Origin: an uncultured delta proteobacterium
GTDB taxonomy: Bacteria; Desulfobacterota; RBG-13-43-22
DNA: 64,000 nucleotides
Direction of reading: 5' to 3'
Assembly: GCA_963743305.1 (NCBI GenBank)
Contig: CAVUPH010000014.1
Coordinates: forward strand, 96,001 to 160,000
Positions 1 to 64,000 of this stretch are shown here, in pieces. A model generated the notes under the pieces. That model saw nothing but the letters and a program-made list of their open reading frames with translations. It made no database searches and was not told the origin of the DNA. A program made the translations under genes and the position numbers. Position 1 is the first letter of the stretch, and each line of letters begins with the position of its first letter.

Positions 1-630
1 TTTTTCTGCTTCAATCTGGGAGGGGGGAAGAAAGGCCCCGCTGGGATTGCTGACCAGGTTGAGTTCCAGGCCGCTGCCTTCCCGGCCATAGCCCACCGCA
101 TTCAGCCGCTGCAGGGTGTCGATGGCCTGCTGGAAAACACCGGGGCCCCGCTGGGCGTCGGTTTGGCCGGACTGCAAGGAAGGGAAGGAGGCCACCACCA
201 CCACCCCGTGGGCCTTCAGAAATTCGATCAGTGAGGAATGACTGTCGTCGCTTAACGCCGTCAGGTTGGAGCGAATCATGATCCGGGGGACCAGGCGGGA
301 AAGGCCTGCGATTAAGCGGATCAGGTTGGGATTCAGTTCCGGGGCGCCCCCGGTGATGTCCGCCACGGCAAACCCGCTTCTACCGGCATAGGCGATCACC
401 TGATCGACCGTCTCGGCCGTCATGACTTCCCGGCGGTACGGTCCGGCATCCAGGTGACAGTGGCGGCAGGTCTGGTTGCAGAGCAACCCCACATTGATCT
501 GCAGGGTGGTGGTCTGATCTCGCACCAGGGACAACCCCTGTTCGGTCAAGGTGGTCTTGAAGGGTTTGCCCCAGCCCGGTTCGGGACCGGTGGAAACTTT
601 TTCTGCCGGGAAACTGACGACCGGTTCCAT
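1..630 (-). CDS. arsS: Radical SAM/Cys-rich protein ArsS family (3' end runs off window)
   Basis: Manual translation from ATG at 630: TTLQINVGLLCNQTCRHCHLDAGP (CxxxCxxC) and NLVSNPSGAFLPPSQ. Lies next to its usual AhpD-like partner. Not in the ORF track because it is partial. Confidence 0.85.
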   Translation of the reverse strand, partial: MEPVVSFPAEKVSTGPEPGWGKPFKTTLTEQGLSLVRDQTTTLQINVGLLCNQTCRHCHLDAGPYRREVMTAETVDQVIAYAGRSGFAVADITGGAPELNPNLIRLIAGLSRLVPRIMIRSNLTALSDDSHSSLIEFLKAHGVVVVASFPSLQSGQTDAQRGPGVFQQAIDTLQRLNAVGYGREGSGLELNLVSNPSGAFLPPSQIEAEK

Positions 631-642
631 CAAAAAACCTGT

Positions 643-975
643 TTACATGGACAACTTTTGGGCCACGTTGCGCATCTGGACCCCGTGGACCAGGGAAGCC
701 CCGCCCCGAATGGCCACGGCCACGTGTACGGCCTCAGTCATCTCGTTCAGGTCCGACCCTTTTTCCAGGCAGGTCTGGGTATAGGCGTCGATGCAGTAAG
801 GGCACTGGACCGCATGGGCCACGGCCAGGGCGATCAGGGCCTTTTCCCGTTCCGTCAGTGCCCCTTCGGCAAAGACGGTTTGGTAATAGTCAAAAAATTT
901 CTGGGCCAGGACCGGTGCCTCCTTCCCGATATCGGGGAATTTAGGCAGATCCTGGGGCCGGTAATAGGTTTCCAT
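643..975 (-). CDS. AhpD/carboxymuconolactone decarboxylase-like peroxidase-like protein (ArsS-associated)
   Basis: METYY start with GGAG-type RBS; EKALIALAVAHAVQCPYCIDAY (CxxC). Confidence 0.85.
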   Translation of the reverse strand: METYYRPQDLPKFPDIGKEAPVLAQKFFDYYQTVFAEGALTEREKALIALAVAHAVQCPYCIDAYTQTCLEKGSDLNEMTEAVHVAVAIRGGASLVHGVQMRNVAQKLSM

Positions 976-1075
976 CAATCCCTCTCCTTCTCTAATCCAA
1001 GAATAGTACCAACGTAATAATACAACAGCATTTCGCATATTAGAATACCACAATCCGATCCGAGAATATACCCCT

Positions 1076-1756
1076 TCAGCACGTCGGTTTTAAGAGATTG
1101 CTGTCCCGTCGATCCACAAATGCTCGAAACTCTTTCAGGGTATTTATATTTAAACACACTTGATCGTCACGGACTCTGACCTTGGCCACCCGCTCCTGGG
1201 GAAGGGCTCGGATTTGTTGATCGAGACGGGCTTCGTTGTCTGCTACGGCCAACGAAGCAAGTCGGCCGAGAAATCGTCGCGACAGCAGGACGGGATGTCC
1301 TCCTTTGGATCGGTATTGAGGGATTACTACGTCTAAGTTATTGTTAAAGGCCGTCCTGATCCGACTATAAACTTCCCTATGCGGGCCGGGGACATCTACG
1401 GGCAGGATAAAGGCCCCGGACCAATCCTTTTCCAGTAATAAGGGGATTGCGCATTGCAGGGAGGAGAATTGTCCCAACTCCGGGGTTTTATTAACAACGA
1501 CGGATACTGCCAGGCCGGATTGGACAGACGCTTCGTCCCAGTCGCCCCGCAGCCAAGGAATTCGTTCGAGGTAACGCTCCTGGTGATAGCCCAGAACAAC
1601 AATCGCCTCCTTCCCGGAGGCGGCTTCAAATCGGCTTAACTGTTCGAGCAGCCAGGGCCGCCCCTGATATTCGACTAGTCCTTTGGGCTTTCCCATCCGG
1701 GAGGATTGGCCGCCGGCTAGGAGAATCAGCGGAAAGTCATCTATTCTATTTACCAT
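1076..1756 (-). CDS. MocA/YgfJ-like nucleotidyltransferase (NTP_transf_3)
   Basis: LLAGGQSSRMGKPK, LPVDVP and GGHPVL motifs; adjacent to yqeB. Confidence 0.8.
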   Translation of the reverse strand: MVNRIDDFPLILLAGGQSSRMGKPKGLVEYQGRPWLLEQLSRFEAASGKEAIVVLGYHQERYLERIPWLRGDWDEASVQSGLAVSVVVNKTPELGQFSSLQCAIPLLLEKDWSGAFILPVDVPGPHREVYSRIRTAFNNNLDVVIPQYRSKGGHPVLLSRRFLGRLASLAVADNEARLDQQIRALPQERVAKVRVRDDQVCLNINTLKEFRAFVDRRDSNLLKPTC

Positions 1757-1825
1757 TTCAAGGAAAATATTGGAGGGAGCGTAGATCGTTTATTTTAAAT
1801 GTTAAAACAGAACCAATCGCAAACG

Positions 1826-1853
1826 ATTATTGTCAATTAAAAGAGAATGTCAA
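1826..1853 (-). promoter_or_regulatory. Putative sigma70 promoter upstream of mocA-like gene
   Basis: Minus strand TTGACA-N16-AATAAT in an AT-rich intergenic region. Confidence 0.45.
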
Positions 1854-1879
1854 GTAAACTCGTGTGGATCGAAGGCCTT

Positions 1880-2689
1880 TTAGCCGAGAATTCCTTTCAA
1901 TACGCCGTCGGCGATCAGCCGGGCCTGCGGGGTTATGATCCAACAGGATTTCGGGTCTCCCCGGGGATCGATATCGCCGATCTTTTGTCCGGCCTTGACC
2001 TGGACTCCGTCACGGATCAGACCCCAGATCGTACCGGAAATATTCGCCAAAATCGGCTGGTCACAAACGGTGGCGATCACTTCATTCTTCTTTACCGCGT
2101 CACCTATTTTTTTTAAAGCCCGGAGAACTCCCTTTCCAGAGCTTATTATGAGCCGTTCCCTGGTGAACCCATAAATCTCCGTCGGAATCCCGGTTTCTTC
2201 TTCCGCCGGACCGTCAAAAATCAGACGGCCCAGATGGGGACTAGCTGGATTGGTCTCCACTACCAAATGGACATCGGTCCCAGCCACGAAGCCCGGTCCC
2301 AGAGCGATAACCAAAGGAGCCATCCTGATGGTGATGCCAGTATTTCTTTTGGCCATGACCGCGTCAATCAGGACGTCGAGATCTAAGCTATCCAGAATTT
2401 TTGTTTCCGGATCAACAAGGATGGGTATCAATCCATCCTCCCAACACTGACCGATCTCCGGCAAAAAAAGCCCTGATCTTTGGGCCGCCACCCCGCCCAC
2501 CTCCATCCGGCCGTCGATGACGGCTTCACAGAATGAAACACCTCTCCTTTCGGTGAGAGGGAGCGCCAGATCGGTCATTACGATCCTTCTCAGACCGCGT
2601 TGGTATAAGAGATGGGCTACGGCGCTGGCTTTCTCACCGGCCCCCTTGATCAATACGATATGTTCCTGGAGACGCTTTGGGGAGACCAT
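1880..2689 (-). CDS. yqeB: YqeB-family selenium-dependent molybdenum hydroxylase system protein (divergent)
   Basis: IDAVMAKRNTG, IALGPGFVAG, VVETN, GLIRDG, KIGDIDPRG motifs. Confidence 0.85.
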   Translation of the reverse strand: MVSPKRLQEHIVLIKGAGEKASAVAHLLYQRGLRRIVMTDLALPLTERRGVSFCEAVIDGRMEVGGVAAQRSGLFLPEIGQCWEDGLIPILVDPETKILDSLDLDVLIDAVMAKRNTGITIRMAPLVIALGPGFVAGTDVHLVVETNPASPHLGRLIFDGPAEEETGIPTEIYGFTRERLIISSGKGVLRALKKIGDAVKKNEVIATVCDQPILANISGTIWGLIRDGVQVKAGQKIGDIDPRGDPKSCWIITPQARLIADGVLKGILG

Positions 2690-2745
2690 GTGATTAGATT
2701 ATTCCTTCTTTCGGGCTTGATATTCCAAAAGATTTCTTTCTAAAA

Positions 2746-4664
<1,919 letters not shown>

Positions 4665-4706
4665 GAATTGAAATTTTCCTCGGAGACCATCGTTAAAGAT
4701 AGGATT

Positions 4707-4798
4707 TGGAGGGGGCAAGGGGAATCGAACCTCCTCCCGGGTTTCTAGACCGGGCCAACGGGTTTGCAGCCCGCGGGGCGCCCAGCCCCATTGCCCCC
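4707..4798 (-). tRNA. selC*: tRNA-Cys(GCA) with tRNA(Sec)-like 8/4 cloverleaf (selC* type)
   Basis: 8-bp acceptor stem GGGGGCAA/TTGCCCCC; D stem GGGGC/GCCCC; anticodon arm GCGGG-CT GCA AA-CCCGT; long variable arm CCCGG/CCGGG; T arm GG(A)GG-TTCGATT-CCCC; discriminator U and encoded CCA. Confidence 0.92.
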
Positions 4799-5069
4799 AC
4801 TGATTCACTTTATTATTACCCTATGGCTGATAGATCCCCATAGAGGTCCAATTATCCGGGGAAGCGACTTGACTGACTTGAGTTACGGATTCCGCCGGAC
4901 CGATTATAACTCTCACGGATTTCTGCTTCACCGGTGTCTGGGATAATTCAGCCGTGGTAATGGTCCAATCCCCCCTAACGAAGTTGAAAAGGTGCGGTCG
5001 GCCGGGGTTTACCCCCTTCCCGTTCAAAACGAATATCACCGTGCATAAGAAAAAATTCGACGGCCTGCA

Positions 5070-6242
5070 TCAATTCATCTTGGGGAGGCGTTTCATGATC
5101 TGGTCATGGCAGTTGGAGCAGCCCACGACCACCACGTTGGCCCCGCTCTCTTTGATCTGGTTGTATTTATACCGTCCGTGCCAGGCGGAATCTTCTTCAT
5201 AGGGCATGGGCCAATTCCCGCCGCCGGCCCCGCAACAGAAGTTGTTGGCCCGATTGGGAACCATATCCACGAATTGGTCCACGCATTGATCGATGATCCA
5301 GCGGGGTTCTTCATAATAGCCGTGCCCGAAGTTGCGTTCCAGTTCCCGGCCGTGTTTACAGGAGTCGTGCCAGGTAAACACCTTCCCCGCGTTTACGGAT
5401 TTATCCAGTTTGATTCGACCGGACAGGATGATTTCTTTTAAATAATCATATAAATAGATATGGGAAACCGCGTTGTTGGGATCTTCCAGCACACATTCCT
5501 TCATGCCTTTCTTGCAGCCGTAGGAACCGCCGCCGCAGTCCGGCATGATCATCCTTCCAATGCGGTGCTCTTTCATGAAGTCGATTTTCCTTTTGGCCAG
5601 AATCTTGGTAGCTTCCGCATTTCCGGTAAAGAGTCCCCAGTCCACGGCTTCCCAGTTTTCCGAGGGAACGGTCCAGTTCTCTTTAGCGGCATAAAAGATC
5701 TTCCACCACCATTTCATATCGTCGTTGTCGGCGAAAACTTCCTTGGAATTGGGAAAGAAAAGTATTTCGGCGTCGTCTTTGTCCACCGGCACATAAAAGC
5801 CCGCCAATTCCTCGTCGGCCAGTTCTTTCCCCAAATCGGACAAGAGAAAGAAATAATCCGCCTGCGGAATGGCCATATTGTTGCCGGTGTTCAGTACATT
5901 TTCGACCCCCTTATGCAAAATACCCGGCACCTGGTCCCGAGGCCGGAGGGATTTCATAAAACCATTGATTCCGACGATGTCTATGCCCATGGGACAACCG
6001 TGGACGCAGCGACCGCACCCGGTGCAGATCCATGGAAATTTGGAATTGACCACTTCATCGACCATGCCGAAAACCAACATGCGGATGACCTTTCGGGTGT
6101 CCCACCCGGGCGTATGAGGCGATCCGCTGATCGGACATCCCCCGGAACAAGTGCCGCAGGTGTAGCAGCGATTCAGGTTGAATTTGGAAAGGTATTTTTT
6201 TAACTCTTCAGGTATTCGCTTGATATTTAATGCAGGTTCCAT
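5070..6242 (-). CDS. HdrD/HmcF-like (Fe-S)-binding oxidoreductase (2x4Fe-4S plus CCG domains); C-terminus appears truncated
   Basis: CYTCGTCSGGCP, CTGCGRCVHGCP, WHDSCKHGR, CCGAGGG, CSNCHDQ. Confidence 0.85.
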   Translation of the reverse strand: MEPALNIKRIPEELKKYLSKFNLNRCYTCGTCSGGCPISGSPHTPGWDTRKVIRMLVFGMVDEVVNSKFPWICTGCGRCVHGCPMGIDIVGINGFMKSLRPRDQVPGILHKGVENVLNTGNNMAIPQADYFFLLSDLGKELADEELAGFYVPVDKDDAEILFFPNSKEVFADNDDMKWWWKIFYAAKENWTVPSENWEAVDWGLFTGNAEATKILAKRKIDFMKEHRIGRMIMPDCGGGSYGCKKGMKECVLEDPNNAVSHIYLYDYLKEIILSGRIKLDKSVNAGKVFTWHDSCKHGRELERNFGHGYYEEPRWIIDQCVDQFVDMVPNRANNFCCGAGGGNWPMPYEEDSAWHGRYKYNQIKESGANVVVVGCSNCHDQIMKRLPKMN

Positions 6243-6263
6243 ATCCTCCTCCTATCCTTAGTA

Positions 6264-6686
6264 CTAAGCAGCGGCCCGTTGGGTGAATAGCGGCCCTAAT
6301 CTTTTTATTTTCTCCGTAAAATCATGGCAGGTCTTGGCGAACTGGGGTCCCATGGCGGATGAATTATAATAGATGTCCACCCGCTCCGGTTCCATCCCGC
6401 ATTCCTGGAGGTATTTCTTGACCTGCGCCACTCGTTTTGTGGCCCTATGGTTGCCTGATAAGAAATGGCAATCCCCCAGCAGGCACCCCGATAAAAAGAC
6501 ACCGTCCACCCCTTTCTCAAAAGCGTGGAGGATATGAATAACATCGACGCGCCCGGTACAGGGGACCAGAATAATCCGGACATTGTCCGGATATTGCAAA
6601 TGCATGGAACCGGCCAGATCGGCGGCGGCATAGGAGCACCACCGGCAACAATAAGAAATGATTTTGGGTTCGAAGGTATCTTCCAT
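6264..6686 (-). CDS. mvhD: MvhD/FlpD hydrogenase iron-sulfur (delta) subunit, all-Cys form
   Basis: YCCRWCSYAAADLAG, VPCTGRVD, SGCLLGDCHF; RBS GAGGGGG before ATG at 6686. Confidence 0.9.
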   Translation of the reverse strand: MEDTFEPKIISYCCRWCSYAAADLAGSMHLQYPDNVRIILVPCTGRVDVIHILHAFEKGVDGVFLSGCLLGDCHFLSGNHRATKRVAQVKKYLQECGMEPERVDIYYNSSAMGPQFAKTCHDFTEKIKRLGPLFTQRAAA

Positions 6687-6780
6687 ATGCAACCCCCTCA
6701 CTTGAATGGAATAACGATTTTAAGAAAACGGCTTGTCTGTAGGCCCCACTTCATCGCCTGAAGGGACACGGCCATTAAAC

Positions 6781-6812
6781 GAACTTCGTCCCTGAAAGGG
6801 GGACGATAGCCC
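6781..6812 (-). terminator. Hairpin in the mvhD 5' leader (possible attenuator terminator)
   Basis: TCGTCCC-CCTTTCA-GGGACGA core extended by GGGCT/AGTTC; only a weak U-tail (GTTTAAT). Confidence 0.4.
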
Positions 6813-6858
6813 TCGATCCTTTCCCTAAAAAAGTCGCTTAAAATTTAATAAGAGGGTG

Positions 6859-7017
6859 TTAAAAAGAACGGCGGGTCTGGAAGGCGGAACCGTCGCTCAT
6901 CACCCTGATTCCTGATGTATGCCTTGGACGCAGAACCTGCGCCTTATTGCCCCAAGATCATAGGCTGGGCATTCAACGGACGGCGATGAGCCTGTTTGGG
7001 CAATAGTGATGGATCAC
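6859..7017 (-). CDS. Putative leader peptide with two in-frame UGA codons (14 aa, or 52 aa if both are read through)
   Basis: GGGAGGTG RBS 7 nt (from GGAGG) before GTG at 7017; UGA at 6973-6975 and 6958-6960; TAA at 6859-6861. MIHHYCPNRLIAVR-U-MPSL-U-SWGNKAQV...RRSF. Confidence 0.6.
6923..6956 (-). promoter_or_regulatory. SECIS-like hairpin 3' of the leader UGA codons
   Basis: Upper stem GGCGCAG-GTT-CTGCGTC; core GCAGGTTCTGC versus E. coli fdhF GCAGGTCTGC; lower stem CTTGG/CCAAG. Confidence 0.6.
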
Positions 7018-7332
7018 GGTCTCACCTCCCTTCTTTCGATTGGACGGATCTTTGAAGATATGGAACGATTTGTTTCGATCTTAAAAAAGCCACGAAACCG
7101 CTTCTTGTTCAGACTATTAAATTGAGCAAAACAGGGGTCGATTTTCCCGTCCTGATCGGCCGGGAAAGACCGCATTTTTTACCCTAAGGGATTATAATTT
7201 CCAGGACCTAGAAATTAGAGGGATAATCAAGTGAAAAAAGTGGAGGGAAGGGAGAATGGGTATAGGTAACTCATTAGGCTGACACCTTATATCATTAAAA
7301 GTGATTAGTCAAATAGAAAATAACCATCCTTT

Positions 7333-7821
7333 TCAAGGGGCCATCGTAAAATGCCCTCCAGCCCGGCGAATTTCCTCCAAAACGGTTTTGACCAGTTCCG
7401 GGACCCGGTTTTTCACAGTGGGGGTCAGTTCGTCGGACCAAGGGGAATAATCCTCGGGCTCGATGCCCAGCACCACCGTTTCGGGTCGGTTGCCCACCAA
7501 TTCGCAGCAGGCCAGGGTTTCCAGAAGGTCCGTTTGGTGAAGAGAATACTTAAAAGCTACGCTCTTGCGGACCTCTTCGCCGGTCAGGCGATAAAACGTT
7601 CCCGGAGATTGGCCGTTTAGTACGGCATCCACCACGATTAACGAATCCGAGGAGATTATGGCGTCCATCAGTTTGATTCCCAAGGTCCCCCCGTCCATGA
7701 GGGACACATTCGGAGAAAAAGAATAGTCTGCCTGGAGTCGCTCCACCACGCGCACGCCGACTCCCTCATCGCGCAGCAGGATATTCCCCACCCCTAATAC
7801 CAGTATTCGCTTCTCCGGCAT
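7333..7821 (-). CDS. HyaD/HybD-family hydrogenase maturation protease
   Basis: LGVGNILLRDEGVG, DGGTLG, VVDAV, SLHQ. Confidence 0.93.
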   Translation of the reverse strand: MPEKRILVLGVGNILLRDEGVGVRVVERLQADYSFSPNVSLMDGGTLGIKLMDAIISSDSLIVVDAVLNGQSPGTFYRLTGEEVRKSVAFKYSLHQTDLLETLACCELVGNRPETVVLGIEPEDYSPWSDELTPTVKNRVPELVKTVLEEIRRAGGHFTMAP

Positions 7822-7878
7822 TCACTTATCCTTAGAATCATGTCTATCAAAAATTTCTTTGGCAAACAAATCGGGCAC

Positions 7879-7929
7879 TTTCACCTCCGCCCTCTTCCCC
7901 CATCGGGGAGGAGGAGGGCGGAGGTGAAA
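7879..7929. terminator. Long GC-rich hairpin after the hydrogenase large subunit (terminator or mRNA stabiliser)
   Basis: TTTCACCTCCGCCCTC...GAGGGCGGAGGTGAAA, 16-bp perfect arms. Confidence 0.7.
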
Positions 7930-7931
7930 AT

Positions 7932-9623
7932 CTATGACACTTTAAATTCGTACACTTCGTTGGTTTGCGGATCGATGACATGAACCCCGCAGGCGATGCA
8001 GGGGTCGAAGGAGTGGACCGTCCGTAATACCTCCACCGGGCGCTTGGGGTCCGCCACAGGGGTGCCGATCAAGGCTTCTTCCACCGGTCCCAGCCGGCCC
8101 AGAGCGCAACGGGGTCCCAGGTTCCAGGTGGAAGGCACCACCAGTTGATAGTTTTCAATCTTTCCGTCTTTTTGGGTAATCCAGTGGCTGAGCGCTCCCC
8201 GAGGTGCGGTGACAAACCCGACCCCGCTGGATTCCTTGGGCATTTTCCATTCGGCGTACAGGTTGGTGTCCCCTTTCTTAACGTTGGCTTCCATCTGGTT
8301 CAGCCAGACCTCGGTCTTGGCGGCGATGGCGGCGCATTCGATGCCCCGGGCGGCCGTCCGTCCCAGGGTGGAAAACAGGGCTTCCGGTCCCACGCCTAAG
8401 TGTTTCAGAACCGTATCCACCAGCCCTTTGCACTCCGGCTGACCTTTGGCATAAGCGATCAAAACCGTGGCCAAAGGCCCCGTTTCCATGGGTTTGTTAT
8501 GGTAGCGGGGGGCCTTCATCCAGGAATAGCGGTTCTTATCGCTTAATTTGGTATATTTCGGCTTGGTTACACCCTTTGAGGGTTTCCGGGATTCCGTCCC
8601 TTCATACCAACTGAAGGCCACATGCTCCCGGATATCCGCAGGATCAAATTTCTGGACATTGGCCAGGTCCCGTTTCATGATCACCCCGGCCGGCAGCCAT
8701 CGGCTTTCCAGGTCGGTTTCGGTCTCCGGGAATTCCCCGAAGCTGAGAAAATTCGTACAGCCTCCGATGGCCCCCCAATTTTTATAAAAGGAAGCCACGG
8801 CCAGTAGGTCCGGGATGTAGACCTCATCGATGAACTGTTTGGTCTCTTTGTAGAGGTCACGGAATTCCTTGAAACGTTCCGGGGTCAGGGCTTCGTAGTT
8901 GGTGGCCCCCCCCACCACGGTAAATTGGGTATGCGGGTTCTTCCCACCCATAACCGCCATCATGCGGGCGGCCTTGACCTGCAGCCGCAAGGCTTCCAGG
9001 TAATGAGCGGTAGCGATCAGGTTGACTTCCGGAGGCAGGACATAAGCCGGATGGCCGCCGAGGAAATAGGCGTTGGTAAAAATACCGAGCTGTCCATTGT
9101 CCACGAAGGCCTTTAACTTGGCCTGAACCGCCTTAAGGCCTTCGGCAGTGGTTTTGCGGTTGGGGGAAATATCGTTGGCCAATTTGGCGGCTTTGGAGGC
9201 GTCGGCCGTCAGTCCGCTGGTCACGTCCACCCAATCCAGCGCGTGCAGGTGGTAAAAATGAACGATATGGTCGTGCATGAACTGGCTGGCTAAGACCAAG
9301 TTACGCATCAATCGGGCGTTATCGGGGATCTTGACCCCCACGGCGTTATCGACGCAACGGGTGGCGGCCAGGGCATGCACGTAGGTGCAGACCCCGCAGG
9401 CTCGCTGGGTAATATGCTGGGCGTCCCGCGGATCGCGCCCTTTTAAGATAATTTCGAGGCCCCGGAAAAGCTGGGAACTGGACCAGGCATTGTGGACCTT
9501 TCCGTTTTTCACCTCCACCTCGATCCGCAGGTGTCCTTCAATCCGAGTAATGGGGTCGATGACGATGGACCCGGAATATCCGCCCCCGACAGGGGCGGCA
9601 GCGGGTGTTTTCTGTTCGGCCAT
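7932..9623 (-). CDS. Periplasmic group 1 [NiFe] hydrogenase large subunit
   Basis: TRIEGHL, QRACGVC (L1), SFDPCIACGVH (L2) plus cleavable tail; Cys rather than Sec in L2. Confidence 0.97.
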   Translation of the reverse strand: MAEQKTPAAAPVGGGYSGSIVIDPITRIEGHLRIEVEVKNGKVHNAWSSSQLFRGLEIILKGRDPRDAQHITQRACGVCTYVHALAATRCVDNAVGVKIPDNARLMRNLVLASQFMHDHIVHFYHLHALDWVDVTSGLTADASKAAKLANDISPNRKTTAEGLKAVQAKLKAFVDNGQLGIFTNAYFLGGHPAYVLPPEVNLIATAHYLEALRLQVKAARMMAVMGGKNPHTQFTVVGGATNYEALTPERFKEFRDLYKETKQFIDEVYIPDLLAVASFYKNWGAIGGCTNFLSFGEFPETETDLESRWLPAGVIMKRDLANVQKFDPADIREHVAFSWYEGTESRKPSKGVTKPKYTKLSDKNRYSWMKAPRYHNKPMETGPLATVLIAYAKGQPECKGLVDTVLKHLGVGPEALFSTLGRTAARGIECAAIAAKTEVWLNQMEANVKKGDTNLYAEWKMPKESSGVGFVTAPRGALSHWITQKDGKIENYQLVVPSTWNLGPRCALGRLGPVEEALIGTPVADPKRPVEVLRTVHSFDPCIACGVHVIDPQTNEVYEFKVS

Positions 9624-9675
9624 TATAATATCCTCCTTAGATACATTAATAAAATAAAGGGGCAGCTAGATCGAC

Positions 9676-10629
9676 TTAGCGCTGAACGTAAAAGGGTGCC
9701 ATCTTGTCCCAAAAATCCGGTTCGCTGCAGCCGATGCAGGGATGTCCGGCCTGTACCGGCCAGTTGGTCTGGTTGAACTTAATTTTGGGACAATTGTTGT
9801 ACGTGTCGGGTCCTTTACACCCCAATTGGTACAAGCACCAGCCTTTCTTGGCCTCTTCCGAACCGAAGGAGGGGGCATATTCCTGTTTGTCGAAGTGCGG
9901 CTGCCGTGGGCACTGGTCGTGGACCGTTTCACCGTAAAACATGACCGGACGGTTCAGGGCGTCGAGCTTGGGCATCCCTTTGGTCAGTAAATGGACCACC
10001 GTCCCGACGAAATTATAGGGGTTGGGCGGACAGCCGGCGATATTTATGGCCTTGACGCCCAGCTTCTTCAGGGCGTCATTGACCCCTTTGGCCCCGGTGG
10101 GATTGGGCTTGGCCGCCTGAACCCCGCCGAAGGTGGCGCAGGCCCCGATGGCGATCACCGCCTTGGCCTTGGGGGCGATTTCACTGCACATCTGATACAT
10201 GGTCTTTCCGGCGATTTTTCCGTAAAGGCCCCCATCTTTGGTGGGGAGCGCCCCCTCAATGACGCAGATGTAACCCTCCGGTGATTTCAGTGCCTGGTGC
10301 AAGGCGTCTTCCACCGCCTGGCCGGCACCGGCCATGAGGGTTTCGTGGTAATCCAGGGAGATTGTGTCTAAGATCAATTCATCGATATAAGGGTCGACGG
10401 TTCTCAGAACCGCTTCGGAACATCCCGTACACTCCGCATTGTGCAGGTAAACCACCGAAGGCCGCTTTTTGGCCGTCAGGGCGGCGGCAATCTCTTTGAC
10501 ATAAGAGGCCTCCAGGCCCATCACCGCGGCGACTGTACCGCAAAATTTTAAGAAATCCCTTCGTGAGATCCCCCGGTTTCGAAGTCGTTCTTCGGCATTT
10601 GGTTTGGCCAATCCAATTTCAAACTTCAT
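9676..10629 (-). CDS. [NiFe] hydrogenase small subunit with Tat signal
   Basis: [46 protein letters not shown]. Confidence 0.97.
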
Positions 10630-10858
10630 ACATTGCCTCCTTTTGCAACATTTTTTACCAGTGCGTGATCAAATCGGTGTGAATGGCCTAATTAAAAAAA
10701 GTAAAACTTTCCCCCCAATTCCCCCCTGACTTTAATATTTTTGTCTCCCCCCTTCCCTGGTGAATTTTTTGGATATTATTACGTTTTTAGTTGCGTTTTC
10801 AACTATATTATTTGTTCTGGAAGGTATATTCAGAGAAAAGGCCATAGGTTAATAAATA

Positions 10859-11053
10859 TCAACTAGTTGGCCTCCTAGTTCGGCGTAGGGATAGCCGAAT
10901 AATGTTTAGCGGGCCCGATTTTTTTCGATTTTTCCGTGGGAGGTCTCTGAGTTTTGTTGTCCAGTCTATCCCGTCAAATCCGTTTTCCCGGGCAAGCTGT
11001 CTTAGGTAATTTGGATCAGTTAGGAGGTTGAAAAAAGGCGGTTTAGGAATCAT
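10859..11053 (-). pseudogene. Probable N-terminal remnant of a sugar-phosphate isomerase/AP-endonuclease-2 TIM-barrel gene
   Basis: LRQLARENGFDGIDW resembles the first helix/strand of this family; sequence then degenerates. Confidence 0.4.
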
Positions 11054-11074
11054 TTAGACAGAATGGTTAAGTTG

Positions 11075-11572
11075 CTATCCATTTTTTACCAGACCGCTGA
11101 AAATCTTACGAAGTGTCTTATCGTCTACCTGCTCAGGCAAGAAATCATCATATTCATCGTCAGAGTCCTCATCCGAAGGTGCTCCTTCCAGCCCTTCTGG
11201 TGGCTCGGCCAACTGGACGGGCAGAGTGCTGCCGTTTTCCTTGGCTACCCAATTGTGACGGCCGCTGAAATGGTCCAGATATTTCTGGCATTGATCGTGA
11301 TCTCCGACATAAGAGATAAACAGCGTTTCCCCCCGGCGAAAACAGATGGCCCGATAACCGTCACCCAGGTCGTATTTGAGACACCCTTCAATCCGCTTCT
11401 CTCCCCAGCCCGTCAACTTCCAGACTTTTTTTAAATCGGGGGGCCCGTTTCTGGTAAGGGCCGCTAAGAGTTCCTCGGCCTTTTGAGCCGCCGTAGCTCC
11501 TCTTTCCCCTCGTTCCCAGAGGTCTTCCAGTTCTTTCTCAAATCTTCTTTCCAAATGAATAAAACGGATCAT
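11075..11572 (-). CDS. Hypothetical protein with RelE-like N-domain and acidic tail
   Basis: RFEKEL...KYDLGDGYRAI...YVGDHD pattern; DEDSDDEYDD tail. Confidence 0.6.
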   Translation of the reverse strand: MIRFIHLERRFEKELEDLWERGERGATAAQKAEELLAALTRNGPPDLKKVWKLTGWGEKRIEGCLKYDLGDGYRAICFRRGETLFISYVGDHDQCQKYLDHFSGRHNWVAKENGSTLPVQLAEPPEGLEGAPSDEDSDDEYDDFLPEQVDDKTLRKIFSGLVKNG

Positions 11573-11669
11573 GTCTCATACCTTCTGCCCGAAGCAGGCA
11601 ACTGCGAATCATAAAAATAAGCTATTAAACCATCATTTCCTATGTAGCACTTTCTGGTTTTGACCGCAT

Positions 11670-12821
11670 CTAAACCCGGACTACTTCCAGAAAGGCTTCC
11701 ACCCGGGTTTTCAACTGTTCCACGTCCCAGGAGGAGTAATCCGATTCCAGATGCAAATAGGGAATTTGACCGTTCTTTCCCAAAAATTCCTGAAGCAGGT
11801 GGGCCTCGACGCTGTAGGTGAGACAACAGCGCCAAGTGAGATCCACAACGCCCTGGATTCCAAAATCCTTGATCAGTCTGGCGATGAGGTCAAACCGACC
11901 GGTATTGGGGGTCATACAGGAGCAGGGGATCTGGAGGTAATGCCGGGCGATGGCCCGGTAAGGATCTTCATCTGTTTCGTCGATCAGGCGATCGAAGCTT
12001 TTGATCCCGGTGCAATTTTCCTGGCAGACCACTATCCCCCCGGCTTCCTCGATCAGGCGGAGCACTTTCTCCGACCCCTTGCCCACCGGGCAGCCGGTCA
12101 GAAGAATTCGGGGGGCCTCCGGCGGAGCGACGGAAATTCCCTGGTTCTTCAACAGAGTGAGTTCTGCCAACAATTGATCCAGATGTTCGCCGTACGATCC
12201 CGGGTCCACGGCAAAGCCCTTGGATTCCATAACCGGCAACAGGTCCAGGCCGGTGATGGGAACGGTCTCTCCGGCGCACTGGTAAACGATTTCTTTTAAC
12301 CGCCGACGGATTTGATTGTTGATTCTAATCTGGTAGCGCAGACTCTCCCGATCGATGCGGTTCCCCGTCGTCTCTTCCAGATATTCCTTTAACCTGACCA
12401 ATTCTTCCTGCCAAAGGAGGGCAGCCACCAGGCCATCTGCGTTATAGGGAAGCTGCAACAGGAACAAGGGCTTTATCCGACCCAGCAGCTCGAACATCTT
12501 TTTCTTGCCATCGCAGGTGGTCTCCCCGATGAGATAATCCGAGGCGGCGAAAAAGGGGCAGGTATCCGTTACGGCGTACCCGTAGCTGGACTTGATCAAT
12601 GGGCAGAGATTGACCGGCAGGGTCTTCTCCGCCTCGGCAATCGGGGCCTCCTTCTTGCCGCAAAGCCCCACCGGTACGGCCCCGGCGGCCCGGACCAGCT
12701 CCGTCGGGGCAAAGGTGCAGTAGATCCCGAATACCTTTTGGCCCGACCTTCTGGCCGTATCCAAATCAAGTAAGCTTTGTTCGCCAAAGCGTTCAAAATA
12801 ATTCCAGGAGGCTGGTTTCAT
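11670..12821 (-). CDS. Double-cubane-cluster protein paralog (2-hydroxyacyl-CoA dehydratase family), short form
   Basis: GIYCTF, LPVNLCPLIKSS, GETTCDGKKK, QENCTG, PCSCMTPN, ESDYS...EQLKTRVEAF. Confidence 0.88.
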   Translation of the reverse strand: MKPASWNYFERFGEQSLLDLDTARRSGQKVFGIYCTFAPTELVRAAGAVPVGLCGKKEAPIAEAEKTLPVNLCPLIKSSYGYAVTDTCPFFAASDYLIGETTCDGKKKMFELLGRIKPLFLLQLPYNADGLVAALLWQEELVRLKEYLEETTGNRIDRESLRYQIRINNQIRRRLKEIVYQCAGETVPITGLDLLPVMESKGFAVDPGSYGEHLDQLLAELTLLKNQGISVAPPEAPRILLTGCPVGKGSEKVLRLIEEAGGIVVCQENCTGIKSFDRLIDETDEDPYRAIARHYLQIPCSCMTPNTGRFDLIARLIKDFGIQGVVDLTWRCCLTYSVEAHLLQEFLGKNGQIPYLHLESDYSSWDVEQLKTRVEAFLEVVRV

Positions 12822-12919
12822 TTAAATCCGGATTACAATTGGAATTTCAATCCTTGTTATTATTAAGGCCGGCATGAGCATATTGCTCTTTACATTCACT
12901 CTTTGTTTAATGCCAGTGA

Positions 12920-13099
12920 CTATTCCTTTTCCGAACAGCCGAATAAAGGGGAGGGCTTAAAACCGTCGGCGGGCTTCCCGGTTCGACCATGCAACATGAA
13001 TTCCCACAGTCGACTTTGAGCGGCCTCCTGGCCCTTTATTTTCTTCTTTGATCGATGTTTGGACTTTTGCGCGGCTCTTTGGTGTGGCTCATCTTTCAT
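12920..13099 (-). CDS. Small hypothetical protein (59 aa), possibly frameshifted
   Basis: AAAGGAGG RBS before ATG at 13099; open to TAG at 12920; below the ORF-track cutoff. Confidence 0.4.
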   Translation of the reverse strand: MKDEPHQRAAQKSKHRSKKKIKGQEAAQSRLWEFMLHGRTGKPADGFKPSPLFGCSEKE

Positions 13100-13194
13100 G
13101 TTTCTTTCCTCCTTTAAATTCCAGACCCTGGAATATTAAGCATCGTATTCAGGGGAAGGAGGCGGAAGACTGACCAAGGGACGTCAACTTTTTG

Positions 13195-13971
13195 TCAGGA
13201 GATGAGCTTTTCTTTTCCATAAAGGGCGGCTCCCAAAGCTCCGACCAGATCGGGTTTTTCAGGCACGATGAGCGGCGTTTTAGTTTCCTCTTCGATCAGC
13301 TCCCGAATACAGGGGTTATGGGCCACCCCCCCTGCAAACATCAGGGGAAATTCCTTTCCTACCCGCCCCAACATGGAGAGCGTCCGTTGCACGATGGCCA
13401 GGTGCAACCCCAGGGCGATGTTTTCCGGCCGCTCTCCCCTGGCCACCAGGGAGGTGGCCTCGCTTTCGGCAAAGACGGTGCACATGCTGCTGATTTTAAT
13501 CCGCCGATCGGCCCGCAAGGCGTAGTCCCCAAAGGATTCGATGGGAATCTGCAGGGCCGCGGCCATGAATTCCAGAAACTTGCCCGTGCCGGCGGCGCAG
13601 CGGTCGTTCATCTCAAATTTAGCCACCTTCCCCTGCCCGGAGAGGGAGATGACCTTGGTATCCTGACCGCCGATATCCAGGATGCTCCGAACTTCCGGAT
13701 GAAGGTGGTGCGCCCCCAAGGCATAAGCCTGAATTTCCGTAATGGTCGTGATTGGGAGATCGCCGTTCAGGGAATCGGCCAGAAGCTTGCGGCCGTATCC
13801 GGTGGCCACGATCCGATCAAGGGGGATATCCTCCATGATTTTCCGACATTGGCCCAGGGGATCAAAAGTCGTCGACACCTTGGCCTCATGGATCCTCTGA
13901 TCCCCCTGAAGGACCACCAGCTCGATGGACCGGGAACCGATGTCGATCCCGGCAATTATAATTTTATCCAT
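13195..13971 (-). CDS. Acyl-CoA dehydratase activase / DCCP reductase (BadF/BcrD ASKHA ATPase)
   Basis: GIDIGS, ATGYGR, DIGGQDTK, MNDRCAAGTG, SSMCTVFAESE. Confidence 0.93.
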   Translation of the reverse strand: MDKIIIAGIDIGSRSIELVVLQGDQRIHEAKVSTTFDPLGQCRKIMEDIPLDRIVATGYGRKLLADSLNGDLPITTITEIQAYALGAHHLHPEVRSILDIGGQDTKVISLSGQGKVAKFEMNDRCAAGTGKFLEFMAAALQIPIESFGDYALRADRRIKISSMCTVFAESEATSLVARGERPENIALGLHLAIVQRTLSMLGRVGKEFPLMFAGGVAHNPCIRELIEEETKTPLIVPEKPDLVGALGAALYGKEKLIS

Positions 13972-15822
13972 TTAGAAAGGTTCTTCCGTGCCCTTATTTG
14001 CTTTATAGCGTTTATGGAAAAGGGGGATCAGCGACACCAGAACGATCAGGCTCACCCCTAGAATAAATCCTCCCGAAATCCTGCCTCGTATGACGTCCAG
14101 CAGGGAGCTTGAAAAAACGACGAAAGCGATACAGGCCGGCAACATGCAGAAAAAGGTAGTCAAGGCGTAATGAGCAAACTTGATTTTGGTAAGACCGAAG
14201 GCGTAATTCAGGAGGTTGAAGGGAAAGGCGGGGATCAGCCGGGTGAAGGCCACCACCTTCCAACCCTGTCGCTCAACCGCTTCATCGAGTCTGCGCCACC
14301 GGGGACTCCGAAGTTTGCCTGCAATCCAACCCCTGGCCAGGTAGCGGGAGACGAGAAAAGCCACGCTGGCTCCGAGGGTCGAACCGATGATGGTATACAC
14401 CACACCCCAGAACGGGCCGAAAAGGATTCCCCCCACGATGGTAATGGGAAGCCCTGGAAGGAAAAACGCCGGGGCTGTAGTATAAATCAGCATATAAATG
14501 ATCGGCGCCAGTGCACCATATCCTGCAATAAGTCCTCTCAGAGCTTCCTGGTTCAAATATTTTGTGGCGCCGGTGACGCGGATGGTCACAATGGCGGCAA
14601 CGATCAAACCCAGGATGGCCAGCCGAATGAACATTCCTGACTTCTTCGCTTTTTCTCCTGCCCAAAAGGACCTTTCACGGGTCGTCGCCGCTTTGACCTC
14701 CTTTTGGAAACGTTTTTTTAGTCGAGTCCGGTTAAAATAGGTGATGGGAGCGCCTGAAACCTTCGCCTTGCCTGCCAGGGCGGCCTCCGGTTCATAAAGG
14801 AGATCGAGCACATGGCTCGTTGGCGTTTTCCTGTTCAAGTAGCCGGCGCAGCCGGCGCAACAGGTGATAATCCTTTTTTGTTCCGCTTCTGTTTTTCGGA
14901 TCTCTCCCCATTTCTCTGAAAACGATGGCGCAACGCACCCCACTGAGCCCCCTTCACCACAGCAAAGGGTTAATTTGCCGTTGTGAGACATCTCTTCAAT
15001 CTCAAGACCTTTCCGGCGAACCAACTCCCGCAGCGCAGCGTGCACCTTTTCCTCGGAGCGAACCGCGCACGGATCATGAACCCTCACAACGCCGCTGAGT
15101 TTCCGGCCCGAGTGGGCGCCGTCATCGGCCAGGATTTCGTACACGGTCTTGACCTGCAACTCGCCGCCGTAATTTAAGAAGATCTTGTGACAGTTTGGAC
15201 AGGCCACCAGGACCTGTCGTACTCCCTTTCCAAGAAGATAGGATTTCATCTCATTGAACATGGACTGAAAGAACTTCTCCCGGCCCAGGTCGTGGGAGAT
15301 CTTTGTGCAGCAGTCGAGCACAATTCCCAGGGAGGGCATCCGGTTCTTCAACTCCTGATAGAGGGCGTAGGTCTTATCCGGCCTCGTGCCCGGCAAGGTG
15401 CATCCGGGGAAAAAGACCGTATCACAGCCTTCCGGCAGCCCATAAAAGCTGTACTTCTTTGAGGTCCCCCTTTTTTCGTAGGCCAGAAGTCCTCCATGCT
15501 CGCCAAAGGATCCGTTGCCTCGGTCCACGGTTTCACACCGCATTTGCAGGAACATGTCCGCCGGCGTTGCCCCGACAGGGCAGACGGCCTGACAGAGCTG
15601 ACAGAGGCTGCACTCAAAAGGCATCCCCTGGTGGCCCTGATCCGATGGGTCATAGACATCCGCGATCTCTTTGGGCTTCCCGTACTTACGCAGGAAGGCA
15701 CACTCCTTTTGGCAGAGCTGGCAGTTGATGCATGTCTCCGAGACCGCCTTTAGCGTGGCACGGAGCGACTCCCGGACTTCAAGCTTCGATACATCCCTCG
15801 GCTGAAGTTTCTCTTTTGCCAT
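13972..15822 (-). CDS. (Fe-S)-binding CCG-domain protein fused to TVP38/TMEM64 (VTT/DedA) membrane domain
   Basis: CINCQLCQKEC, CSLCQLCQAVCP, FFPGC, HDPC, CCGEGG; C-terminal RLIPAFPFNLLNYAFGLT. Confidence 0.88.
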   Translation of the reverse strand: MAKEKLQPRDVSKLEVRESLRATLKAVSETCINCQLCQKECAFLRKYGKPKEIADVYDPSDQGHQGMPFECSLCQLCQAVCPVGATPADMFLQMRCETVDRGNGSFGEHGGLLAYEKRGTSKKYSFYGLPEGCDTVFFPGCTLPGTRPDKTYALYQELKNRMPSLGIVLDCCTKISHDLGREKFFQSMFNEMKSYLLGKGVRQVLVACPNCHKIFLNYGGELQVKTVYEILADDGAHSGRKLSGVVRVHDPCAVRSEEKVHAALRELVRRKGLEIEEMSHNGKLTLCCGEGGSVGCVAPSFSEKWGEIRKTEAEQKRIITCCAGCAGYLNRKTPTSHVLDLLYEPEAALAGKAKVSGAPITYFNRTRLKKRFQKEVKAATTRERSFWAGEKAKKSGMFIRLAILGLIVAAIVTIRVTGATKYLNQEALRGLIAGYGALAPIIYMLIYTTAPAFFLPGLPITIVGGILFGPFWGVVYTIIGSTLGASVAFLVSRYLARGWIAGKLRSPRWRRLDEAVERQGWKVVAFTRLIPAFPFNLLNYAFGLTKIKFAHYALTTFFCMLPACIAFVVFSSSLLDVIRGRISGGFILGVSLIVLVSLIPLFHKRYKANKGTEEPF

Positions 15823-15871
15823 TTGCGTTGATCTTCCTCCAAAAACTCAACTCCGAAAATGCAGAATTTGC

Positions 15872-16201
15872 TTAGAGCGTAATCGCCTGATCGACCCCCA
15901 CCTGACCCAAAGCCTTATAGAGATCAGGAAAGCAGCCCAGCGCAGCGCCAGCGACCAGGTTCTCCGTTTTTGCCGTTCGTAGGCACCTGATCACAGGCCA
16001 TCAAGAGCATTCCGCTCTGCCTCGCAATCATGGAAAGACGCTCCCCGACAGCATTCCCTTTGACCAGCATGAAGGTATTGTCGACGAGAAAAACATCCCC
16101 ATCACATCCGCACCATGGGTCCCTTTCTCGAGCTGCGGGACGATCATTTTGCTTAAAATGGTGTGTGAATTGGATGATGAGAAAATGTAGGCCACTTTCA
16201 T
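15872..16201 (-). pseudogene. DsrE-related (SaoD-like) protein with three 1-nt frameshifts
   Basis: Stitched frames: MKVAYIFSS...MIVPQLEKGTHGADVMGMFF / VDNTFMLVKGNAVGERL...LLMACDQ / AYER / NLVAGAALGCFPDLYKAL...DQAITL*; RBS AAGGAG. Confidence 0.75.
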
Positions 16202-16221
16202 AATCTGGCTCCTTAGTATTT

Positions 16222-17499
16222 TTAATTTTTGACCATCTCCACAAAGGCCTCCACCCGAGTCTTGAGCTGCTCCACGTCCTCCATACTGTAATCGGTTTCG
16301 ATGGCCAGCATGGGGATCTGGGCTTTTTGCAGGGCCTTATCCACCTTGAAAGACTCGATGGTGTAGGGCTGGCAAAAATTAAGGGCGAAGTGGATGACCC
16401 CGTCGGCTTTCAGTTCCTTGGCCATCTGGACCACGTGCTCCATCCGTTCCGTATTGGGGGTGAAACAGGCGCAGTCGATGCGCATATACCGGTCGATAAC
16501 GGCCTCCAGCATTTCCTCCACGGTTTCTCCCTTTTCCTCCACCAGGTCCCGGATGTTGCGGGTGCCGATACAGGACTCTTCCCCTACTACCACGGCGCCG
16601 GAAGATTCGATGACAAAGGGTAGCTTCCAGTTGGGGATGGCCATAGGGCAGCCGGACAGCATCAGGCGGGGCGTCCCCTCAGGGACCACCCCCTCTTTGG
16701 CTTTGACGCGGGTTTCGATCTCATCACAAAGTTTGTTGATGCTTTCGGTGAAGCGCACCGGGTCGTCATAGAAACTGACCTGGTTGATCAGCAGGACGTC
16801 CCGCCCCGAAATGGGGGTGGGCACGGCCGCCCGCAGGGTATTGAGGCGCTGCAGTGCCCGCCTCCGGGCATTGACCGTCCGGATGGCTTCTTTTAGCTTA
16901 GAGGCCGTGATCTTCCCGCCGGTGATTTCCTCGATTTTATCTTTGAAACGATAAACCTCGGTTTTCCACAAGTCCCGGTCACAGGCGTTTTTCATCTGGG
17001 GAATTTCCATGACATAGACCGGGGCGTATTCCTCAAAAATTTCATAGGCCTTTTTCTTGCCGTCGCAGGTGGTTTCTCCCACCACCAGGTCGCAGGACTC
17101 GATATAGGGACAGAGGCGGGAGAGCTTGAAACCCACAAAGGACTTGATCAAAGCGCAGGTGTTGCGGGGCAGGATTTTCTCGGCCGACTCGGTGCCGGCC
17201 TCGGCGCCGGCGCAGAGACCCACCTGAACGGCATCGGCGGCCAGGACGATTTCTTCGGGCACAAAAACACAAAAGGTGCCGATGATTTTCTTCCCTTGGG
17301 CCTTAGCGTCCTGGAGTTCCTTGATCCGCAGGCCGTGGACCTCCGAGAGGACAAAGTCCAGGTACTCCATGCCCTTGAGCCGTCCCGACTGGCTCATGTA
17401 GATGTCGCCGTAAAATTTTCCCAATACTTCCAGCAGCCCGGCATGTGCTTCCAGGTCCAGATTCAGTTTTTCCCACATTTCGTCATGAGGTGTTGCCAT
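16222..17499 (-). CDS. Double-cubane-cluster-containing anaerobic reductase (DCCP)
   Basis: GTFCVFVPEE, LPRNTCALIKS, GETTCDGKKK, EESCIG, DCACFTPN, FCQPY, ETDYS. Confidence 0.92.
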   Translation of the reverse strand: MATPHDEMWEKLNLDLEAHAGLLEVLGKFYGDIYMSQSGRLKGMEYLDFVLSEVHGLRIKELQDAKAQGKKIIGTFCVFVPEEIVLAADAVQVGLCAGAEAGTESAEKILPRNTCALIKSFVGFKLSRLCPYIESCDLVVGETTCDGKKKAYEIFEEYAPVYVMEIPQMKNACDRDLWKTEVYRFKDKIEEITGGKITASKLKEAIRTVNARRRALQRLNTLRAAVPTPISGRDVLLINQVSFYDDPVRFTESINKLCDEIETRVKAKEGVVPEGTPRLMLSGCPMAIPNWKLPFVIESSGAVVVGEESCIGTRNIRDLVEEKGETVEEMLEAVIDRYMRIDCACFTPNTERMEHVVQMAKELKADGVIHFALNFCQPYTIESFKVDKALQKAQIPMLAIETDYSMEDVEQLKTRVEAFVEMVKN

Positions 17500-17575
17500 A
17501 TCGTCTCCTTTGAAAATTTCATTACTGATAACCCCCGACCTTGTCAGGGGCCCCGAAAGCTAGACTTTCGGTGGT

Positions 17576-17785
17576 CTAAGGCTTAACCGGCAGCACGTGA
17601 ACCGCCTTGATGATCAGTTGCACCTCATCTCCGATCTTTAAGTCGAGGTCTTCAACGGATTCGGTGGTTAAGACCGACGCCATTTCAGACGGCTTGGTGA
17701 CCTTGTATTTCACCAGGGCCATGACGTCCCCTTTTTTGATGGATTTGACCTTGGCCGCAATCTTGTTTCGCGCTCCGTATTCCAT
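17576..17785 (-). CDS. TOBE/molbindin (Mop-like) molybdate/tungstate-binding protein
   Basis: GARNKI...SVLTTESVEDLDLKIGD...IIKA. Confidence 0.9.
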   Translation of the reverse strand: MEYGARNKIAAKVKSIKKGDVMALVKYKVTKPSEMASVLTTESVEDLDLKIGDEVQLIIKAVHVLPVKP

Positions 17786-17812
17786 GTGGTTCCCCTTTCA
17801 TTCAAAGATTGA

Positions 17813-18550
17813 TTAAGATAGGTTTTTCCCTAAACTGTAGATCAGAATGAGCCCCCCCTGTCGGGGGAGTTTCTCGGCCTTTCCTTTGAATTGGGAGTTG
17901 GGTGATATCATCCTTTTGAAGGAGCTGATGGCCGGATAAGCGGCGTTGCTGGTGATCCCGATGGGGCAGCTTTCCAGGCAGGTAAGGCAGCCGGTCTGCT
18001 CTTCCACGGCCCGCTGCCGGTTGCCGCCGAAGCGGATCCGGAAGCCCTTCCCGGAGGAATCTTCTAGGATGTCATTTAGACCCAGGATTTGGTTTTGTCC
18101 CGGAATGACCACGGTTACCGTCAGGTCTTCCCCTGAACCGTTTCTCCGGAACTGCGGAGGGTCAGGTTGTTTCCCGGCCTGGCGCCGATCTGAAGCAGGG
18201 CATCGTGAAATTCCTGAGGCGTGCAGAAGGCTTGGAGGATGGCTTTGTCTCTTAATTTCCCGCCCTGAAAAACAACCCCCCAGTGGGGGTTGGATTGGTT
18301 GAGGGATTTAGGATTGACCTCGGCATAGATTAGGACCCGCTTGTTTATTGAATCAACCCGGAGGGGTTCGGTGCGGGAGGGGAGAGGGACCTGTCCGGTC
18401 CGAAGCCGGGACCTGTCCCGTCCAGGAGAAGATCAGGGTTGCGACCACCCCGACCGTGAGGGCTTTCAAGCGATGAAGGGGCCATGGCTGAAGCCCTTTA
18501 ATCGTTGGCAGGATGGTCGGGTTGTCAGTTCGTTGCAGAAAGATTTTCAT
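17813..18550 (-). CDS. YdjY-domain exported protein, two compensating frameshifts (~18375 and ~18130)
   Basis: Stitched: signal-like N-terminus / VLIYAEVN...HWGVVFQGG...FHDALLQIGARPGNNL / IRFGGN...TGCLTCLESCPIGITSN. Confidence 0.75.
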
Positions 18551-18735
18551 GAGTTTTGGCAGCTAAATAGCTTTGAGGCTCCCTCTCATCACAGCTGCTC
18601 TCCCCCGTGGGGGCGAGGGAGTCCCAGGGAAAAGCCCTGACCGTTAAACTTGAGCGAGTAATCGAGTAATACTGATCAAGGTGGACAGGTATAAACCACT
18701 CCCGAAAGACAAGGCTTCGAGCAAAAATCGGAATT

Positions 18736-19251
18736 CTACTTCACCTTGCCTACCGGGTAGCCCGCTTCATCCCAGGCCTTGATGCCGCCGGGGTAGCGAT
18801 AGACGTTCTTGTATCCCAGCTTGACGGCCCACATAGCTCCGTTGTGGCTGCGGGTGCACTTGGTGAAGCCGCAGTAGATGACGATCAGCTTATCTTTGTC
18901 CGGGCCGAGAAGCTTTTCAAAGGCCGCTTTTTTCTGATCATCCAGGCTGGTCATTTCAGGGATGGGAAATTCCATTTGCACCGCCCCCGGAATGTGCTGC
19001 TTTTTATAGCTGTCCTCGAAGGGCATCGTATCGACAATGATCATGTCTTTCTTCTGGTCTATCCAGCCTTTCAGTTCCTCCGTGGAGACAATTTTATAGC
19101 CTCCACGGGCTACTTCCCGGGCAAAGTTGACGGCGATCTTCTCAGTATCCATTTCCTTGCTGCCCCAGGCGGCCAATACCGGACTGGATAGTAGTAAAAC
19201 TGAAACCAGGACTAATAGGCTTATCGTTATAACACCGCTTACTCTTTTCAT
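18736..19251 (-). CDS. Exported rhodanese-domain protein
   Basis: Signal peptide; HIPGA, YCGFTKCTRS, YPGGIKAW. Confidence 0.9.
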   Translation of the reverse strand: MKRVSGVITISLLVLVSVLLLSSPVLAAWGSKEMDTEKIAVNFAREVARGGYKIVSTEELKGWIDQKKDMIIVDTMPFEDSYKKQHIPGAVQMEFPIPEMTSLDDQKKAAFEKLLGPDKDKLIVIYCGFTKCTRSHNGAMWAVKLGYKNVYRYPGGIKAWDEAGYPVGKVK

Positions 19252-19267
19252 GTCTGCTTTTTCCTCC

Positions 19268-19780
19268 TTATAGGGTTAGTTTGATTTTTGCCCAAAAGGG
19301 CAGATTCTGGTTGAAGTCCTTCCGGACCCAACGGGACAAATAGAGGTAAATCACCCCCCCGATCAGGATCAGGTCCCGGTAAAAAGCCTGCCAAAGGCCG
19401 GCCTGGACCTGAAGCTCCTCCGGGGAAAAGCAGCCGCAATCCACATCCAGGTCATTCAAAATGCCGTACCAGAGGACCCAGATGAAGAAAAGAAGCAGGG
19501 CAGAAATCAGGCTCAGGCTTCCGCGAACCGCAAAGATCAGGCCCACGGCCCCCAGGATTTCCACTATAGGCAGCCCGATGGCCAGGACCGGCAACAGGAA
19601 ATCCGGGGCCAGGTCATATTGGGAAATGGATCGGGCGAAGGCCTTGGGGTCCATCAGTTTGACCGTCCCGGCATAGAGGAAAACCAGGGCCAATCCCCAG
19701 CGGACTATCCGGGAGGGCCATCGAGAAAAAATCAGGTCCGCTGATCTCTGAATCCCCTTTCGATTTTCCCCCCCAATCAT
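19268..19780 (-). CDS. MauE/DoxX-family redox-associated membrane protein
   Basis: FLYAGTVKLMDP, LPIVE, DVDCGCF. Confidence 0.88.
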   Translation of the reverse strand: MIGGENRKGIQRSADLIFSRWPSRIVRWGLALVFLYAGTVKLMDPKAFARSISQYDLAPDFLLPVLAIGLPIVEILGAVGLIFAVRGSLSLISALLLFFIWVLWYGILNDLDVDCGCFSPEELQVQAGLWQAFYRDLILIGGVIYLYLSRWVRKDFNQNLPFWAKIKLTL

Positions 19781-20327
19781 CGGGAGGATTCTTGATCAAG
19801 TTAACTAATATGTCAAATAGGTAATATTGATGATTGCTTTGATTGGCATAGGTAGAAATAATGGATAGGGAACATTTCGAGGGTCGTCCAGTTCCGACTG
19901 CGGAAAAATATTACGTTCTTGAATTGGACTGGGGAGGTTAAAGAAAAAGGCTGATTCGCTCTTTTGGAAGTGTTTAGGTACAGGCAATTGTATCGTCATC
20001 AGGCCAAGCCATTATGGGGGACACCACTATTCCTCTAGCCCGAATACTCAGGTCTGAGACTTCGTTTCACTCAGGGTCGACAGGAGTGCGAGATGGCCGT
20101 TTTTGTCACCCATGAACCCTGTCAGCAGGCGGGGTAGACTGCCGTGAAGGATCTCCTCCATACCAAATTTGGATTAATCTGTCCGAAAAATTTGGCTTAG
20201 GGATATTATTTTAACGGATCGTCAGGGGTGCCCCAGGGAGAATCTCGATTCTCAGTAAAGGTTGTCCAGGTGCCGCCTTCGTCAACCGCCACCCTATTAT
20301 CCACTGACTTTTATCCGCAGACCCTCT

Positions 20328-21078
20328 TCACATCTTTTTCTTCAATTGATCGGCCACGGCTTGGGCCGCCTTTTTCACCGCCTCCTCGTCCCCCAGGTAA
20401 TAATTGCGGATCGGTCGAAGATCTTGATCCAGTTCATAGACCAGGGGGATGCCGGTGGGGATATTAAGTCCCACGATCTCCTCCTCCTTAATATTATCCA
20501 GATATTTCACCAGCGCCCGGAGGCTATTGCCGTGGGCGGTGACCAGTACCCGTTTCCCGGCTTTGACGGACGGCCCAATCGTACCCTGCCAATAGGGCAG
20601 AAACCGCTCCACCGTATCCTTGAGGCATTCGGTCAAGCGGGAGTTCCTCCGGACTCAGATCGGCGTAGCGCGGGTCTTTCCCCGGATAACGGGGATCATC
20701 CGCCGTCAAGGCCGGGGGACGGGTGTCGTAACTCCGCCGCCAGATTTTGACCTGGTCCATCCCGAATTTATCCGCGGTCTCGGCCTTGTTCAAGCCCTGG
20801 AGGGCGCCATAGTGCCGTTCGTTCAATCGCCAGTGCCGGATGACGGGTATCCACATCAGGTCCATCTCATCCATCACGATCCATAAGGTCCGGATGGCTC
20901 GCTTCAAGACCGAAGTGTAGGCCAGGTCGAAGGTGTACCCCTGTTCTTTGAGAATCCTCCCGGCCTCTCGGGCCTCCGCCACGCCTTTTTCCGAAAGGTC
21001 CACATCCGTCCAGCCGGTAAAAAGATTCTCTTTGTTCCAGACGCTCTCTCCATGACGCAGCAACACTACCTTATACAT
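20328..21078 (-). CDS. gpmA: 2,3-BPG-dependent phosphoglycerate mutase (one frameshift near 20636)
   Basis: [33 protein letters not shown]; removing 1 nt gives 249 aa. Confidence 0.95.
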
Positions 21079-22354
21079 AATCGGTCCTCCTTTTTTTATG
21101 CTGATGGGATTTAATAGTAAACTCGGTTTCAGCTTTCTCCGGATCTTTATCCGGCAAACGGACGGAATAGTCGGCCCGGTAAAGCTTCCTTAGAATTTCT
21201 CTCCAATGGGACAGGCCTCTGGTCTGGAGGACAAACTCCACCTCGGTGGTCTGGAGGGGTAGGGTAGAAAAGGTCCTTTGATGATGAACCTCAATGATAT
21301 TGGCCCCCCATTCTCCCAGCAAACGGGTTACCTCCGACAAGGCCCCGGGAATATCCCGAATCGCTATGAGAAGGCGAACCAACCGTCCGGATCGGACCAG
21401 TCCCCGCTGAATAATGGCCGAAAGAATCTGAAGATCGATATTCCCGCCGGAAAGTACGATCCCGACTTTCTTCCCCTTGAAGCGCCGGTTTATTTGAAGC
21501 AAGGGGGCCAATCCCGCTGCCCCGGCCCCTTCGACGACGGTCTTTTCCACTTCCAATAAAAGCAGCACCGCTTTCTCCAGTTCCGGCTCATCCACCAGGA
21601 TGATTTCATTCACCAGTCGGCGGATGACGGGCAGGGTCAGGAGGCCTGGTTGTCTGACCGCAATTCCTTCGGCAATGGTGGGCGGGTGGCATTCGACGGG
21701 AAGGGATTTCAGTGCCCGGGCCATGGAGGGGAACCGGACGGATTCGACACCGAATAGTTCTATCGCAGGGCGAAGCGTTTTGGCCGCAATCGCCAGACCG
21801 GCGAGGAGACCTCCGCCGCCGACCGGAGCGATCAGCACCTCAAGATCCGGAAAGGCGCGCAACATCTCCAGGGCAATGGTACCTTGACCGGCGATTACCT
21901 TTTCATCGTCATAGGGGTGAACAAAACAAAGGCCCCTTTCCTCGGACAGTTTTTTGGCCAAAACACCGGCTTCATCCACCCCGGAACCTTCCAGGATCAC
22001 TTCGGCACCAAAGGAAGTGGCCTGTTCCACCTTGATGTTGGGGGTGTTCCGCGGCATAACGATCAGGGCCGGGATGCCCAGACGTCGGGCATGGTAGGAT
22101 ACGGCCAGACCGTGATTTCCGGCGGACATGGCCGCTACGCCCTGCTTTCGCTCTTCCGGCGACAAAGAAAGCAGTTTTACCAGGGCTCCCCGTTCTTTGA
22201 AAGAGGCGGTAAATTGAAAAATTTCAAATTTTAAAAAAACCTCACAGCCGGTGATCTGGGAAAGGGTCGAGGAAGGGACACAGGGGGTTTCAATAATCTG
22301 ACCCTTGATCAGCTCGGCGGCCCGGCAAATGGAGTCAAAAGATACCGGCGGCAT
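21071..22354 (-). CDS. Threonine ammonia-lyase (PLP, C-terminal ACT domain)
   Basis: SFKERGA, SAGNHG, PVGGGGL, SGGNID; likely start MPPVSF. Confidence 0.9.
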
Positions 22355-22413
22355 TTCTTCCTCGCGGTCTTTTTTCCCCGTCTCGGAGAGGCAGTTTATA
22401 TCCACAGGCTAAT

Positions 22414-22448
22414 TCTAGCCAAAAATATTTCAAATATTTTTGGCTAGA
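22414..22448. repeat. Perfect AT-rich palindrome, copy 1
   Basis: TCTAGCCAAAAATATTT-C-AAATATTTTTGGCTAGA (17-bp arms). Confidence 0.8.
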
Positions 22449-22716
22449 GATAGGCAATGGTTTGAAAATTGGGAATTTCAAACCGGCGTCGGCACCTGGG
22501 GTTGGGGCAGGTGAGGAAATCGTCCACCCGCACCAGGTAATCCCGCGACTTGGCGAACTTGGCCCGATCAAGGTCGCTTGCGCCGGGCGGCAGTTTCTTC
22601 TTCTTGCTGCGTTTGAGCCAGCGAACCGGGAACTCGGCTTCCTGACGGCACTTCGGGCAGGTATAAGTGGTTTTCTTGGTCTCCGGGGTCTCGTCATAAA
22701 AATTTCGCTCGTCCAT
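22444..22716 (-). CDS. Small zinc-ribbon-like hypothetical protein
   Basis: CPKC...CPNPRC; 90 aa. Confidence 0.7.
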   Translation of the reverse strand: MDERNFYDETPETKKTTYTCPKCRQEAEFPVRWLKRSKKKKLPPGASDLDRAKFAKSRDYLVRVDDFLTCPNPRCRRRFEIPNFQTIAYL

Positions 22717-22785
22717 GATTTCAGATTATCCTTCAATAGTCAGATTCTTTCAACGTTAATTTGAATTACCGCCCAAAAATATATC

Positions 22786-22951
22786 TGACGGACTCGCAAA
22801 AAGTCCGTCAGCAGCCCGAGCGCGAGTGAGCGCCGGGCTGGGGTGATGGTGGAACCATTTGAATTTACTTCAAATGGCGGGGGGAGTCACGCCTAAGGTG
22901 TGAATCCCCGCCGAGCAGAAAGTCGTTTTTAGACTTTTTGCGAGGTCATCA
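22786..22951 (+). mobile_element. MITE-like dispersed repeat, copy 1
   Basis: Imperfect 20-bp terminal IRs (TGACGGACTCGCAAAAAGTC / TGATGACCTCGCAAAAAGTC); homologous to copies at 37930 and 60617. Confidence 0.85.
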
Positions 22952-23112
22952 AATTGGACGCGGCGTCCTGTCGGGCAGGTACTCCTCATCTCCGGCATGG
23001 CCTCCCGGGTCTTTTGAAGGTGTTATAACTTGACAAGCTCTCGATTAATGATTAAAAAACAGGCACCCTTAAAAAAAGGGAGAAGGGAAGGTTTTTTCAA
23101 AAAACTATCATC

Positions 23113-24096
23113 ATGATTGAAGTTGAACACTTGACCAAATATTACGGTCTGGTTCCCGCAGTATCGGACCTGACCTTTCAGGTCGGTCAGGGAGAAGTGG
23201 TAGGTTTTTTAGGTCCCAACGGGGCCGGCAAGACCACGACCATGAAAATCCTGACCTGCTTTCTCCCCCCAACCTCGGGGCAGGCCCGCATCGACGGTTT
23301 GGACCTCTCCCGGGATTCTCTGGGGGTGCGGCAAAAAATCGGCTATTTGCCGGAAAATAACCCGCTCTACAGTGAAATGACCGTAGAGGGCTTTCTTTCC
23401 TTTGCGGCTCAGGCCAAAGGCATTCCCAGCCGAAATGCAAAAACCGCCGCGGCCAAGGTGGCTGAAGACTGCGCCCTGGAGTCGGTCCGGGGAAGGATTA
23501 TCGGCCACCTCTCCAAGGGATTTCGGCAGAGGGTGGGATTGGCCCAGGCCCTGTTGAATGACCCGCCGGTGCTGATTCTGGACGAACCGACTATCGGGCT
23601 GGACCCCGCCCAGGTCGTTGAGATCCGGCAATTGATCAAGTCCCTGGGTCGGGAACGGACCATCCTGCTCAGTTCTCATATTCTCCCCGAGATCAGCCAG
23701 CTCTGCCAGAAAGTGATCATCCTGAATCAGGGGCGGATAGTGGCCACGGATACGGTCTCAAGCCTCACCGCCCAGCTCCAAAGTTCCCGGAAGATCAAGT
23801 TGACCATCCGAGGCCCGCAAGAGGCCATCCTGACCACCCTGGCGGAAATAGACGGGATTCTGCGAATCGAACCCCAGGACGATGAAGGGGCCTACGAACT
23901 CGAAATGCGGAAAGAACTGGACGTCCGGGCGGATATCAGCCGGGCGGTCGTGCAGCAGGGTTGGGATCTGCTGGAAATGCGCAGCCAGGATTTAAGTTTG
24001 GAGGAAATCTTTGTCCAGTTGGTGACGGAAGAACCAACCGGAGAGGAACCGATGGGGAAAGAACCAGAAGGGGAAAAGCCCGGAGGAGAATCATGA
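23113..24096 (+). CDS. ABC transporter ATP-binding protein (GldA-like)
   Basis: GPNGAGKTT, LSKGFRQR, ILDEPT. Confidence 0.93.
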   Translation: MIEVEHLTKYYGLVPAVSDLTFQVGQGEVVGFLGPNGAGKTTTMKILTCFLPPTSGQARIDGLDLSRDSLGVRQKIGYLPENNPLYSEMTVEGFLSFAAQAKGIPSRNAKTAAAKVAEDCALESVRGRIIGHLSKGFRQRVGLAQALLNDPPVLILDEPTIGLDPAQVVEIRQLIKSLGRERTILLSSHILPEISQLCQKVIILNQGRIVATDTVSSLTAQLQSSRKIKLTIRGPQEAILTTLAEIDGILRIEPQDDEGAYELEMRKELDVRADISRAVVQQGWDLLEMRSQDLSLEEIFVQLVTEEPTGEEPMGKEPEGEKPGGES

Positions 24097-24863
24097 AAGG
24101 GTTCGGGGCCGTCTTTAAAAAAGAAATCTACACCTTTTTTGCTTCCCCTATTTTTTATGTGGTCGGAACCATCTTTTTGACCATCGCCGGGTATTTTTTT
24201 TACACCGCCGTGGCCTATTACAGTCTGATCAGTTTTCAGGCGGCCCAAAACGCCTATATGGGGGGTCAGGTCAATTTGAATGAGATGGTCATTAAACCCT
24301 TAATGGACGACATCAGTGTCATCCTGCTCCTGATTGTCCCCCTGTTGACCATGCGCCTGATCGCGGAGGAGAAGAAAAACGGGACCATGGAATTGCTGTT
24401 GACCTATCCACTGCGGGATATGGCGATCGTTCTGGGAAAATATGCTGCTACCCTTTTGGTCCTGGTGATCCTCCTGGCGGTAACCCTGATCTATGTCCTG
24501 CTGCTTTCCTGGGTAGGAGAGTTCGAGTGGGGGGTGGTTTGGGCCGGGTATGGCGGCTTGGTCCTCATGACCGCCGGTTTTGTCGCCCTGGGTCTTTTTT
24601 TCTCAGCCTTGACCCAGAATCAAATCATCGCGGCCGTCCTGGGGTTCGGTGCCCTACTCATGTTCTGGATGATCGGCTGGGCCGGGTCTCTTTCGGGGCC
24701 GGTGGCAGGCAAGGTGGTCAATTATCTATCTATTCTGGAACACCTGGACTCTTTTACCAAGGGGGTCATCGATACCCGGGATATAGGCTATTACCTGACC
24801 TTTTCGGCCTTTTTTATTTTCTTAACGCTTCGCTTCCTTGATTCCCGGAAAATCCGGGGCTAA
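24093..24863 (+). CDS. ABC-2 permease (GldF-like)
   Basis: Start MKGFG overlaps the previous stop (ATGA); EEKKNGTMELLLT; six TM segments. Confidence 0.9.
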   Translation: MKGFGAVFKKEIYTFFASPIFYVVGTIFLTIAGYFFYTAVAYYSLISFQAAQNAYMGGQVNLNEMVIKPLMDDISVILLLIVPLLTMRLIAEEKKNGTMELLLTYPLRDMAIVLGKYAATLLVLVILLAVTLIYVLLLSWVGEFEWGVVWAGYGGLVLMTAGFVALGLFFSALTQNQIIAAVLGFGALLMFWMIGWAGSLSGPVAGKVVNYLSILEHLDSFTKGVIDTRDIGYYLTFSAFFIFLTLRFLDSRKIRG

Positions 24864-24883
24864 GTCCTGACAGAGACGCTGAT

Positions 24884-26281
24884 ATGGCTGAACACCCAAT
24901 GACCCGCTGGAAAGAAGGGTCCATCATCACCCTAGTGAGCATTCTTTTTATCGCCATCCTGGTGGGGATTAATTTGATTCTATACCGCTTCCCCGGAAGG
25001 GCGGATTTAACCGAAGGCCGCCGTCATTCCCTTTCCGTCCAGACTCGGAATATCCTCAAGAACATCCATCAGGAGGTCTGGATTCGGGCCTTTTTCCAGG
25101 AAGGCCATCCGACCAGGAAGAAGGCCAAAGAACTTCTGGACAACTACAGCACCATTAATCCCCAGATCCACTATCAATTCATTGATCCCGACCGGCAGCC
25201 ATCGCTGGCCCAAAAGTACGGGGCCCGCAATTACGGCACCCTGGTCCTGGAATCCGCGGGCCGGACCCAGAGCGCCAATGCGGCCGATGAAGAGGGGATC
25301 ACCAACGCCCTCCTGCGTCTGAGCCAGCCAAAGGCCAAAAAAGTGATTTTCACCACCGGTCACGGGGAAAGGAGCCTCCAAGAAACTCAGCGGGAAGGCT
25401 TCTCCTTTGCCAAGGGTATTTTGGAAAAAGAAAACTACCGGGTGGAGGAACAAAGTCTCCTTAGCGGATCGGGCCTGCCGGCGGATACCGGCTGCCTGGT
25501 CATCGCCGGGCCGAGAAAACCCTTTATGCCGGTGGAACTGGAAGACCTAAAAAAATACCTGGCCGGCGGCGGGAAAATATTCCTCCTCCTGGAACCTTTT
25601 TTGGATGCCGGTTTGAAAGATTGGGTCGGGTCCTACGGGTTGATCTTGGGGAATGATATTATCATCGATCGCCTGAGCCGGGCCTTTGGCGGCGATTATC
25701 TGATCCCCATGGCCGGGGTCTATGGCCAGCACCCGATCACGGAAAAATTCAAGGTAGCGACTTTTTTCCCCACGGCCCGGTCTCTGGATTTCACCGCTCC
25801 TCTGCCCCCGGGGATCACCACGGAAGTGCTGGTCCAGTCCTCCCCGGCCAGTTGGGGGGAAACCAACAAAGCCAAGATGGAAAAAGGCGAGGCGGCATTT
25901 GATGAAGGGCAGGATAAAAAAGGTCCGCTCAATATAGCCGTGCTGATCAATATCAAACCTGGAAGGGTCGGCGGGCCCGAGGCCAAAAAAGAGGGGGCTC
26001 AACCCCAACCGGGCCGCCTGGCGGTTTTCGGGGACTCGGACTTTGCCACGAATGGGTATTTCAACCAAGCCGGAAATGGTGATCTATTTTTAAATACCAT
26101 CAATTTCCTGACCGAAGAAGCCCAGCTTATCAGCATCCGGCCCGCCAAAAGCCCGGTAAAACCCCTGACCTTATCCGCCGCCCAAGGCCAGGTCTTGTTC
26201 TGGGTTCCCTTGATCCTGATCCCCTTGTTGATGATTGCCATCGGGGTTACGGTCTGGCGGCAGAGGAGAAAGGCCCGTTGA
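24884..26281 (+). CDS. GldG-family ABC auxiliary component
   Basis: DLTEGRRHSLS, FTTGHGE, VFGDSDF; C-terminal TM. Confidence 0.9.
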   Translation: MAEHPMTRWKEGSIITLVSILFIAILVGINLILYRFPGRADLTEGRRHSLSVQTRNILKNIHQEVWIRAFFQEGHPTRKKAKELLDNYSTINPQIHYQFIDPDRQPSLAQKYGARNYGTLVLESAGRTQSANAADEEGITNALLRLSQPKAKKVIFTTGHGERSLQETQREGFSFAKGILEKENYRVEEQSLLSGSGLPADTGCLVIAGPRKPFMPVELEDLKKYLAGGGKIFLLLEPFLDAGLKDWVGSYGLILGNDIIIDRLSRAFGGDYLIPMAGVYGQHPITEKFKVATFFPTARSLDFTAPLPPGITTEVLVQSSPASWGETNKAKMEKGEAAFDEGQDKKGPLNIAVLINIKPGRVGGPEAKKEGAQPQPGRLAVFGDSDFATNGYFNQAGNGDLFLNTINFLTEEAQLISIRPAKSPVKPLTLSAAQGQVLFWVPLILIPLLMIAIGVTVWRQRRKAR

Positions 26282-27249
26282 GCTGGAAGAAGGTTTGGAT
26301 CTATCTGGTTGTCCTGGTAGTGGTGGCCGGGGCGTTTATCATTTCGGAATTGTTTATTCCCCGCCAGGCCAAAAAAGACGACCATCCCCCGCTATTTAAT
26401 TTCACCCCTGGGGACATTCACGAAATCCGCTGGCAACGAGGAGAGTCGGTCATCGAGCTCAAAAAAAATAAAAATTGGGAAATAGTAAAACCCCTGAACA
26501 CCCCGGCCGACCCGGTGGTGGTAGAAGGGGTGTTGCAGGCCTTGAACAGCCTGAAACCGGAGCGCAAATTTCAGCCCGAGGGAAAGGACCTGACCGAATT
26601 CGGTCTGAACCCGCCCCTGGTCCGCATCGACTTTACTGCCCAGGGAAAAAAGTTTGAACTCCAACTCGGATCCAAAACCGTTGCCGGTCAGTCGCGATAT
26701 TTCAAAACTTCCCTTCTCCCGGATATCTATTTGGTAGAGGCCTTCACCGCCAAGGAACTGGATCGCGATGTTTTGGCTTTACGGGAGAAAAAGGTTTTTT
26801 CCTTAACCCCGGATCAGATCGAGGCCCTGGAAATCGGAATAGGGAAAAAGAACCTCCAATTGATGAAGACGGCCCGGGGGTGGGTGGGGAAAGGGCAGCC
26901 GGAGAAGCCCTTGGATAAAAACCGGGTGGAATCCCTGATCCTTGATTTGACCTGGGTCAAGGCCAAAGAATTTTTGGAAGGGGAGGAAGAGAACTCCGCC
27001 TGGGGGCTGAAGGAGCCCGCCTATCGGATCCGGTTGAGCGGCGGGGGAAAAGAGAAAAAGGACGAGGAGCTATGGATCGGGGCCGAGGCTGGAAGCAAAG
27101 GCTTCTATGCCCGCAGCAGTTTGTACCCCTCGACCCTGATTATTGAAGGCGAAATCTTAAAGAAGATCCCCGCCGATCTAAGCGGATGGGAAGAAAAGCC
27201 CGTTCCGGAAAAGGGATCCGCAGGTCCGGAAAGCAAAAAGGGTTCCTGA
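26278..27249 (+). CDS. DUF4340-like protein
   Basis: N-terminal TM, repeated FGL/WGL-x-x-P motifs; typical position after GldG. Confidence 0.75.
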   Translation: MSWKKVWIYLVVLVVVAGAFIISELFIPRQAKKDDHPPLFNFTPGDIHEIRWQRGESVIELKKNKNWEIVKPLNTPADPVVVEGVLQALNSLKPERKFQPEGKDLTEFGLNPPLVRIDFTAQGKKFELQLGSKTVAGQSRYFKTSLLPDIYLVEAFTAKELDRDVLALREKKVFSLTPDQIEALEIGIGKKNLQLMKTARGWVGKGQPEKPLDKNRVESLILDLTWVKAKEFLEGEEENSAWGLKEPAYRIRLSGGGKEKKDEELWIGAEAGSKGFYARSSLYPSTLIIEGEILKKIPADLSGWEEKPVPEKGSAGPESKKGS

Positions 27250-27644
27250 TGGCAAAAGCAATCTTGGGTTGTTTAAAAAAGAGGGAACTGATTCAGGAGG
27301 TGACGACCAGTCGCGAAACCCTGATCAAATTCGGGCAGGAGTATTTAAAGGAGGGACGCTGGTTGGAGGCCCTGGAGTTTTTTGAACGGGCGCCGGATCC
27401 GGAAGGACTGCGAACGCTTAAAAATCGGGGCTTGGAAGAAGGCGATCCCTTTTTATATAAGCAAGCCTGCCGGTTTCTGAAAGAAAGTCCGGAACCGGCA
27501 GATTGGAAACTGATTGGAGAAAAGGCCCTTTCCCAGGGCCGCTGGCTCCAGGCCCTCACCGCCTTCAAGGCGCTGGCCGATGAGACAAAAATTCAGGAGA
27601 TTACTCAGTTGATAGCTGATTCTAAGCAAAATGACCACGAATAA
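27249..27644 (+). CDS. Hypothetical TPR-like helical protein
   Basis: Start MAKAILG coupled to upstream stop; repeated GRWLxAL motif. Confidence 0.65.
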
Positions 27645-28734
27645 CCACAAACGGGATTATTACGAAGTCCTGGGGGTTTCCCGGCAGTCCAGCGAAGAGG
27701 AGATCAAGAAGAGTTACCGGAAAATGGCCCTCCAATACCATCCCGATCGCAACCCGGGAGACAAAGAGGCCGAAGAACGTTTCAAAGAGGCCGCTGAGGC
27801 CTATGAGGTCTTGCACGACGCTCAGAAGCGGGAATTGTATGATCGGTACGGCCACGAAGGCCTGCGCAATACCGGCTTTTCCGGGTTCAGCGGCTTTGAG
27901 GACATTTTTTCCAGCTTCAGTGACATCTTTGAAGACTTTTTCGGGTTAGGCCGCAGGGGCCGAGGCGGGGCTTCGCGGGCCCGGGAGGGGGCCGACCTGC
28001 GCTACGACCTTTCCATCTCCTTCATGGAAGCCGCCCAAGGGAAAGAAATGGAAATCAGCGTCCCCCGGCTGGAGTCCTGTACCGAATGCCAGGGAAACGG
28101 GATGGAACCGGGCACCCAACCCGAAACCTGCTCTAGCTGCGGCGGAAGAGGCCAGGTCATTCAATCCCAGGGTTTTTTCCGGATCAGCGCCCCCTGCCCC
28201 CGCTGTTACGGCCAGGGCCGGATTAATACCCATCCCTGTAAAGCCTGCCAGGGCCAGGGTCGGATTGAGAAGACCAAGACCTTGAATTTAAAGATACCCC
28301 CCGGCATTGCCGGCGGTTCCCGGCTGCGTTTTCGAGGCCAGGGTGAGGGCGGGACCCACGGCGGTCCCCCGGGGGATCTCTATGTGGTCGTCTATGTGGA
28401 AGAGCACGAATTTTTCCACCGGGAAGGGGACGATGTCCTTTGTTCCATCCCGATCTCCATGATCCAGGCCGCTCTGGGGACCGAAGTGGAAGTACCGACC
28501 TTAAACGGCAATAAAAAACTGACCATCCCCAAGGGCGCCCAATACGGCCAGACCTTGAAGTTGAAAGGCGAGGGGTTCCCCCATGTCCGCGGATCCGGAA
28601 AAGGGGATCAAATCATCCACCTGGAAGTCAAGATCCCAACCAAGCTCAGCCGACGGCAGGAGGAGTTGCTGCGGGAGTTTGAGGAACTGGACACCAAAAA
28701 GGGCGGCTCCAAGCTGTTCAAGATTTTTTCCTGA
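27631..28734 (+). CDS. dnaJ: Chaperone DnaJ
   Basis: HPD motif, G/F region, four CxxCxGxG repeats. Confidence 0.97.
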
Positions 28735-28781
28735 AGGCAAAATGATCTTCCGATCCGCTGCCTCCCGAGCGGGGTTGGCGC

Positions 28782-29645
28782 TTGTTACGCATTGACGCCC
28801 ATACCCATGCCTATCCGGAAAAAGACCGGGAAACGGTCCTGGAAAGAGTCCGCCTTTTAGACGGACACCTGGCCGCGGACAACCCCTATAAATGGCAGCT
28901 TCACCAGGAGGGGACCATCGAAGCCCTGGTGGAAACAGAAACCCGGGCCGGGTTCGATCGCTGGGTCCTGCTTCCGATTACCGGTCGCCCGGACGGATGT
29001 TCCCGGTTAAATCGCTGGGCTGCTTCTCAAGCGCAAGACTATCCGCAAATCATTCCCTTTGCCTCCTTAACCCCCCACTCGCCCACTGCGGCCGAAGATT
29101 TGGCGGAAGCCTTAGCCCTGGGACTTCAGGGGATTAAAATCCATTCCCTGCTCCAACGAATTGATTTGGTAGATTCTCAAACGCTGGGTTGGCTGGGAAT
29201 GATCCAAGAAGCCGGACTGCCTGTTTTGCTGGATTCCATGAACCTGCAAGGAGTCCGGGCCGTCAAGCCCCACATGGATATTCTGCTGAATGAATGGGCG
29301 CCTTATGAAACCGGCCCGGCAAAGATCGGCTTCCTGGCTCGAACCTTCCCGGGCATCAAATTTATCGCCGCCCATGGAGGCTGTCTATACGGTTGGGATT
29401 TACTGGATCCGCTCTATGACCGGGATAATGTCTACCTGGATCTTTCTTTTGTTTTAGAGATCCTTCCGCCGGAAGAAATAGAAAAACTAATCCAACGCAA
29501 AGGGAGCGAATTTTTTCTCTTCGGTTCGGACAATCCCTGGCGCCGGCCGGAGGAATCCTGGGACCGATTCCTACGCCTTGAGCTTTCCAGCCGTGATCGG
29601 GTAAAAATCGCCGGCCTCAACCTTCAGCGGATTCTAAGCCCCTGA
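28782..29645 (+). CDS. Amidohydrolase_2 family metallohydrolase
   Basis: IDAHTH, GIKIH, AAHGG, FGSDNPW. Confidence 0.85.
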   Translation: MLRIDAHTHAYPEKDRETVLERVRLLDGHLAADNPYKWQLHQEGTIEALVETETRAGFDRWVLLPITGRPDGCSRLNRWAASQAQDYPQIIPFASLTPHSPTAAEDLAEALALGLQGIKIHSLLQRIDLVDSQTLGWLGMIQEAGLPVLLDSMNLQGVRAVKPHMDILLNEWAPYETGPAKIGFLARTFPGIKFIAAHGGCLYGWDLLDPLYDRDNVYLDLSFVLEILPPEEIEKLIQRKGSEFFLFGSDNPWRRPEESWDRFLRLELSSRDRVKIAGLNLQRILSP

Positions 29646-29707
29646 TCGTTGAAAGGAAATCTCTATTTTTTTGATTTAAGCAGGAAATTGACGGAAGGAA
29701 GGTCAAA

Positions 29708-30400
29708 ATGAAACGACGCCTATTTCTCGAAAAAGCGATGATCATGGGCCTGGGAGTGCTGACTTTATTGAAAGGGACGACGCCCTGGGGCCGGGAGCTT
29801 ATTACCGAGGCTTCGGCAGCGGAAGCGCCTTTTTCCGGTCAGGAGGTTCTCGTTCTGCCCCCTGATGGAAAAAATAACCCCTTTCCCTTGGAGCGGGCCT
29901 TGAAGGAGCGAAAGACCAACCGCTCCTATGATCCGGGACGGACCTTATCCCTGCCGGAAATCTCCAGGCTCCTCTGGGCGGCCGACGGGGTCAACCGGGA
30001 GAACGGCCGCCGCACCGCTCCCTCGGCCCTGGGCCGCTATCCAGTGGAGATCCTGGCAGCGTTGCCACAGGGCGTCTACCGCTATGAACCCCAATCCCAT
30101 CGGCTGGTCCGGATCATGGCTGACGACCTCCGCAGCCGGATCCCGGCTCAGGCCGCTTTCAAGCAGGCGGGCATGATCCTGCTTTACATAATAGACCGGG
30201 AAAAGGTTTCCGGTAAAGATTTGGGCTGGGCGGATTTGGAAATCGGCTGCATCGGACAAAACCTTTTTCTGGAGGCCGCGGCCCTGGGCCTGGGATCCGG
30301 CATCTTCGCCAATATGAATACCGAGGAAGTCGCCAAGATGCTTGGACTCAAGAACAACCGGATGCTACGCATCGCCCAGGCCGTCGGAGCGGTCAAGTAA
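29708..30400 (+). CDS. SagB/ThcOx-like nitroreductase with Tat-like signal
   Basis: MKRRLFL; RRTAPSA, GCIGQNLFLEA. Confidence 0.85.
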   Translation: MKRRLFLEKAMIMGLGVLTLLKGTTPWGRELITEASAAEAPFSGQEVLVLPPDGKNNPFPLERALKERKTNRSYDPGRTLSLPEISRLLWAADGVNRENGRRTAPSALGRYPVEILAALPQGVYRYEPQSHRLVRIMADDLRSRIPAQAAFKQAGMILLYIIDREKVSGKDLGWADLEIGCIGQNLFLEAAALGLGSGIFANMNTEEVAKMLGLKNNRMLRIAQAVGAVK

Positions 30401-30446
30401 GTTCAACATCCAGAGCCTAAGCCTGGATTACCGGCCGGCATATTTT

Positions 30447-30923
30447 TCAGAAGCCCATCTGGGCCATGGCAATCCGGCCGCGTTTTTGAAGCTCCTCTGC
30501 GCTTAGATCCTCCTTATGGGTTCCTATCCCCCAGGAATGACCGAAAGGGTCGGTCACCTGGCCGAAACGGTCGCCCCAGAACATATCCGCAACCGGCATA
30601 TCTACCTGGGCTCCCGCGGCCACTGCCTGATTGAAGGTCCGGTCAACATCCGGAACATATAAATAAAGTGTGATCGTCGTACCGCCCAACGATTGGGGCG
30701 ACCGGCATTTGCCGCCGGGCATTTCGTCGGACAGCATGATCGTGGAATCGCCCAGCCTTAGTTCGACGTGGGCCACCTTTCCTTGTGGTCCATCCAGGCG
30801 AAACGTTTCTTCTGCACCGAAGGCCTTTTTGTAAAAAGTGATGGCTTCTGCGGCGTTATGCACGGTCAGATAGGTGTTGACGCTATGATAGCCATCCGGA
30901 ATCTGTTTCGCCGAATCGGCCAT
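30447..30923 (-). CDS. VOC/PhnB-family protein
   Basis: IPDGYHSV, FYKKAFGA, MFWGDRFGQVTDPFGHSW. Confidence 0.9.
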   Translation of the reverse strand: MADSAKQIPDGYHSVNTYLTVHNAAEAITFYKKAFGAEETFRLDGPQGKVAHVELRLGDSTIMLSDEMPGGKCRSPQSLGGTTITLYLYVPDVDRTFNQAVAAGAQVDMPVADMFWGDRFGQVTDPFGHSWGIGTHKEDLSAEELQKRGRIAMAQMGF

Positions 30924-31174
30924 GGTTTTTTCCTCCTCTACCGATGAATTTAAATTCTTTCGTAAATTGTATAGAAATTTTTGGAGAGGTAAATACTCAG
31001 AATCCGGTATTTTGGACAAAAAGAAGTAGTATCTTAGGAAGATTTTTCCCCTTTCGCCATTCATTGATTACTTCTTCAATTCGCTCGTACGGAAATCCGG
31101 GCCAGATTTCATGACCTGTGAAAACATCGGTGTTAGGAATTGGGCGAATTCAGACCTCAGTCTGGATAAATAAT

Positions 31175-32179
31175 TCACCCGGCCCGATGGGGATCTGATT
31201 TCGGGGACCGTTCGAGGAGGTGTCGCGCCAGCGGTTGAAGAAGTTGCGGGGACAGATAGATGGGGAACTGAGAAAGCGCGAAATAAACCCAGGTGAAGTC
31301 GGGCAAGACTCCACCGGTCGCCGCCAGCATCAGCCCCAGGTTACGCTGGGAAGCCATGAACCCCAGCGCCAGGGCACGCCCCCGCCCGGCGGAAAAAAAC
31401 AGGAGCGTCGTCAGGAAAAGGATTCCGAAGAAGACCGCGAAAGCCAACGCAGCCAGGGCCAGGGTGGTCATCGGGGCGGCTAGGAATCGAACGCCGACCC
31501 CTTCCATGACAGCCGCCACGAAGACAAAAAGGACAAGAATATTGAGGCCGTTCAGTTTTTCTTTTTGACCTTCGATGGCCGCCAGGCCAAAAACTCGGCG
31601 CAGGAAAAATCCAACCAAAGCGGCACCCGCGAGGATGGCGAATAATTTGGTCGCCAGGCCCAGCGGTGCAATCGAGAGACTTGGTCCAACGAAAACGTAG
31701 GCAAACAAGGGCCCCGTTATGGGGATCAGCGCCGTGCTGCTGATCAAGGTGACCAAAACCAGCGTGGCATCCAACCCCATTAAGGCGGCTAACGAGGGAG
31801 CGGCCATCATCGGCGAAGCTACGGCCTGCAACATGAGCGAGAGAAACAAGTCGGGGTCCTGTTTATCGAGACCCCAGGCGTGCCCGCCCACGCCAAACAG
31901 GACCGGAATGGCCAGAGAAGTCCAGGCCGTGGCCGCCAGCACGAGGGCAGGACGACGAAGACAGGCCTTGAAACTGGCGGTGTCCACCCGAAGGAAGGCG
32001 ATGGCTAAGAGCAGGAAGACGGCCTCGGTGACATATGGCTTGAGCAAGGCGCCGAACGCTGGAAGGAGGATGCCGACCACCACGAGCGCGGCAACGACTA
32101 ACGGTCCTTGCCGGCCAAGCCAGGAGAGCATTGCTCCGGGTAAATCAATAAGGAGCCTTCTAAGAAACACCCTTGCCAA
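31175..32179 (-). CDS. Na+-dependent (bile acid:sodium symporter-like) transporter
   Basis: About ten TM segments; ASPMMAAP, QRNLGL. Confidence 0.75.
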   Translation of the reverse strand: MARVFLRRLLIDLPGAMLSWLGRQGPLVVAALVVVGILLPAFGALLKPYVTEAVFLLLAIAFLRVDTASFKACLRRPALVLAATAWTSLAIPVLFGVGGHAWGLDKQDPDLFLSLMLQAVASPMMAAPSLAALMGLDATLVLVTLISSTALIPITGPLFAYVFVGPSLSIAPLGLATKLFAILAGAALVGFFLRRVFGLAAIEGQKEKLNGLNILVLFVFVAAVMEGVGVRFLAAPMTTLALAALAFAVFFGILFLTTLLFFSAGRGRALALGFMASQRNLGLMLAATGGVLPDFTWVYFALSQFPIYLSPQLLQPLARHLLERSPKSDPHRAG

Positions 32180-32191
32180 CTCGTGACATCC

Positions 32192-32755
32192 CTACTTAAT
32201 CAACTTCTTGCCTACCTCCCAGGCAGGAGCCACATCGGGTCCCACGGCGGCATACATTTTCCGCGGTTGGATGAGCAGGAGGGGATTCATCTTCGCTATA
32301 TCAGGGGCCCCGGCGGTTAGGTACCGCTCCTCCGAGTAAGCGGCCACAATCTCTCCGATAAAGAGCTGTTCCATAGGCAGCTCCACGGTCTGGATAAGCC
32401 GGCATTCTATGCTGAATGGGCACTCCTTGATCATCGGCGCGGTTTTCAGCTTTCCATAGAAGGTCTCGAAAAGGGCCGATTTATCAACTTTTCGGCCCGA
32501 GACGATCCCGCAATAGTCCACCTTTTCCGCCATGTCGGCCGAAGGAATGTTGACACTGAAAGTCCTGTTTTCAGTAATACCGGAGTTGGTGTAGTGGGCC
32601 TTGTTCATACTCACCAGGACGTAGGCCGGTTTGGGATTAACCATGGTGAACCAAGCCACCGTGAGGAAATTCGCCTTCCCCTCCACGTTCGCGCCGACCA
32701 ACGAACAGGGCATGGGGTAATACAGCCGTTCTGCAGATACTTCGATCTTTTCCAT
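32192..32755 (-). CDS. Flavin reductase / flavoredoxin-family protein
   Basis: YPMPCSLVG, FSVNIPS, DYCGIVSG, APMIKECP. Confidence 0.9.
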   Translation of the reverse strand: MEKIEVSAERLYYPMPCSLVGANVEGKANFLTVAWFTMVNPKPAYVLVSMNKAHYTNSGITENRTFSVNIPSADMAEKVDYCGIVSGRKVDKSALFETFYGKLKTAPMIKECPFSIECRLIQTVELPMEQLFIGEIVAAYSEERYLTAGAPDIAKMNPLLLIQPRKMYAAVGPDVAPAWEVGKKLIK

Positions 32756-32784
32756 TGGGTTCTCCTTTTTGCTGAGGTCAGTAA

Positions 32785-33045
32785 AATTTTTGCCGGGTCA
32801 CTGCACAGGTAGGCAGCGAACTCTGCCGCCTCGCGCGATCCCACCAAGCGACCCAGCGGCACTTCCCGCTTCAACCGCTCGCGGAAGCGGGTCCCCCAGA
32901 GCGGCAAAGGTATCCCTCCACTCCGTCTCGGTCACCTCCGTGGCCGCGGTGGCGGGGGCCGACACGGCCAGGTTGACGACCAGCACATCAATCAGTCCGG
33001 CGGCCGTGACAACGGCGGCCGGTGCCTGGGGATCGACCAGCGGCG
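32785..33045 (-). pseudogene. Internally deleted SDR oxidoreductase remnant
   Basis: Fragments DVLVVNLAVSAP...EWRDTFAAL and RLKREVPLGRLV...AEFAAYLCSD in different frames. Confidence 0.65.
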
Positions 33046-33107
33046 ACGAGTTCCCCGGCTTCGATCTATTCCCTCACGACGCATCAGGATCGTCTCTAGC
33101 CCCATGG

Positions 33108-33692
33108 CTACTTTTCTTTGCCGGCCAGCGCGTTCTCAATACGTCGATCCGGCACCAGCCAAACCAGTGCAACCAATACGTAAAGACCTTGGGAGAGCCA
33201 GTGCGCCCAAAACGCCGTCGGGATGGCAATGAGGTAAATCAGGGGCGAGGCTTTTCCCTTCCAATCACTGCCGACAGCCTTCCGGAGGAGAGAGTCGGGA
33301 CCTTGTGCCGCAATGATAAATTGCTGCAGCATCCAGTAAGCGATCGCGGCCATTAACAGAACGACCCCATAGAAGGCCGAGGGTGCCGCGGCGAAGTGGT
33401 TCTCTCCCATCCAACCCGTGGCGAAAGGAAACAGGGATAGCCAGAACAACAGATGCAGGTTGGCCCAGAGCATCGGCCCCGTTACATGATGAGACGTCTG
33501 CAGCATATGGTGGTGGTTATTCCAGTAGATGCCGACGTAAACGAAGCTCAACACATAGCTCAAGAATACGGGTATCAACGGCGCGAGCGCCTCGAGGCTC
33601 TCGCCCTGCGGCACCTTCAATTCCAATACCATAATGGTGATGATGATGGCGATCACGCCGTCGCTGAAGGCTTCTAACCTGTTTTTACCCAT
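33108..33692 (-). CDS. TMEM175-family K+ channel
   Basis: RLEAFSDGVIAIIITIMVLEL, YWNNHH. Confidence 0.93.
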   Translation of the reverse strand: MGKNRLEAFSDGVIAIIITIMVLELKVPQGESLEALAPLIPVFLSYVLSFVYVGIYWNNHHHMLQTSHHVTGPMLWANLHLLFWLSLFPFATGWMGENHFAAAPSAFYGVVLLMAAIAYWMLQQFIIAAQGPDSLLRKAVGSDWKGKASPLIYLIAIPTAFWAHWLSQGLYVLVALVWLVPDRRIENALAGKEK

Positions 33693-33841
33693 TCAGATCC
33701 AGCTCTTTCTCAAAGAAATTACCGCCCAAATTCCATTCTGACCATTTCCAACAAATAGTATATCAAGAATTGGCCTGACCGTGGATGGTAATTAGTCTGG
33801 CCCAACGAAAATGGATCCTTTGGATCCGCGCCCTCCGCCGT

Positions 33842-34903
33842 CTACGGGTCCAGATGGATTTCTCCCACATCCTCCAGGCGGTCCGGCCGCCACCGGGGGC
33901 GGTCATCCTTGTCGATCAAACGGGCACGGACGCCTTCCAGGTAGTCGGAATGATTCAGCAGGAACCGCGAAGCCTTGAGGTCCATTGCGAATACTTCTTC
34001 CAGGGTACGTCCCTGGTTATGGCGCAGCAATTGCAGGGTAACGGTCAGGGCCGTGGGGGAGCGCTCGGACAAGCGCTGAAATATACCCTGGCAGAGATCG
34101 CTGAACAGGCTGCACTGGCGCAGGTCTTCCAGAAGCTCCGGGATCGAATCCTTCCCGGCCAGGGTGGTCCTGACCCAATCGTCCATTTCCGGCCGGGGCG
34201 GAATATCCTTGGCGATAAAAGGTTCAATCACCGCGGTGATCTGTCCCAGGGCTTCGACTTTGTCCCCGGGAAATCCCGCGGGTAGATTTTTCAGCCGTTC
34301 CATAAGGCCGGGCAGGTCTCCGGAAAAAACCAGGTGGGTGGCCAATCCCAGGCGCACGCTCTCCGTTCCCTGCACTTCATAGCCGGTCAGCCCCAGGTAT
34401 TCGGGGTAGCCGGGCGGGCATTTTTCAAAGAGCCAGCCGGTGGCGCCCACGTCGGGAAAGAAGCCGATGCGCGTCTCCGGCATGGCCATGCGGGTCCGCT
34501 CCGTGGCCACCACCAGATCGGCCCCGGCGGCCAGCCCCAGTCCGCCGCCCATGGTAATGCCATCGGCCAGTACTACCACGGGTTTGGGATAATGGTGCAG
34601 GCTGAGGTCCAGGGCGTATTCTTCCGAAAGAAGATGAAGCGCCTTATCCACCCGGCCTTCCCAGACATCCCGGGCCATGGCCTTGATGTCGCCCCCGGCG
34701 CAGAACCCTCTTTCCCCCGCGCCGTAGAAAAGCAGCAGCCCCACGGTTTCATCCTCAGCCGCCCGTTTTACGGCCTTCCGGATCAAAGCGATCATCTCGG
34801 AGGAAAGGCTGTTCAGGACTCCCGGCCGGTTGAGCAAAATGGTTTGCATCGGGCCGTCTTTAGCGATGAGCACCGGAGGAGCCGGATCGGATTTCAATTC
34901 CAT
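33842..34903 (-). CDS. 3-hydroxyisobutyryl-CoA hydrolase-like crotonase
   Basis: FCAGGDI, GITMGGGLG, MPETRIGFFPDVG, EGVRARLIDKD. Confidence 0.9.
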   Translation of the reverse strand: MELKSDPAPPVLIAKDGPMQTILLNRPGVLNSLSSEMIALIRKAVKRAAEDETVGLLLFYGAGERGFCAGGDIKAMARDVWEGRVDKALHLLSEEYALDLSLHHYPKPVVVLADGITMGGGLGLAAGADLVVATERTRMAMPETRIGFFPDVGATGWLFEKCPPGYPEYLGLTGYEVQGTESVRLGLATHLVFSGDLPGLMERLKNLPAGFPGDKVEALGQITAVIEPFIAKDIPPRPEMDDWVRTTLAGKDSIPELLEDLRQCSLFSDLCQGIFQRLSERSPTALTVTLQLLRHNQGRTLEEVFAMDLKASRFLLNHSDYLEGVRARLIDKDDRPRWRPDRLEDVGEIHLDP

Positions 34904-34941
34904 TTTGACCGGCCTTTCAAATAGTCCGGTTGCGCGGCGGG

Positions 34942-35397
34942 TCAGGGGCGTTTTTCACTGAAGGCACCAGCCGTTGCCGCCAGAGGAATGGCAAAGAGCA
35001 CTGCGAAAACTAAGTTGAGTGCGGCGTTCTGCCAGAAGTCGGACCACAAGGATATCGCCGTGTCTGGAACGAACCAAGCCGCCAGAGAAACGACGAGAGC
35101 AAGCCAACCCTGTTTCGAGCGTTGGCGGAAGGGGCCGAGGAGTACAAATAAGAGGGCGACCCCCCAGCCGACCATGACCGCACCCAGAACGCCATGAACG
35201 AGGGTGACATAGGCGACGGCAGGGGCGCCGAAGGTGGCCAGCCTCTCGGGTGATGAGTAGAGCAGCAGGCCAAAGAAGCGGCGGGCGAACTCTGGCGCGA
35301 CGATCAGGCTGATGCCGAAAAGTTGAACGCCCAAGGTGACCGCAACTAACCAACGCCACCAGAAGTGAAACTGCGAGGAACTTTGCACGTGGTGCAC
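34942..35397 (-). CDS. Hypothetical four-TM membrane protein (start uncertain)
   Basis: Hydrophobic ORF; WFVPDT...NAALN. Confidence 0.65.
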   Translation of the reverse strand: MHHVQSSSQFHFWWRWLVAVTLGVQLFGISLIVAPEFARRFFGLLLYSSPERLATFGAPAVAYVTLVHGVLGAVMVGWGVALLFVLLGPFRQRSKQGWLALVVSLAAWFVPDTAISLWSDFWQNAALNLVFAVLFAIPLAATAGAFSEKRP

Positions 35398-35417
35398 CTT
35401 ATACCGACGGTTAAGAC

Positions 35418-35448
35418 CAGCCAAAAATATTTCAAATATTTTTAGCTG
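35418..35448. repeat. AT-rich palindrome, copy 2
   Basis: CAGCCAAAAATATTTCAAATATTTTTAGCTG, near-identical to 22414-22448. Confidence 0.8.
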
Positions 35449-35482
35449 TAATAGAAACCACTTAACAGATCGCTCCTCGACC

Positions 35483-35935
35483 TCAAAGGTTTCGTTCCAG
35501 GTTGATGGTAGTGGAAGGGTTAAATTGATTCGCGCTAAAGAAATGGGTTAGTTTGGAATCATTTCTGTCGACCAGGGTGTTTACTTTTTGAACGCCGAGA
35601 CTTTTCAAGTGATCCATAAACTCATTAATCAACTGCTCACCGACTCCCTGATGCTGGTAAGCGGGATCAACGCCGATGGTATCCAGGGTGGCCTGTTGCT
35701 GGAAAATACCAAATTCTCCCATATAGAGTTCTCCCATAACAAACCCCACCACCGTTCCATCTTCTTCCTCCGCCACCAGCGACGTCGGCAAATATTCTTT
35801 GGATTTAAAAAGTCTTTCAAACTTCACTTCATAGTACATCGCCCGGGACGCCTGGAGTACTTTCTCGTCAATCCCAACCACGGCGTTCAAATCGTCAGCC
35901 TTCATGAGTCTAATTTTTCTGCTGTTCTTGTTCAT
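35483..35935 (-). CDS. GNAT acetyltransferase
   Basis: IGVDPAYQHQGVG motif A. Confidence 0.88.
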   Translation of the reverse strand: MNKNSRKIRLMKADDLNAVVGIDEKVLQASRAMYYEVKFERLFKSKEYLPTSLVAEEEDGTVVGFVMGELYMGEFGIFQQQATLDTIGVDPAYQHQGVGEQLINEFMDHLKSLGVQKVNTLVDRNDSKLTHFFSANQFNPSTTINLERNL

Positions 35936-35993
35936 GGGGACTCCTTTCTCATTCGGGTCAGATCTTGTTTTTGAACGATAAGGGTAATTATTC

Positions 35994-36027
35994 CCCGGTC
36001 CCGCTGATGTTATAGGCGGGACCGGGA
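35994..36027. terminator. Hairpin downstream of amidohydrolase
   Basis: CCCGGTCCCGC...GCGGGACCGGG. Confidence 0.55.
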
Positions 36028-36107
36028 TGACGGCCAGGGGTCAATTCCAGGACTGACTCAGTGGAGTCAACGGCATTGAGTCCGACTCCCCGTTTCTCTT
36101 CCCGGGT

Positions 36108-37627
36108 TTATTTCTCCTTCCCGGGAACAGCTTCCGGGTCAAATCCGTACAAGTCCTTAAAAGTGGGCACTTTCAGATTAGCGGGTATGGGGTGAAAATA
36201 CTTCGTTTCGGCAAGATAACCCTTATGCTCTTTCCAGGCCTGAGCAATGATTTCAGGCTTGACCAGGAGTTCCAATGCGGATACGGCCATCCATTTGCTG
36301 ACGGTCATTCCCGCCTTGACCGCCGGCGGGGTGTCCGTCTGACAAACCATCAGCCAAGAATGAAGCGGTGTTCCCTTGGCCTGGGTCGCGACCCGGTAGG
36401 TGAGCGTGGGCATCATCCAGCTCACGTTTCCCTGATCGGTGGAAGCTTTCGCCACAAAGACCTTGGGAAATGTTTTACTTAGATCGGGGGCGGTAATGGT
36501 GGTATCGAACGCCGGCCCTTTGACTTCTTTCCCCAGCGCTTTGATGATTTGCTCCCCGAATTTCTGATCCTCATCGGTAAAGGGGGGGCCCCGACCTTTC
36601 GGGCATTTTCGTCGCCCAGTTTGCACAGGACTTTATTGGGAAGCACTTCCCAGACCGAGCTCAGAATCTTATAGCTCATCGTCGTCTGGGTCATTAAGGC
36701 CGCGCCTCGCGCCACGTCCTGCATCCATTTCCAGATCTGATCGACCTGGGTCATGCGGGGCGCCCTGATGTAATACCAGACTTCCGCATCCGGCGGCACG
36801 TTATTCGGAACCTCTCCGCCCTTGGTGATGACATACATGATCCGGGCTTCCTGGACAACATGTTCTCGCATGTAGTTCATTCCCACATTCATGAGTTCCA
36901 CGGCGTCCAATGCGCTCCGCCCCATTTCGGGTGCAGCGGCGGCATGGGCGGATTTCCCTTTAAATTGAAACTTGACGCTGGTCATGGCCAACATGGAATT
37001 ATTCTCCGGACCGTTGGTATCTCCCGGGTGCCAGGAAAGCATGATGTCTGTTCCATCGAAAACGCCGTCTCTGGCCATAAAGACCTTACCCACCAACGTC
37101 TCCTCCGCCGGAGTCCCGAAGACCTTCAAGGTCCCCTTTATGCCCTGTTTCTCCATGGCCACCTTGGCAGCAATGGCAGCCGTGGCGCTCGAAGTCCCAA
37201 AAAGGTTGTGGCCACAGCCGTGTCCGGGGCCTCCCGGGACAATCTCCGTTTTGGTCAGCGAACCTTTCACCTGAGAAAGGTTCGGTAGTGCATCAAACTC
37301 TGCCAGAAACCCGATAACCGGTTTCCCCGAGCCCCAGGTTGCCACGAAAGCCGTTGGCATTCCCGCCACTCCCTTTTCGATCTTGAATCCGTTCTTCGCC
37401 AAATAGTCCTGCAATTTCGCAGACGATTTGAACTCAACCAGACTCAACTCCGGATTGTTCCAGAGATATCCCGCAATTTCCTCATAGGTCGCCTTCCCTT
37501 TATCCACCCAATCGGTGGCCATCTTGCCGGCCTGGTTCAAGTCTTGACCGAAGGTTGGAAGAATTGAAAAGACCAGGACAAAAAGCAAAATACCCCCCAG
37601 ACAAAAACCCGATCGTTTGTTACCCAT
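36108..37627 (-). CDS. Exported M20 amidohydrolase (AbgB-like), frameshift in G/C homopolymer near 36585
   Basis: NPELS, EFDALP, GHGCGHN, GTPAEE, ASTDQGNVSW; adding 1 nt gives 506 aa. Confidence 0.88.
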
Positions 37628-37929
37628 GATAAGGCCCTCTCTCTTTCTATTATTTATATTATTTGGCTATTCTGCGAGAAACCGCTCTCTGCCGCTTCAA
37701 TCTCCCCATTGGGCGGAAATGGACCTATCAATACCGGCCCACGAACCGGAGTCGGATCGTCTCTTCCGTGCGACCGGGAAGGGGGCGGACCAGACTCATC
37801 TCTTTTAATACCAGAAAAAATGCGCTAATTAAAAGCAATAATTTAACTTAAACGGTTAGGCCGCAAGTCGACGATCAGTGACCTTGTTGAGTCCGACCCC
37901 GATTCTCGGAAGACAGGGAGCTTCAAAAT

Positions 37930-38086
37930 TGATGACCTCGCAAAAAGTCAAAAGACGACTTTCTGCTCGGCGGGGGAGGGCTTCCCCTCCCCCGCCATTT
38001 GAAGTGAATTCAAATGGTCCCACCCCTACCCCAGCCCGGCGCTTAATCGTGCTCGGGCTGCTGACGGACTTATTGCGAGTCCGTCA
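37930..38086 (-). mobile_element. MITE-like dispersed repeat, copy 2
   Basis: Reverse copy flanked by a 4-bp direct repeat AAAT. Confidence 0.88.
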
Positions 38087-38322
38087 AAATTATTAAATAA
38101 ATAGTCTTTCCCCTCCGGAGTGAAAAATTTTCCTATCAAGGGGAAGGTTTTTCGCTGTCCCCTCCAAAAGATACCTGTCCGGGGGAGCTGGATACTAAGG
38201 GCACAAGTTCAGGGGAACAGATTCCAGCAATCCTTTAACTATAAAATATTTTTACATTTTTTTCACCGACCCACCGGCCGGTCCGCCAACTTGCCAAAAG
38301 AAATCGGTTTCGGGTTTCCCTC

Positions 38323-38338
38323 CGGCACGCTTCTTGAA
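38323..38338 (+). promoter_or_regulatory. Possible sigma54 -24/-12 promoter
   Basis: CGGCACGCTTCTTGAA (GG-N10-GA) about 45 nt before the EF-hand gene. Confidence 0.45.
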
Positions 38339-38383
38339 GTAACAGGGAGTTTTAAAAACAGAAACAAAAAAGGGGGCGATCCC

Positions 38384-39262
38384 ATGAATACCATCAGCCA
38401 AGTCATCTCTGGACTGGCGGCGCAAAATGTAGCCAAGAATTATGACAGTTTTCAAACCCAAAACGCCCTAAATACACAGGAAGGAACTGAAACGAATTCA
38501 TTTCTTTCTATTTTTAAACAATTGGATGTTAATGCCGACGATTCGCTTGATACCAATGAATTGAATCTCGGCCTTGAAGGGTTTATTTCCAATTTTATCT
38601 TTCAACGGGATCTGGATGGAAATCAAGCCATCAGTGCCGAAGAGGCCGGGACCTCAACGGACGTTATCTCAAATTTAGACACCAATTCGGACCAGTTGGT
38701 GGACGGCAAGGAAATTAATACGGAAGCAGGCCGGATCCTGGATGGACTGGTATCGATTCTGGACACCAACAGCGACAAGGCCCTGTCGAGGAAAGAGCTG
38801 TCCATCTTTGAACTGCTTTTCAGCAGCAGTCCTTCAACGGATGCCGATACGAACACCATCTTTGACCGCAGCAGCTCTTCCGCGGGTGAAAACCTGGAGT
38901 TGGACATGAGCACCATCCCGGATCGCATGAGAGCGGCAGGGTTTCAGGGATCAGACAACGCGTTGTACTATGCTTTGGCTCATGTTTATAATATTGGCCC
39001 GGGTCAGGAAATGCCGGATGATGACGCCGGATCGTTAGCCGTCCTAAACACTCAGCGAGACGCGATTTACAACTGGTTTGATGGCGAGGTAGCCAAGGTT
39101 AAAAACATCTTAAAAACGAACCCCCAGGCCACTTTAACGGCGATAACCAATGATGGACGGGACCGCTGTGGATTTCGGCTTGGCCCCGCGATTGTGGACC
39201 GGTTGAAGGAGTTTGGAAACCGCGTGCAATTGGGGACCATCCTTCCCGATACTGAGTATTAG
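38384..39262 (+). CDS. Acidic protein with four EF-hand-like loops
   Basis: DVNADDSLDTNE, DLDGNQAISAEE, DTNSDQLVDGKE, DTNSDKALSRKE. Confidence 0.75.
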   Translation: MNTISQVISGLAAQNVAKNYDSFQTQNALNTQEGTETNSFLSIFKQLDVNADDSLDTNELNLGLEGFISNFIFQRDLDGNQAISAEEAGTSTDVISNLDTNSDQLVDGKEINTEAGRILDGLVSILDTNSDKALSRKELSIFELLFSSSPSTDADTNTIFDRSSSSAGENLELDMSTIPDRMRAAGFQGSDNALYYALAHVYNIGPGQEMPDDDAGSLAVLNTQRDAIYNWFDGEVAKVKNILKTNPQATLTAITNDGRDRCGFRLGPAIVDRLKEFGNRVQLGTILPDTEY

Positions 39263-39327
39263 GTTTGCGCTGACCCGGGCAGTATCATCCATCGGCCGTT
39301 CCTAATTCGTTGGGTGCGGCGTCCGTC

Positions 39328-39795
39328 CTATTCCTCGGTGAATGGTATGCCGGCTTCTTCCAGGGCTTCACGGGCAATTCTCTCGAGCGCGTGTTCTTTA
39401 AATTCGAACCACTCGTCCCGTAGGCCATGTTGATTTACCACCTCCTTGAAGTATCGAAAGGCACCCCGGCCATGAATGGCCCGCAGAAGGTTTTCGGCCC
39501 CTTCCCGATCTGTTTGTGATTGAGCGAAATCCCGCATTATCTCCCACTCGTTAATCTCGAACTTGCCCGGCAGGGCTATCCAGACCTCGCTATCCAGGAC
39601 CTCTCTGGCTTTGGCAGCGGATTCCAGTTCCCAATCCGCCAGCTCGTCCTCTTCTTCCCCGCCCTCGGCCTGCGCGGCCTCTTCATCCGAGAACGAATAT
39701 AGCTCGCCCGTCTCGCGATGGATGTATGCCGACCACCCCTCGGGCAGCGCCTCCAGCTCTTCAGCCACCTGCTTCAGCGAAACTGGAATTCCCAT
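39328..39795 (-). CDS. UPF0158-family protein
   Basis: EWEIMRDF, AIHGRGAFRYFK, DEWFEF. Confidence 0.85.
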   Translation of the reverse strand: MGIPVSLKQVAEELEALPEGWSAYIHRETGELYSFSDEEAAQAEGGEEEDELADWELESAAKAREVLDSEVWIALPGKFEINEWEIMRDFAQSQTDREGAENLLRAIHGRGAFRYFKEVVNQHGLRDEWFEFKEHALERIAREALEEAGIPFTEE

Positions 39796-39960
39796 CGTTT
39801 AACCTCCTAGATTCTCCTTATTAGGGGCAAAAAGGGCAGTTTAAGTTCTCATTTGCCTATCACGTTTAATAGAATTTTGTGAAAATTCAAATGGTTCTCC
39901 TGGTACGACCCCGATCCTTAGGGTAGCGCAAAGCTATTACAGACTAACCAATCCCTTTCA

Positions 39961-40470
39961 TTACTCCGGAAGGTATGGGATGAGCCCCCGGGCATAGGCG
40001 GCCTCTTGGAGATCACGGGGCAGATGCCGGACATCGACGATCAAACCGTTGACCATGATCATCCAGACCATGGGGTTGTCTGCCAATTTGCTGGGACGGC
40101 ACCACCGAGGATCCAGTTGGCCCATGCCCAGGACGTCCCGGACCTTCTTGGATTTGGCCGCCCCTGTGCTTTTGCTGACGCGAAAGGCTGCACAGAGATC
40201 CCCTGCGCTCATCGAGGGAGTCTGACTTTTATCGAACAGAAAATTTGCAGACCCCAGGGCATAGACAATCCCGCAAGCCCATGTTTCCACATACCCGGTG
40301 GCGAGCGGCGATGGACGTCGACGGCACAAGGCCGCCGTGGCTTGACGGGCCAGTTGCGCATATTCCTCATCCAAATGGGTTTTGCAGAAAATATCGGTCA
40401 GGGTTACAATGGCATCGAAGATGCCCTGCATGTGCTTGGGAACTTTTTCTGATTGGCTGATTCTGGTCAT
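39961..40470 (-). CDS. DUF6398-like hypothetical protein
   Basis: FCKTHLDEEY, WACGIVYALGSANFLFD. Confidence 0.75.
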   Translation of the reverse strand: MTRISQSEKVPKHMQGIFDAIVTLTDIFCKTHLDEEYAQLARQATAALCRRRPSPLATGYVETWACGIVYALGSANFLFDKSQTPSMSAGDLCAAFRVSKSTGAAKSKKVRDVLGMGQLDPRWCRPSKLADNPMVWMIMVNGLIVDVRHLPRDLQEAAYARGLIPYLPE

Positions 40471-40652
40471 CTTAGCCTCGAGTCGGTCGCCATAGATTGA
40501 TTAATAAGAACGAAGGTTTAGGTAGCCGGTAATCGTCGCTTCTTTCAATGTTGTGATTCAGATTTTTGTGGTTTAATTTTTTTACTCGAAATGCCCCATT
40601 TCTTCAAGTAGTTGTTTTATAATGAAAATAATTATATCCGCATGGAAGTGTT

Positions 40653-41066
40653 TTGATGAAGCGACAGGAATGGATGGATGCAGCAGAAAGGCCATTGGGC
40701 TCCTGGGCTGTTTTTATCGGTGAAGATGGACCGAGAACCGAGAAGATCACCGGGCGACTCTATGTTACCACCCGAAATGTATATTTTGATGCGGGCCTGC
40801 GACTCGATCGGGATGCCGGACTCATGATGGGTGGTGGGAGCCTGGATTTTCAAGGTGATGCGGAGCCTCCTTTCCAGATGATGCAGGAGCGAGTGAAGAT
40901 CGCCCGGGACCTGATTCAGCAGGTGACCACTTCCCGCAAATGGTTGATCCTCGGTTCATTGCATCTGCACCTCTACGGTGGACAGGAATTAATATTTCGT
41001 TTTGGAGCCTGTCCCCTTAGAGGCGCCCTTTCCGCGCTCAAGACCACTACCCTTGCAACCGCATGA
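40653..41066 (+). CDS. Hypothetical protein (PH/GRAM-like)
   Basis: ITGRLYVTTRNVYF beta-strand pattern. Confidence 0.55.
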   Translation: MMKRQEWMDAAERPLGSWAVFIGEDGPRTEKITGRLYVTTRNVYFDAGLRLDRDAGLMMGGGSLDFQGDAEPPFQMMQERVKIARDLIQQVTTSRKWLILGSLHLHLYGGQELIFRFGACPLRGALSALKTTTLATA

Positions 41067-41172
41067 TTCTGTTCAGGCGGCTTGAGCCTTTCGCCGGAGT
41101 CGGACCCAATGACGTTTTGGAAGGGCTTGTGAATTGCCCTGAACGACACCGCGTATCAGTAAAACCGGATCA

Positions 41173-41355
41173 CCATTTTTCTCGAGATCGTCAGGAATAT
41201 CGAAGAAAAAGTCGTGGCCTGGAAAAACGCCGCCGGGGACGTCCACCCAAGTACTCCTCTCCCCAGCCTAAGACTATAGAACCCAAAACCCTTAAAGATT
41301 GCAAAAAACAGGCTTTTCCTGTTGAGTTAACGGCATTGTGTCCGTCCTCCCCTAT
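41173..41355 (+). mobile_element. 3' remnant of a Y1/RAYT-like transposase with its flank, copy 1
   Basis: Degenerate ..NIEEK..LEKRRRGRPPK; direct repeat with 43753-43928. Confidence 0.55.
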
Positions 41356-41765
41356 CAGATCAAGGTCTTGGTAATTATTTCCAAACCTTGAATATTTTCG
41401 AAATCTCTGGCGTTGTGGGTTACAAAGGGGACCGAATGCCTGACGGCGCAGGCGGCTATCCAGGCGTCATTGGACGTTATAGGCCTTCCTTTCCTTTCTC
41501 TTTCGACAAGTACAAGGGCATACCTTCTCGAAATTTCATAATCATAGGGAATAATCAAAAAATTTCGCAAGGTTGTTTCCAGCTTCAGCTTTCTTTCCGG
41601 CCCCCAACCGGCCTTTTCCGCTCCGTACAATAACTCCCCTACCGTAACAAAACTAATGGCCAGAATTTTCCCTTTAAGATCTTCGGAATACAAACGGGCC
41701 TCGGCCTGACCACGCATCAGGTAAGACACTATATTGGTGTCTATCATCAACTGTGGCGTGGTCAT
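41355..41765 (-). CDS. vapC: PIN-domain (VapC) ribonuclease
   Basis: IDTNIVS, VTVGEL, NDAWIAA, VTHNARDF. Confidence 0.9.
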   Translation of the reverse strand: MTTPQLMIDTNIVSYLMRGQAEARLYSEDLKGKILAISFVTVGELLYGAEKAGWGPERKLKLETTLRNFLIIPYDYEISRRYALVLVERERKGRPITSNDAWIAACAVRHSVPFVTHNARDFENIQGLEIITKTLI

Positions 41766-42763
41766 TATTGGCTTTCTATAAGCATGTTTTGTTTCCGAAG
41801 GCCCATTACTATTTCTTCAAATCCATCGTCCGGGGAACCGGGCCAGGTTCCGAAGAGGGTGGAAACATCGTTTATCGGCTGAGCATCCTGGGCTTGGGCC
41901 AATTCTTCAAGTGACATTGACTTCCAGAAATCAATCGGAATCGGAGTGCCTTGTGGTATTAAGTCAAGCCTTTCTTTTTCGCGATCCTCCAATCGTTGGA
42001 TATCGTGTATCACGATGCTGGTTATTTTCCCCGAAATAGGATCTTCCTTGGCCTCGCCGATTACCTTGACAAATTGCAAAATATTTTCCAATACTTCTTC
42101 TTTTTGGGATTCGTTGAAAAGGCAGATGATGGGGTCCCCAACAGAGGGATGGATACGGCACCGGGTTCCGTGCTCTTTAAAATCGGCCATCAAAAGGCGC
42201 CCCTCAACGGTCCTAATGGTCAGACTTGGACCTTGAATCCGATTCTGAACGCGACGGAATCCCTCCTCCGTATATCGAGCAGTAACCGGATGGGGCCGAT
42301 GATTGAGGGTAAAGGTTACTTCGGAAATCCCTTGCTCGAAGACCACCCCCAAATCACGGCAAGCCAATAACACTCCGACATCAAAACCGTAGGGCATCTC
42401 CCCAATTTCGCTTTGGATTTGTCCCAAACCTTCAATGGATTTTTCAATAATTTCCAAGCCGAAATCGATACCTTCCAGGACCTCCTGCCGGCATGATCTT
42501 TCCAGTCCCAGAACCACCGCCGGACTGCCATGAGTCACTTCCACCAAGTCCAAGGCAGTTAAGTCTTTGATACTTTGCTGAAACCGTCCTTTCCGTATAC
42601 TCTCAGCTTCACCGTTTATTACTCTTCCAACCCGGTTAATCATTTTGCTTAATTCGTTTAATAAACGAAGTAAATGTGGGACGGGAATACGACCAGACAC
42701 TATGGACGGACCGGCCAAACAAACAGAAAAAAAACGTTTGGTATCAGTCGTCAAAATAATCAC
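41765..42763 (-). CDS. Hypothetical 332-aa protein translationally coupled to vapC
   Basis: TAATG overlap; C-terminal LEELAQAQ...FGTWP..DDGFEE tail. Confidence 0.75.
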   Translation of the reverse strand: MIILTTDTKRFFSVCLAGPSIVSGRIPVPHLLRLLNELSKMINRVGRVINGEAESIRKGRFQQSIKDLTALDLVEVTHGSPAVVLGLERSCRQEVLEGIDFGLEIIEKSIEGLGQIQSEIGEMPYGFDVGVLLACRDLGVVFEQGISEVTFTLNHRPHPVTARYTEEGFRRVQNRIQGPSLTIRTVEGRLLMADFKEHGTRCRIHPSVGDPIICLFNESQKEEVLENILQFVKVIGEAKEDPISGKITSIVIHDIQRLEDREKERLDLIPQGTPIPIDFWKSMSLEELAQAQDAQPINDVSTLFGTWPGSPDDGFEEIVMGLRKQNMLIESQ

Positions 42764-42999
42764 CTCCCAACACTTAATTCGCTTTTAGGCTAAAAGGCCG
42801 GTTTAAATTGGTTCTGAGATAACGGATTGGGTCTATTAACTTATTGAAATGACTAGTAGCATAACATAAAATGCTTCTCTTGAAAATAAATCATTTACAA
42901 CCATTTTAAATTGGCGCACCAGCATCACGGAGAATTGCGATGAGTTCAGACTTCATTTTGTTTGGGATTTCTGCGGCCTTGGATATGGGCACACATTAA

Positions 43000-43070
43000 A
43001 AAGACCCCCTTTTTACGAGATCGAGCGCGTTGCTGGTTTCGGTGACCTGCTGGGACCAGCGTTCGATCAT
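43000..43070 (-). pseudogene. Possible DUF3175 N-terminal fragment
   Basis: RWSQQVTETSNALDL followed by frameshift/stop. Confidence 0.4.
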
Positions 43071-43203
43071 GCCCTTGGTCATAAAGTGCGGCTTCTCCCC
43101 GGCTGGAGCGATCCCCGGCTGATCGTGGCCTCGACCCGTGGAACGAAATAGGCAGTCCGGAAAAATTCAATACAGTACCTAGGTCCGCCTCGGTACTGTG
43201 GCT

Positions 43204-43297
43204 TTATGTTTCTTTACCGGCAAAAATCTCCTCGATACGTCGATCCGGCACAAGCGATCACGCCGTCGCTGAAGACTTCGAACCTGTTTTTACCCAT
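43204..43297 (-). pseudogene. Collapsed TMEM175 paralog (start fused to end)
   Basis: MGKNRFEVFSDGVIA joined to VPDRRIEEIFAGKET*; both parts match 33108-33692 at DNA level. Confidence 0.8.
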
Positions 43298-43360
43298 CCA
43301 GGCTTCTTTCTCTAGTGGTTGCCGATCGTGCGCTCATGATTCGGAGCACATTCTCCATCC

Positions 43361-43726
43361 TTAGAAGCTTCTTTTCAATTTGGCGCCGAGCGTTCCGCCA
43401 AAGACCGAGAGAATGACCAGGAGCGGTAGCGACAGCGTCGCCACGAGAAAAGATGAAGACCGGCTATGGAAATCTGAGGGAAGACCCACAGCTGACCAAA
43501 CCATGTTCAGGAGTCCCATCATTGCAACCATCGCGATACCCAGCAATGCGAAATGGCCAAGCTTAGTTTGCCGGGAGAGAACACCCGATAAAAAGCCGCC
43601 CAGCAACTCCGCAAGATATGGAAGCCAAACAAAGCTTGCCGGCAGTGCCCGGGCAAGATTCAAAGCAGAAAGGTAAACGACCTGCATCCCTGCGAACAGA
43701 CTGAGCCCACTAAAGATTGCTCTCAT
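43361..43726 (-). CDS. Hypothetical four-TM membrane protein
   Basis: Hydrophobic ORF, likely start MRAIFSG. Confidence 0.6.
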   Translation of the reverse strand: MRAIFSGLSLFAGMQVVYLSALNLARALPASFVWLPYLAELLGGFLSGVLSRQTKLGHFALLGIAMVAMMGLLNMVWSAVGLPSDFHSRSSSFLVATLSLPLLVILSVFGGTLGAKLKRSF

Positions 43727-43752
43727 GTTGACTTGTTGGTTCGCTTCAACCC

Positions 43753-43928
43753 CCATTTTACCCGAGATCGTCAAGAATATCGAAGAGAAGGCCGTGGCCT
43801 GGAAAAACGCTGCGGGGGACGTAAACCAAGTACTCCTCTCCCCAGCCGAAGCCCATAGATCCAGAAACCCTTAATAGCAAAAACAGGCGATTCTTTTTAA
43901 GTTAACGGCATTGGGAACGATCCCCTAT
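43753..43928 (+). mobile_element. 3' remnant of a Y1/RAYT-like transposase with its flank, copy 2
   Basis: Homologous to 41173-41355. Confidence 0.55.
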
Positions 43929-43941
43929 TACTCTTTAAATC

Positions 43942-43999
43942 GCCAGATCAGACGTAACGGGCGTGCCATAGACACGCCCCGTTGACCGAGGGGTTAGGT
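43942..43999 (-). other. attC-like site (R' degenerate)
   Basis: ACCTAAC-N6-GTCAACGGGGCGTGTC-TAT-GGCACGCCCGTTAC. Confidence 0.6.
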
Positions 44000-44085
44000 G
44001 CCTGTTTCTGGATAGGCATATGGTGTCTCCCAGTCCATCTCGGCAGCACGATCGAAGCTGCCGATCAAGTGGTCGACGAATGTGA

Positions 44086-44622
44086 TCATGGTTTATACTC
44101 CTTGATGACCATCTTCAATGAATCCTGGGCGTGCACTAACAAGACAGGAAGAGCCAGAGATGACGCGGTAAAAGTAAGCATCTCCTTTTCTGAATAGTAA
44201 TCAATCCCGGTGCATGCTCCAGCAAGCAGCAGCCAACACTTTGGGTGAGAATTCTCCGAGATAATACTGGAGTACATCTCCAACCTGTTCTTAACAATCT
44301 CCGAGGGTTCAAGTTGGGGGAAGGTCCTCTTTAACATGGCTTCCAAGATTGTGTCCATCATCTTAAGGTAGAATTGGATTCTTATGTCCGGGATACTCCC
44401 CCTGAATGTAGTAAGTAGGGCGTGATCCATCAGGAACTTTGAGAGGATTAGGCACTCAAGGGTCTTTATCCCTTCGTTTTCTTTCCACCTGTAATGTTCG
44501 CCACTAAGATGCTTGACTAACTGAGTACAGATGTCGCCCATGCAGCCAGGCAAAATAGTGAAGGGCTCAACCTCAGTAGGGCCACTGTTTCTCTTAAAAA
44601 TACCCTTGATTCTCTTCAGCAC
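44086..44622 (-). CDS. Hypothetical cassette-like protein
   Basis: AGGAG RBS before GTG at 44622; low GC; lies between attC-like sites. Confidence 0.6.
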   Translation of the reverse strand: MLKRIKGIFKRNSGPTEVEPFTILPGCMGDICTQLVKHLSGEHYRWKENEGIKTLECLILSKFLMDHALLTTFRGSIPDIRIQFYLKMMDTILEAMLKRTFPQLEPSEIVKNRLEMYSSIISENSHPKCWLLLAGACTGIDYYSEKEMLTFTASSLALPVLLVHAQDSLKMVIKEYKP

Positions 44623-44697
44623 CGTTACGTCTCCTATCAACCTTTTTTCTTGAGGACCCGACGACTGAGGGTAATCACCTTCTATTCCTCTTTCTAA

Positions 44698-44778
44698 GTG
44701 TAACGATGTCAATCCGGAACGCGAACAAGCAACCGAAGCGTCCCTTGGGAGCGCCCCCCTGGCAGGGCAGGGTTAGAC
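44698..44778 (-). other. attC-like site (degenerate)
   Basis: GTCTAAC...GTTACAC, 81 bp, directly after the upstream gene stop. Confidence 0.5.
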
Positions 44779-44787
44779 CGCTGCGGC

Positions 44788-45615
44788 TTAGAAGAAGGCC
44801 GGATCGGCCGGGGGCTGAACATGCCAGTTAAGCCTCTTGTGAAGCATCTCGCCTTGAGACCGACGCATACATGCAAAGCGGGAGACGGTGCGTGAAATAG
44901 AAATGCCCCGTTCCTTGATGTAGTTCTCTTCTGCGAGGGAAAACGGGTCATCCGATCGATGTGTGCCCGTACAATAGAACGCGACGAAGTCTTCAAGTTC
45001 GTCTTGGTGCCGGTAGAACCCCTCGCCGCATAGCGCGAGGACAAAGACTGCACCAGAGCCGCTCAAGCCGGATCCAGCGATCTTTTGCTCCAGGTCTACG
45101 GCGTACTCCAATATGCGCCCGCGTGCGGCAAAGGCATAGTGCCACAATTCTCCTCCAAGCCATTGCTTGTCGAGAAGGACGGCGATGTTTTTGGGGAACC
45201 AACCCTCGTGAATAGCGCGTTCATATTGTTCCCAACGATCTTTGGCAACAGGCTTGATTGTTTTGACGTCAACAAAGACAACCGGGCAATCCACCGCCTC
45301 GGCGCGAAAATCGATCGATTTCTCGGTATGATCAAGCCGCGCCTCGTACGTGATCGTATGAAAATGCGTGCCCTGATTGTTTAACAGCGCATCTGCTACG
45401 CAGAGTTCGTTGTGCGCCTCGTTTACAGTCCTGAAGTGTCTTCGCCCACGTTGAAGCACTTGCTCAACGGACGCCTTGAAGCGAGCGATGAGTTGATCAC
45501 CCTGCGGAAACCGATTGGTGTTCTGGGCGAACTTTGCGGCGAAGGTGCCTACGACATTCGCGGCGTAGGCATCGATCCAGGCGGTATCTTCGGTATCGAG
45601 TCGTTGGAGTGGCAT
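44788..45615 (-). CDS. Hypothetical protein with PD-(D/E)xK-like motif
   Basis: HNELCV...SIDF...FVDVKT. Confidence 0.6.
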   Translation of the reverse strand: MPLQRLDTEDTAWIDAYAANVVGTFAAKFAQNTNRFPQGDQLIARFKASVEQVLQRGRRHFRTVNEAHNELCVADALLNNQGTHFHTITYEARLDHTEKSIDFRAEAVDCPVVFVDVKTIKPVAKDRWEQYERAIHEGWFPKNIAVLLDKQWLGGELWHYAFAARGRILEYAVDLEQKIAGSGLSGSGAVFVLALCGEGFYRHQDELEDFVAFYCTGTHRSDDPFSLAEENYIKERGISISRTVSRFACMRRSQGEMLHKRLNWHVQPPADPAFF

Positions 45616-45674
45616 TAACGTCACCTGTTATTAGTGAACCCAGACGAACCCTTTTAAATTAGAAGAAAAACGCA

Positions 45675-45872
45675 CTATTTCAGACCAATATTTTGCCTTA
45701 AACGGCTTTTTTCGTGGTCAAAATGGAGACCATAAGACTTTGAGCCTCCCGAAGCTGCTTTTGCTCTCCATCCGTTACTATCATTACGTCCATCGATGTT
45801 CCGTTTAGAAGCTTTCAGCCATTTTCCCCACTTCACGACATCCCGTTTGTCGCCGTACCACCAGTCACGCAT
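45675..45872 (-). pseudogene. Truncated cassette gene fragment
   Basis: ATG immediately after attC R'; MRDWWYGDKRDVVKWG then apparently unrelated sequence. Confidence 0.4.
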
Positions 45873-45874
45873 TG

Positions 45875-45956
45875 GCAGAACCTCTTTTCAGCCGAAAGGC
45901 TGCTATCACAAGGAGGTCGGCTTTATGGCAGCTCCGGCTGCAGGCCTTGGTTAGGC
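45875..45956 (-). other. attC-like site
   Basis: GCCTAAC (overlaps the higA stop)...CAGCCGGA-GCTGCCATAA...TTGTGATAGCAGC-TTCGGCTG...GTTCTGC, 82 bp. Confidence 0.7.
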
Positions 45957-46326
45957 CGCGTCCTTTAAAGTCCGATAAGATTGAATCAGCACTTCGGCGG
46001 AAATACCCAATCCATCATGAAGATTTCGAATCATCCCCATGGTGAGCGGGCGTTTCCGGTTCAGGATCTCCGACACGCGGGCACGACCGATAAAGAGATC
46101 TAAGTCGCGACGAGTGCGGCCGTGGCTTTCCATATGATACAAAATGGCCTCAATGGGGTCGGGAAGAGGAATCGTGTGGTGCTTCTCTTCGTAGGCTTCA
46201 ATCAGCGTTGTCAGAACCTCGAGGCGATCTGCCTCAGCGGTGCCGGGATTGGCATCAAAAAGTCGCTCAACCTCTTTGAGTGCTCCCTCGTAATTGGCTT
46301 CTGCTTTTATTGGTTTAATTCTCAGG
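45951..46326 (-). CDS. higA: HigA-type HTH antitoxin (start codon unclear)
   Basis: IKPIK...YEGALKE, LIEAYEEKH, PDPIEAI, RVSEILNRKRPL. Confidence 0.8.
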
Positions 46327-46338
46327 TCTCGGTCCTCC

Positions 46339-46392
46339 TTAAGCCGTAGCGACGTCTTTCCGGTCGTACTCCTGGTGGGTACGGACAAAACT
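46339..46392 (-). pseudogene. C-terminal remnant of HigB toxin
   Basis: FVRTHQEYDRKDV*, matching the FxGTHxEYD ending of HigB. Confidence 0.65.
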
Positions 46393-46444
46393 GAATAGTT
46401 GGTCCGACCGCCTTTTCAAGCCTATGCTTCGGCTATGCCGGGTC

Positions 46445-46751
46445 TTAAGCGGCACTGGAAAGTGGGTGCACTTCCTTATCCAGGCGATCATCCAGAGCCT
46501 CCAGCGCCACCTCCATATCATAATGTGTCTGAAGATTAAGCCAGAATTTCCGCTTCCATTGTGAAGAAGCGCCCCAGACGGAGTGCCGTGTCGGCGGTTA
46601 TGGCGCGCCGCCCGTGTATGATTTCATTTATGCGGCGCGGGGTTACTCCAATATCTTTGGCCAATCGGTACTGGGTCACCCCCATCGGCTCCAGAAATTC
46701 TGTCAAGAGGATTTCGCCAGGGTGGATCGGGGGAAAATCACGTTTAGTCAT
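46445..46751 (-). CDS. higA: HigA/VapI antitoxin with a +1 frameshift near 46548
   Basis: PIHPGEIL, ITADTALRL; continues FWLNLQTHYD in the shifted frame; 101 aa restored. Confidence 0.88.
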
Positions 46752-46762
46752 AATGTCACCTC

Positions 46763-47044
46763 TCAGTGGTAATCAACGATCTCGACATCGTAGGCGCTAT
46801 TTTCTTGCCAAAAAAAGCAGATGCGCCACCGGTTGTTGATTCGGATGCGGTGCTGCCCCTTCCTGTCGCCACGCAATGCCTCCAGATAATTGGAAGGTGG
46901 AATACGCAGCGTTTCAATGACGGTCGCCGCGTTCAGCATCTTGAGCTTCATGGCCGCAGTTCGTTGAATGGACTGCGGCAACTTGGCGGAAAAATATCCG
47001 TGAAAAATCTTTTCAGTTTCCTTACACTTGAAGGACTTGATCAT
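46763..47044 (-). CDS. higB: HigB (RelE/ParE family) toxin
   Basis: MIKSF, PPSNYLEALRGDRKGQ, WRICF, EIVDYH. Confidence 0.92.
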   Translation of the reverse strand: MIKSFKCKETEKIFHGYFSAKLPQSIQRTAAMKLKMLNAATVIETLRIPPSNYLEALRGDRKGQHRIRINNRWRICFFWQENSAYDVEIVDYH

Positions 47045-47181
47045 TAAGCTATGCTATCTTACCAGGATATTATCGTCAAGAGATATTATTCAAAGGAATG
47101 GTGGGCTGCCCAGGTTTTTAATAAAGGTGGGGCAAGAAGTCCTCTGGCTATGATATAATTGAAGAAAAAGGAGGGAAAACG

Positions 47182-47949
47182 ATGAAGCCTATTTCAGGAT
47201 TTCCAACAGGGATGGCGGGGGTTTTGGGATTATTGATAGTGATGGCCGCCTTCGCATTTTCAGGACCGGCTTGGGCGACGGCGCCGACGGGAGCGGAGGC
47301 GGCGGAGCTGAAAAAGCTGACCGCCAACATCCATTGGCTGGGGCATGACAGCTTCCGGATCGACGGGGAGGGCCTGGTGATCTATCTGGATCCCTACAAG
47401 CTCAAGGAAGGGCCCAAGGCCGACCTGATCCTGATCACCCATGACCATCAGGACCACGCCTCGCCGGCCGACGTGGCCAAGATCCGGAAGCCGGATACGG
47501 TCATTGTGACCATCGCCAAGGCCGCCGAAAAGCTCAGCGGAGAGATCAAGACCGTGAAGCCGGGCGATGAATTGACGGTCAAGGGCGTCAAGATCAAGGC
47601 CGTCCCGGCTTACAACGTCAACAAGTTCCGCAGCCCGGGCGTGCCTTTCCATCCCAAAGAGGCCGGGCACGTGGGGTATGTCCTGACGGTCAAGGGGGTC
47701 CGGATCTACCACACCGGCGATTCGGATTTTATTCCGGAGATGAAAGGGCTGGCGCCGGACGTGGCTTTGCTGCCGGTCAGCGGGACCTATGTCATGACCG
47801 CCGAGGAGGCTGTCGAGGCGGCGGCGGCCATCCAGCCCAAGGTCGCCATTCCCATGCACGTCGGGGAAGGGATCGGGTCCCTGGCCGACGCCCAGCGCTT
47901 TAAGGAAAAGGCCACGGTCCCGGTGATCGTCCTGCCTATAGAAAAATAG
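47182..47949 (+). CDS. Exported MBL-fold metallohydrolase
   Basis: Signal peptide; WLGH, THDHQDH, YHTGD, IPMH. Confidence 0.9.
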   Translation: MKPISGFPTGMAGVLGLLIVMAAFAFSGPAWATAPTGAEAAELKKLTANIHWLGHDSFRIDGEGLVIYLDPYKLKEGPKADLILITHDHQDHASPADVAKIRKPDTVIVTIAKAAEKLSGEIKTVKPGDELTVKGVKIKAVPAYNVNKFRSPGVPFHPKEAGHVGYVLTVKGVRIYHTGDSDFIPEMKGLAPDVALLPVSGTYVMTAEEAVEAAAAIQPKVAIPMHVGEGIGSLADAQRFKEKATVPVIVLPIEK

Positions 47950-47961
47950 AAGGCCGATCCA

Positions 47962-48005
47962 CAAAAAAAGGGAGGGGGCAGACCCGGACGGGCCGCCCCC
48001 TCCCT
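47962..48005. terminator. Intrinsic terminator between convergent genes
   Basis: AGGGAGGGGGC...GCCCCCTCCCT with an A-run (U-tail for the minus strand). Confidence 0.75.
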
Positions 48006-48044
48006 GATTGAATATCAACCGTTGATCAATTTCTTCCCTATCGC

Positions 48045-49118
48045 TTAGTTCTTCCGGGCACCTTCCCAGATCCACTGCTTGAGGGCCTGGTAATCCGGAT
48101 GGTGTTCGTTCCAGAAGGTCCCCCCTCCGTGAGGAACTCCCCCGGCCACGGTTTTAAGCAGCAGAAGGCTTTTTCTCGGGTGGGAGGAGTCAACTACGGC
48201 TTCCACCCCATGCTTGGAGATGGTTTCAGAACCGATAACCTTCAAGGGAATGGTGGGGTCATAGAGCGGCGACTGCACTGACGATCCCTCGAAGGTCATG
48301 AGATCGAGGCCCCCGCTGTAGTCTACGGCCGTGGAAGGCGTGTCGTGGTCCGTCTTGGTGTTCATGGGGGTCACTGTCTTCCCGGGGATATGGCAGGGCG
48401 AACAGTTGCTCCTCAAGATCGGGTAGATATGCTTCCGGTACCCGAGGTGACGGGCCGGGTAGGATTCCAGGGTGGGGGCCTTCCCCACCCAGAGCGCTCC
48501 CGAACGATGCGCAACACCGCCGTGGTGCATGTTACAGCTCATGCGCGGGGTGGTCATACTCCCCCCCGCTCCGGCAATGGTCATCATCGGCCGGACGGAA
48601 TTTCCCTTCCGGGTCCAGGTCTTGTAGTGCCAGGTCGAGGGATCGTTGGCCGGGGCGGGGCTGACCAGGTTCCCGCTGCTGTCCAGCGTATACCTCGGGA
48701 TAAAGGGTTCGTGGCCATGGGTGGTTGCCACCGTATACGGGTTGCTGGCCAGGGGGCTGGTCGTCCAGAAATTCCCGGCCTGGTTGCTGGTCATGCTGAT
48801 GACCTTTCCCTCCCGGTCCTGCAGGATGATCTCGCCGCCCTTGAGCACGGCGCGTCCCGGACGGTCTTTATACAGGGTCCCTGACATGGTCCAGACATAC
48901 CCCTCGGCTCTTCCACCCGGGCGGTGGCACCGGCCGCAGTCCTCGCCCGGGTGGTGGGTTCCCCGCCCCGGGGCGTTGTCCTGGCCGACGATATGTCCGT
49001 CCGGCGCCGGTTGGTACATCCTTCCCAGGGCATTGAAGGTACTTTCGTCATAGACCTGGGCCAGGGCCAGGGCGGCCAGTCCCAGGACCGACAAAAATAT
49101 GATCAGGTGTTTTTTCAT
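48045..49118 (-). CDS. Exported c-type cytochrome (two CxxCH plus one CxxHH variant)
   Basis: Signal peptide; CGRCH, CSPCH, CNMHH. Confidence 0.75.
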   Translation of the reverse strand: MKKHLIIFLSVLGLAALALAQVYDESTFNALGRMYQPAPDGHIVGQDNAPGRGTHHPGEDCGRCHRPGGRAEGYVWTMSGTLYKDRPGRAVLKGGEIILQDREGKVISMTSNQAGNFWTTSPLASNPYTVATTHGHEPFIPRYTLDSSGNLVSPAPANDPSTWHYKTWTRKGNSVRPMMTIAGAGGSMTTPRMSCNMHHGGVAHRSGALWVGKAPTLESYPARHLGYRKHIYPILRSNCSPCHIPGKTVTPMNTKTDHDTPSTAVDYSGGLDLMTFEGSSVQSPLYDPTIPLKVIGSETISKHGVEAVVDSSHPRKSLLLLKTVAGGVPHGGGTFWNEHHPDYQALKQWIWEGARKN

Positions 49119-49144
49119 AGTCGTTTCTCCTTTATTCTCGGGCC

Positions 49145-50548
49145 TTAGGAGCCGGCTGACGGGTCATTCAGATTAAAAAGACGGACGCTCCCGGTATTAT
49201 CCAGTTCGGTGGGAGCTCCGGCCGCCAGCCAATTCCCCCACTTCCCTTTCCCCGCGGCCAGGAAGGTGCCCAAGTGCAGGTCCCGGGCGGTTGCCGGAAT
49301 GGCTTTGACGGATCCAATAGCGGCCGGGGTTTCCAGGTCCATCGCGCTGAAAAGATATATTTTCCCGGTCATCGGCAGGGTGGCCCCGTCAGCATGGACG
49401 GCGCTCACCGCCAGAAGCCGGTTACCGTTCTTATCTGTCCTCGCCAGAATGGCGGAGGCGAACTGCCCCGAATTGGGCTCTCCATCGATCCTGGCCAGAT
49501 AATCGGTTGCCGTGTTGACTACCCTTATCCCCGATCCGCCTCGAATGATGAACAGTCTTCCGACATCGCTGACACCATTAATGGCCGCCTGATAGGCACC
49601 AATGGCAATATCATTGAAGCCGTCACGGTTTACGTCCCACAAGACCGCAACCGCCTGGCCGAATCCCCCATCCGTCCCGCTGATGGTCACGTCGGGCCCG
49701 GCGGGCTGAAACGAGGAGTCCAGCGGTCCATAGAACCCGATCACCTTGCCGCTGGCCCCCAGGAGCAGGTCATCCACGCCGTCACCGTTGATGTCCCCCG
49801 CGGCCAAGGATAGTCCGAGTGCCCCGTAGGTTGAAGTGGCCGGAATCCTTATCCGTTCCGACTCGCGAAATTTCGGTCCGAAATAAACATAGACCGCCCC
49901 CTGTTGATACAGGTCCGGGCTGGGGGAGTGCAGGGGGGCGCCTACCACCAGGTCCGGCTCCCCATCTCCGTTCAAATCACCCGAAGACAGAACGTAGCCA
50001 AACCGGTCCATAGCGTTCTCACCTTCCAGGACAAGGACCGGGTGCGGGGGAGAACCGTTTTTATAGACGCTAACCGTACCGGAAAGGGAACCCTGTTGCC
50101 CGCTTCCGGTAACCGCACCGGCGGCAAAGAACCCTTGGCCTTTCCGCTTGCCGTTCTCCAGAGCCACCAGGCTCCAACCCAGATTCCCCTCACCCTTCAG
50201 AATAGAAACGGGAGGGGATAGAAACCCTTTGGGGGTGGAATGGTAAACCAATAGCGCCCCATTGGCCCCATTAGTTTGGGCATAGGGCGCGCCGACGACC
50301 AGGTCTTCCTGTCCGTCGCCGTTAAGATCCAGGGAAGCACCGGACTTTCCTTGCATGCTCCCTTCCAGGGACTTTTGAATAAGAACGGACGTATTAAAGT
50401 GGCCCTGCTTCCAAAAACCTTTCGAATAAGGAAAGTAGGCATTTCCAGCCGCATAAAGCAATCCGGATGCCGCCAATACCAGCCCGATTATTCGAGCCCC
50501 TCTTATCAATAGAAACTTATCTTTTATTGACTTGAACAAATTGCTCAT
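49145..50548 (-). CDS. FG-GAP repeat (integrin-alpha beta-propeller) exported protein
   Basis: Repeated DLNGDG..DLVVGAP motifs. Confidence 0.9.
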   Translation of the reverse strand: MSNLFKSIKDKFLLIRGARIIGLVLAASGLLYAAGNAYFPYSKGFWKQGHFNTSVLIQKSLEGSMQGKSGASLDLNGDGQEDLVVGAPYAQTNGANGALLVYHSTPKGFLSPPVSILKGEGNLGWSLVALENGKRKGQGFFAAGAVTGSGQQGSLSGTVSVYKNGSPPHPVLVLEGENAMDRFGYVLSSGDLNGDGEPDLVVGAPLHSPSPDLYQQGAVYVYFGPKFRESERIRIPATSTYGALGLSLAAGDINGDGVDDLLLGASGKVIGFYGPLDSSFQPAGPDVTISGTDGGFGQAVAVLWDVNRDGFNDIAIGAYQAAINGVSDVGRLFIIRGGSGIRVVNTATDYLARIDGEPNSGQFASAILARTDKNGNRLLAVSAVHADGATLPMTGKIYLFSAMDLETPAAIGSVKAIPATARDLHLGTFLAAGKGKWGNWLAAGAPTELDNTGSVRLFNLNDPSAGS

Positions 50549-50836
50549 TTTCGCTCCTTTCTCATCCCACCATTTGTGGGGTCCAAAATTTTAGAAGCGC
50601 TATCTGTCGATTTCGGGAATAAGTCTATCAATCCCTCCGGCGAACCTGAACCTGGTTCAAGGGAGACAATCCCTTCCTGGTCAAAAAACCATTGCCCTGG
50701 AAGTACTGCTTTTCTTGCGACCCCTCAGGTCTTCCGGATCCGGACAAACGAATCACCCCGGGGTTTCCTGGTGAGTGAAAGCGCCCGCCGGAGACAAAAA
50801 TCTCCCTTAGGAATCATAGGTTAAGGTTGACAGGGG

Positions 50837-51229
50837 TCAGGTTCGGCAGGACCCGGGCGGAGGCTTTACAGGAGGACTTTCAAATCCTGGAAGGGATCTC
50901 CCAGGATCTGGTTCAAACATAGACCCTTCCGCATTGAACTTGTTTCCGTTCACATAAGACAGCAGCAAAAAAGGAGGCGGTCTATCTGAGTCACGGTCCA
51001 GGCCGCATCGGCAACCTTGCCGGTATTCGACCCTTTTTTCGGAATTCATTTGGCAGTAACAGATCATCGTCCCGCCGGGGGAGGCGTTGGCTTGGGGGAT
51101 GTTGAACGAACAACAGTGAATTTCTGATCCGGGGAGGCGGCAGGTGCAGGATGGCCAAGCTCCTCTAAAAAGAGGCAGGGTAGCAAAGTTCAAGAATAGG
51201 AGCAAAAGCACCAGCCCTTTCACCGCCAT
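50837..51229 (-). CDS. Small exported Cys-rich protein with Pro-rich C-terminus
   Basis: Signal peptide; CTC, CC, CYC, CRC; ends SPPVKPPP. Confidence 0.6.
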   Translation of the reverse strand: MAVKGLVLLLLFLNFATLPLFRGAWPSCTCRLPGSEIHCCSFNIPQANASPGGTMICYCQMNSEKRVEYRQGCRCGLDRDSDRPPPFLLLSYVNGNKFNAEGSMFEPDPGRSLPGFESPPVKPPPGSCRT

Positions 51230-51307
51230 GGGAGGCGCCCCTCTTTTCCAGGTCCCATGCAGTCAGAATATCAAATCGAGGTCAAGGAATCAATAATTAG
51301 AATTGGC

Positions 51308-51472
51308 TTCGGATCCTATTTCGGAGATGAAAGGCCTGGCCTCGGACATAGCTTTGCTGCCGGTTAGCGGGACCTATGTCATGACCGCCGAGGAAGCTGT
51401 CGAGGCGGCGGCGGCCATCCAGCCCAAGGTGGCATACCCATGCACGTCGGGGAAGGGATCGGGTCCCTGGCC
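51308..51472 (+). pseudogene. Partial duplicate of the MBL hydrolase 3' region
   Basis: High DNA similarity to 47721-47886. Confidence 0.9.
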
Positions 51473-51492
51473 TACGTCTAGCGGTTTGATGA

Positions 51493-51588
51493 AAATCCCC
51501 CCCCCGCCCCCCTTTTTCTAAGGTGGGAGCCAAAGGCCTTCTTCCGCAAGATCCCTCCCTTTATAAAAGGGAGGTTGGGAGGGATTTT
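51493..51588. repeat. Inverted pair of C/G-run REP-like palindromes
   Basis: AAATCCCCCC..CCCCCTTTTTCTAAGGTGGGAG and CTCCCTTTATAAAAGGGAGGTTGGGAGGGATTT. Confidence 0.5.
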
Positions 51589-51860
51589 TGAAAAAATTGA
51601 AAAAGGGTAAATTAATACCAATAAGGTTATTTTCGTATTAAACCCCCTTACAGAGGTCAACGATTTCCCCTGGAGTCTCCTCCGAGATCCTCCAGGTGTC
51701 TAGGGTTGCCGGCCAGGTCAGTAATCCCGCTGTTAATTTTGCCGATACTATTCTTCATCAGGTCACATTGAGAAAGAGTCGCCAGCGTCCTTTGGGCAGG
51801 AGATCGGAATAGATCACATACCGCACCGGGTTATGGAGATCGGCTATACGGGATTTGAGC

Positions 51861-53051
51861 TCACGAATTTCCGCCGGGGACAGGTCCTCGTCCTGGTTCA
51901 GATTCTTCATTTAAAATCGAAAGATACTTCCTATAGGCATAAATACGATTTCTTTTTTTACCGGTTAATTCTTCGATCAGCCCGAGACCGCCTAAACCTG
52001 CCAGGGCTTTATTGACCGTATTCGGGACCAGCTTCGTTTTAGCGGTCAGGGATCGGATGGATTGGATGGGGGAGTCCAGAAAGGCCTGGTGGACCATTCC
52101 TGCGGTCCCGGCCAGGCGACCCAGTCCCAGGGTTTTTTTTCGATCGGCTTCGGCCAAATTGATTAAACGTCCGGCGGTATCGGTACTTTGGGAGGCCGTA
52201 AAACGGACGGCCTCACTGAAAAAGCCGAGCCAGCCCTCCCAATCGCCTTCGGTTCTGACACGCTGCAATTGTTCATAATATTCATCCCGGCGGCTTTTGA
52301 AATAAAGGCTGAGATATAACAAGGGTTTTGACAGGATTTTTTCAGTGCATAAAATCAAGGTTATTAAAAGGCGGCCCAATCGGCCGTTTCCATCCAGAAA
52401 GGGATGGATCGTTTCAAACTGGACATGGGACAATCCGGCTTTAACCAGCGCAGGGGTTTTGTTGGGGCGGTCGTTCAAAAAAAGCTCCAGATCTCCCATC
52501 AAAGGCAATAATTCGCCGGGGGGAGGCGGCACATAAACGGCGTTGCCGGGACGACTGCCACCTATCCAATTCTGGCTGGACCTGAACTCACCGGGTTGAC
52601 GATGGGCGCCCCGCCCCTCAGATAATAGCATTTTGTGTATTTCCTTGATCAGCCGCAGGGAAATCGGAAAGCCGTTATTAAGTTGATCCAATCCATGGTT
52701 CAAGGCGGCTACATAACGGGAGACCTCCCGGACATCTTCCAGGGGAACTCCTGGAACCTCGTCAATCTCAAACAGAAGCAAATCGGCCAGGGAGGATTGG
52801 GTCCCCTCAATCTGTGAAGAAAGAACCGCCTCCTTGCGAATATAAAGGTATAATAACAAGTCGGTATCCGGCAAAAATGAAGCGGCGCTGTCCAGTCGGC
52901 CAAGGGCGAGAAGGGCTTGGTCAAGACCTTCCCTTAACTTATCACCGATTTTTAAGGGTGGATCAGGGGGAAGGGGTTTAGGAATAAAGGCTTTGACGGT
53001 TTCACCTACGGTACTAACCGGGATAAAATGGCCTGTTAGACGCTTTTTCAT
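51861..53051 (-). CDS. Fic-family protein with C-terminal HTH
   Basis: SSQIEGT, HPFLDGNGRLGR. Confidence 0.93.
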   Translation of the reverse strand: MKKRLTGHFIPVSTVGETVKAFIPKPLPPDPPLKIGDKLREGLDQALLALGRLDSAASFLPDTDLLLYLYIRKEAVLSSQIEGTQSSLADLLLFEIDEVPGVPLEDVREVSRYVAALNHGLDQLNNGFPISLRLIKEIHKMLLSEGRGAHRQPGEFRSSQNWIGGSRPGNAVYVPPPPGELLPLMGDLELFLNDRPNKTPALVKAGLSHVQFETIHPFLDGNGRLGRLLITLILCTEKILSKPLLYLSLYFKSRRDEYYEQLQRVRTEGDWEGWLGFFSEAVRFTASQSTDTAGRLINLAEADRKKTLGLGRLAGTAGMVHQAFLDSPIQSIRSLTAKTKLVPNTVNKALAGLGGLGLIEELTGKKRNRIYAYRKYLSILNEESEPGRGPVPGGNS

Positions 53052-53090
53052 GGTGAATCCTTACTGCAGAATTTGAAATAAGTTGGAGTA

Positions 53091-53122
53091 TTATTGCACG
53101 AAAGACTTGTATCGTGCAATAA
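53091..53122. promoter_or_regulatory. Perfect inverted repeat upstream of fic (putative operator)
   Basis: TTATTGCACGA-N10-TCGTGCAATAA. Confidence 0.6.
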
Positions 53123-53160
53123 AATTGGCCGGGGAAAAGGGCGTCTGGACTAGTGAGACC

Positions 53161-53188
53161 CTGGATCCCGGATCGAGCCTGGGATGTC
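53161..53188 (-). repeat. REP-like repeat
   Basis: Reverse-complement near match to 57951-57978. Confidence 0.65.
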
Positions 53189-53257
53189 GACTAAAAACAA
53201 AAGCCAAATAGGCTCAGACCTTGTCGGGGTCATCCTCTTTTTGAGCGGCATCCTCCG

Positions 53258-53689
53258 CTAAGGCTCGTCGAGCTTCTTAATTCGAGCGACATGCCGACCA
53301 GCCTCAAACGGCGTCGAGAGCCAGACATCGACGATCGTCAAGACGTGCTGCTCCGGCACCAGGCGCTGCCCGAGGGAGAGGATGTTCGCGTCGTTGTGCG
53401 CCCTGGACAGCCGGGCCGACTCCTCATCCCACGAGACGGCACAACGCACGCCGCGAATCCGATTGGCGGCCATGGCCTCGCCGTTACCGGAGCCCCCGAA
53501 GATGATTCCGCGTTCCAGTTGGCCCTGGGCGACGGCCAACGCGCAAGGGCGAATGAAATCGGGATAGTCAACCGGCTCTTCCGAGTTGGTGCCGAAGTCC
53601 CGCACCTGATGACCCAGGCGGCGCAAATGCTCCGCGACGAGCGTCTTATACCGAAACCCCGCATGATCGGCAGCAACCCCGATGCGCAT
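53258..53689 (-). CDS. rpiB: Ribose-5-phosphate isomerase B
   Basis: ADHAG, VDYPDF, GGSGNG, HNDAN, GRHVARI. Confidence 0.95.
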   Translation of the reverse strand: MRIGVAADHAGFRYKTLVAEHLRRLGHQVRDFGTNSEEPVDYPDFIRPCALAVAQGQLERGIIFGGSGNGEAMAANRIRGVRCAVSWDEESARLSRAHNDANILSLGQRLVPEQHVLTIVDVWLSTPFEAGRHVARIKKLDEP

Positions 53690-53842
53690 AGCTCACCTCC
53701 TGACCGCCCAACATAGACTATTAAGACAGTTGGCTGCAAATGAAATGGTAGTCAATTAAAAGCGGAAACAAGAGAAATCCTTTCTGGTGGTTCGAAACTC
53801 GCTGATTCGGTAATTTTTGTTCTCGGGTCAAAAGGATAGGCT

Positions 53843-53868
53843 TGGATTCCCGCCTGCACAGGAATGAC
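53843..53868 (-). repeat. REP-like repeat
   Basis: GTCATTCCTGTGCAGGCGGGAATCCA on the minus strand. Confidence 0.6.
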
Positions 53869-54080
53869 GAAATGATATGTATTTTCAAAATCTTACGAAT
53901 TTAGCCCCTGCCCTTCTCCTTAAAAAATTGACTTTGCCCCTTTAATCCCATTATATTCAAGACATTTTATGAGAAATCTGTAAGCGACCCGTTTATTCCT
54001 CTCGCCCGTTCCCTCCGATTACTTGAACGCTCAGAATGGCAGAGAGACCTTTTTTCGAACTTCGTCAGGGCAGACAAAAA

Positions 54081-57073
54081 ATGACCAAACGATTAGAGAT
54101 TACCTTAAAGCCCGAGCTAAAGGACCCCGAGGGGGAAAACCTGCGGAAAAAGGCCCGAAATTATCTGGGCTTGACCCTGGAGGAGGTCCGCACCCTCCAG
54201 GTGCTGACCTTTGACACCTCGCTGACGGATGAGCAGTTGGAAGACGTCCGGGTCCGAATTTTTACCAATCCGGTAACCCAGGTTTCCTCCTTTGAACCGC
54301 TGGCCAAGGATTTTGACTGGCTCATCTGGATCGGTTTTTTGCCCGGGGTGCGGGACAATGCCGGCAGCACGGCCCGGGAAGCCGTCGAAGCCCTGCTGGG
54401 AATCAGCCTCCCGGAAGGGGAAGCCATTTATACCTCCCGGCAATATCAACTGAAGGCCCCGCGCTTGAAGAAAAGGCAGGTGGAAAATATCGCCCGGGAG
54501 TTGCTGGCCAATGACCTGATCCAGCAGTGGAAGCTTTTTCAGCGGTCCGACTGGGACCCGGAAGCCGGGATCGGTTGGCCTGTCTCCAAGGTCGCCCTCC
54601 GGCACCAGCCCTCGGTTTCAGTGATCCCGGTGGATTCCCTGGACTTCCTGCTAAAGATCAATAAAGAACGGTCCTGGGCCCTGCCGGCCGGGGATTTGAA
54701 AGTCATTCAAGCCTACTTCAACAAGCCGGAGGTCCAGGCGGCCCGAAAAGCCGTGGGCCTTTCGCAGCCCACCGACGTAGAGCTGGAATACATCTCCCAG
54801 GCCCGGAGCGATCATTGCAACCACAATACTTTTCAGGGCCTTTTTAAGTACCGGGATCTGGATACGGGAGAAGAAGTCCTGATTGATAATCTTTTCAAAA
54901 CCTTTATCGAGGCCCCGACCCTGCAAATCCAAAGGGAAAAAGACTGGGTGGTCTCGGTCCTCTGGGACAATGCCGGCGTGGCCCGCTTTGACGAAGAGCA
55001 CCATTACGTGATTACGGCTGAGACCCATAACAGTCCTTCCAATATGGAACCCTATGGCGGTTCCCTGACCGGGATCGTGGGCGTTTACCGGGACCCCCTG
55101 GGCACGGGCAAGGGCTCGAAGCTCATCATGGGCAGTTACGGGTTCTGCGTCGGCCCGCGGGATTACTCCGGGCCGCTTTCACCCCGCCTGCATCCCCGAC
55201 GGCTTTTGGACGGGATCATCGAAGGGGTCCGGGACGGGGGGAACAAGAGCGGGATCCCCACTCCTTTCGGACAGGTCTTTTTCCATCCCGGGTATTTAGG
55301 GAAATGCCTGGTTTTTGTGGCCGCCCTGGGTTTCATGCCGGCCCACATCAACGGGGAGCCCAGCGACCGGAAACGCACCGAACCGGGAGACCTGATCGTC
55401 ATGTGCGGCGGGCGGGTGGGCAAAGACGGGATCCACGGCGTCACCGCCTCCTCGGAGGTCTACAGCGCCGACACCCCGGCCGGTCACGTCCAGATCGGCG
55501 ACCCCTACACCCAGAAAAAAATGCACGATTTTCTGCTGGAGGCCCGGGACGAGGGGCTGATTACCTACCTCACCGACAACGGAGGCGGTGGATTGTCTTC
55601 CTCGGTGGGAGAATCGGCCCGATTCAGCAACGGCTGCGAGGTTTATCTGGACCGGGTGCCTCTGAAGTATGACGGGCTGGATCAATGGGAAATCTGGGTC
55701 TCCGAATCCCAGGAACGGATGACCGTGGGCCTGAAACCGGGATTCTGGGAAAAGTTCCAGGCCCTGGCCCGAAAGCATGACGTGGAAACCACGGTCATCG
55801 GCCGTTACACCGACTCCGGAAAAGTGCATCTCCTTTATCGAGACCGAACCTGCGGTTACGTGGACCTGGATTTTTTAAAGAGCGATTTCCCCCAATGGGT
55901 TTTTGAAGCGGAATGGCAGCCCCGGAAAAACGGGGATTTTATGAACCGGTTTTTCAGGAACCGGCGGATTACGAAGCCCTCCTGAAAGACCTGTTCTCCC
56001 GGCCCAATATCGCCTCTAAAAACTGGATCGCCCGTCAGTACGATCACGAGGTCCAGGGTGGCAGCGTCCTTAAGCCTCTGGTCGGCAAATACCGGGATAT
56101 CCCGGGCGACGCGGTGGTCTTACGGCCTTACCTCCCCTCCCGGCGCGGCCTGGCTTATACTCAGGCCCTCAACCCGACCTACTCGGCCTTGGATACCCGG
56201 GCCATGGTCGCCGTGACCATCGACGAGGCCGTCCGCCGGCTGCTGGTGGTGGGGGCCGACCTGGAGCAGATCGGGGGAGTGGATAATTTCTGCTGGCCGG
56301 CCATCCAGTACCACGCCCAAGAGAATCCGGATGGGAAGCTGAAGGCCGCTCAACTGGTGCGGGCCAATCAGGCCCTGAAGGAAGTCTGCCTCCATTTCGG
56401 TATCCCCCTGCTGTCCGGCAAAGACAGCATGTACGTGGATGGTTATATCCAGGGGCCTTACGGGGAAGCCCACCGGGTTTCCGGCCTGCCGACCCTGCAG
56501 TTCACCGCCACCGGCGTGGTGGCGGATGTGGTCCAGTGCCTGTCCCTGGATTTTAAATTTCCCGGAGATCTCATCTATATATTAGGGGAGACCCGGGACG
56601 AACTGGGAGGATCCGAGTATTATGAAATGATGGGCTATGTCGGTCTTCAGGTGCCCCGCTTCCGTGGGGATAAGGAGAGAGAGCATTACCGGGTCCTCCA
56701 GGAGGCCATCGGCCAAGGCCTGGTCTCGGCGGCTCACGGGGTTTATCGGGGCGGACTGGGGATCCATCTGATCCTCATGGCCCTGGCCGGGGACTTGGGC
56801 CTGGAAATGGATCTGTCGCGCGTCCCGGCTTCGCCCAACCTCCGACCGGACAAACTATTGTTTTCCGAGACCTGCGGGCGGGTTATCCTGACAGTGGACC
56901 CGCAGAAGCAGGAGGCCTTTGAAGACTTGATGGCCGGTTGTATCTGCCGATCGGTGGGGGAGGTGACCAAGACCCGGCGGGTGGTATTCACCCAAGAAGG
57001 GCAAAACCTGATTAGAACAAGATTGAAAAACTTTCGGGCCGCCTTCCACCGGCCCTTCGGAGATTTGGTATGA
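54081..57073 (+). CDS. purL: FGAM synthase PurL (PurS-like N-region, separate PurQ); frameshift in C-run near 55920
   Basis: SDHCNH, ETHNSP, DNGGGG, SESQERM, QYDHEV, SGKDSM; adding 1 nt gives 997 aa. Confidence 0.95.
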
Positions 57074-57915
57074 ACGGTCCACGGGCGTTGGTCTTAACCG
57101 GATACGGGCTGAATTGCGACTGGGAAACTCAGCATAGCCTGACCCTGGCCGGGTTCCAGGCGGAACGGGTCCACATCAGCCAGTTGATCGCTTCTCGAGA
57201 GGATCGGAATAAAGTCAACCTTCAGGACTATCACCTCCTGGCCCTGGATGGCGGCTTCAGTTGGGGAGACGATCACGGAGCCGGGGTTATTCTGGCCGCC
57301 CGGCTCAAGTATACCTTGCAGGAAGACCTGGAGGCCTTTATCTCTGCCGGTAAATTGATCATCGGTATCTGTAACGGCTTTCAGGGCATGGTCAACCTGG
57401 GGCTGCTGCCCGGTTTCGCCGGCGATTATGGGAAAAGATTAGTGGCTTTGATCGCCAATGAGGGTGGAAATTTCCGGAACGACTGGGTGCGGCTGCGGGC
57501 CAATCCGGATTCTCCCTGTATTTTTACCCGGGGAATTGAAAAAATTGAACTGCCTATCCGCCATGGAGAAGGCCGGTTTTATGCGCCTCCCGAAGTGCTG
57601 GAGCAACTGGTGGCCGGGCAGCAGGTCGCCCTGTCCTATGCCCTGCCGGCGGGAGAAAAGGCCCAGGGCCATTTCCCGGAAAATCCCAACGGCTCCTTGC
57701 TGGATATCGCCGGGATTTGCGACCCCAGCGGGCGCATTTTCGGGTTGATGCCCCATCCGGAGGCCTTCCATCATTGGACCAACCATCCTCGCTGGACGCT
57801 GATCAAAGAAGCGTTGCGGCGGGATGGAAAAAGTCTGGAAAAAGAGGAAGGCCAGGGCCTGCGCCTTTTCAAGAACGCCGCCGAATATGTGCGTCGGAAT
57901 TTATTAGGTGAGTAA
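57070..57915 (+). CDS. purQ: FGAM synthase glutaminase subunit
   Basis: GGFSWGD, GICNGFQ, NPNGS, MPHPE. Confidence 0.95.
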   Translation: MNGPRALVLTGYGLNCDWETQHSLTLAGFQAERVHISQLIASREDRNKVNLQDYHLLALDGGFSWGDDHGAGVILAARLKYTLQEDLEAFISAGKLIIGICNGFQGMVNLGLLPGFAGDYGKRLVALIANEGGNFRNDWVRLRANPDSPCIFTRGIEKIELPIRHGEGRFYAPPEVLEQLVAGQQVALSYALPAGEKAQGHFPENPNGSLLDIAGICDPSGRIFGLMPHPEAFHHWTNHPRWTLIKEALRRDGKSLEKEEGQGLRLFKNAAEYVRRNLLGE

Positions 57916-57950
57916 ATCCGAACGCCGCTTTTGGGCTTTTGTTTTTTTCC

Positions 57951-57978
57951 GTCATCCCGGACTCGATCCGGGATCCAG
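57951..57978 (+). repeat. REP-like repeat
   Basis: GTCATCCCGGACTCGATCCGGGATCCAG. Confidence 0.65.
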
Positions 57979-58070
57979 GTTTCTGACCAACTTTTCTTTT
58001 CATGCTTCGGGGTGCCGATTCGGGCCTGGGGGTTAATACGAAAATTGAATCGGATGAGGAATCCTAACCA

Positions 58071-58718
58071 TTGTTTGTCACCTTTGAAGGAATAGAAGGT
58101 TCCGGTAAAACCACCCAGATCAAGCGACTGCGAAAGGTCCTGAGAGAGCGGGGCTTGTCCTGCCTGGTGACCCGGGAACCGGGGGGAACGGCCATCGGAA
58201 AGCAGATCCGAACAATTTTGCTGGATCAGCGCAACAAAAGCATCCAGCCGAAAACGGAGCTGTTCCTTTACTTGGCCGACCGCTGTCAGCATGTGGCCGA
58301 AAAAATCCAACCGGCGCTCATCCGGGGGGATTGGGTGATCTGCGACCGTTTTTGGGATGCTACGCTGGTTTACCAGGGCTTGGCCCGGGGACTGAACCTG
58401 AGGACCCTGGAAAAGCTACGCCCCCTGGTATTGAATTCCCTGGTTCCGGACCTGACCTTTTTGCTGGACTGTCCGGTCACTATCGGCCTGCCTCGGGCCT
58501 GGAAAAGAATCCAGCGGTCCGCTCAGGGCCTGCGGGAGTCCCGCTTTGAAGAAGAGGCCCAGGCCTTTCACGAAAAAATCCGGCAGGGGTATTTGGTTCT
58601 GGCCCGGCGGGAACCCCGGCGCTTCCGGGTTCTGGACGCCACCCATCTCCCTGAAAAGATTCACCAGGAAATCCAGTGTCATCTTTTTCCAAAGGACCCC
58701 GGCACCCATGTCTTTTAA
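58071..58718 (+). CDS. tmk: Thymidylate kinase
   Basis: FEGIEGSGKTTQ, TREPGGT, CDRF...YQG. Confidence 0.97.
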   Translation: MFVTFEGIEGSGKTTQIKRLRKVLRERGLSCLVTREPGGTAIGKQIRTILLDQRNKSIQPKTELFLYLADRCQHVAEKIQPALIRGDWVICDRFWDATLVYQGLARGLNLRTLEKLRPLVLNSLVPDLTFLLDCPVTIGLPRAWKRIQRSAQGLRESRFEEEAQAFHEKIRQGYLVLARREPRRFRVLDATHLPEKIHQEIQCHLFPKDPGTHVF

Positions 58719-59709
58719 AGACATTCAAGGACAAGAGCGGGCTATCGGACTGCTGCGGCGGGCCTTGGACCGGGACAAAGTCCACCATGCCTACCTGTTT
58801 ACCGGTCCGGACGGGATCGGGAAAAAAAAGACGGCCCTGGAAATGGCCAAGGCCTTGAATTGTCTGCAGCCGGGCTCGGATGGAGGCTGCGACTCTTGCG
58901 CTTCCTGTCTGAAAATAGGAAAAAATTGCCATCCGGACCTGGTGCATCTGAAACCGGAAAAAAATCAGATCACGATTGATCAAATTCGGGAACTGGAGGA
59001 ACAAGTGGCCTATCCGCCCTATGGAGGCCGGTATCGTCTGATCCTCCTCGATAAAGCGTCGGACTTGAATGTCTGGGCCGCCAACGCCTTTTTGAAAACC
59101 CTGGAGGAACCGCCGTCCGGAAATATTTTTGTCCTTTTGGTCAATGATCCGGGCGAACTCTTGCCCACCCTGGTTTCCCGGTGCCTGCGGCTTACTTTCA
59201 GCCCTCTCTCCCTGGACCTGATCAACCGAAAATTGATCACGGATCTGGGATCAGACCCCGAAAAAGCTCTGGTCATCAGCCGTGCCTCCGGGGGAAGTTT
59301 GGGTCGGGCCTGTCATCTGTTCGAGAAATTTTCGGAAGAGAAATCCTGGGATAAGAATTTGGAATCCTGGCTGCGGCAGTTGGAGTCCCTTCCCCTGGGT
59401 CGCCTGTCCCCCTTAATCGAAGGGGTGAAGGATTGGCTGGGTTCCCGGGAGCAGATGCAGGAGGCCCTGGAAATCGGCAGTACCTGCTTACGGGATATCC
59501 TCTGGTTCCGTAACGGCTTGGACGAACTCGTTTTTCTCCCGACCAAATATAAGGAAAGGCTTAAGGGCCTGGCCTTTCGCTGCCCGGAAAAAACCTGGCT
59601 CAAGGGCTACGACCTGATTACCCAGGCCGCCCAGGATCTCCTTCGGCAGGTCAACCCCCAATTGACCTGGGAAATGCTCTGGATCAACATGGCCCGGGCA
59701 GCTCACTGA
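58708..59709 (+). CDS. holB: DNA polymerase III delta' subunit
   Basis: HAYLFTGPDGIGK, C-x2-C zinc module, HPDL, ANAFLKTLEEP, SRC. Confidence 0.95.
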   Translation: MSFKDIQGQERAIGLLRRALDRDKVHHAYLFTGPDGIGKKKTALEMAKALNCLQPGSDGGCDSCASCLKIGKNCHPDLVHLKPEKNQITIDQIRELEEQVAYPPYGGRYRLILLDKASDLNVWAANAFLKTLEEPPSGNIFVLLVNDPGELLPTLVSRCLRLTFSPLSLDLINRKLITDLGSDPEKALVISRASGGSLGRACHLFEKFSEEKSWDKNLESWLRQLESLPLGRLSPLIEGVKDWLGSREQMQEALEIGSTCLRDILWFRNGLDELVFLPTKYKERLKGLAFRCPEKTWLKGYDLITQAAQDLLRQVNPQLTWEMLWINMARAAH

Positions 59710-59772
59710 TTTTTCACTTATAAAATTTTAGTTCCTATCGTATAATAAACTTAAGGACTCTAAGTGGCTTTT

Positions 59773-60609
59773 ATGGAAAAGGAATCCTTAAAAATAGTCG
59801 GAGTCCGGTTTCAACAGGCGGGCTGTATCTATGATTTCGATTGCGGACACTTCGTGATGAAATCCGGAGATAAGGTAATCGTTAAGACGGAACAGGGCTT
59901 GGGTCTGGGGAAAGTGGTCCGGGGTCCCTTCAAGGTCGATCCGCCCGAGGGGGGACGCGAGTTCAAAAAAATATTCCGCATGGCCCACGCCGAGGACCTG
60001 GCCCAATACGATAAGATCCGGGAGCGCGAGAAAGAGGCCTTCCGTTTTTGCCTGGAGCGCATCCGGGAACGGAACCTGCAAATGAAACTGGTCCGGGTCG
60101 AATGTTTTTTCGACGGCAGCAAGGTCATCTTCTATTTTACCGCGGACGGCCGCGTGGATTTTCGGGAATTGGTGAAAGACCTGGTTCATCGTTTTCATAC
60201 CCGGATCGAAATGCGTCAAATCGGGGTGCGCAACGAGGCCAAGATGATCGGCGGTTTGGGCCCCTGCGGGCGGGAGTTATGTTGCGCTTCGTTCCTGCCG
60301 GATTTCGCGGCCGTTTCGGTCAAGATGGCCAAAGAGCAGAATCTACCCCTGAACCCCACCAAAATATCTGGAATTTGCGGCCGCTTGATGTGCTGCCTGA
60401 CCTATGAGTATGAAACGTATCAGCAACTGAAAAAGGATTTTCCCAAGATCGGCAAAACCATTATGAGCCCACTGGGACCGGTGAAAGTGCTGAGACAAAA
60501 CGTGATGGAAGGAACGATTCTGGCGGAAACGGCCCAGCGAGAGGAAAAGATCATCAAGGTCTCCGAACTCACCCCGGGGGTTGCCGAAGCCAAAAAGGAC
60601 AAGGGTTGA
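59773..60609 (+). CDS. PSP1/YaaT (RicT) family protein
   Basis: GRVDFRELV, GPCGRELCC, ISGICGRLMCCL. Confidence 0.93.
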   Translation: MEKESLKIVGVRFQQAGCIYDFDCGHFVMKSGDKVIVKTEQGLGLGKVVRGPFKVDPPEGGREFKKIFRMAHAEDLAQYDKIREREKEAFRFCLERIRERNLQMKLVRVECFFDGSKVIFYFTADGRVDFRELVKDLVHRFHTRIEMRQIGVRNEAKMIGGLGPCGRELCCASFLPDFAAVSVKMAKEQNLPLNPTKISGICGRLMCCLTYEYETYQQLKKDFPKIGKTIMSPLGPVKVLRQNVMEGTILAETAQREEKIIKVSELTPGVAEAKKDKG

Positions 60610-60616
60610 TCAACTA

Positions 60617-60773
60617 TGACGGACTCGCAAAAAGTCCGTCAGCAGCCCGAGCGCGATTAAGCGCCGGGCTGGGGTAGGGGTGGAACCATTTGAATTCACT
60701 TCAAATGGCGGGGGAGGGGAAACCATCCCCCGCCGAGCAGAAAGTCGTTTTTTGACTTTTTGCGAGGTCATCA
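60617..60773 (+). mobile_element. MITE-like dispersed repeat, copy 3
   Basis: Flanked by a 4-bp direct repeat ACTA; ends 5 nt before the metG ATG. Confidence 0.88.
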
Positions 60774-60778
60774 ACTAT

Positions 60779-62692
60779 ATGACGCGTACTTTTTATGTAA
60801 CTACTCCGATTTATTACGTCAACGCCGAACCCCATATCGGACATGCCTACAGTACGATCGTCGCCGATACGCTGAGCCGTTTCTATCGGGCCCAGGGGTA
60901 TGAAACCCGCTTCCAGACCGGGACGGACGAACACGGGGAAAAGGTAGTCCAGGCGGCCCAGAAAGAAGGGAAAGAGCCTCAACCGTATGCCGACCGCATC
61001 AGTCAGCTTTTTCAACAAACCTGGCCGGAACTGAATATTCAACCCGATCATTTTATCCGCACTACCGACCCGGAGCATGTGGCCGTGGTTACCGCCATTT
61101 TGTCGCGCGTCCACGAATCGGGGGATATTTATTTCAGCGAATACGGCGGACAGTATTGCGTCGGTTGCGAGCGCTTTTACACGGAACGGGAGATCGTCGA
61201 CGGACGCTGTCCGGACCATCAGACCCCGCTGACCTTTATCAAGGAAGCCAACTATTTCTTTCGCATGAGCGCTTATCAGGACTGGCTAATCCGGCACCTT
61301 CAGGAAAACCCCGATGCCATTCGCCCCGAACGCTACCGCAACGAAGTGCTATCCTTTCTGAAAGAACCGCTGGAGGACTTGTGCATTTCCCGCCCCAAGT
61401 CCCGCCTGACCTGGGGGATACCCCTGCCCTTTGACGATAACTATGTGACCTATGTCTGGTTTGACGCCCTGATCAATTATCTGACCGGTCTGGGCTACCC
61501 CGACGGCCCGCTGTTTCCCAAATTTTGGCCGGCGGTCGAGCACGTCATCGCCAAAGACATTTTAAAGCCCCATGGCATTTACTGGCCGATCATGCTCCAG
61601 GCCGCCGGGATCGCGCCCTATCGTCACTTGAATGTCCATGGCTACTGGAACCTGGATCAATCCAAAATCTCCAAGAGCCTGGGCAACGTCATCCGTCCCC
61701 GGCAGCTCAAAGACCGATTCGGGGCCGATGCCGTTCGTTACTTCTTTTTGCGGGAAATGGTTTTTGGTTTGGATGCCCAGTTCAGTGAAGAAAGCCTGAT
61801 CCAGCGGGTCAATGCCGATCTGGCCAACAACCTCGGCAATTGTTTCAGCCGGACCCTGACCATGATCGAAAAGTATTGCGGGGGCGCCATTCCCGAACCG
61901 GGGGCGCTGGGACCCGAAGAGCAGGTAATGAAAGACCACTTGCTCCAAGTTCGGCAAACCGTCGGCCAGGAGGTGCGGAAGGTGGCCTTTCACAAGGCCC
62001 TGATGGCCCTCTGGGAAGTGATTGACGGAGCCAATAAATACATCGACAGCCAGGCGCCCTGGGCCCTGGCCAAGGACCCGGCCCTCCAGGACCGGCTGAG
62101 GACGGTGCTCTATCTTTTGGCTGAAACCCTGAGGCAAACGGCGGTCCTGCTCAGCCCCTTTATGCCCCAAACGGCCGGCTCCATGCTGGAACAACTGGGT
62201 TGCGGGCGGGGAAAGGAGCCGGGTTCCTGGGAGGAGGAATTGGTTTGGGGACGGTTGGCGCCGGGAACCCCATTGGCGCGCGGACCGGCCTTGTTTCCCC
62301 GCATCGAAGTCAAGAAAGATACGCCGCCGCCGCCCTCCAAGAAGGTCCCCGCCGTAGAAACGAAGGTCCCTACCCTTTTGTCGATCGAGGAGTTTAAAAA
62401 ATGGGACCTGCGGGTTGCCCGGGTGCTGTCCGCCGAACGGATACCCAAGACGGACAAACTGATAAAAATGAAAATCGACCTGGGAGAAGAAAGGACCCTG
62501 GTGGCGGGAATTGGCCGGGATTATGCCCCGGAAGATCTGGTCGGCAAGTCCATCGTGGTGGTGGCCAACCTAAAACCCAGCCAACTGATGGGGGTGGAGT
62601 CCCAGGCCATGCTCCTGGCGGCCGGCGACGGGAAAAGTTTAGCGATCGTGGCCCCGGAAAAAGCGCTCCCGCCGGGAACCAAAGTGAAATAG
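60779..62692 (+). CDS. metG: Methionyl-tRNA synthetase
   Basis: TTPIYYVN..HIGH, YVWFDAL, KISKS; C-terminal tRNA-binding OB domain. Confidence 0.97.
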   Translation: MTRTFYVTTPIYYVNAEPHIGHAYSTIVADTLSRFYRAQGYETRFQTGTDEHGEKVVQAAQKEGKEPQPYADRISQLFQQTWPELNIQPDHFIRTTDPEHVAVVTAILSRVHESGDIYFSEYGGQYCVGCERFYTEREIVDGRCPDHQTPLTFIKEANYFFRMSAYQDWLIRHLQENPDAIRPERYRNEVLSFLKEPLEDLCISRPKSRLTWGIPLPFDDNYVTYVWFDALINYLTGLGYPDGPLFPKFWPAVEHVIAKDILKPHGIYWPIMLQAAGIAPYRHLNVHGYWNLDQSKISKSLGNVIRPRQLKDRFGADAVRYFFLREMVFGLDAQFSEESLIQRVNADLANNLGNCFSRTLTMIEKYCGGAIPEPGALGPEEQVMKDHLLQVRQTVGQEVRKVAFHKALMALWEVIDGANKYIDSQAPWALAKDPALQDRLRTVLYLLAETLRQTAVLLSPFMPQTAGSMLEQLGCGRGKEPGSWEEELVWGRLAPGTPLARGPALFPRIEVKKDTPPPPSKKVPAVETKVPTLLSIEEFKKWDLRVARVLSAERIPKTDKLIKMKIDLGEERTLVAGIGRDYAPEDLVGKSIVVVANLKPSQLMGVESQAMLLAAGDGKSLAIVAPEKALPPGTKVK

Positions 62693-62700
62693 CATTTGCC

Positions 62701-63120
62701 ATGCTGTCTCCGGAAGTTCTGCCGCACCGCTATCCCTTTCTCTTCATTGATCGGATCGAACGGATCGTTCCGGGGAAGGAGGGAATTTTTTCGGCCAACC
62801 GATCAACCGACAATTTTTTCTCTGCCGACCGGGTCCCGCCGTCCTTCAGTCAATCCCTATTGCTGGAGGTGATGGCCCAGGCGGCCGGGATCGTCCTGAT
62901 CGGCCGGCAACCACTGGAAACAGCCGCTGAAGTCCATCAGGGCTATCTGCTCAAATTGGATCAGGTTTTGTTTTTTCAACTCCCCCGGATGGGAGACCGG
63001 ATGTTAATCGCCATCGAAAAAACCCATAGTTTGGGAAGGCTCCATCGTTTTTCCGGTGAGGTCCGGACCGGGGAGACCCTCCTGGTCCGCGGGGAACTCA
63101 CCTTGTGGCAGGATGAATAA
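62701..63120 (+). CDS. FabZ-like hotdog dehydratase
   Basis: LPHRYPFLFIDRI, LLEVMAQ; lacks the canonical GHFP motif. Confidence 0.75.
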   Translation: MLSPEVLPHRYPFLFIDRIERIVPGKEGIFSANRSTDNFFSADRVPPSFSQSLLLEVMAQAAGIVLIGRQPLETAAEVHQGYLLKLDQVLFFQLPRMGDRMLIAIEKTHSLGRLHRFSGEVRTGETLLVRGELTLWQDE

Positions 63121-63159
63121 CCTGTTATTATTTACCGAGTCTATTTCGCTCTGGTTTTT

Positions 63160-63900
63160 ATGCCCCACTTCGGACTGATCATTCCCGCTCATAATGTCGA
63201 AAAATCCCTGGTCGGAGTGATCCGCGGCGCCCGGAAATGGGTTCGGGATATCCTGGTGGTGAACGACGGTTCGACCGACCGAACCCAAGAAGCCGCCCGG
63301 GCAGAGGGGGTTCAGGTGGTGTCTTTTCCCACGAATGCCGGCAAGGGCCGGGCGCTGAAAACCGGATTCGCCCATTACCTGGATCGCGGGGTTGAGGCCA
63401 TCATTACTATGGACGGGGACGGACAGCATGATCCCGAGTTCCTTCCGGCCCTGATCGGAGAATATGGCCGGGGAGCGGCCCAAGTCATCATCGGCTCGCG
63501 ACTGGGAGACCGGGAGCGAATACCTAAAATCCGCTATTATCCCAATCTGGTCGGGACGTATTGCCTAAGCTGGGCCACGGGACAATATATACCGGACTCT
63601 CAGAGCGGTTTCCGCCTCTACCGGGCCAAGGAGTTAAGAGGACTCCCTTTGAAGGCCGACGGCTTTGCCTTGGAGACAGAGCTGCTGATTAAACTGGCGA
63701 AGAAAGGCGTTAAGATCGCTTCCGTTGCCGTTCCGGCCATCTATGACGAACCCGGGCCTCGTTCCCACTATCGACCCGTGGCCGATACCTATCAGATCAG
63801 CATCATGGTCCTGAGAAGCATCTTCTGGCCTCGACTGACGAAGCGCCCCAGAGGGGTCTTCTGGCTTCCTTTTCGACAAAGAAGGCCGGCTCAGCCGTGA
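63160..63900 (+). CDS. GT2 glycosyltransferase
   Basis: IIPAHN, VNDGSTD, DGDGQH, DSQSGFRLY. Confidence 0.92.
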   Translation: MPHFGLIIPAHNVEKSLVGVIRGARKWVRDILVVNDGSTDRTQEAARAEGVQVVSFPTNAGKGRALKTGFAHYLDRGVEAIITMDGDGQHDPEFLPALIGEYGRGAAQVIIGSRLGDRERIPKIRYYPNLVGTYCLSWATGQYIPDSQSGFRLYRAKELRGLPLKADGFALETELLIKLAKKGVKIASVAVPAIYDEPGPRSHYRPVADTYQISIMVLRSIFWPRLTKRPRGVFWLPFRQRRPAQP

Positions 63901-64000
63901 ATCCCCGGCGGGTGGTGGTTACCGGTTTGGGCGTTATTACCTCGATCGGCCATAACCGGGTTGAATTTTGGAAAAACCTGATTGCCGGCCGGAGCGGGAT
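63897..64000 (+). CDS. Beta-ketoacyl-ACP synthase (FabF-like), 5' part only
   Basis: GTG overlaps the previous stop; MNPRRVVVTGLGVITSIG...FWKNLIAGRSG. Confidence 0.85.
   Translation, partial: MNPRRVVVTGLGVITSIGHNRVEFWKNLIAGRSG

Follow-up and report, generated by a model that had tools for sequence, protein, structure and literature searches.

The stretch 7037-6886 on the minus strand of the window (here, the whole 64-kb stretch of DNA that was analysed) is proposed to be a conserved cis-regulatory leader of an operon with the order mvhD(Cys)-hdrCB(Cys)-selC*-selB*, a reading to which we assign a probability of about 0.55. The leader is real and conserved and, as judged from sequence comparison, would most likely report whether UGA is decodable as selenocysteine (Sec). 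Many anaerobes possess key redox enzymes in both a Sec and a Cys form and switch between the two with selenium supply, and in archaea this switch is served by a protein regulator, HrsM. To our knowledge, the way in which bacteria sense their selenium status for the Sec/Cys switch is largely unknown. A leader frame with UGA codons that are read only in the presence of both Sec-tRNA and SelB would sense this status directly and by simple means.

A preliminary description of this DNA had proposed a selenium-sensing attenuator. Every sequence feature on which it drew, including the Shine-Dalgarno sequence, the GTG at 7017, the two UGA codons, the hairpin and the helices, was located again at the positions given. 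The proposal stood in its UGA frame, its hairpin, its helix (a) and its Cys-backup context, and did not stand in the role it gave to helix (b) as the switch.

Organization of the leader

The leader is approximately 590 nt long on the minus strand and extends from a promoter-like box (7320-7308) to mvhD(Cys)-hdrCB(Cys)-selC* tRNA-Cys(GCA)-selB*. The box, TTTTCTATTTGAC at 7308-7320 with a -35-like TTGACT, recurs as ATTTCCTAT[T/G]TGAC upstream of selC* operons or leaders in L006, L007, L051, L052, L056, L057, L059 and L060. As a putative promoter it is probably where the leader transcript begins; a generic sigma-70 scan listed no minus-strand site at 7308-7320. Judged solely by this box, a transcription start downstream of 6860, which the preliminary description had regarded as incompatible with its proposal, is probably not to be expected.

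A Shine-Dalgarno sequence, GGGAGGTG (7023-7030, minus strand), ends 5 nt before a GTG, with its GGAGG core 7 nt before. Translation with TGA read as U gives a leader frame of 52 codons (6859-7017, minus strand) from this GTG (7017-7015) to a TAA (6861-6859), interrupted only by UGA1 (codon 15, 6975-6973) and UGA2 (codon 20, 6960-6958). As expected of an attenuator, the short frame has its own ribosome-binding site and start codon and is predicted to be translated, and its putative regulatory codons agree in number and position (UGA at codons 15 and 20) with those of a second genome, G090. Past UGA2 the read-through frame has 32 further open codons in the window and 35 such codons in G090, and the sequence there is not conserved. 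No homologue of the frame's translation was found among proteins of near length, and a comparison of the 53-aa ORF at 7175-7017 with proteins of similar length gave no candidates. Descent of the leader from a remnant of the 5' end of a Sec-mvhD gene was rejected, as tblastn with MvhD had no match in the leader.

Predicted secondary structure

A SECIS-like hairpin, GGCGCAG-GUU-CUGCGUC with a stem of 7 bp, lies at 6927-6943 (minus strand). It folds at -9.6 kcal/mol (z -3.38), a value equalled by none of 200 shuffles, while the z values of longer stretches range from unremarkable to modest (-2.14 for 354 nt, -1.05 for 146 nt and -1.43 for 121 nt). Bacterial SECIS elements, as represented in bSECISearch and by E. 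coli fdhF, are hairpins just 3' of a UGA with an apical loop some 16-37 nt on that carries G/U. The 7-bp stem and GUU loop have this geometry relative to UGA2, the G-U of the loop lying at +25/+26 from the U of that codon. From UGA1 to the loop the distance is 40 nt, which is outside this range; if the spacing rule of E. coli applies, SelB would not reach so far.

The hairpin has an 8-nt string, GCAGGUUC, in common with the Sec-mvhD gene at C26, and its GUU loop in common with the C33 Sec-mvhD gene. The C26-type fold, which is kept across five genomes (GGACCU-GGC-AGGUUC), sets GCAGGUUC in a different register, and the predicted SECIS hairpins of the genome's own Sec-mvhD genes look different, with either a GGC loop or an 11-nt loop.

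Two helices on the minus strand can pair in both the window and G090. The 5' arm of helix (a), UAUUGCCC (6998-7005), lies inside codons 5-8, and its 3' arm, GGGCAAUA (6945-6952), lies between UGA2 and the hairpin; the helix, which in its extended form (7005-6995 with 6955-6945) is 11 nt and 91% complementary, encloses both UGA codons. An outer helix pairs GACCGU (7016-7021), which covers the G and U of the GUG start, with ACGGUU (6888-6893), and so joins the start codon to a stretch 123 nt downstream. A third helix, (b), between GCUCAUCGCC (6982-6991) and GGUGAUGAGC (6895-6904), consists of 10 nt with nine Watson-Crick pairs and one G-U; it is present in the window only, where it crosses helix (a). 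On the same strand, the terminator scan found hairpin (d), UCGUCCC-CCUUUCA-GGGACGA with the tail AGUUCGUUUA (6777-6806), the stem of which (6806-6786) together with its T-rich tail makes the only terminator-like site of that strand and a candidate expression platform. A conserved terminator was not found, and a search of window positions 6000-8000 against Rfam with E values up to 10 returned just chance-level eukaryotic families.

Conservation in a second genome

Among 400 other genomes of the phylum, the core was covered by a blastn match in only one, G090, which belongs to a different family. The two sequences align without gaps from the Shine-Dalgarno sequence through the hairpin, with identities of 14/22 from the Shine-Dalgarno sequence to the GTG, 15/39 over codons 2-14, 16/19 from UGA1 to UGA2 and 16/17 in the hairpin. 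Downstream of the hairpin the identity falls to 23/66 and then to 35/100, the latter stretch containing hairpin (d), and the flanks are 35-38% identical. Retained in G090 are the GTG, the 14 codons to UGA1 and the UGA at codons 15 and 20, as well as a Shine-Dalgarno sequence (GGGGGTG) at the same distance from the GTG; the peptide that precedes the UGA codons is not retained. The frame and the hairpin that the preliminary description had linked are kept together in a genome whose flanking HGD-D protein is 63% identical to its counterpart in the window.

The sole change in the hairpin replaces a G-U pair by A-U. In helix (a), 15/16 cells are paired across the two sequences and 3/8 pairs have changed on both sides; in the outer helix all 12/12 cells are paired and one pair has changed from A-U to G-C. 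Helix (a), one of the alternative pairings put forward earlier, and the start-codon helix are hence maintained through four compensatory pair changes. Over all three elements (outer helix, helix (a) and hairpin), 41/42 cells pair, and sliding the partners lowers the paired share to 36-43%; a shuffle control, which is weak with only two sequences, matched the observed pairing values in 31/500 shuffles. Helix (b) had been envisaged as the strand on which the fold switches, and just 3/10 of its positions pair in G090; on this comparison it is not the terminator or sequestrator of the putative switch.

The gene behind the G090 leader encodes an HGD-D family protein, and no selB* adjoins this leader. 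Neither a TGA-containing paralogue of the HGD-D protein nor selC* was found in the G090 genome, and what links its leader to Cys backup is only the neighbourhood in G000 and G016. A canonical tRNA-Sec with a high score (75.1 and 75.6 bits) is encoded in each of the two genomes, so that Sec decoding exists in both. A covariance model of the two-UGA leader (R2) detected no third member in 151 genomes of the phylum or in 65 loci; weak matches in G141 and G091 are without UGA1 and were read as chance. The two-UGA leader class, here class II, has two members only, namely those of the window and of G090.

DNA contigs that overlap the leader are identical to the window sequence except for one inserted G. 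Diverged contig pieces span coding parts only, which leaves no population variation to be read in the leader.

Chance expectation and comparison with other leaders

The architecture was also scanned for as a Shine-Dalgarno sequence and an ATG or GTG, a TGA as the first stop within codons 5-20, a helix of 8 bp or more with its 5' arm ending no more than 8 nt before the TGA, and an inner hairpin of at least 5 bp. A single match was obtained in the leader, at GTG 7017. Dinucleotide shuffles of the leader matched in 9/2000 cases, a generous figure as the ranges were chosen after the window had been seen, and in 0/2000 when a helix of at least 10 bp was required. There were 2 sites on both strands of the whole 64-kb window, and 7 sites, including 3 true leaders, on both strands of 22 oriented loci (218 kb). 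Matches in L066 and L067 are antisense to a gene and were dismissed as chance. The conservation in G090 is a stronger argument than these statistics.

The 631-nt leader DNA had no match in 40 relatives, and nhmmer and blastn searches with the leader gave none in the collected loci or in the window's own genome. Global alignment of the window leader with that of G016 scored 95 against 81 +/- 8 for shuffled sequences, which is not significant. The segment 7175-7120 (ATG-CGG-TCT-TTC, a hairpin and a U run) was considered as a core-deleted relic of the G016 type of leader (class I, below) and rejected, its local alignment scores not being above those of shuffles.

Downstream operon

Behind the leader, in agreement with the preliminary description, lie genes for Cys paralogues of selenoproteins, of which the same genome also has forms with an in-frame TGA, as well as selC* and selB*. 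All are on the minus strand. The first, mvhD (6264-6686, PF02662), is a Cys form with the motif CCRWCSY, and Sec mvhD paralogues with an in-frame TGA are present elsewhere in the same genome. It is followed at 5070-6242 by a gene for an HdrC/B-like Fe-S protein in the Cys form, with a CCG domain, which is 85-88% identical to proteins of G016 and G013. The selC* tRNA-Cys (4707-4798; anticodon GCA, 92 nt, U before the CCA end) scores 50.8 bits with the Rfam tRNA-Sec model. The SelB paralogue selB* (2746-4663) has a 1-nt frameshift near 3497-3490, while selB* of G016 is intact (643 aa). In same-genus genomes, neither selC* nor the Cys hdrCB was found and only an HdrC/B paralogue of 45-47% identity with one TGA is present. 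Because selB* is frameshifted and the congeners are without the operon, the module may be decaying in the window's genome. A search of genome contigs gave 16 MvhD loci (41-59% identity), none of which has selC*.

A sequence-unrelated leader family before the same kind of operon

The reading is supported by a second family of UGA leaders that precedes the same kind of operon elsewhere. This family (class I) comprises 27 other loci, 18 in alignment A6 and 9 found later, and its leaders consist of a Shine-Dalgarno sequence, a start, 8 codons ending in G-F-T, a UGA, a hairpin and an enclosing helix, with a sequence unrelated to that of the window. The UGA is present in 27/27, and the start (ATG in 25, GTG in 1 and TTG in 1) lies 8 codons upstream in 27/27 (9 in G024). 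G-F-T precedes the UGA in 25/27. In the 18 aligned leaders, codon positions 1 and 2 of G-F-T are invariant and position 3 varies (C14/T4, T15/C3 and C17/A1, respectively). A purine run of the AGGA/GGAG type, weak in some cases, precedes most of the starts as judged by eye in the first 9. In the enclosing helix and hairpin, 86.3% of cells pair, against 31-60% when slid, and 7 pairs have changed on both sides, which was matched by 2/500 shuffles.

Class I leaders precede selC*+selB*, mvhD(Cys) orthologues or HdrA-like+MvhD genes, and the operons nearest to that of the window (G016 and G013) carry one. The two classes are alike in the kind of operon, the promoter-like box, the Shine-Dalgarno sequence with start, short frame and UGA, and the enclosing helix, and the G-U of the class I hairpin loop is likewise about 26 nt after the UGA. 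They differ in the number of UGA codons, one in class I and two in class II, and in the peptide, which is conserved in class I but not in class II. On balance, the odds seem to us about even that bacteria of this phylum gauge their capacity for Sec decoding on the ribosome by means of both unrelated leader classes, as Sec-tRNA-sensing attenuators for a backup set; in this two-class reading the set would comprise the selC* tRNA-Cys, SelB* and the Cys forms of MvhD, HdrA and HdrCB. If true, this would be the first natural case of attenuation that relies on recoding of a stop codon.

Proposed mechanism and alternative explanations

In the proposed mechanism, the leader frame would be translated and its two UGA codons would serve as tandem sensor codons, like the tandem Trp codons of trpL. 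When SelB with Sec-tRNA(Sec) is plentiful, the hairpin would be bound and Sec inserted, and the ribosome would translate some 32 further codons, passing the hairpin and the outer helix's 3' arm. A shortage of Sec-tRNA would cause it to halt or be released at one or other UGA, within the loop that helix (a) closes. Folds and ribosome positions would differ between these two cases, and by this difference transcription or translation into the selenium-independent genes could be decided; these genes would be expected to be on when selenium is short.

The hairpin could instead be a SECIS-mimic operator at which SelB or SelB* represses or activates directly, with no sensor frame and with the UGA codons as part of the site or its context. 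The hairpin is indeed the best conserved piece (16/17), codons 2-14 are not conserved (15/39), and the window operon itself includes selB*. A pure protein site, however, needs neither a Shine-Dalgarno sequence and GTG nor an exact distance of 14 codons with both UGA codons in one frame, all of which are kept, and the G090 leader is without an adjoining selB* in a genome where no selC* was found; we hold the operator to be unlikely. The two helices kept by compensatory changes would equally suit a structured RNA, riboswitch-like or small, in which the UGA triplets serve folding or ligand binding and are unrelated to selenocysteine, and the absence of an Rfam match leaves room for an undescribed RNA. 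We consider this quite unlikely in view of the conserved Shine-Dalgarno sequence and start at a fixed codon distance, the spacing of exactly 5 codons between the two in-frame UGAs, the length over which the read-through frame stays open in both genomes, and the Sec/Cys surroundings of the window leader.

Decay or accident, in which a class I leader like that of G016 or G013 was lost and the features are leftovers or chance, appears very unlikely. It would account for the lack of a match to the class I model, even with filters off, or to any of the 40 relatives by DNA, for the frameshifted selB*, for the congeners without selC* and Cys hdrCB, and for the unconserved helix (b), but not for islands of conservation at the UGA codons and hairpin amid unalignable flanks in G090, for compensatory pair changes or for an architecture that so few of the 2000 shuffles reproduce. 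Scarcely credible, finally, is a small selenoprotein that contains Sec twice in its 52 residues (55 in G090): if UGA is Sec the frame is open to a TAA in both genomes, and the hairpin lies at a SECIS-like distance from UGA2, yet no homologue was found among proteins of near length and the peptide differs between the two genomes outside the islands conserved as nucleotides.

Relation to known systems

In leader-peptide attenuation of enteric bacteria (trpL, hisL, pheL), tandem copies of the sensed codon lie in a short translated frame among competing helices. The window leader resembles these in having a frame with tandem putative sensor codons amid helices ahead of the genes to be regulated. 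It differs in that the codon sensed in trpL, hisL and pheL is a sense codon for which an ordinary charged tRNA suffices, whereas UGA needs SelB, Sec-tRNA and an mRNA hairpin, and in that the conserved terminator/antiterminator pair of the trpL type was not found in it. Its logic would also be inverted: as the genes stand in for the products of Sec-tRNA instead of making them, they would be expected to switch on when this special tRNA runs short.

Ribosome fate at a UGA also sets expression in tnaC, by arrest at a UGA stop, and in prfB, at an in-frame UGA, where tryptophan and RF2, respectively, are sensed. The leaders described here are similar in placing a UGA in a short frame, and the conserved G-F-T that class I has ahead of its UGA is reminiscent of an arrest peptide; in contrast, tnaC and prfB do not sense Sec decoding, and the class II peptide is not conserved. 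Thanbichler and Bock are said to have described, in 2002, a SECIS-like element that lies in the selAB 5' leader of E. coli and binds SelB, with no sensor frame. The window likewise has a SECIS-like hairpin in the leader of an operon encoding a SelB-type factor, but here a start codon, a frame and two UGA codons are conserved.

In Treponema primitia, selenium controls transcription of fdhF(Sec): if the UGA before the SECIS is not decoded, translation and transcription become uncoupled and transcript output changes with selenium supply (Matson et al. 2013, PMC3892789). There the UGA lies within the selenoprotein gene and lowers that gene's own transcript, whereas the window has a dedicated leader before Cys-form genes. 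The operon behind the leader corresponds to the selC*/SelB* system described by Mukai et al. (2017, PMC5389517), as far as the main text goes: a tRNA-Sec-like tRNA-Cys with U before CCA and the anticodon GCA, and a selB paralogue. That main text, the supplementary selC* locus figures aside, does not mention SECIS, mvhD, heterodisulfide or operon, and uses 'upstream' once, in a figure legend; the selC/SelB passages of PMC7609411 describe no such leader. No published description of a two-UGA leader of this kind was found in the literature, the preliminary description likewise knew of no described Sec leader-peptide attenuator of this kind, and for class I no name was found in print. The leader data place the orphan selC*/SelB* system in a regulatory context.

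Searches for further leaders

The covariance model for class I (R1), built on a ...GGCUUUACCUGA... core, a CUACC/GGUAG hairpin and a P1 helix, had no match in the window with E values up to 10, either with default filters or with filters off over 2500-11000, and nothing below E 0.1 in the whole genome of the window. Reciprocally, R2 had no match in the class I loci, and Rfam detected only tRNA-Sec, for selC*, in L006 and L007. The pattern GGCTTTACCTGAAG with 1 mismatch, searched in 401 genomes, gave uninformative counts that resemble those of a reversed-pattern control, although G024 and G370 were each flagged with sites; two exact 14-mer matches, one in G186 and one in G134, were rejected as not being leaders. 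A pattern scan of metagenomes gave at least 121 matches in at least 120 stretches, with four true class I leaders among the matches listed. Both R1 and R2 can serve for finding further leaders, and a covariance-model search of L101-L150 yielded 3 further class I leaders within these metagenome stretches, in L108, in L148 and as a second one in L125.

Sequence and folding of the leader

The 630-nt gap behind the hydrogenase genes carries a leader on the minus strand. It opens with the Shine-Dalgarno sequence GGGAGGTG (7030-7023), 5 nt (AGACC) and a GTG start codon at 7017, and continues with 13 further codons, UGA1 at 6975, the four codons AUG CCC AGC CUA, UGA2 at 6960 and 32 more codons up to a terminal UAA (6861-6859). 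The hairpin GGCGCAG-GUU-CUGCGUC (6943-6927) has a folding energy of -9.6 kcal/mol, which was matched by 0/200 shuffles. The ribosome-binding site, the GTG, the UGAs at codons 15 and 20 and the hairpin named in the preliminary description were all recovered from the sequence and its translation. A caveat is that UGA1 lies distant from the hairpin.

Of the local inverted repeats in the gap, helix (a) (7005-6995 with 6955-6945), which encloses both UGAs, and helix (b) (6991-6982 with 6904-6895) are the two longest. They cross in the window and are mutually exclusive, as had been claimed. An outer helix pairs GACCGU (7021-7016) with ACGGUU (6893-6888), its 5' arm covering the start codon, and the terminator-like hairpin at 6806-6786, listed earlier as structure (d), is the sole site of this kind on the minus strand. 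Longer leader stretches gained modestly in folding energy over shuffles (z -1.05 to -2.14). No variation was seen among DNA contigs covering the leader.

A 53-codon ORF (7014-7175, minus strand), for which no protein homologue was found, overlaps the leader's GTG start with its TGA stop (GTGA). The opening codons of this ORF, together with a U-run hairpin (7172-7120), look like a class I leader (the unrelated family described below) that lacks its core, but the idea was dropped, as the alignment scores were not above those of shuffles.

A second copy in another family

A blastn search with window positions 7045-6770 against 400 other genomes of the phylum gave marginal matches in nine, eight of them pieces of 23-37 nt. 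The ninth, in a genome of another family (G090), ran exactly from UGA1 through the hairpin end, and its 3392-nt contig holds the whole element: GGGGGTG, 6 nt, GTG, 13 further codons, UGA, AUU CCC AGC CGC, UGA and GACGCAG-GUU-CUGCGUC. The two copies align without gaps from the Shine-Dalgarno sequence through the hairpin, with identities of 14/22 from the Shine-Dalgarno sequence to the GTG, 15/39 in codons 2-14, 16/19 from UGA1 to UGA2, 6/13 in the spacer and 16/17 in the hairpin, then 23/66 in the next downstream stretch and 35/100 further on. The UGA frame and the hairpin are therefore kept in a relative, as the proposal of a selenium-sensing leader had required.

The spacer and codons 5-8 diverge between the copies yet still pair. 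Helix (a) is UAUUGCCC/GGGCAAUA in the window and GUUCUGU/ACAGAAC in G090, three pairs having changed on both sides; the outer helix, GACCGU/ACGGUU in the window, is GGCCGU/ACGGCU in G090. Taken together, the helices of both copies pair in 41/42 cells, against 36-43% when slid. Only 3/10 positions of helix (b) pair in G090, and its proposed role as the switch strand was not supported.

The gene downstream of the G090 leader encodes an HGD-D family protein, 63% identical to the product of window gene 17499-16222, and does not belong to the recognised Sec/Cys paralogues. In G000 and G016 such HGD-D genes occur on the strand of the selC* operon, 5-13 kb upstream of it. A canonical tRNA-Sec (75.6 bits) is present in G090; selC* was not found there. 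A covariance model built from the two copies (R2) found no third member among 151 genomes or 65 loci, leaving two known members.

The operon and its genome

The minus-strand order is NiFe hydrogenase small and large subunits and HycI protease (10629-7333), the gap, mvhD, an HdrC/B-like CCG protein, a 92-nt tRNA-Cys(GCA) scoring 50.8 bits on the tRNA-Sec model, and a SelB paralogue. The arrangement is that of the selC*/selB* system described by Mukai et al. 2017 (PMC5389517); a term search of the main text of that paper gave no match for SECIS, mvhD, heterodisulfide or operon, and 'upstream' occurs there once, in a figure legend.

The downstream genes had been described as Cys backups, and this was borne out: the operon MvhD has Cys in CCRWCSY, and paralogues in the same genome carry an in-frame TGA at that position (contigs C26, C33) or at others (C8, C10). 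In same-genus genomes the only hdrCB paralogue, 45-47% identical, contains one TGA (5/5 searched) and selC* is absent (0/3); the operon is thus an unevenly distributed backup module that does without selenium. The window genome also has a canonical tRNA-Sec (C6, 75.1 bits) and a canonical selB (C4), and the predicted SECIS hairpins of its own Sec genes are unlike the leader hairpin.

The selB* gene lies in two frames (4663-3411 and 3387-2746, minus strand), one base having been lost in TTCCGAGG (3497-3490, minus strand) relative to the intact 643-aa G016 protein. The site is not a homopolymer, and the split may reflect either a genuine pseudogene or a slip in the assembly; the module may thus be decaying in this genome.

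Class I leaders

The closest operons with the gene order of the window, in G016 and G013 (hdrCB 85-88% identical), carry a different leader. This class I motif was tracked in a phylum sample, by scanning metagenomes and with a covariance model (R1), giving at least 18 distinct copies and then at least nine more, hence at least 27 loci in at least 9 families (e.g. L006:7003-7106(-), L007:6703-6806(-), L051:6831-6934 and L225:3866-3969, with 23 more among the matches listed). It matched no Rfam family, and R1 found no match in the window.

As read by eye in the first nine copies, the start is in most cases preceded by an SD-like run of purines (of AGGA/GGAG type, weak in some). Among the matches listed, starts are ATG in 25, GTG in one and TTG in one, UGA is present in 27/27 and the final three codons before it encode G-F-T in 25/27; eight codons precede the UGA (nine in G024). 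In 18 aligned copies, the first two positions of the G-F-T codons are invariant and only the third varies (GGC/GGU, UUU/UUC, ACC/ACA; ACU is also seen beyond these), which indicates selection on the predicted peptide. The hairpin is CUACC-CGUGUUU-GGUAG, with the loop G-U at +26/+27; UGA and hairpin both lie inside a helix of 8-13 bp. In an independent MAFFT alignment 86.3% of helix cells pair, against 31-60% when slid; seven pairs changed on both sides, a number reached by 2/500 shuffles. In 16/18 copies an in-frame stop falls 33-45 nt past the UGA, immediately ahead of this helix's 3' arm. A candidate alternative hairpin (GUAGCU...AGCUAC; columns 43-64 of alignment A6) starts right after the UGA, shares the CUAC strand and is 66.7% paired, against 17-50% when slid; a ribosome on the UGA would favour the conserved hairpin over it.

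In 11 copies the leader lies 65-290 nt ahead of selC* (GCA or UCA anticodon) and selB*, and in G016 and G013 ahead of mvhD-hdrCB-selC*-selB*. It also precedes an HdrA-like protein and MvhD in one metagenome contig, and mvhD genes 62-70% identical to that of the window (G069, G028, G146, G114). Nearly all selC* tRNAs read behind these leaders have U before the CCA end (A in G399). Among those with a UCA anticodon (L225, L226, L050 and others) this U occurs in 4/5 read, with A1:U72 in two of the four, which makes them selC*(UCA) tRNA-Cys and not tRNA-Sec. In such operons the operon's own tRNA could read the leader UGA, a form of autoregulation.

Signs of decay were noted at two loci: in G013 (L007) mvhD is reduced to residues 92-134, and in G010 (L005) 68 nt of selC* remain, with no ARAGORN tRNA call. 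At L227 (G370:C364) a pair of class I leaders point away from each other (3603-3706(-) and 3856-3958(+)), one leading to selC*(UCA)-selB* and the other facing the contig end in the opposite direction.

Interpretation of the window leader

The window element is a conserved leader. Invariant in it are the Shine-Dalgarno sequence, the start codon, a run fixed at 14 codons, a pair of in-frame UGAs spaced five codons apart and a hairpin whose distance from UGA2 resembles that of a SECIS, all set within two helices kept by compensation. We consider it somewhat better than an even chance (about 0.55) that ribosomes translate this frame and that its UGAs serve as a readout of the capacity for Sec decoding. 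This reading is favoured because conservation extends to the start, the frame and the stops but not to the peptide, because of the Sec/Cys context, because the read-through frame stays open for 32 (window) and 35 (G090) codons in unconserved sequence, and because class I, a design independent of this one, combines the same parts ahead of the same operons. Judging from what it encodes, the operon would be on when selenium is scarce. The decision could be made at either of two candidate structures: the outer helix, which would hide the start codon until opened by a read-through ribosome, or the terminator-like hairpin. No leader-peptide attenuator based on selenocysteine was found in full-text literature searches, the nearest described case being T. 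primitia fdhF(Sec) (PMC3892789).

Promoter-like box

A promoter-like box, TTTTCTATTTGAC (7320-7308, minus strand), lies just behind the hycI stop; from its position, transcription would start near 7277, giving a leader of about 590 nt. The form common to the sites, ATTTCCTAT[T/G]TGAC, also stands ahead of a selC* operon or of its leader at eight further loci, about 30 nt before the class I leader in G016 and G013, ahead of the HGD-D gene of G016 (L295), and in the window at 19824-19812 (minus strand), ahead of a MauE/DoxX-rhodanese pair. The box may act as the operator of a regulon or, since the window genome has fourteen similar sites, represent no more than a strong variant of promoter. A hairpin of about 24 bp (7877-7931), with chance-level matches to Rfam miRNA families, lies between hycI and the gene for the hydrogenase large subunit.
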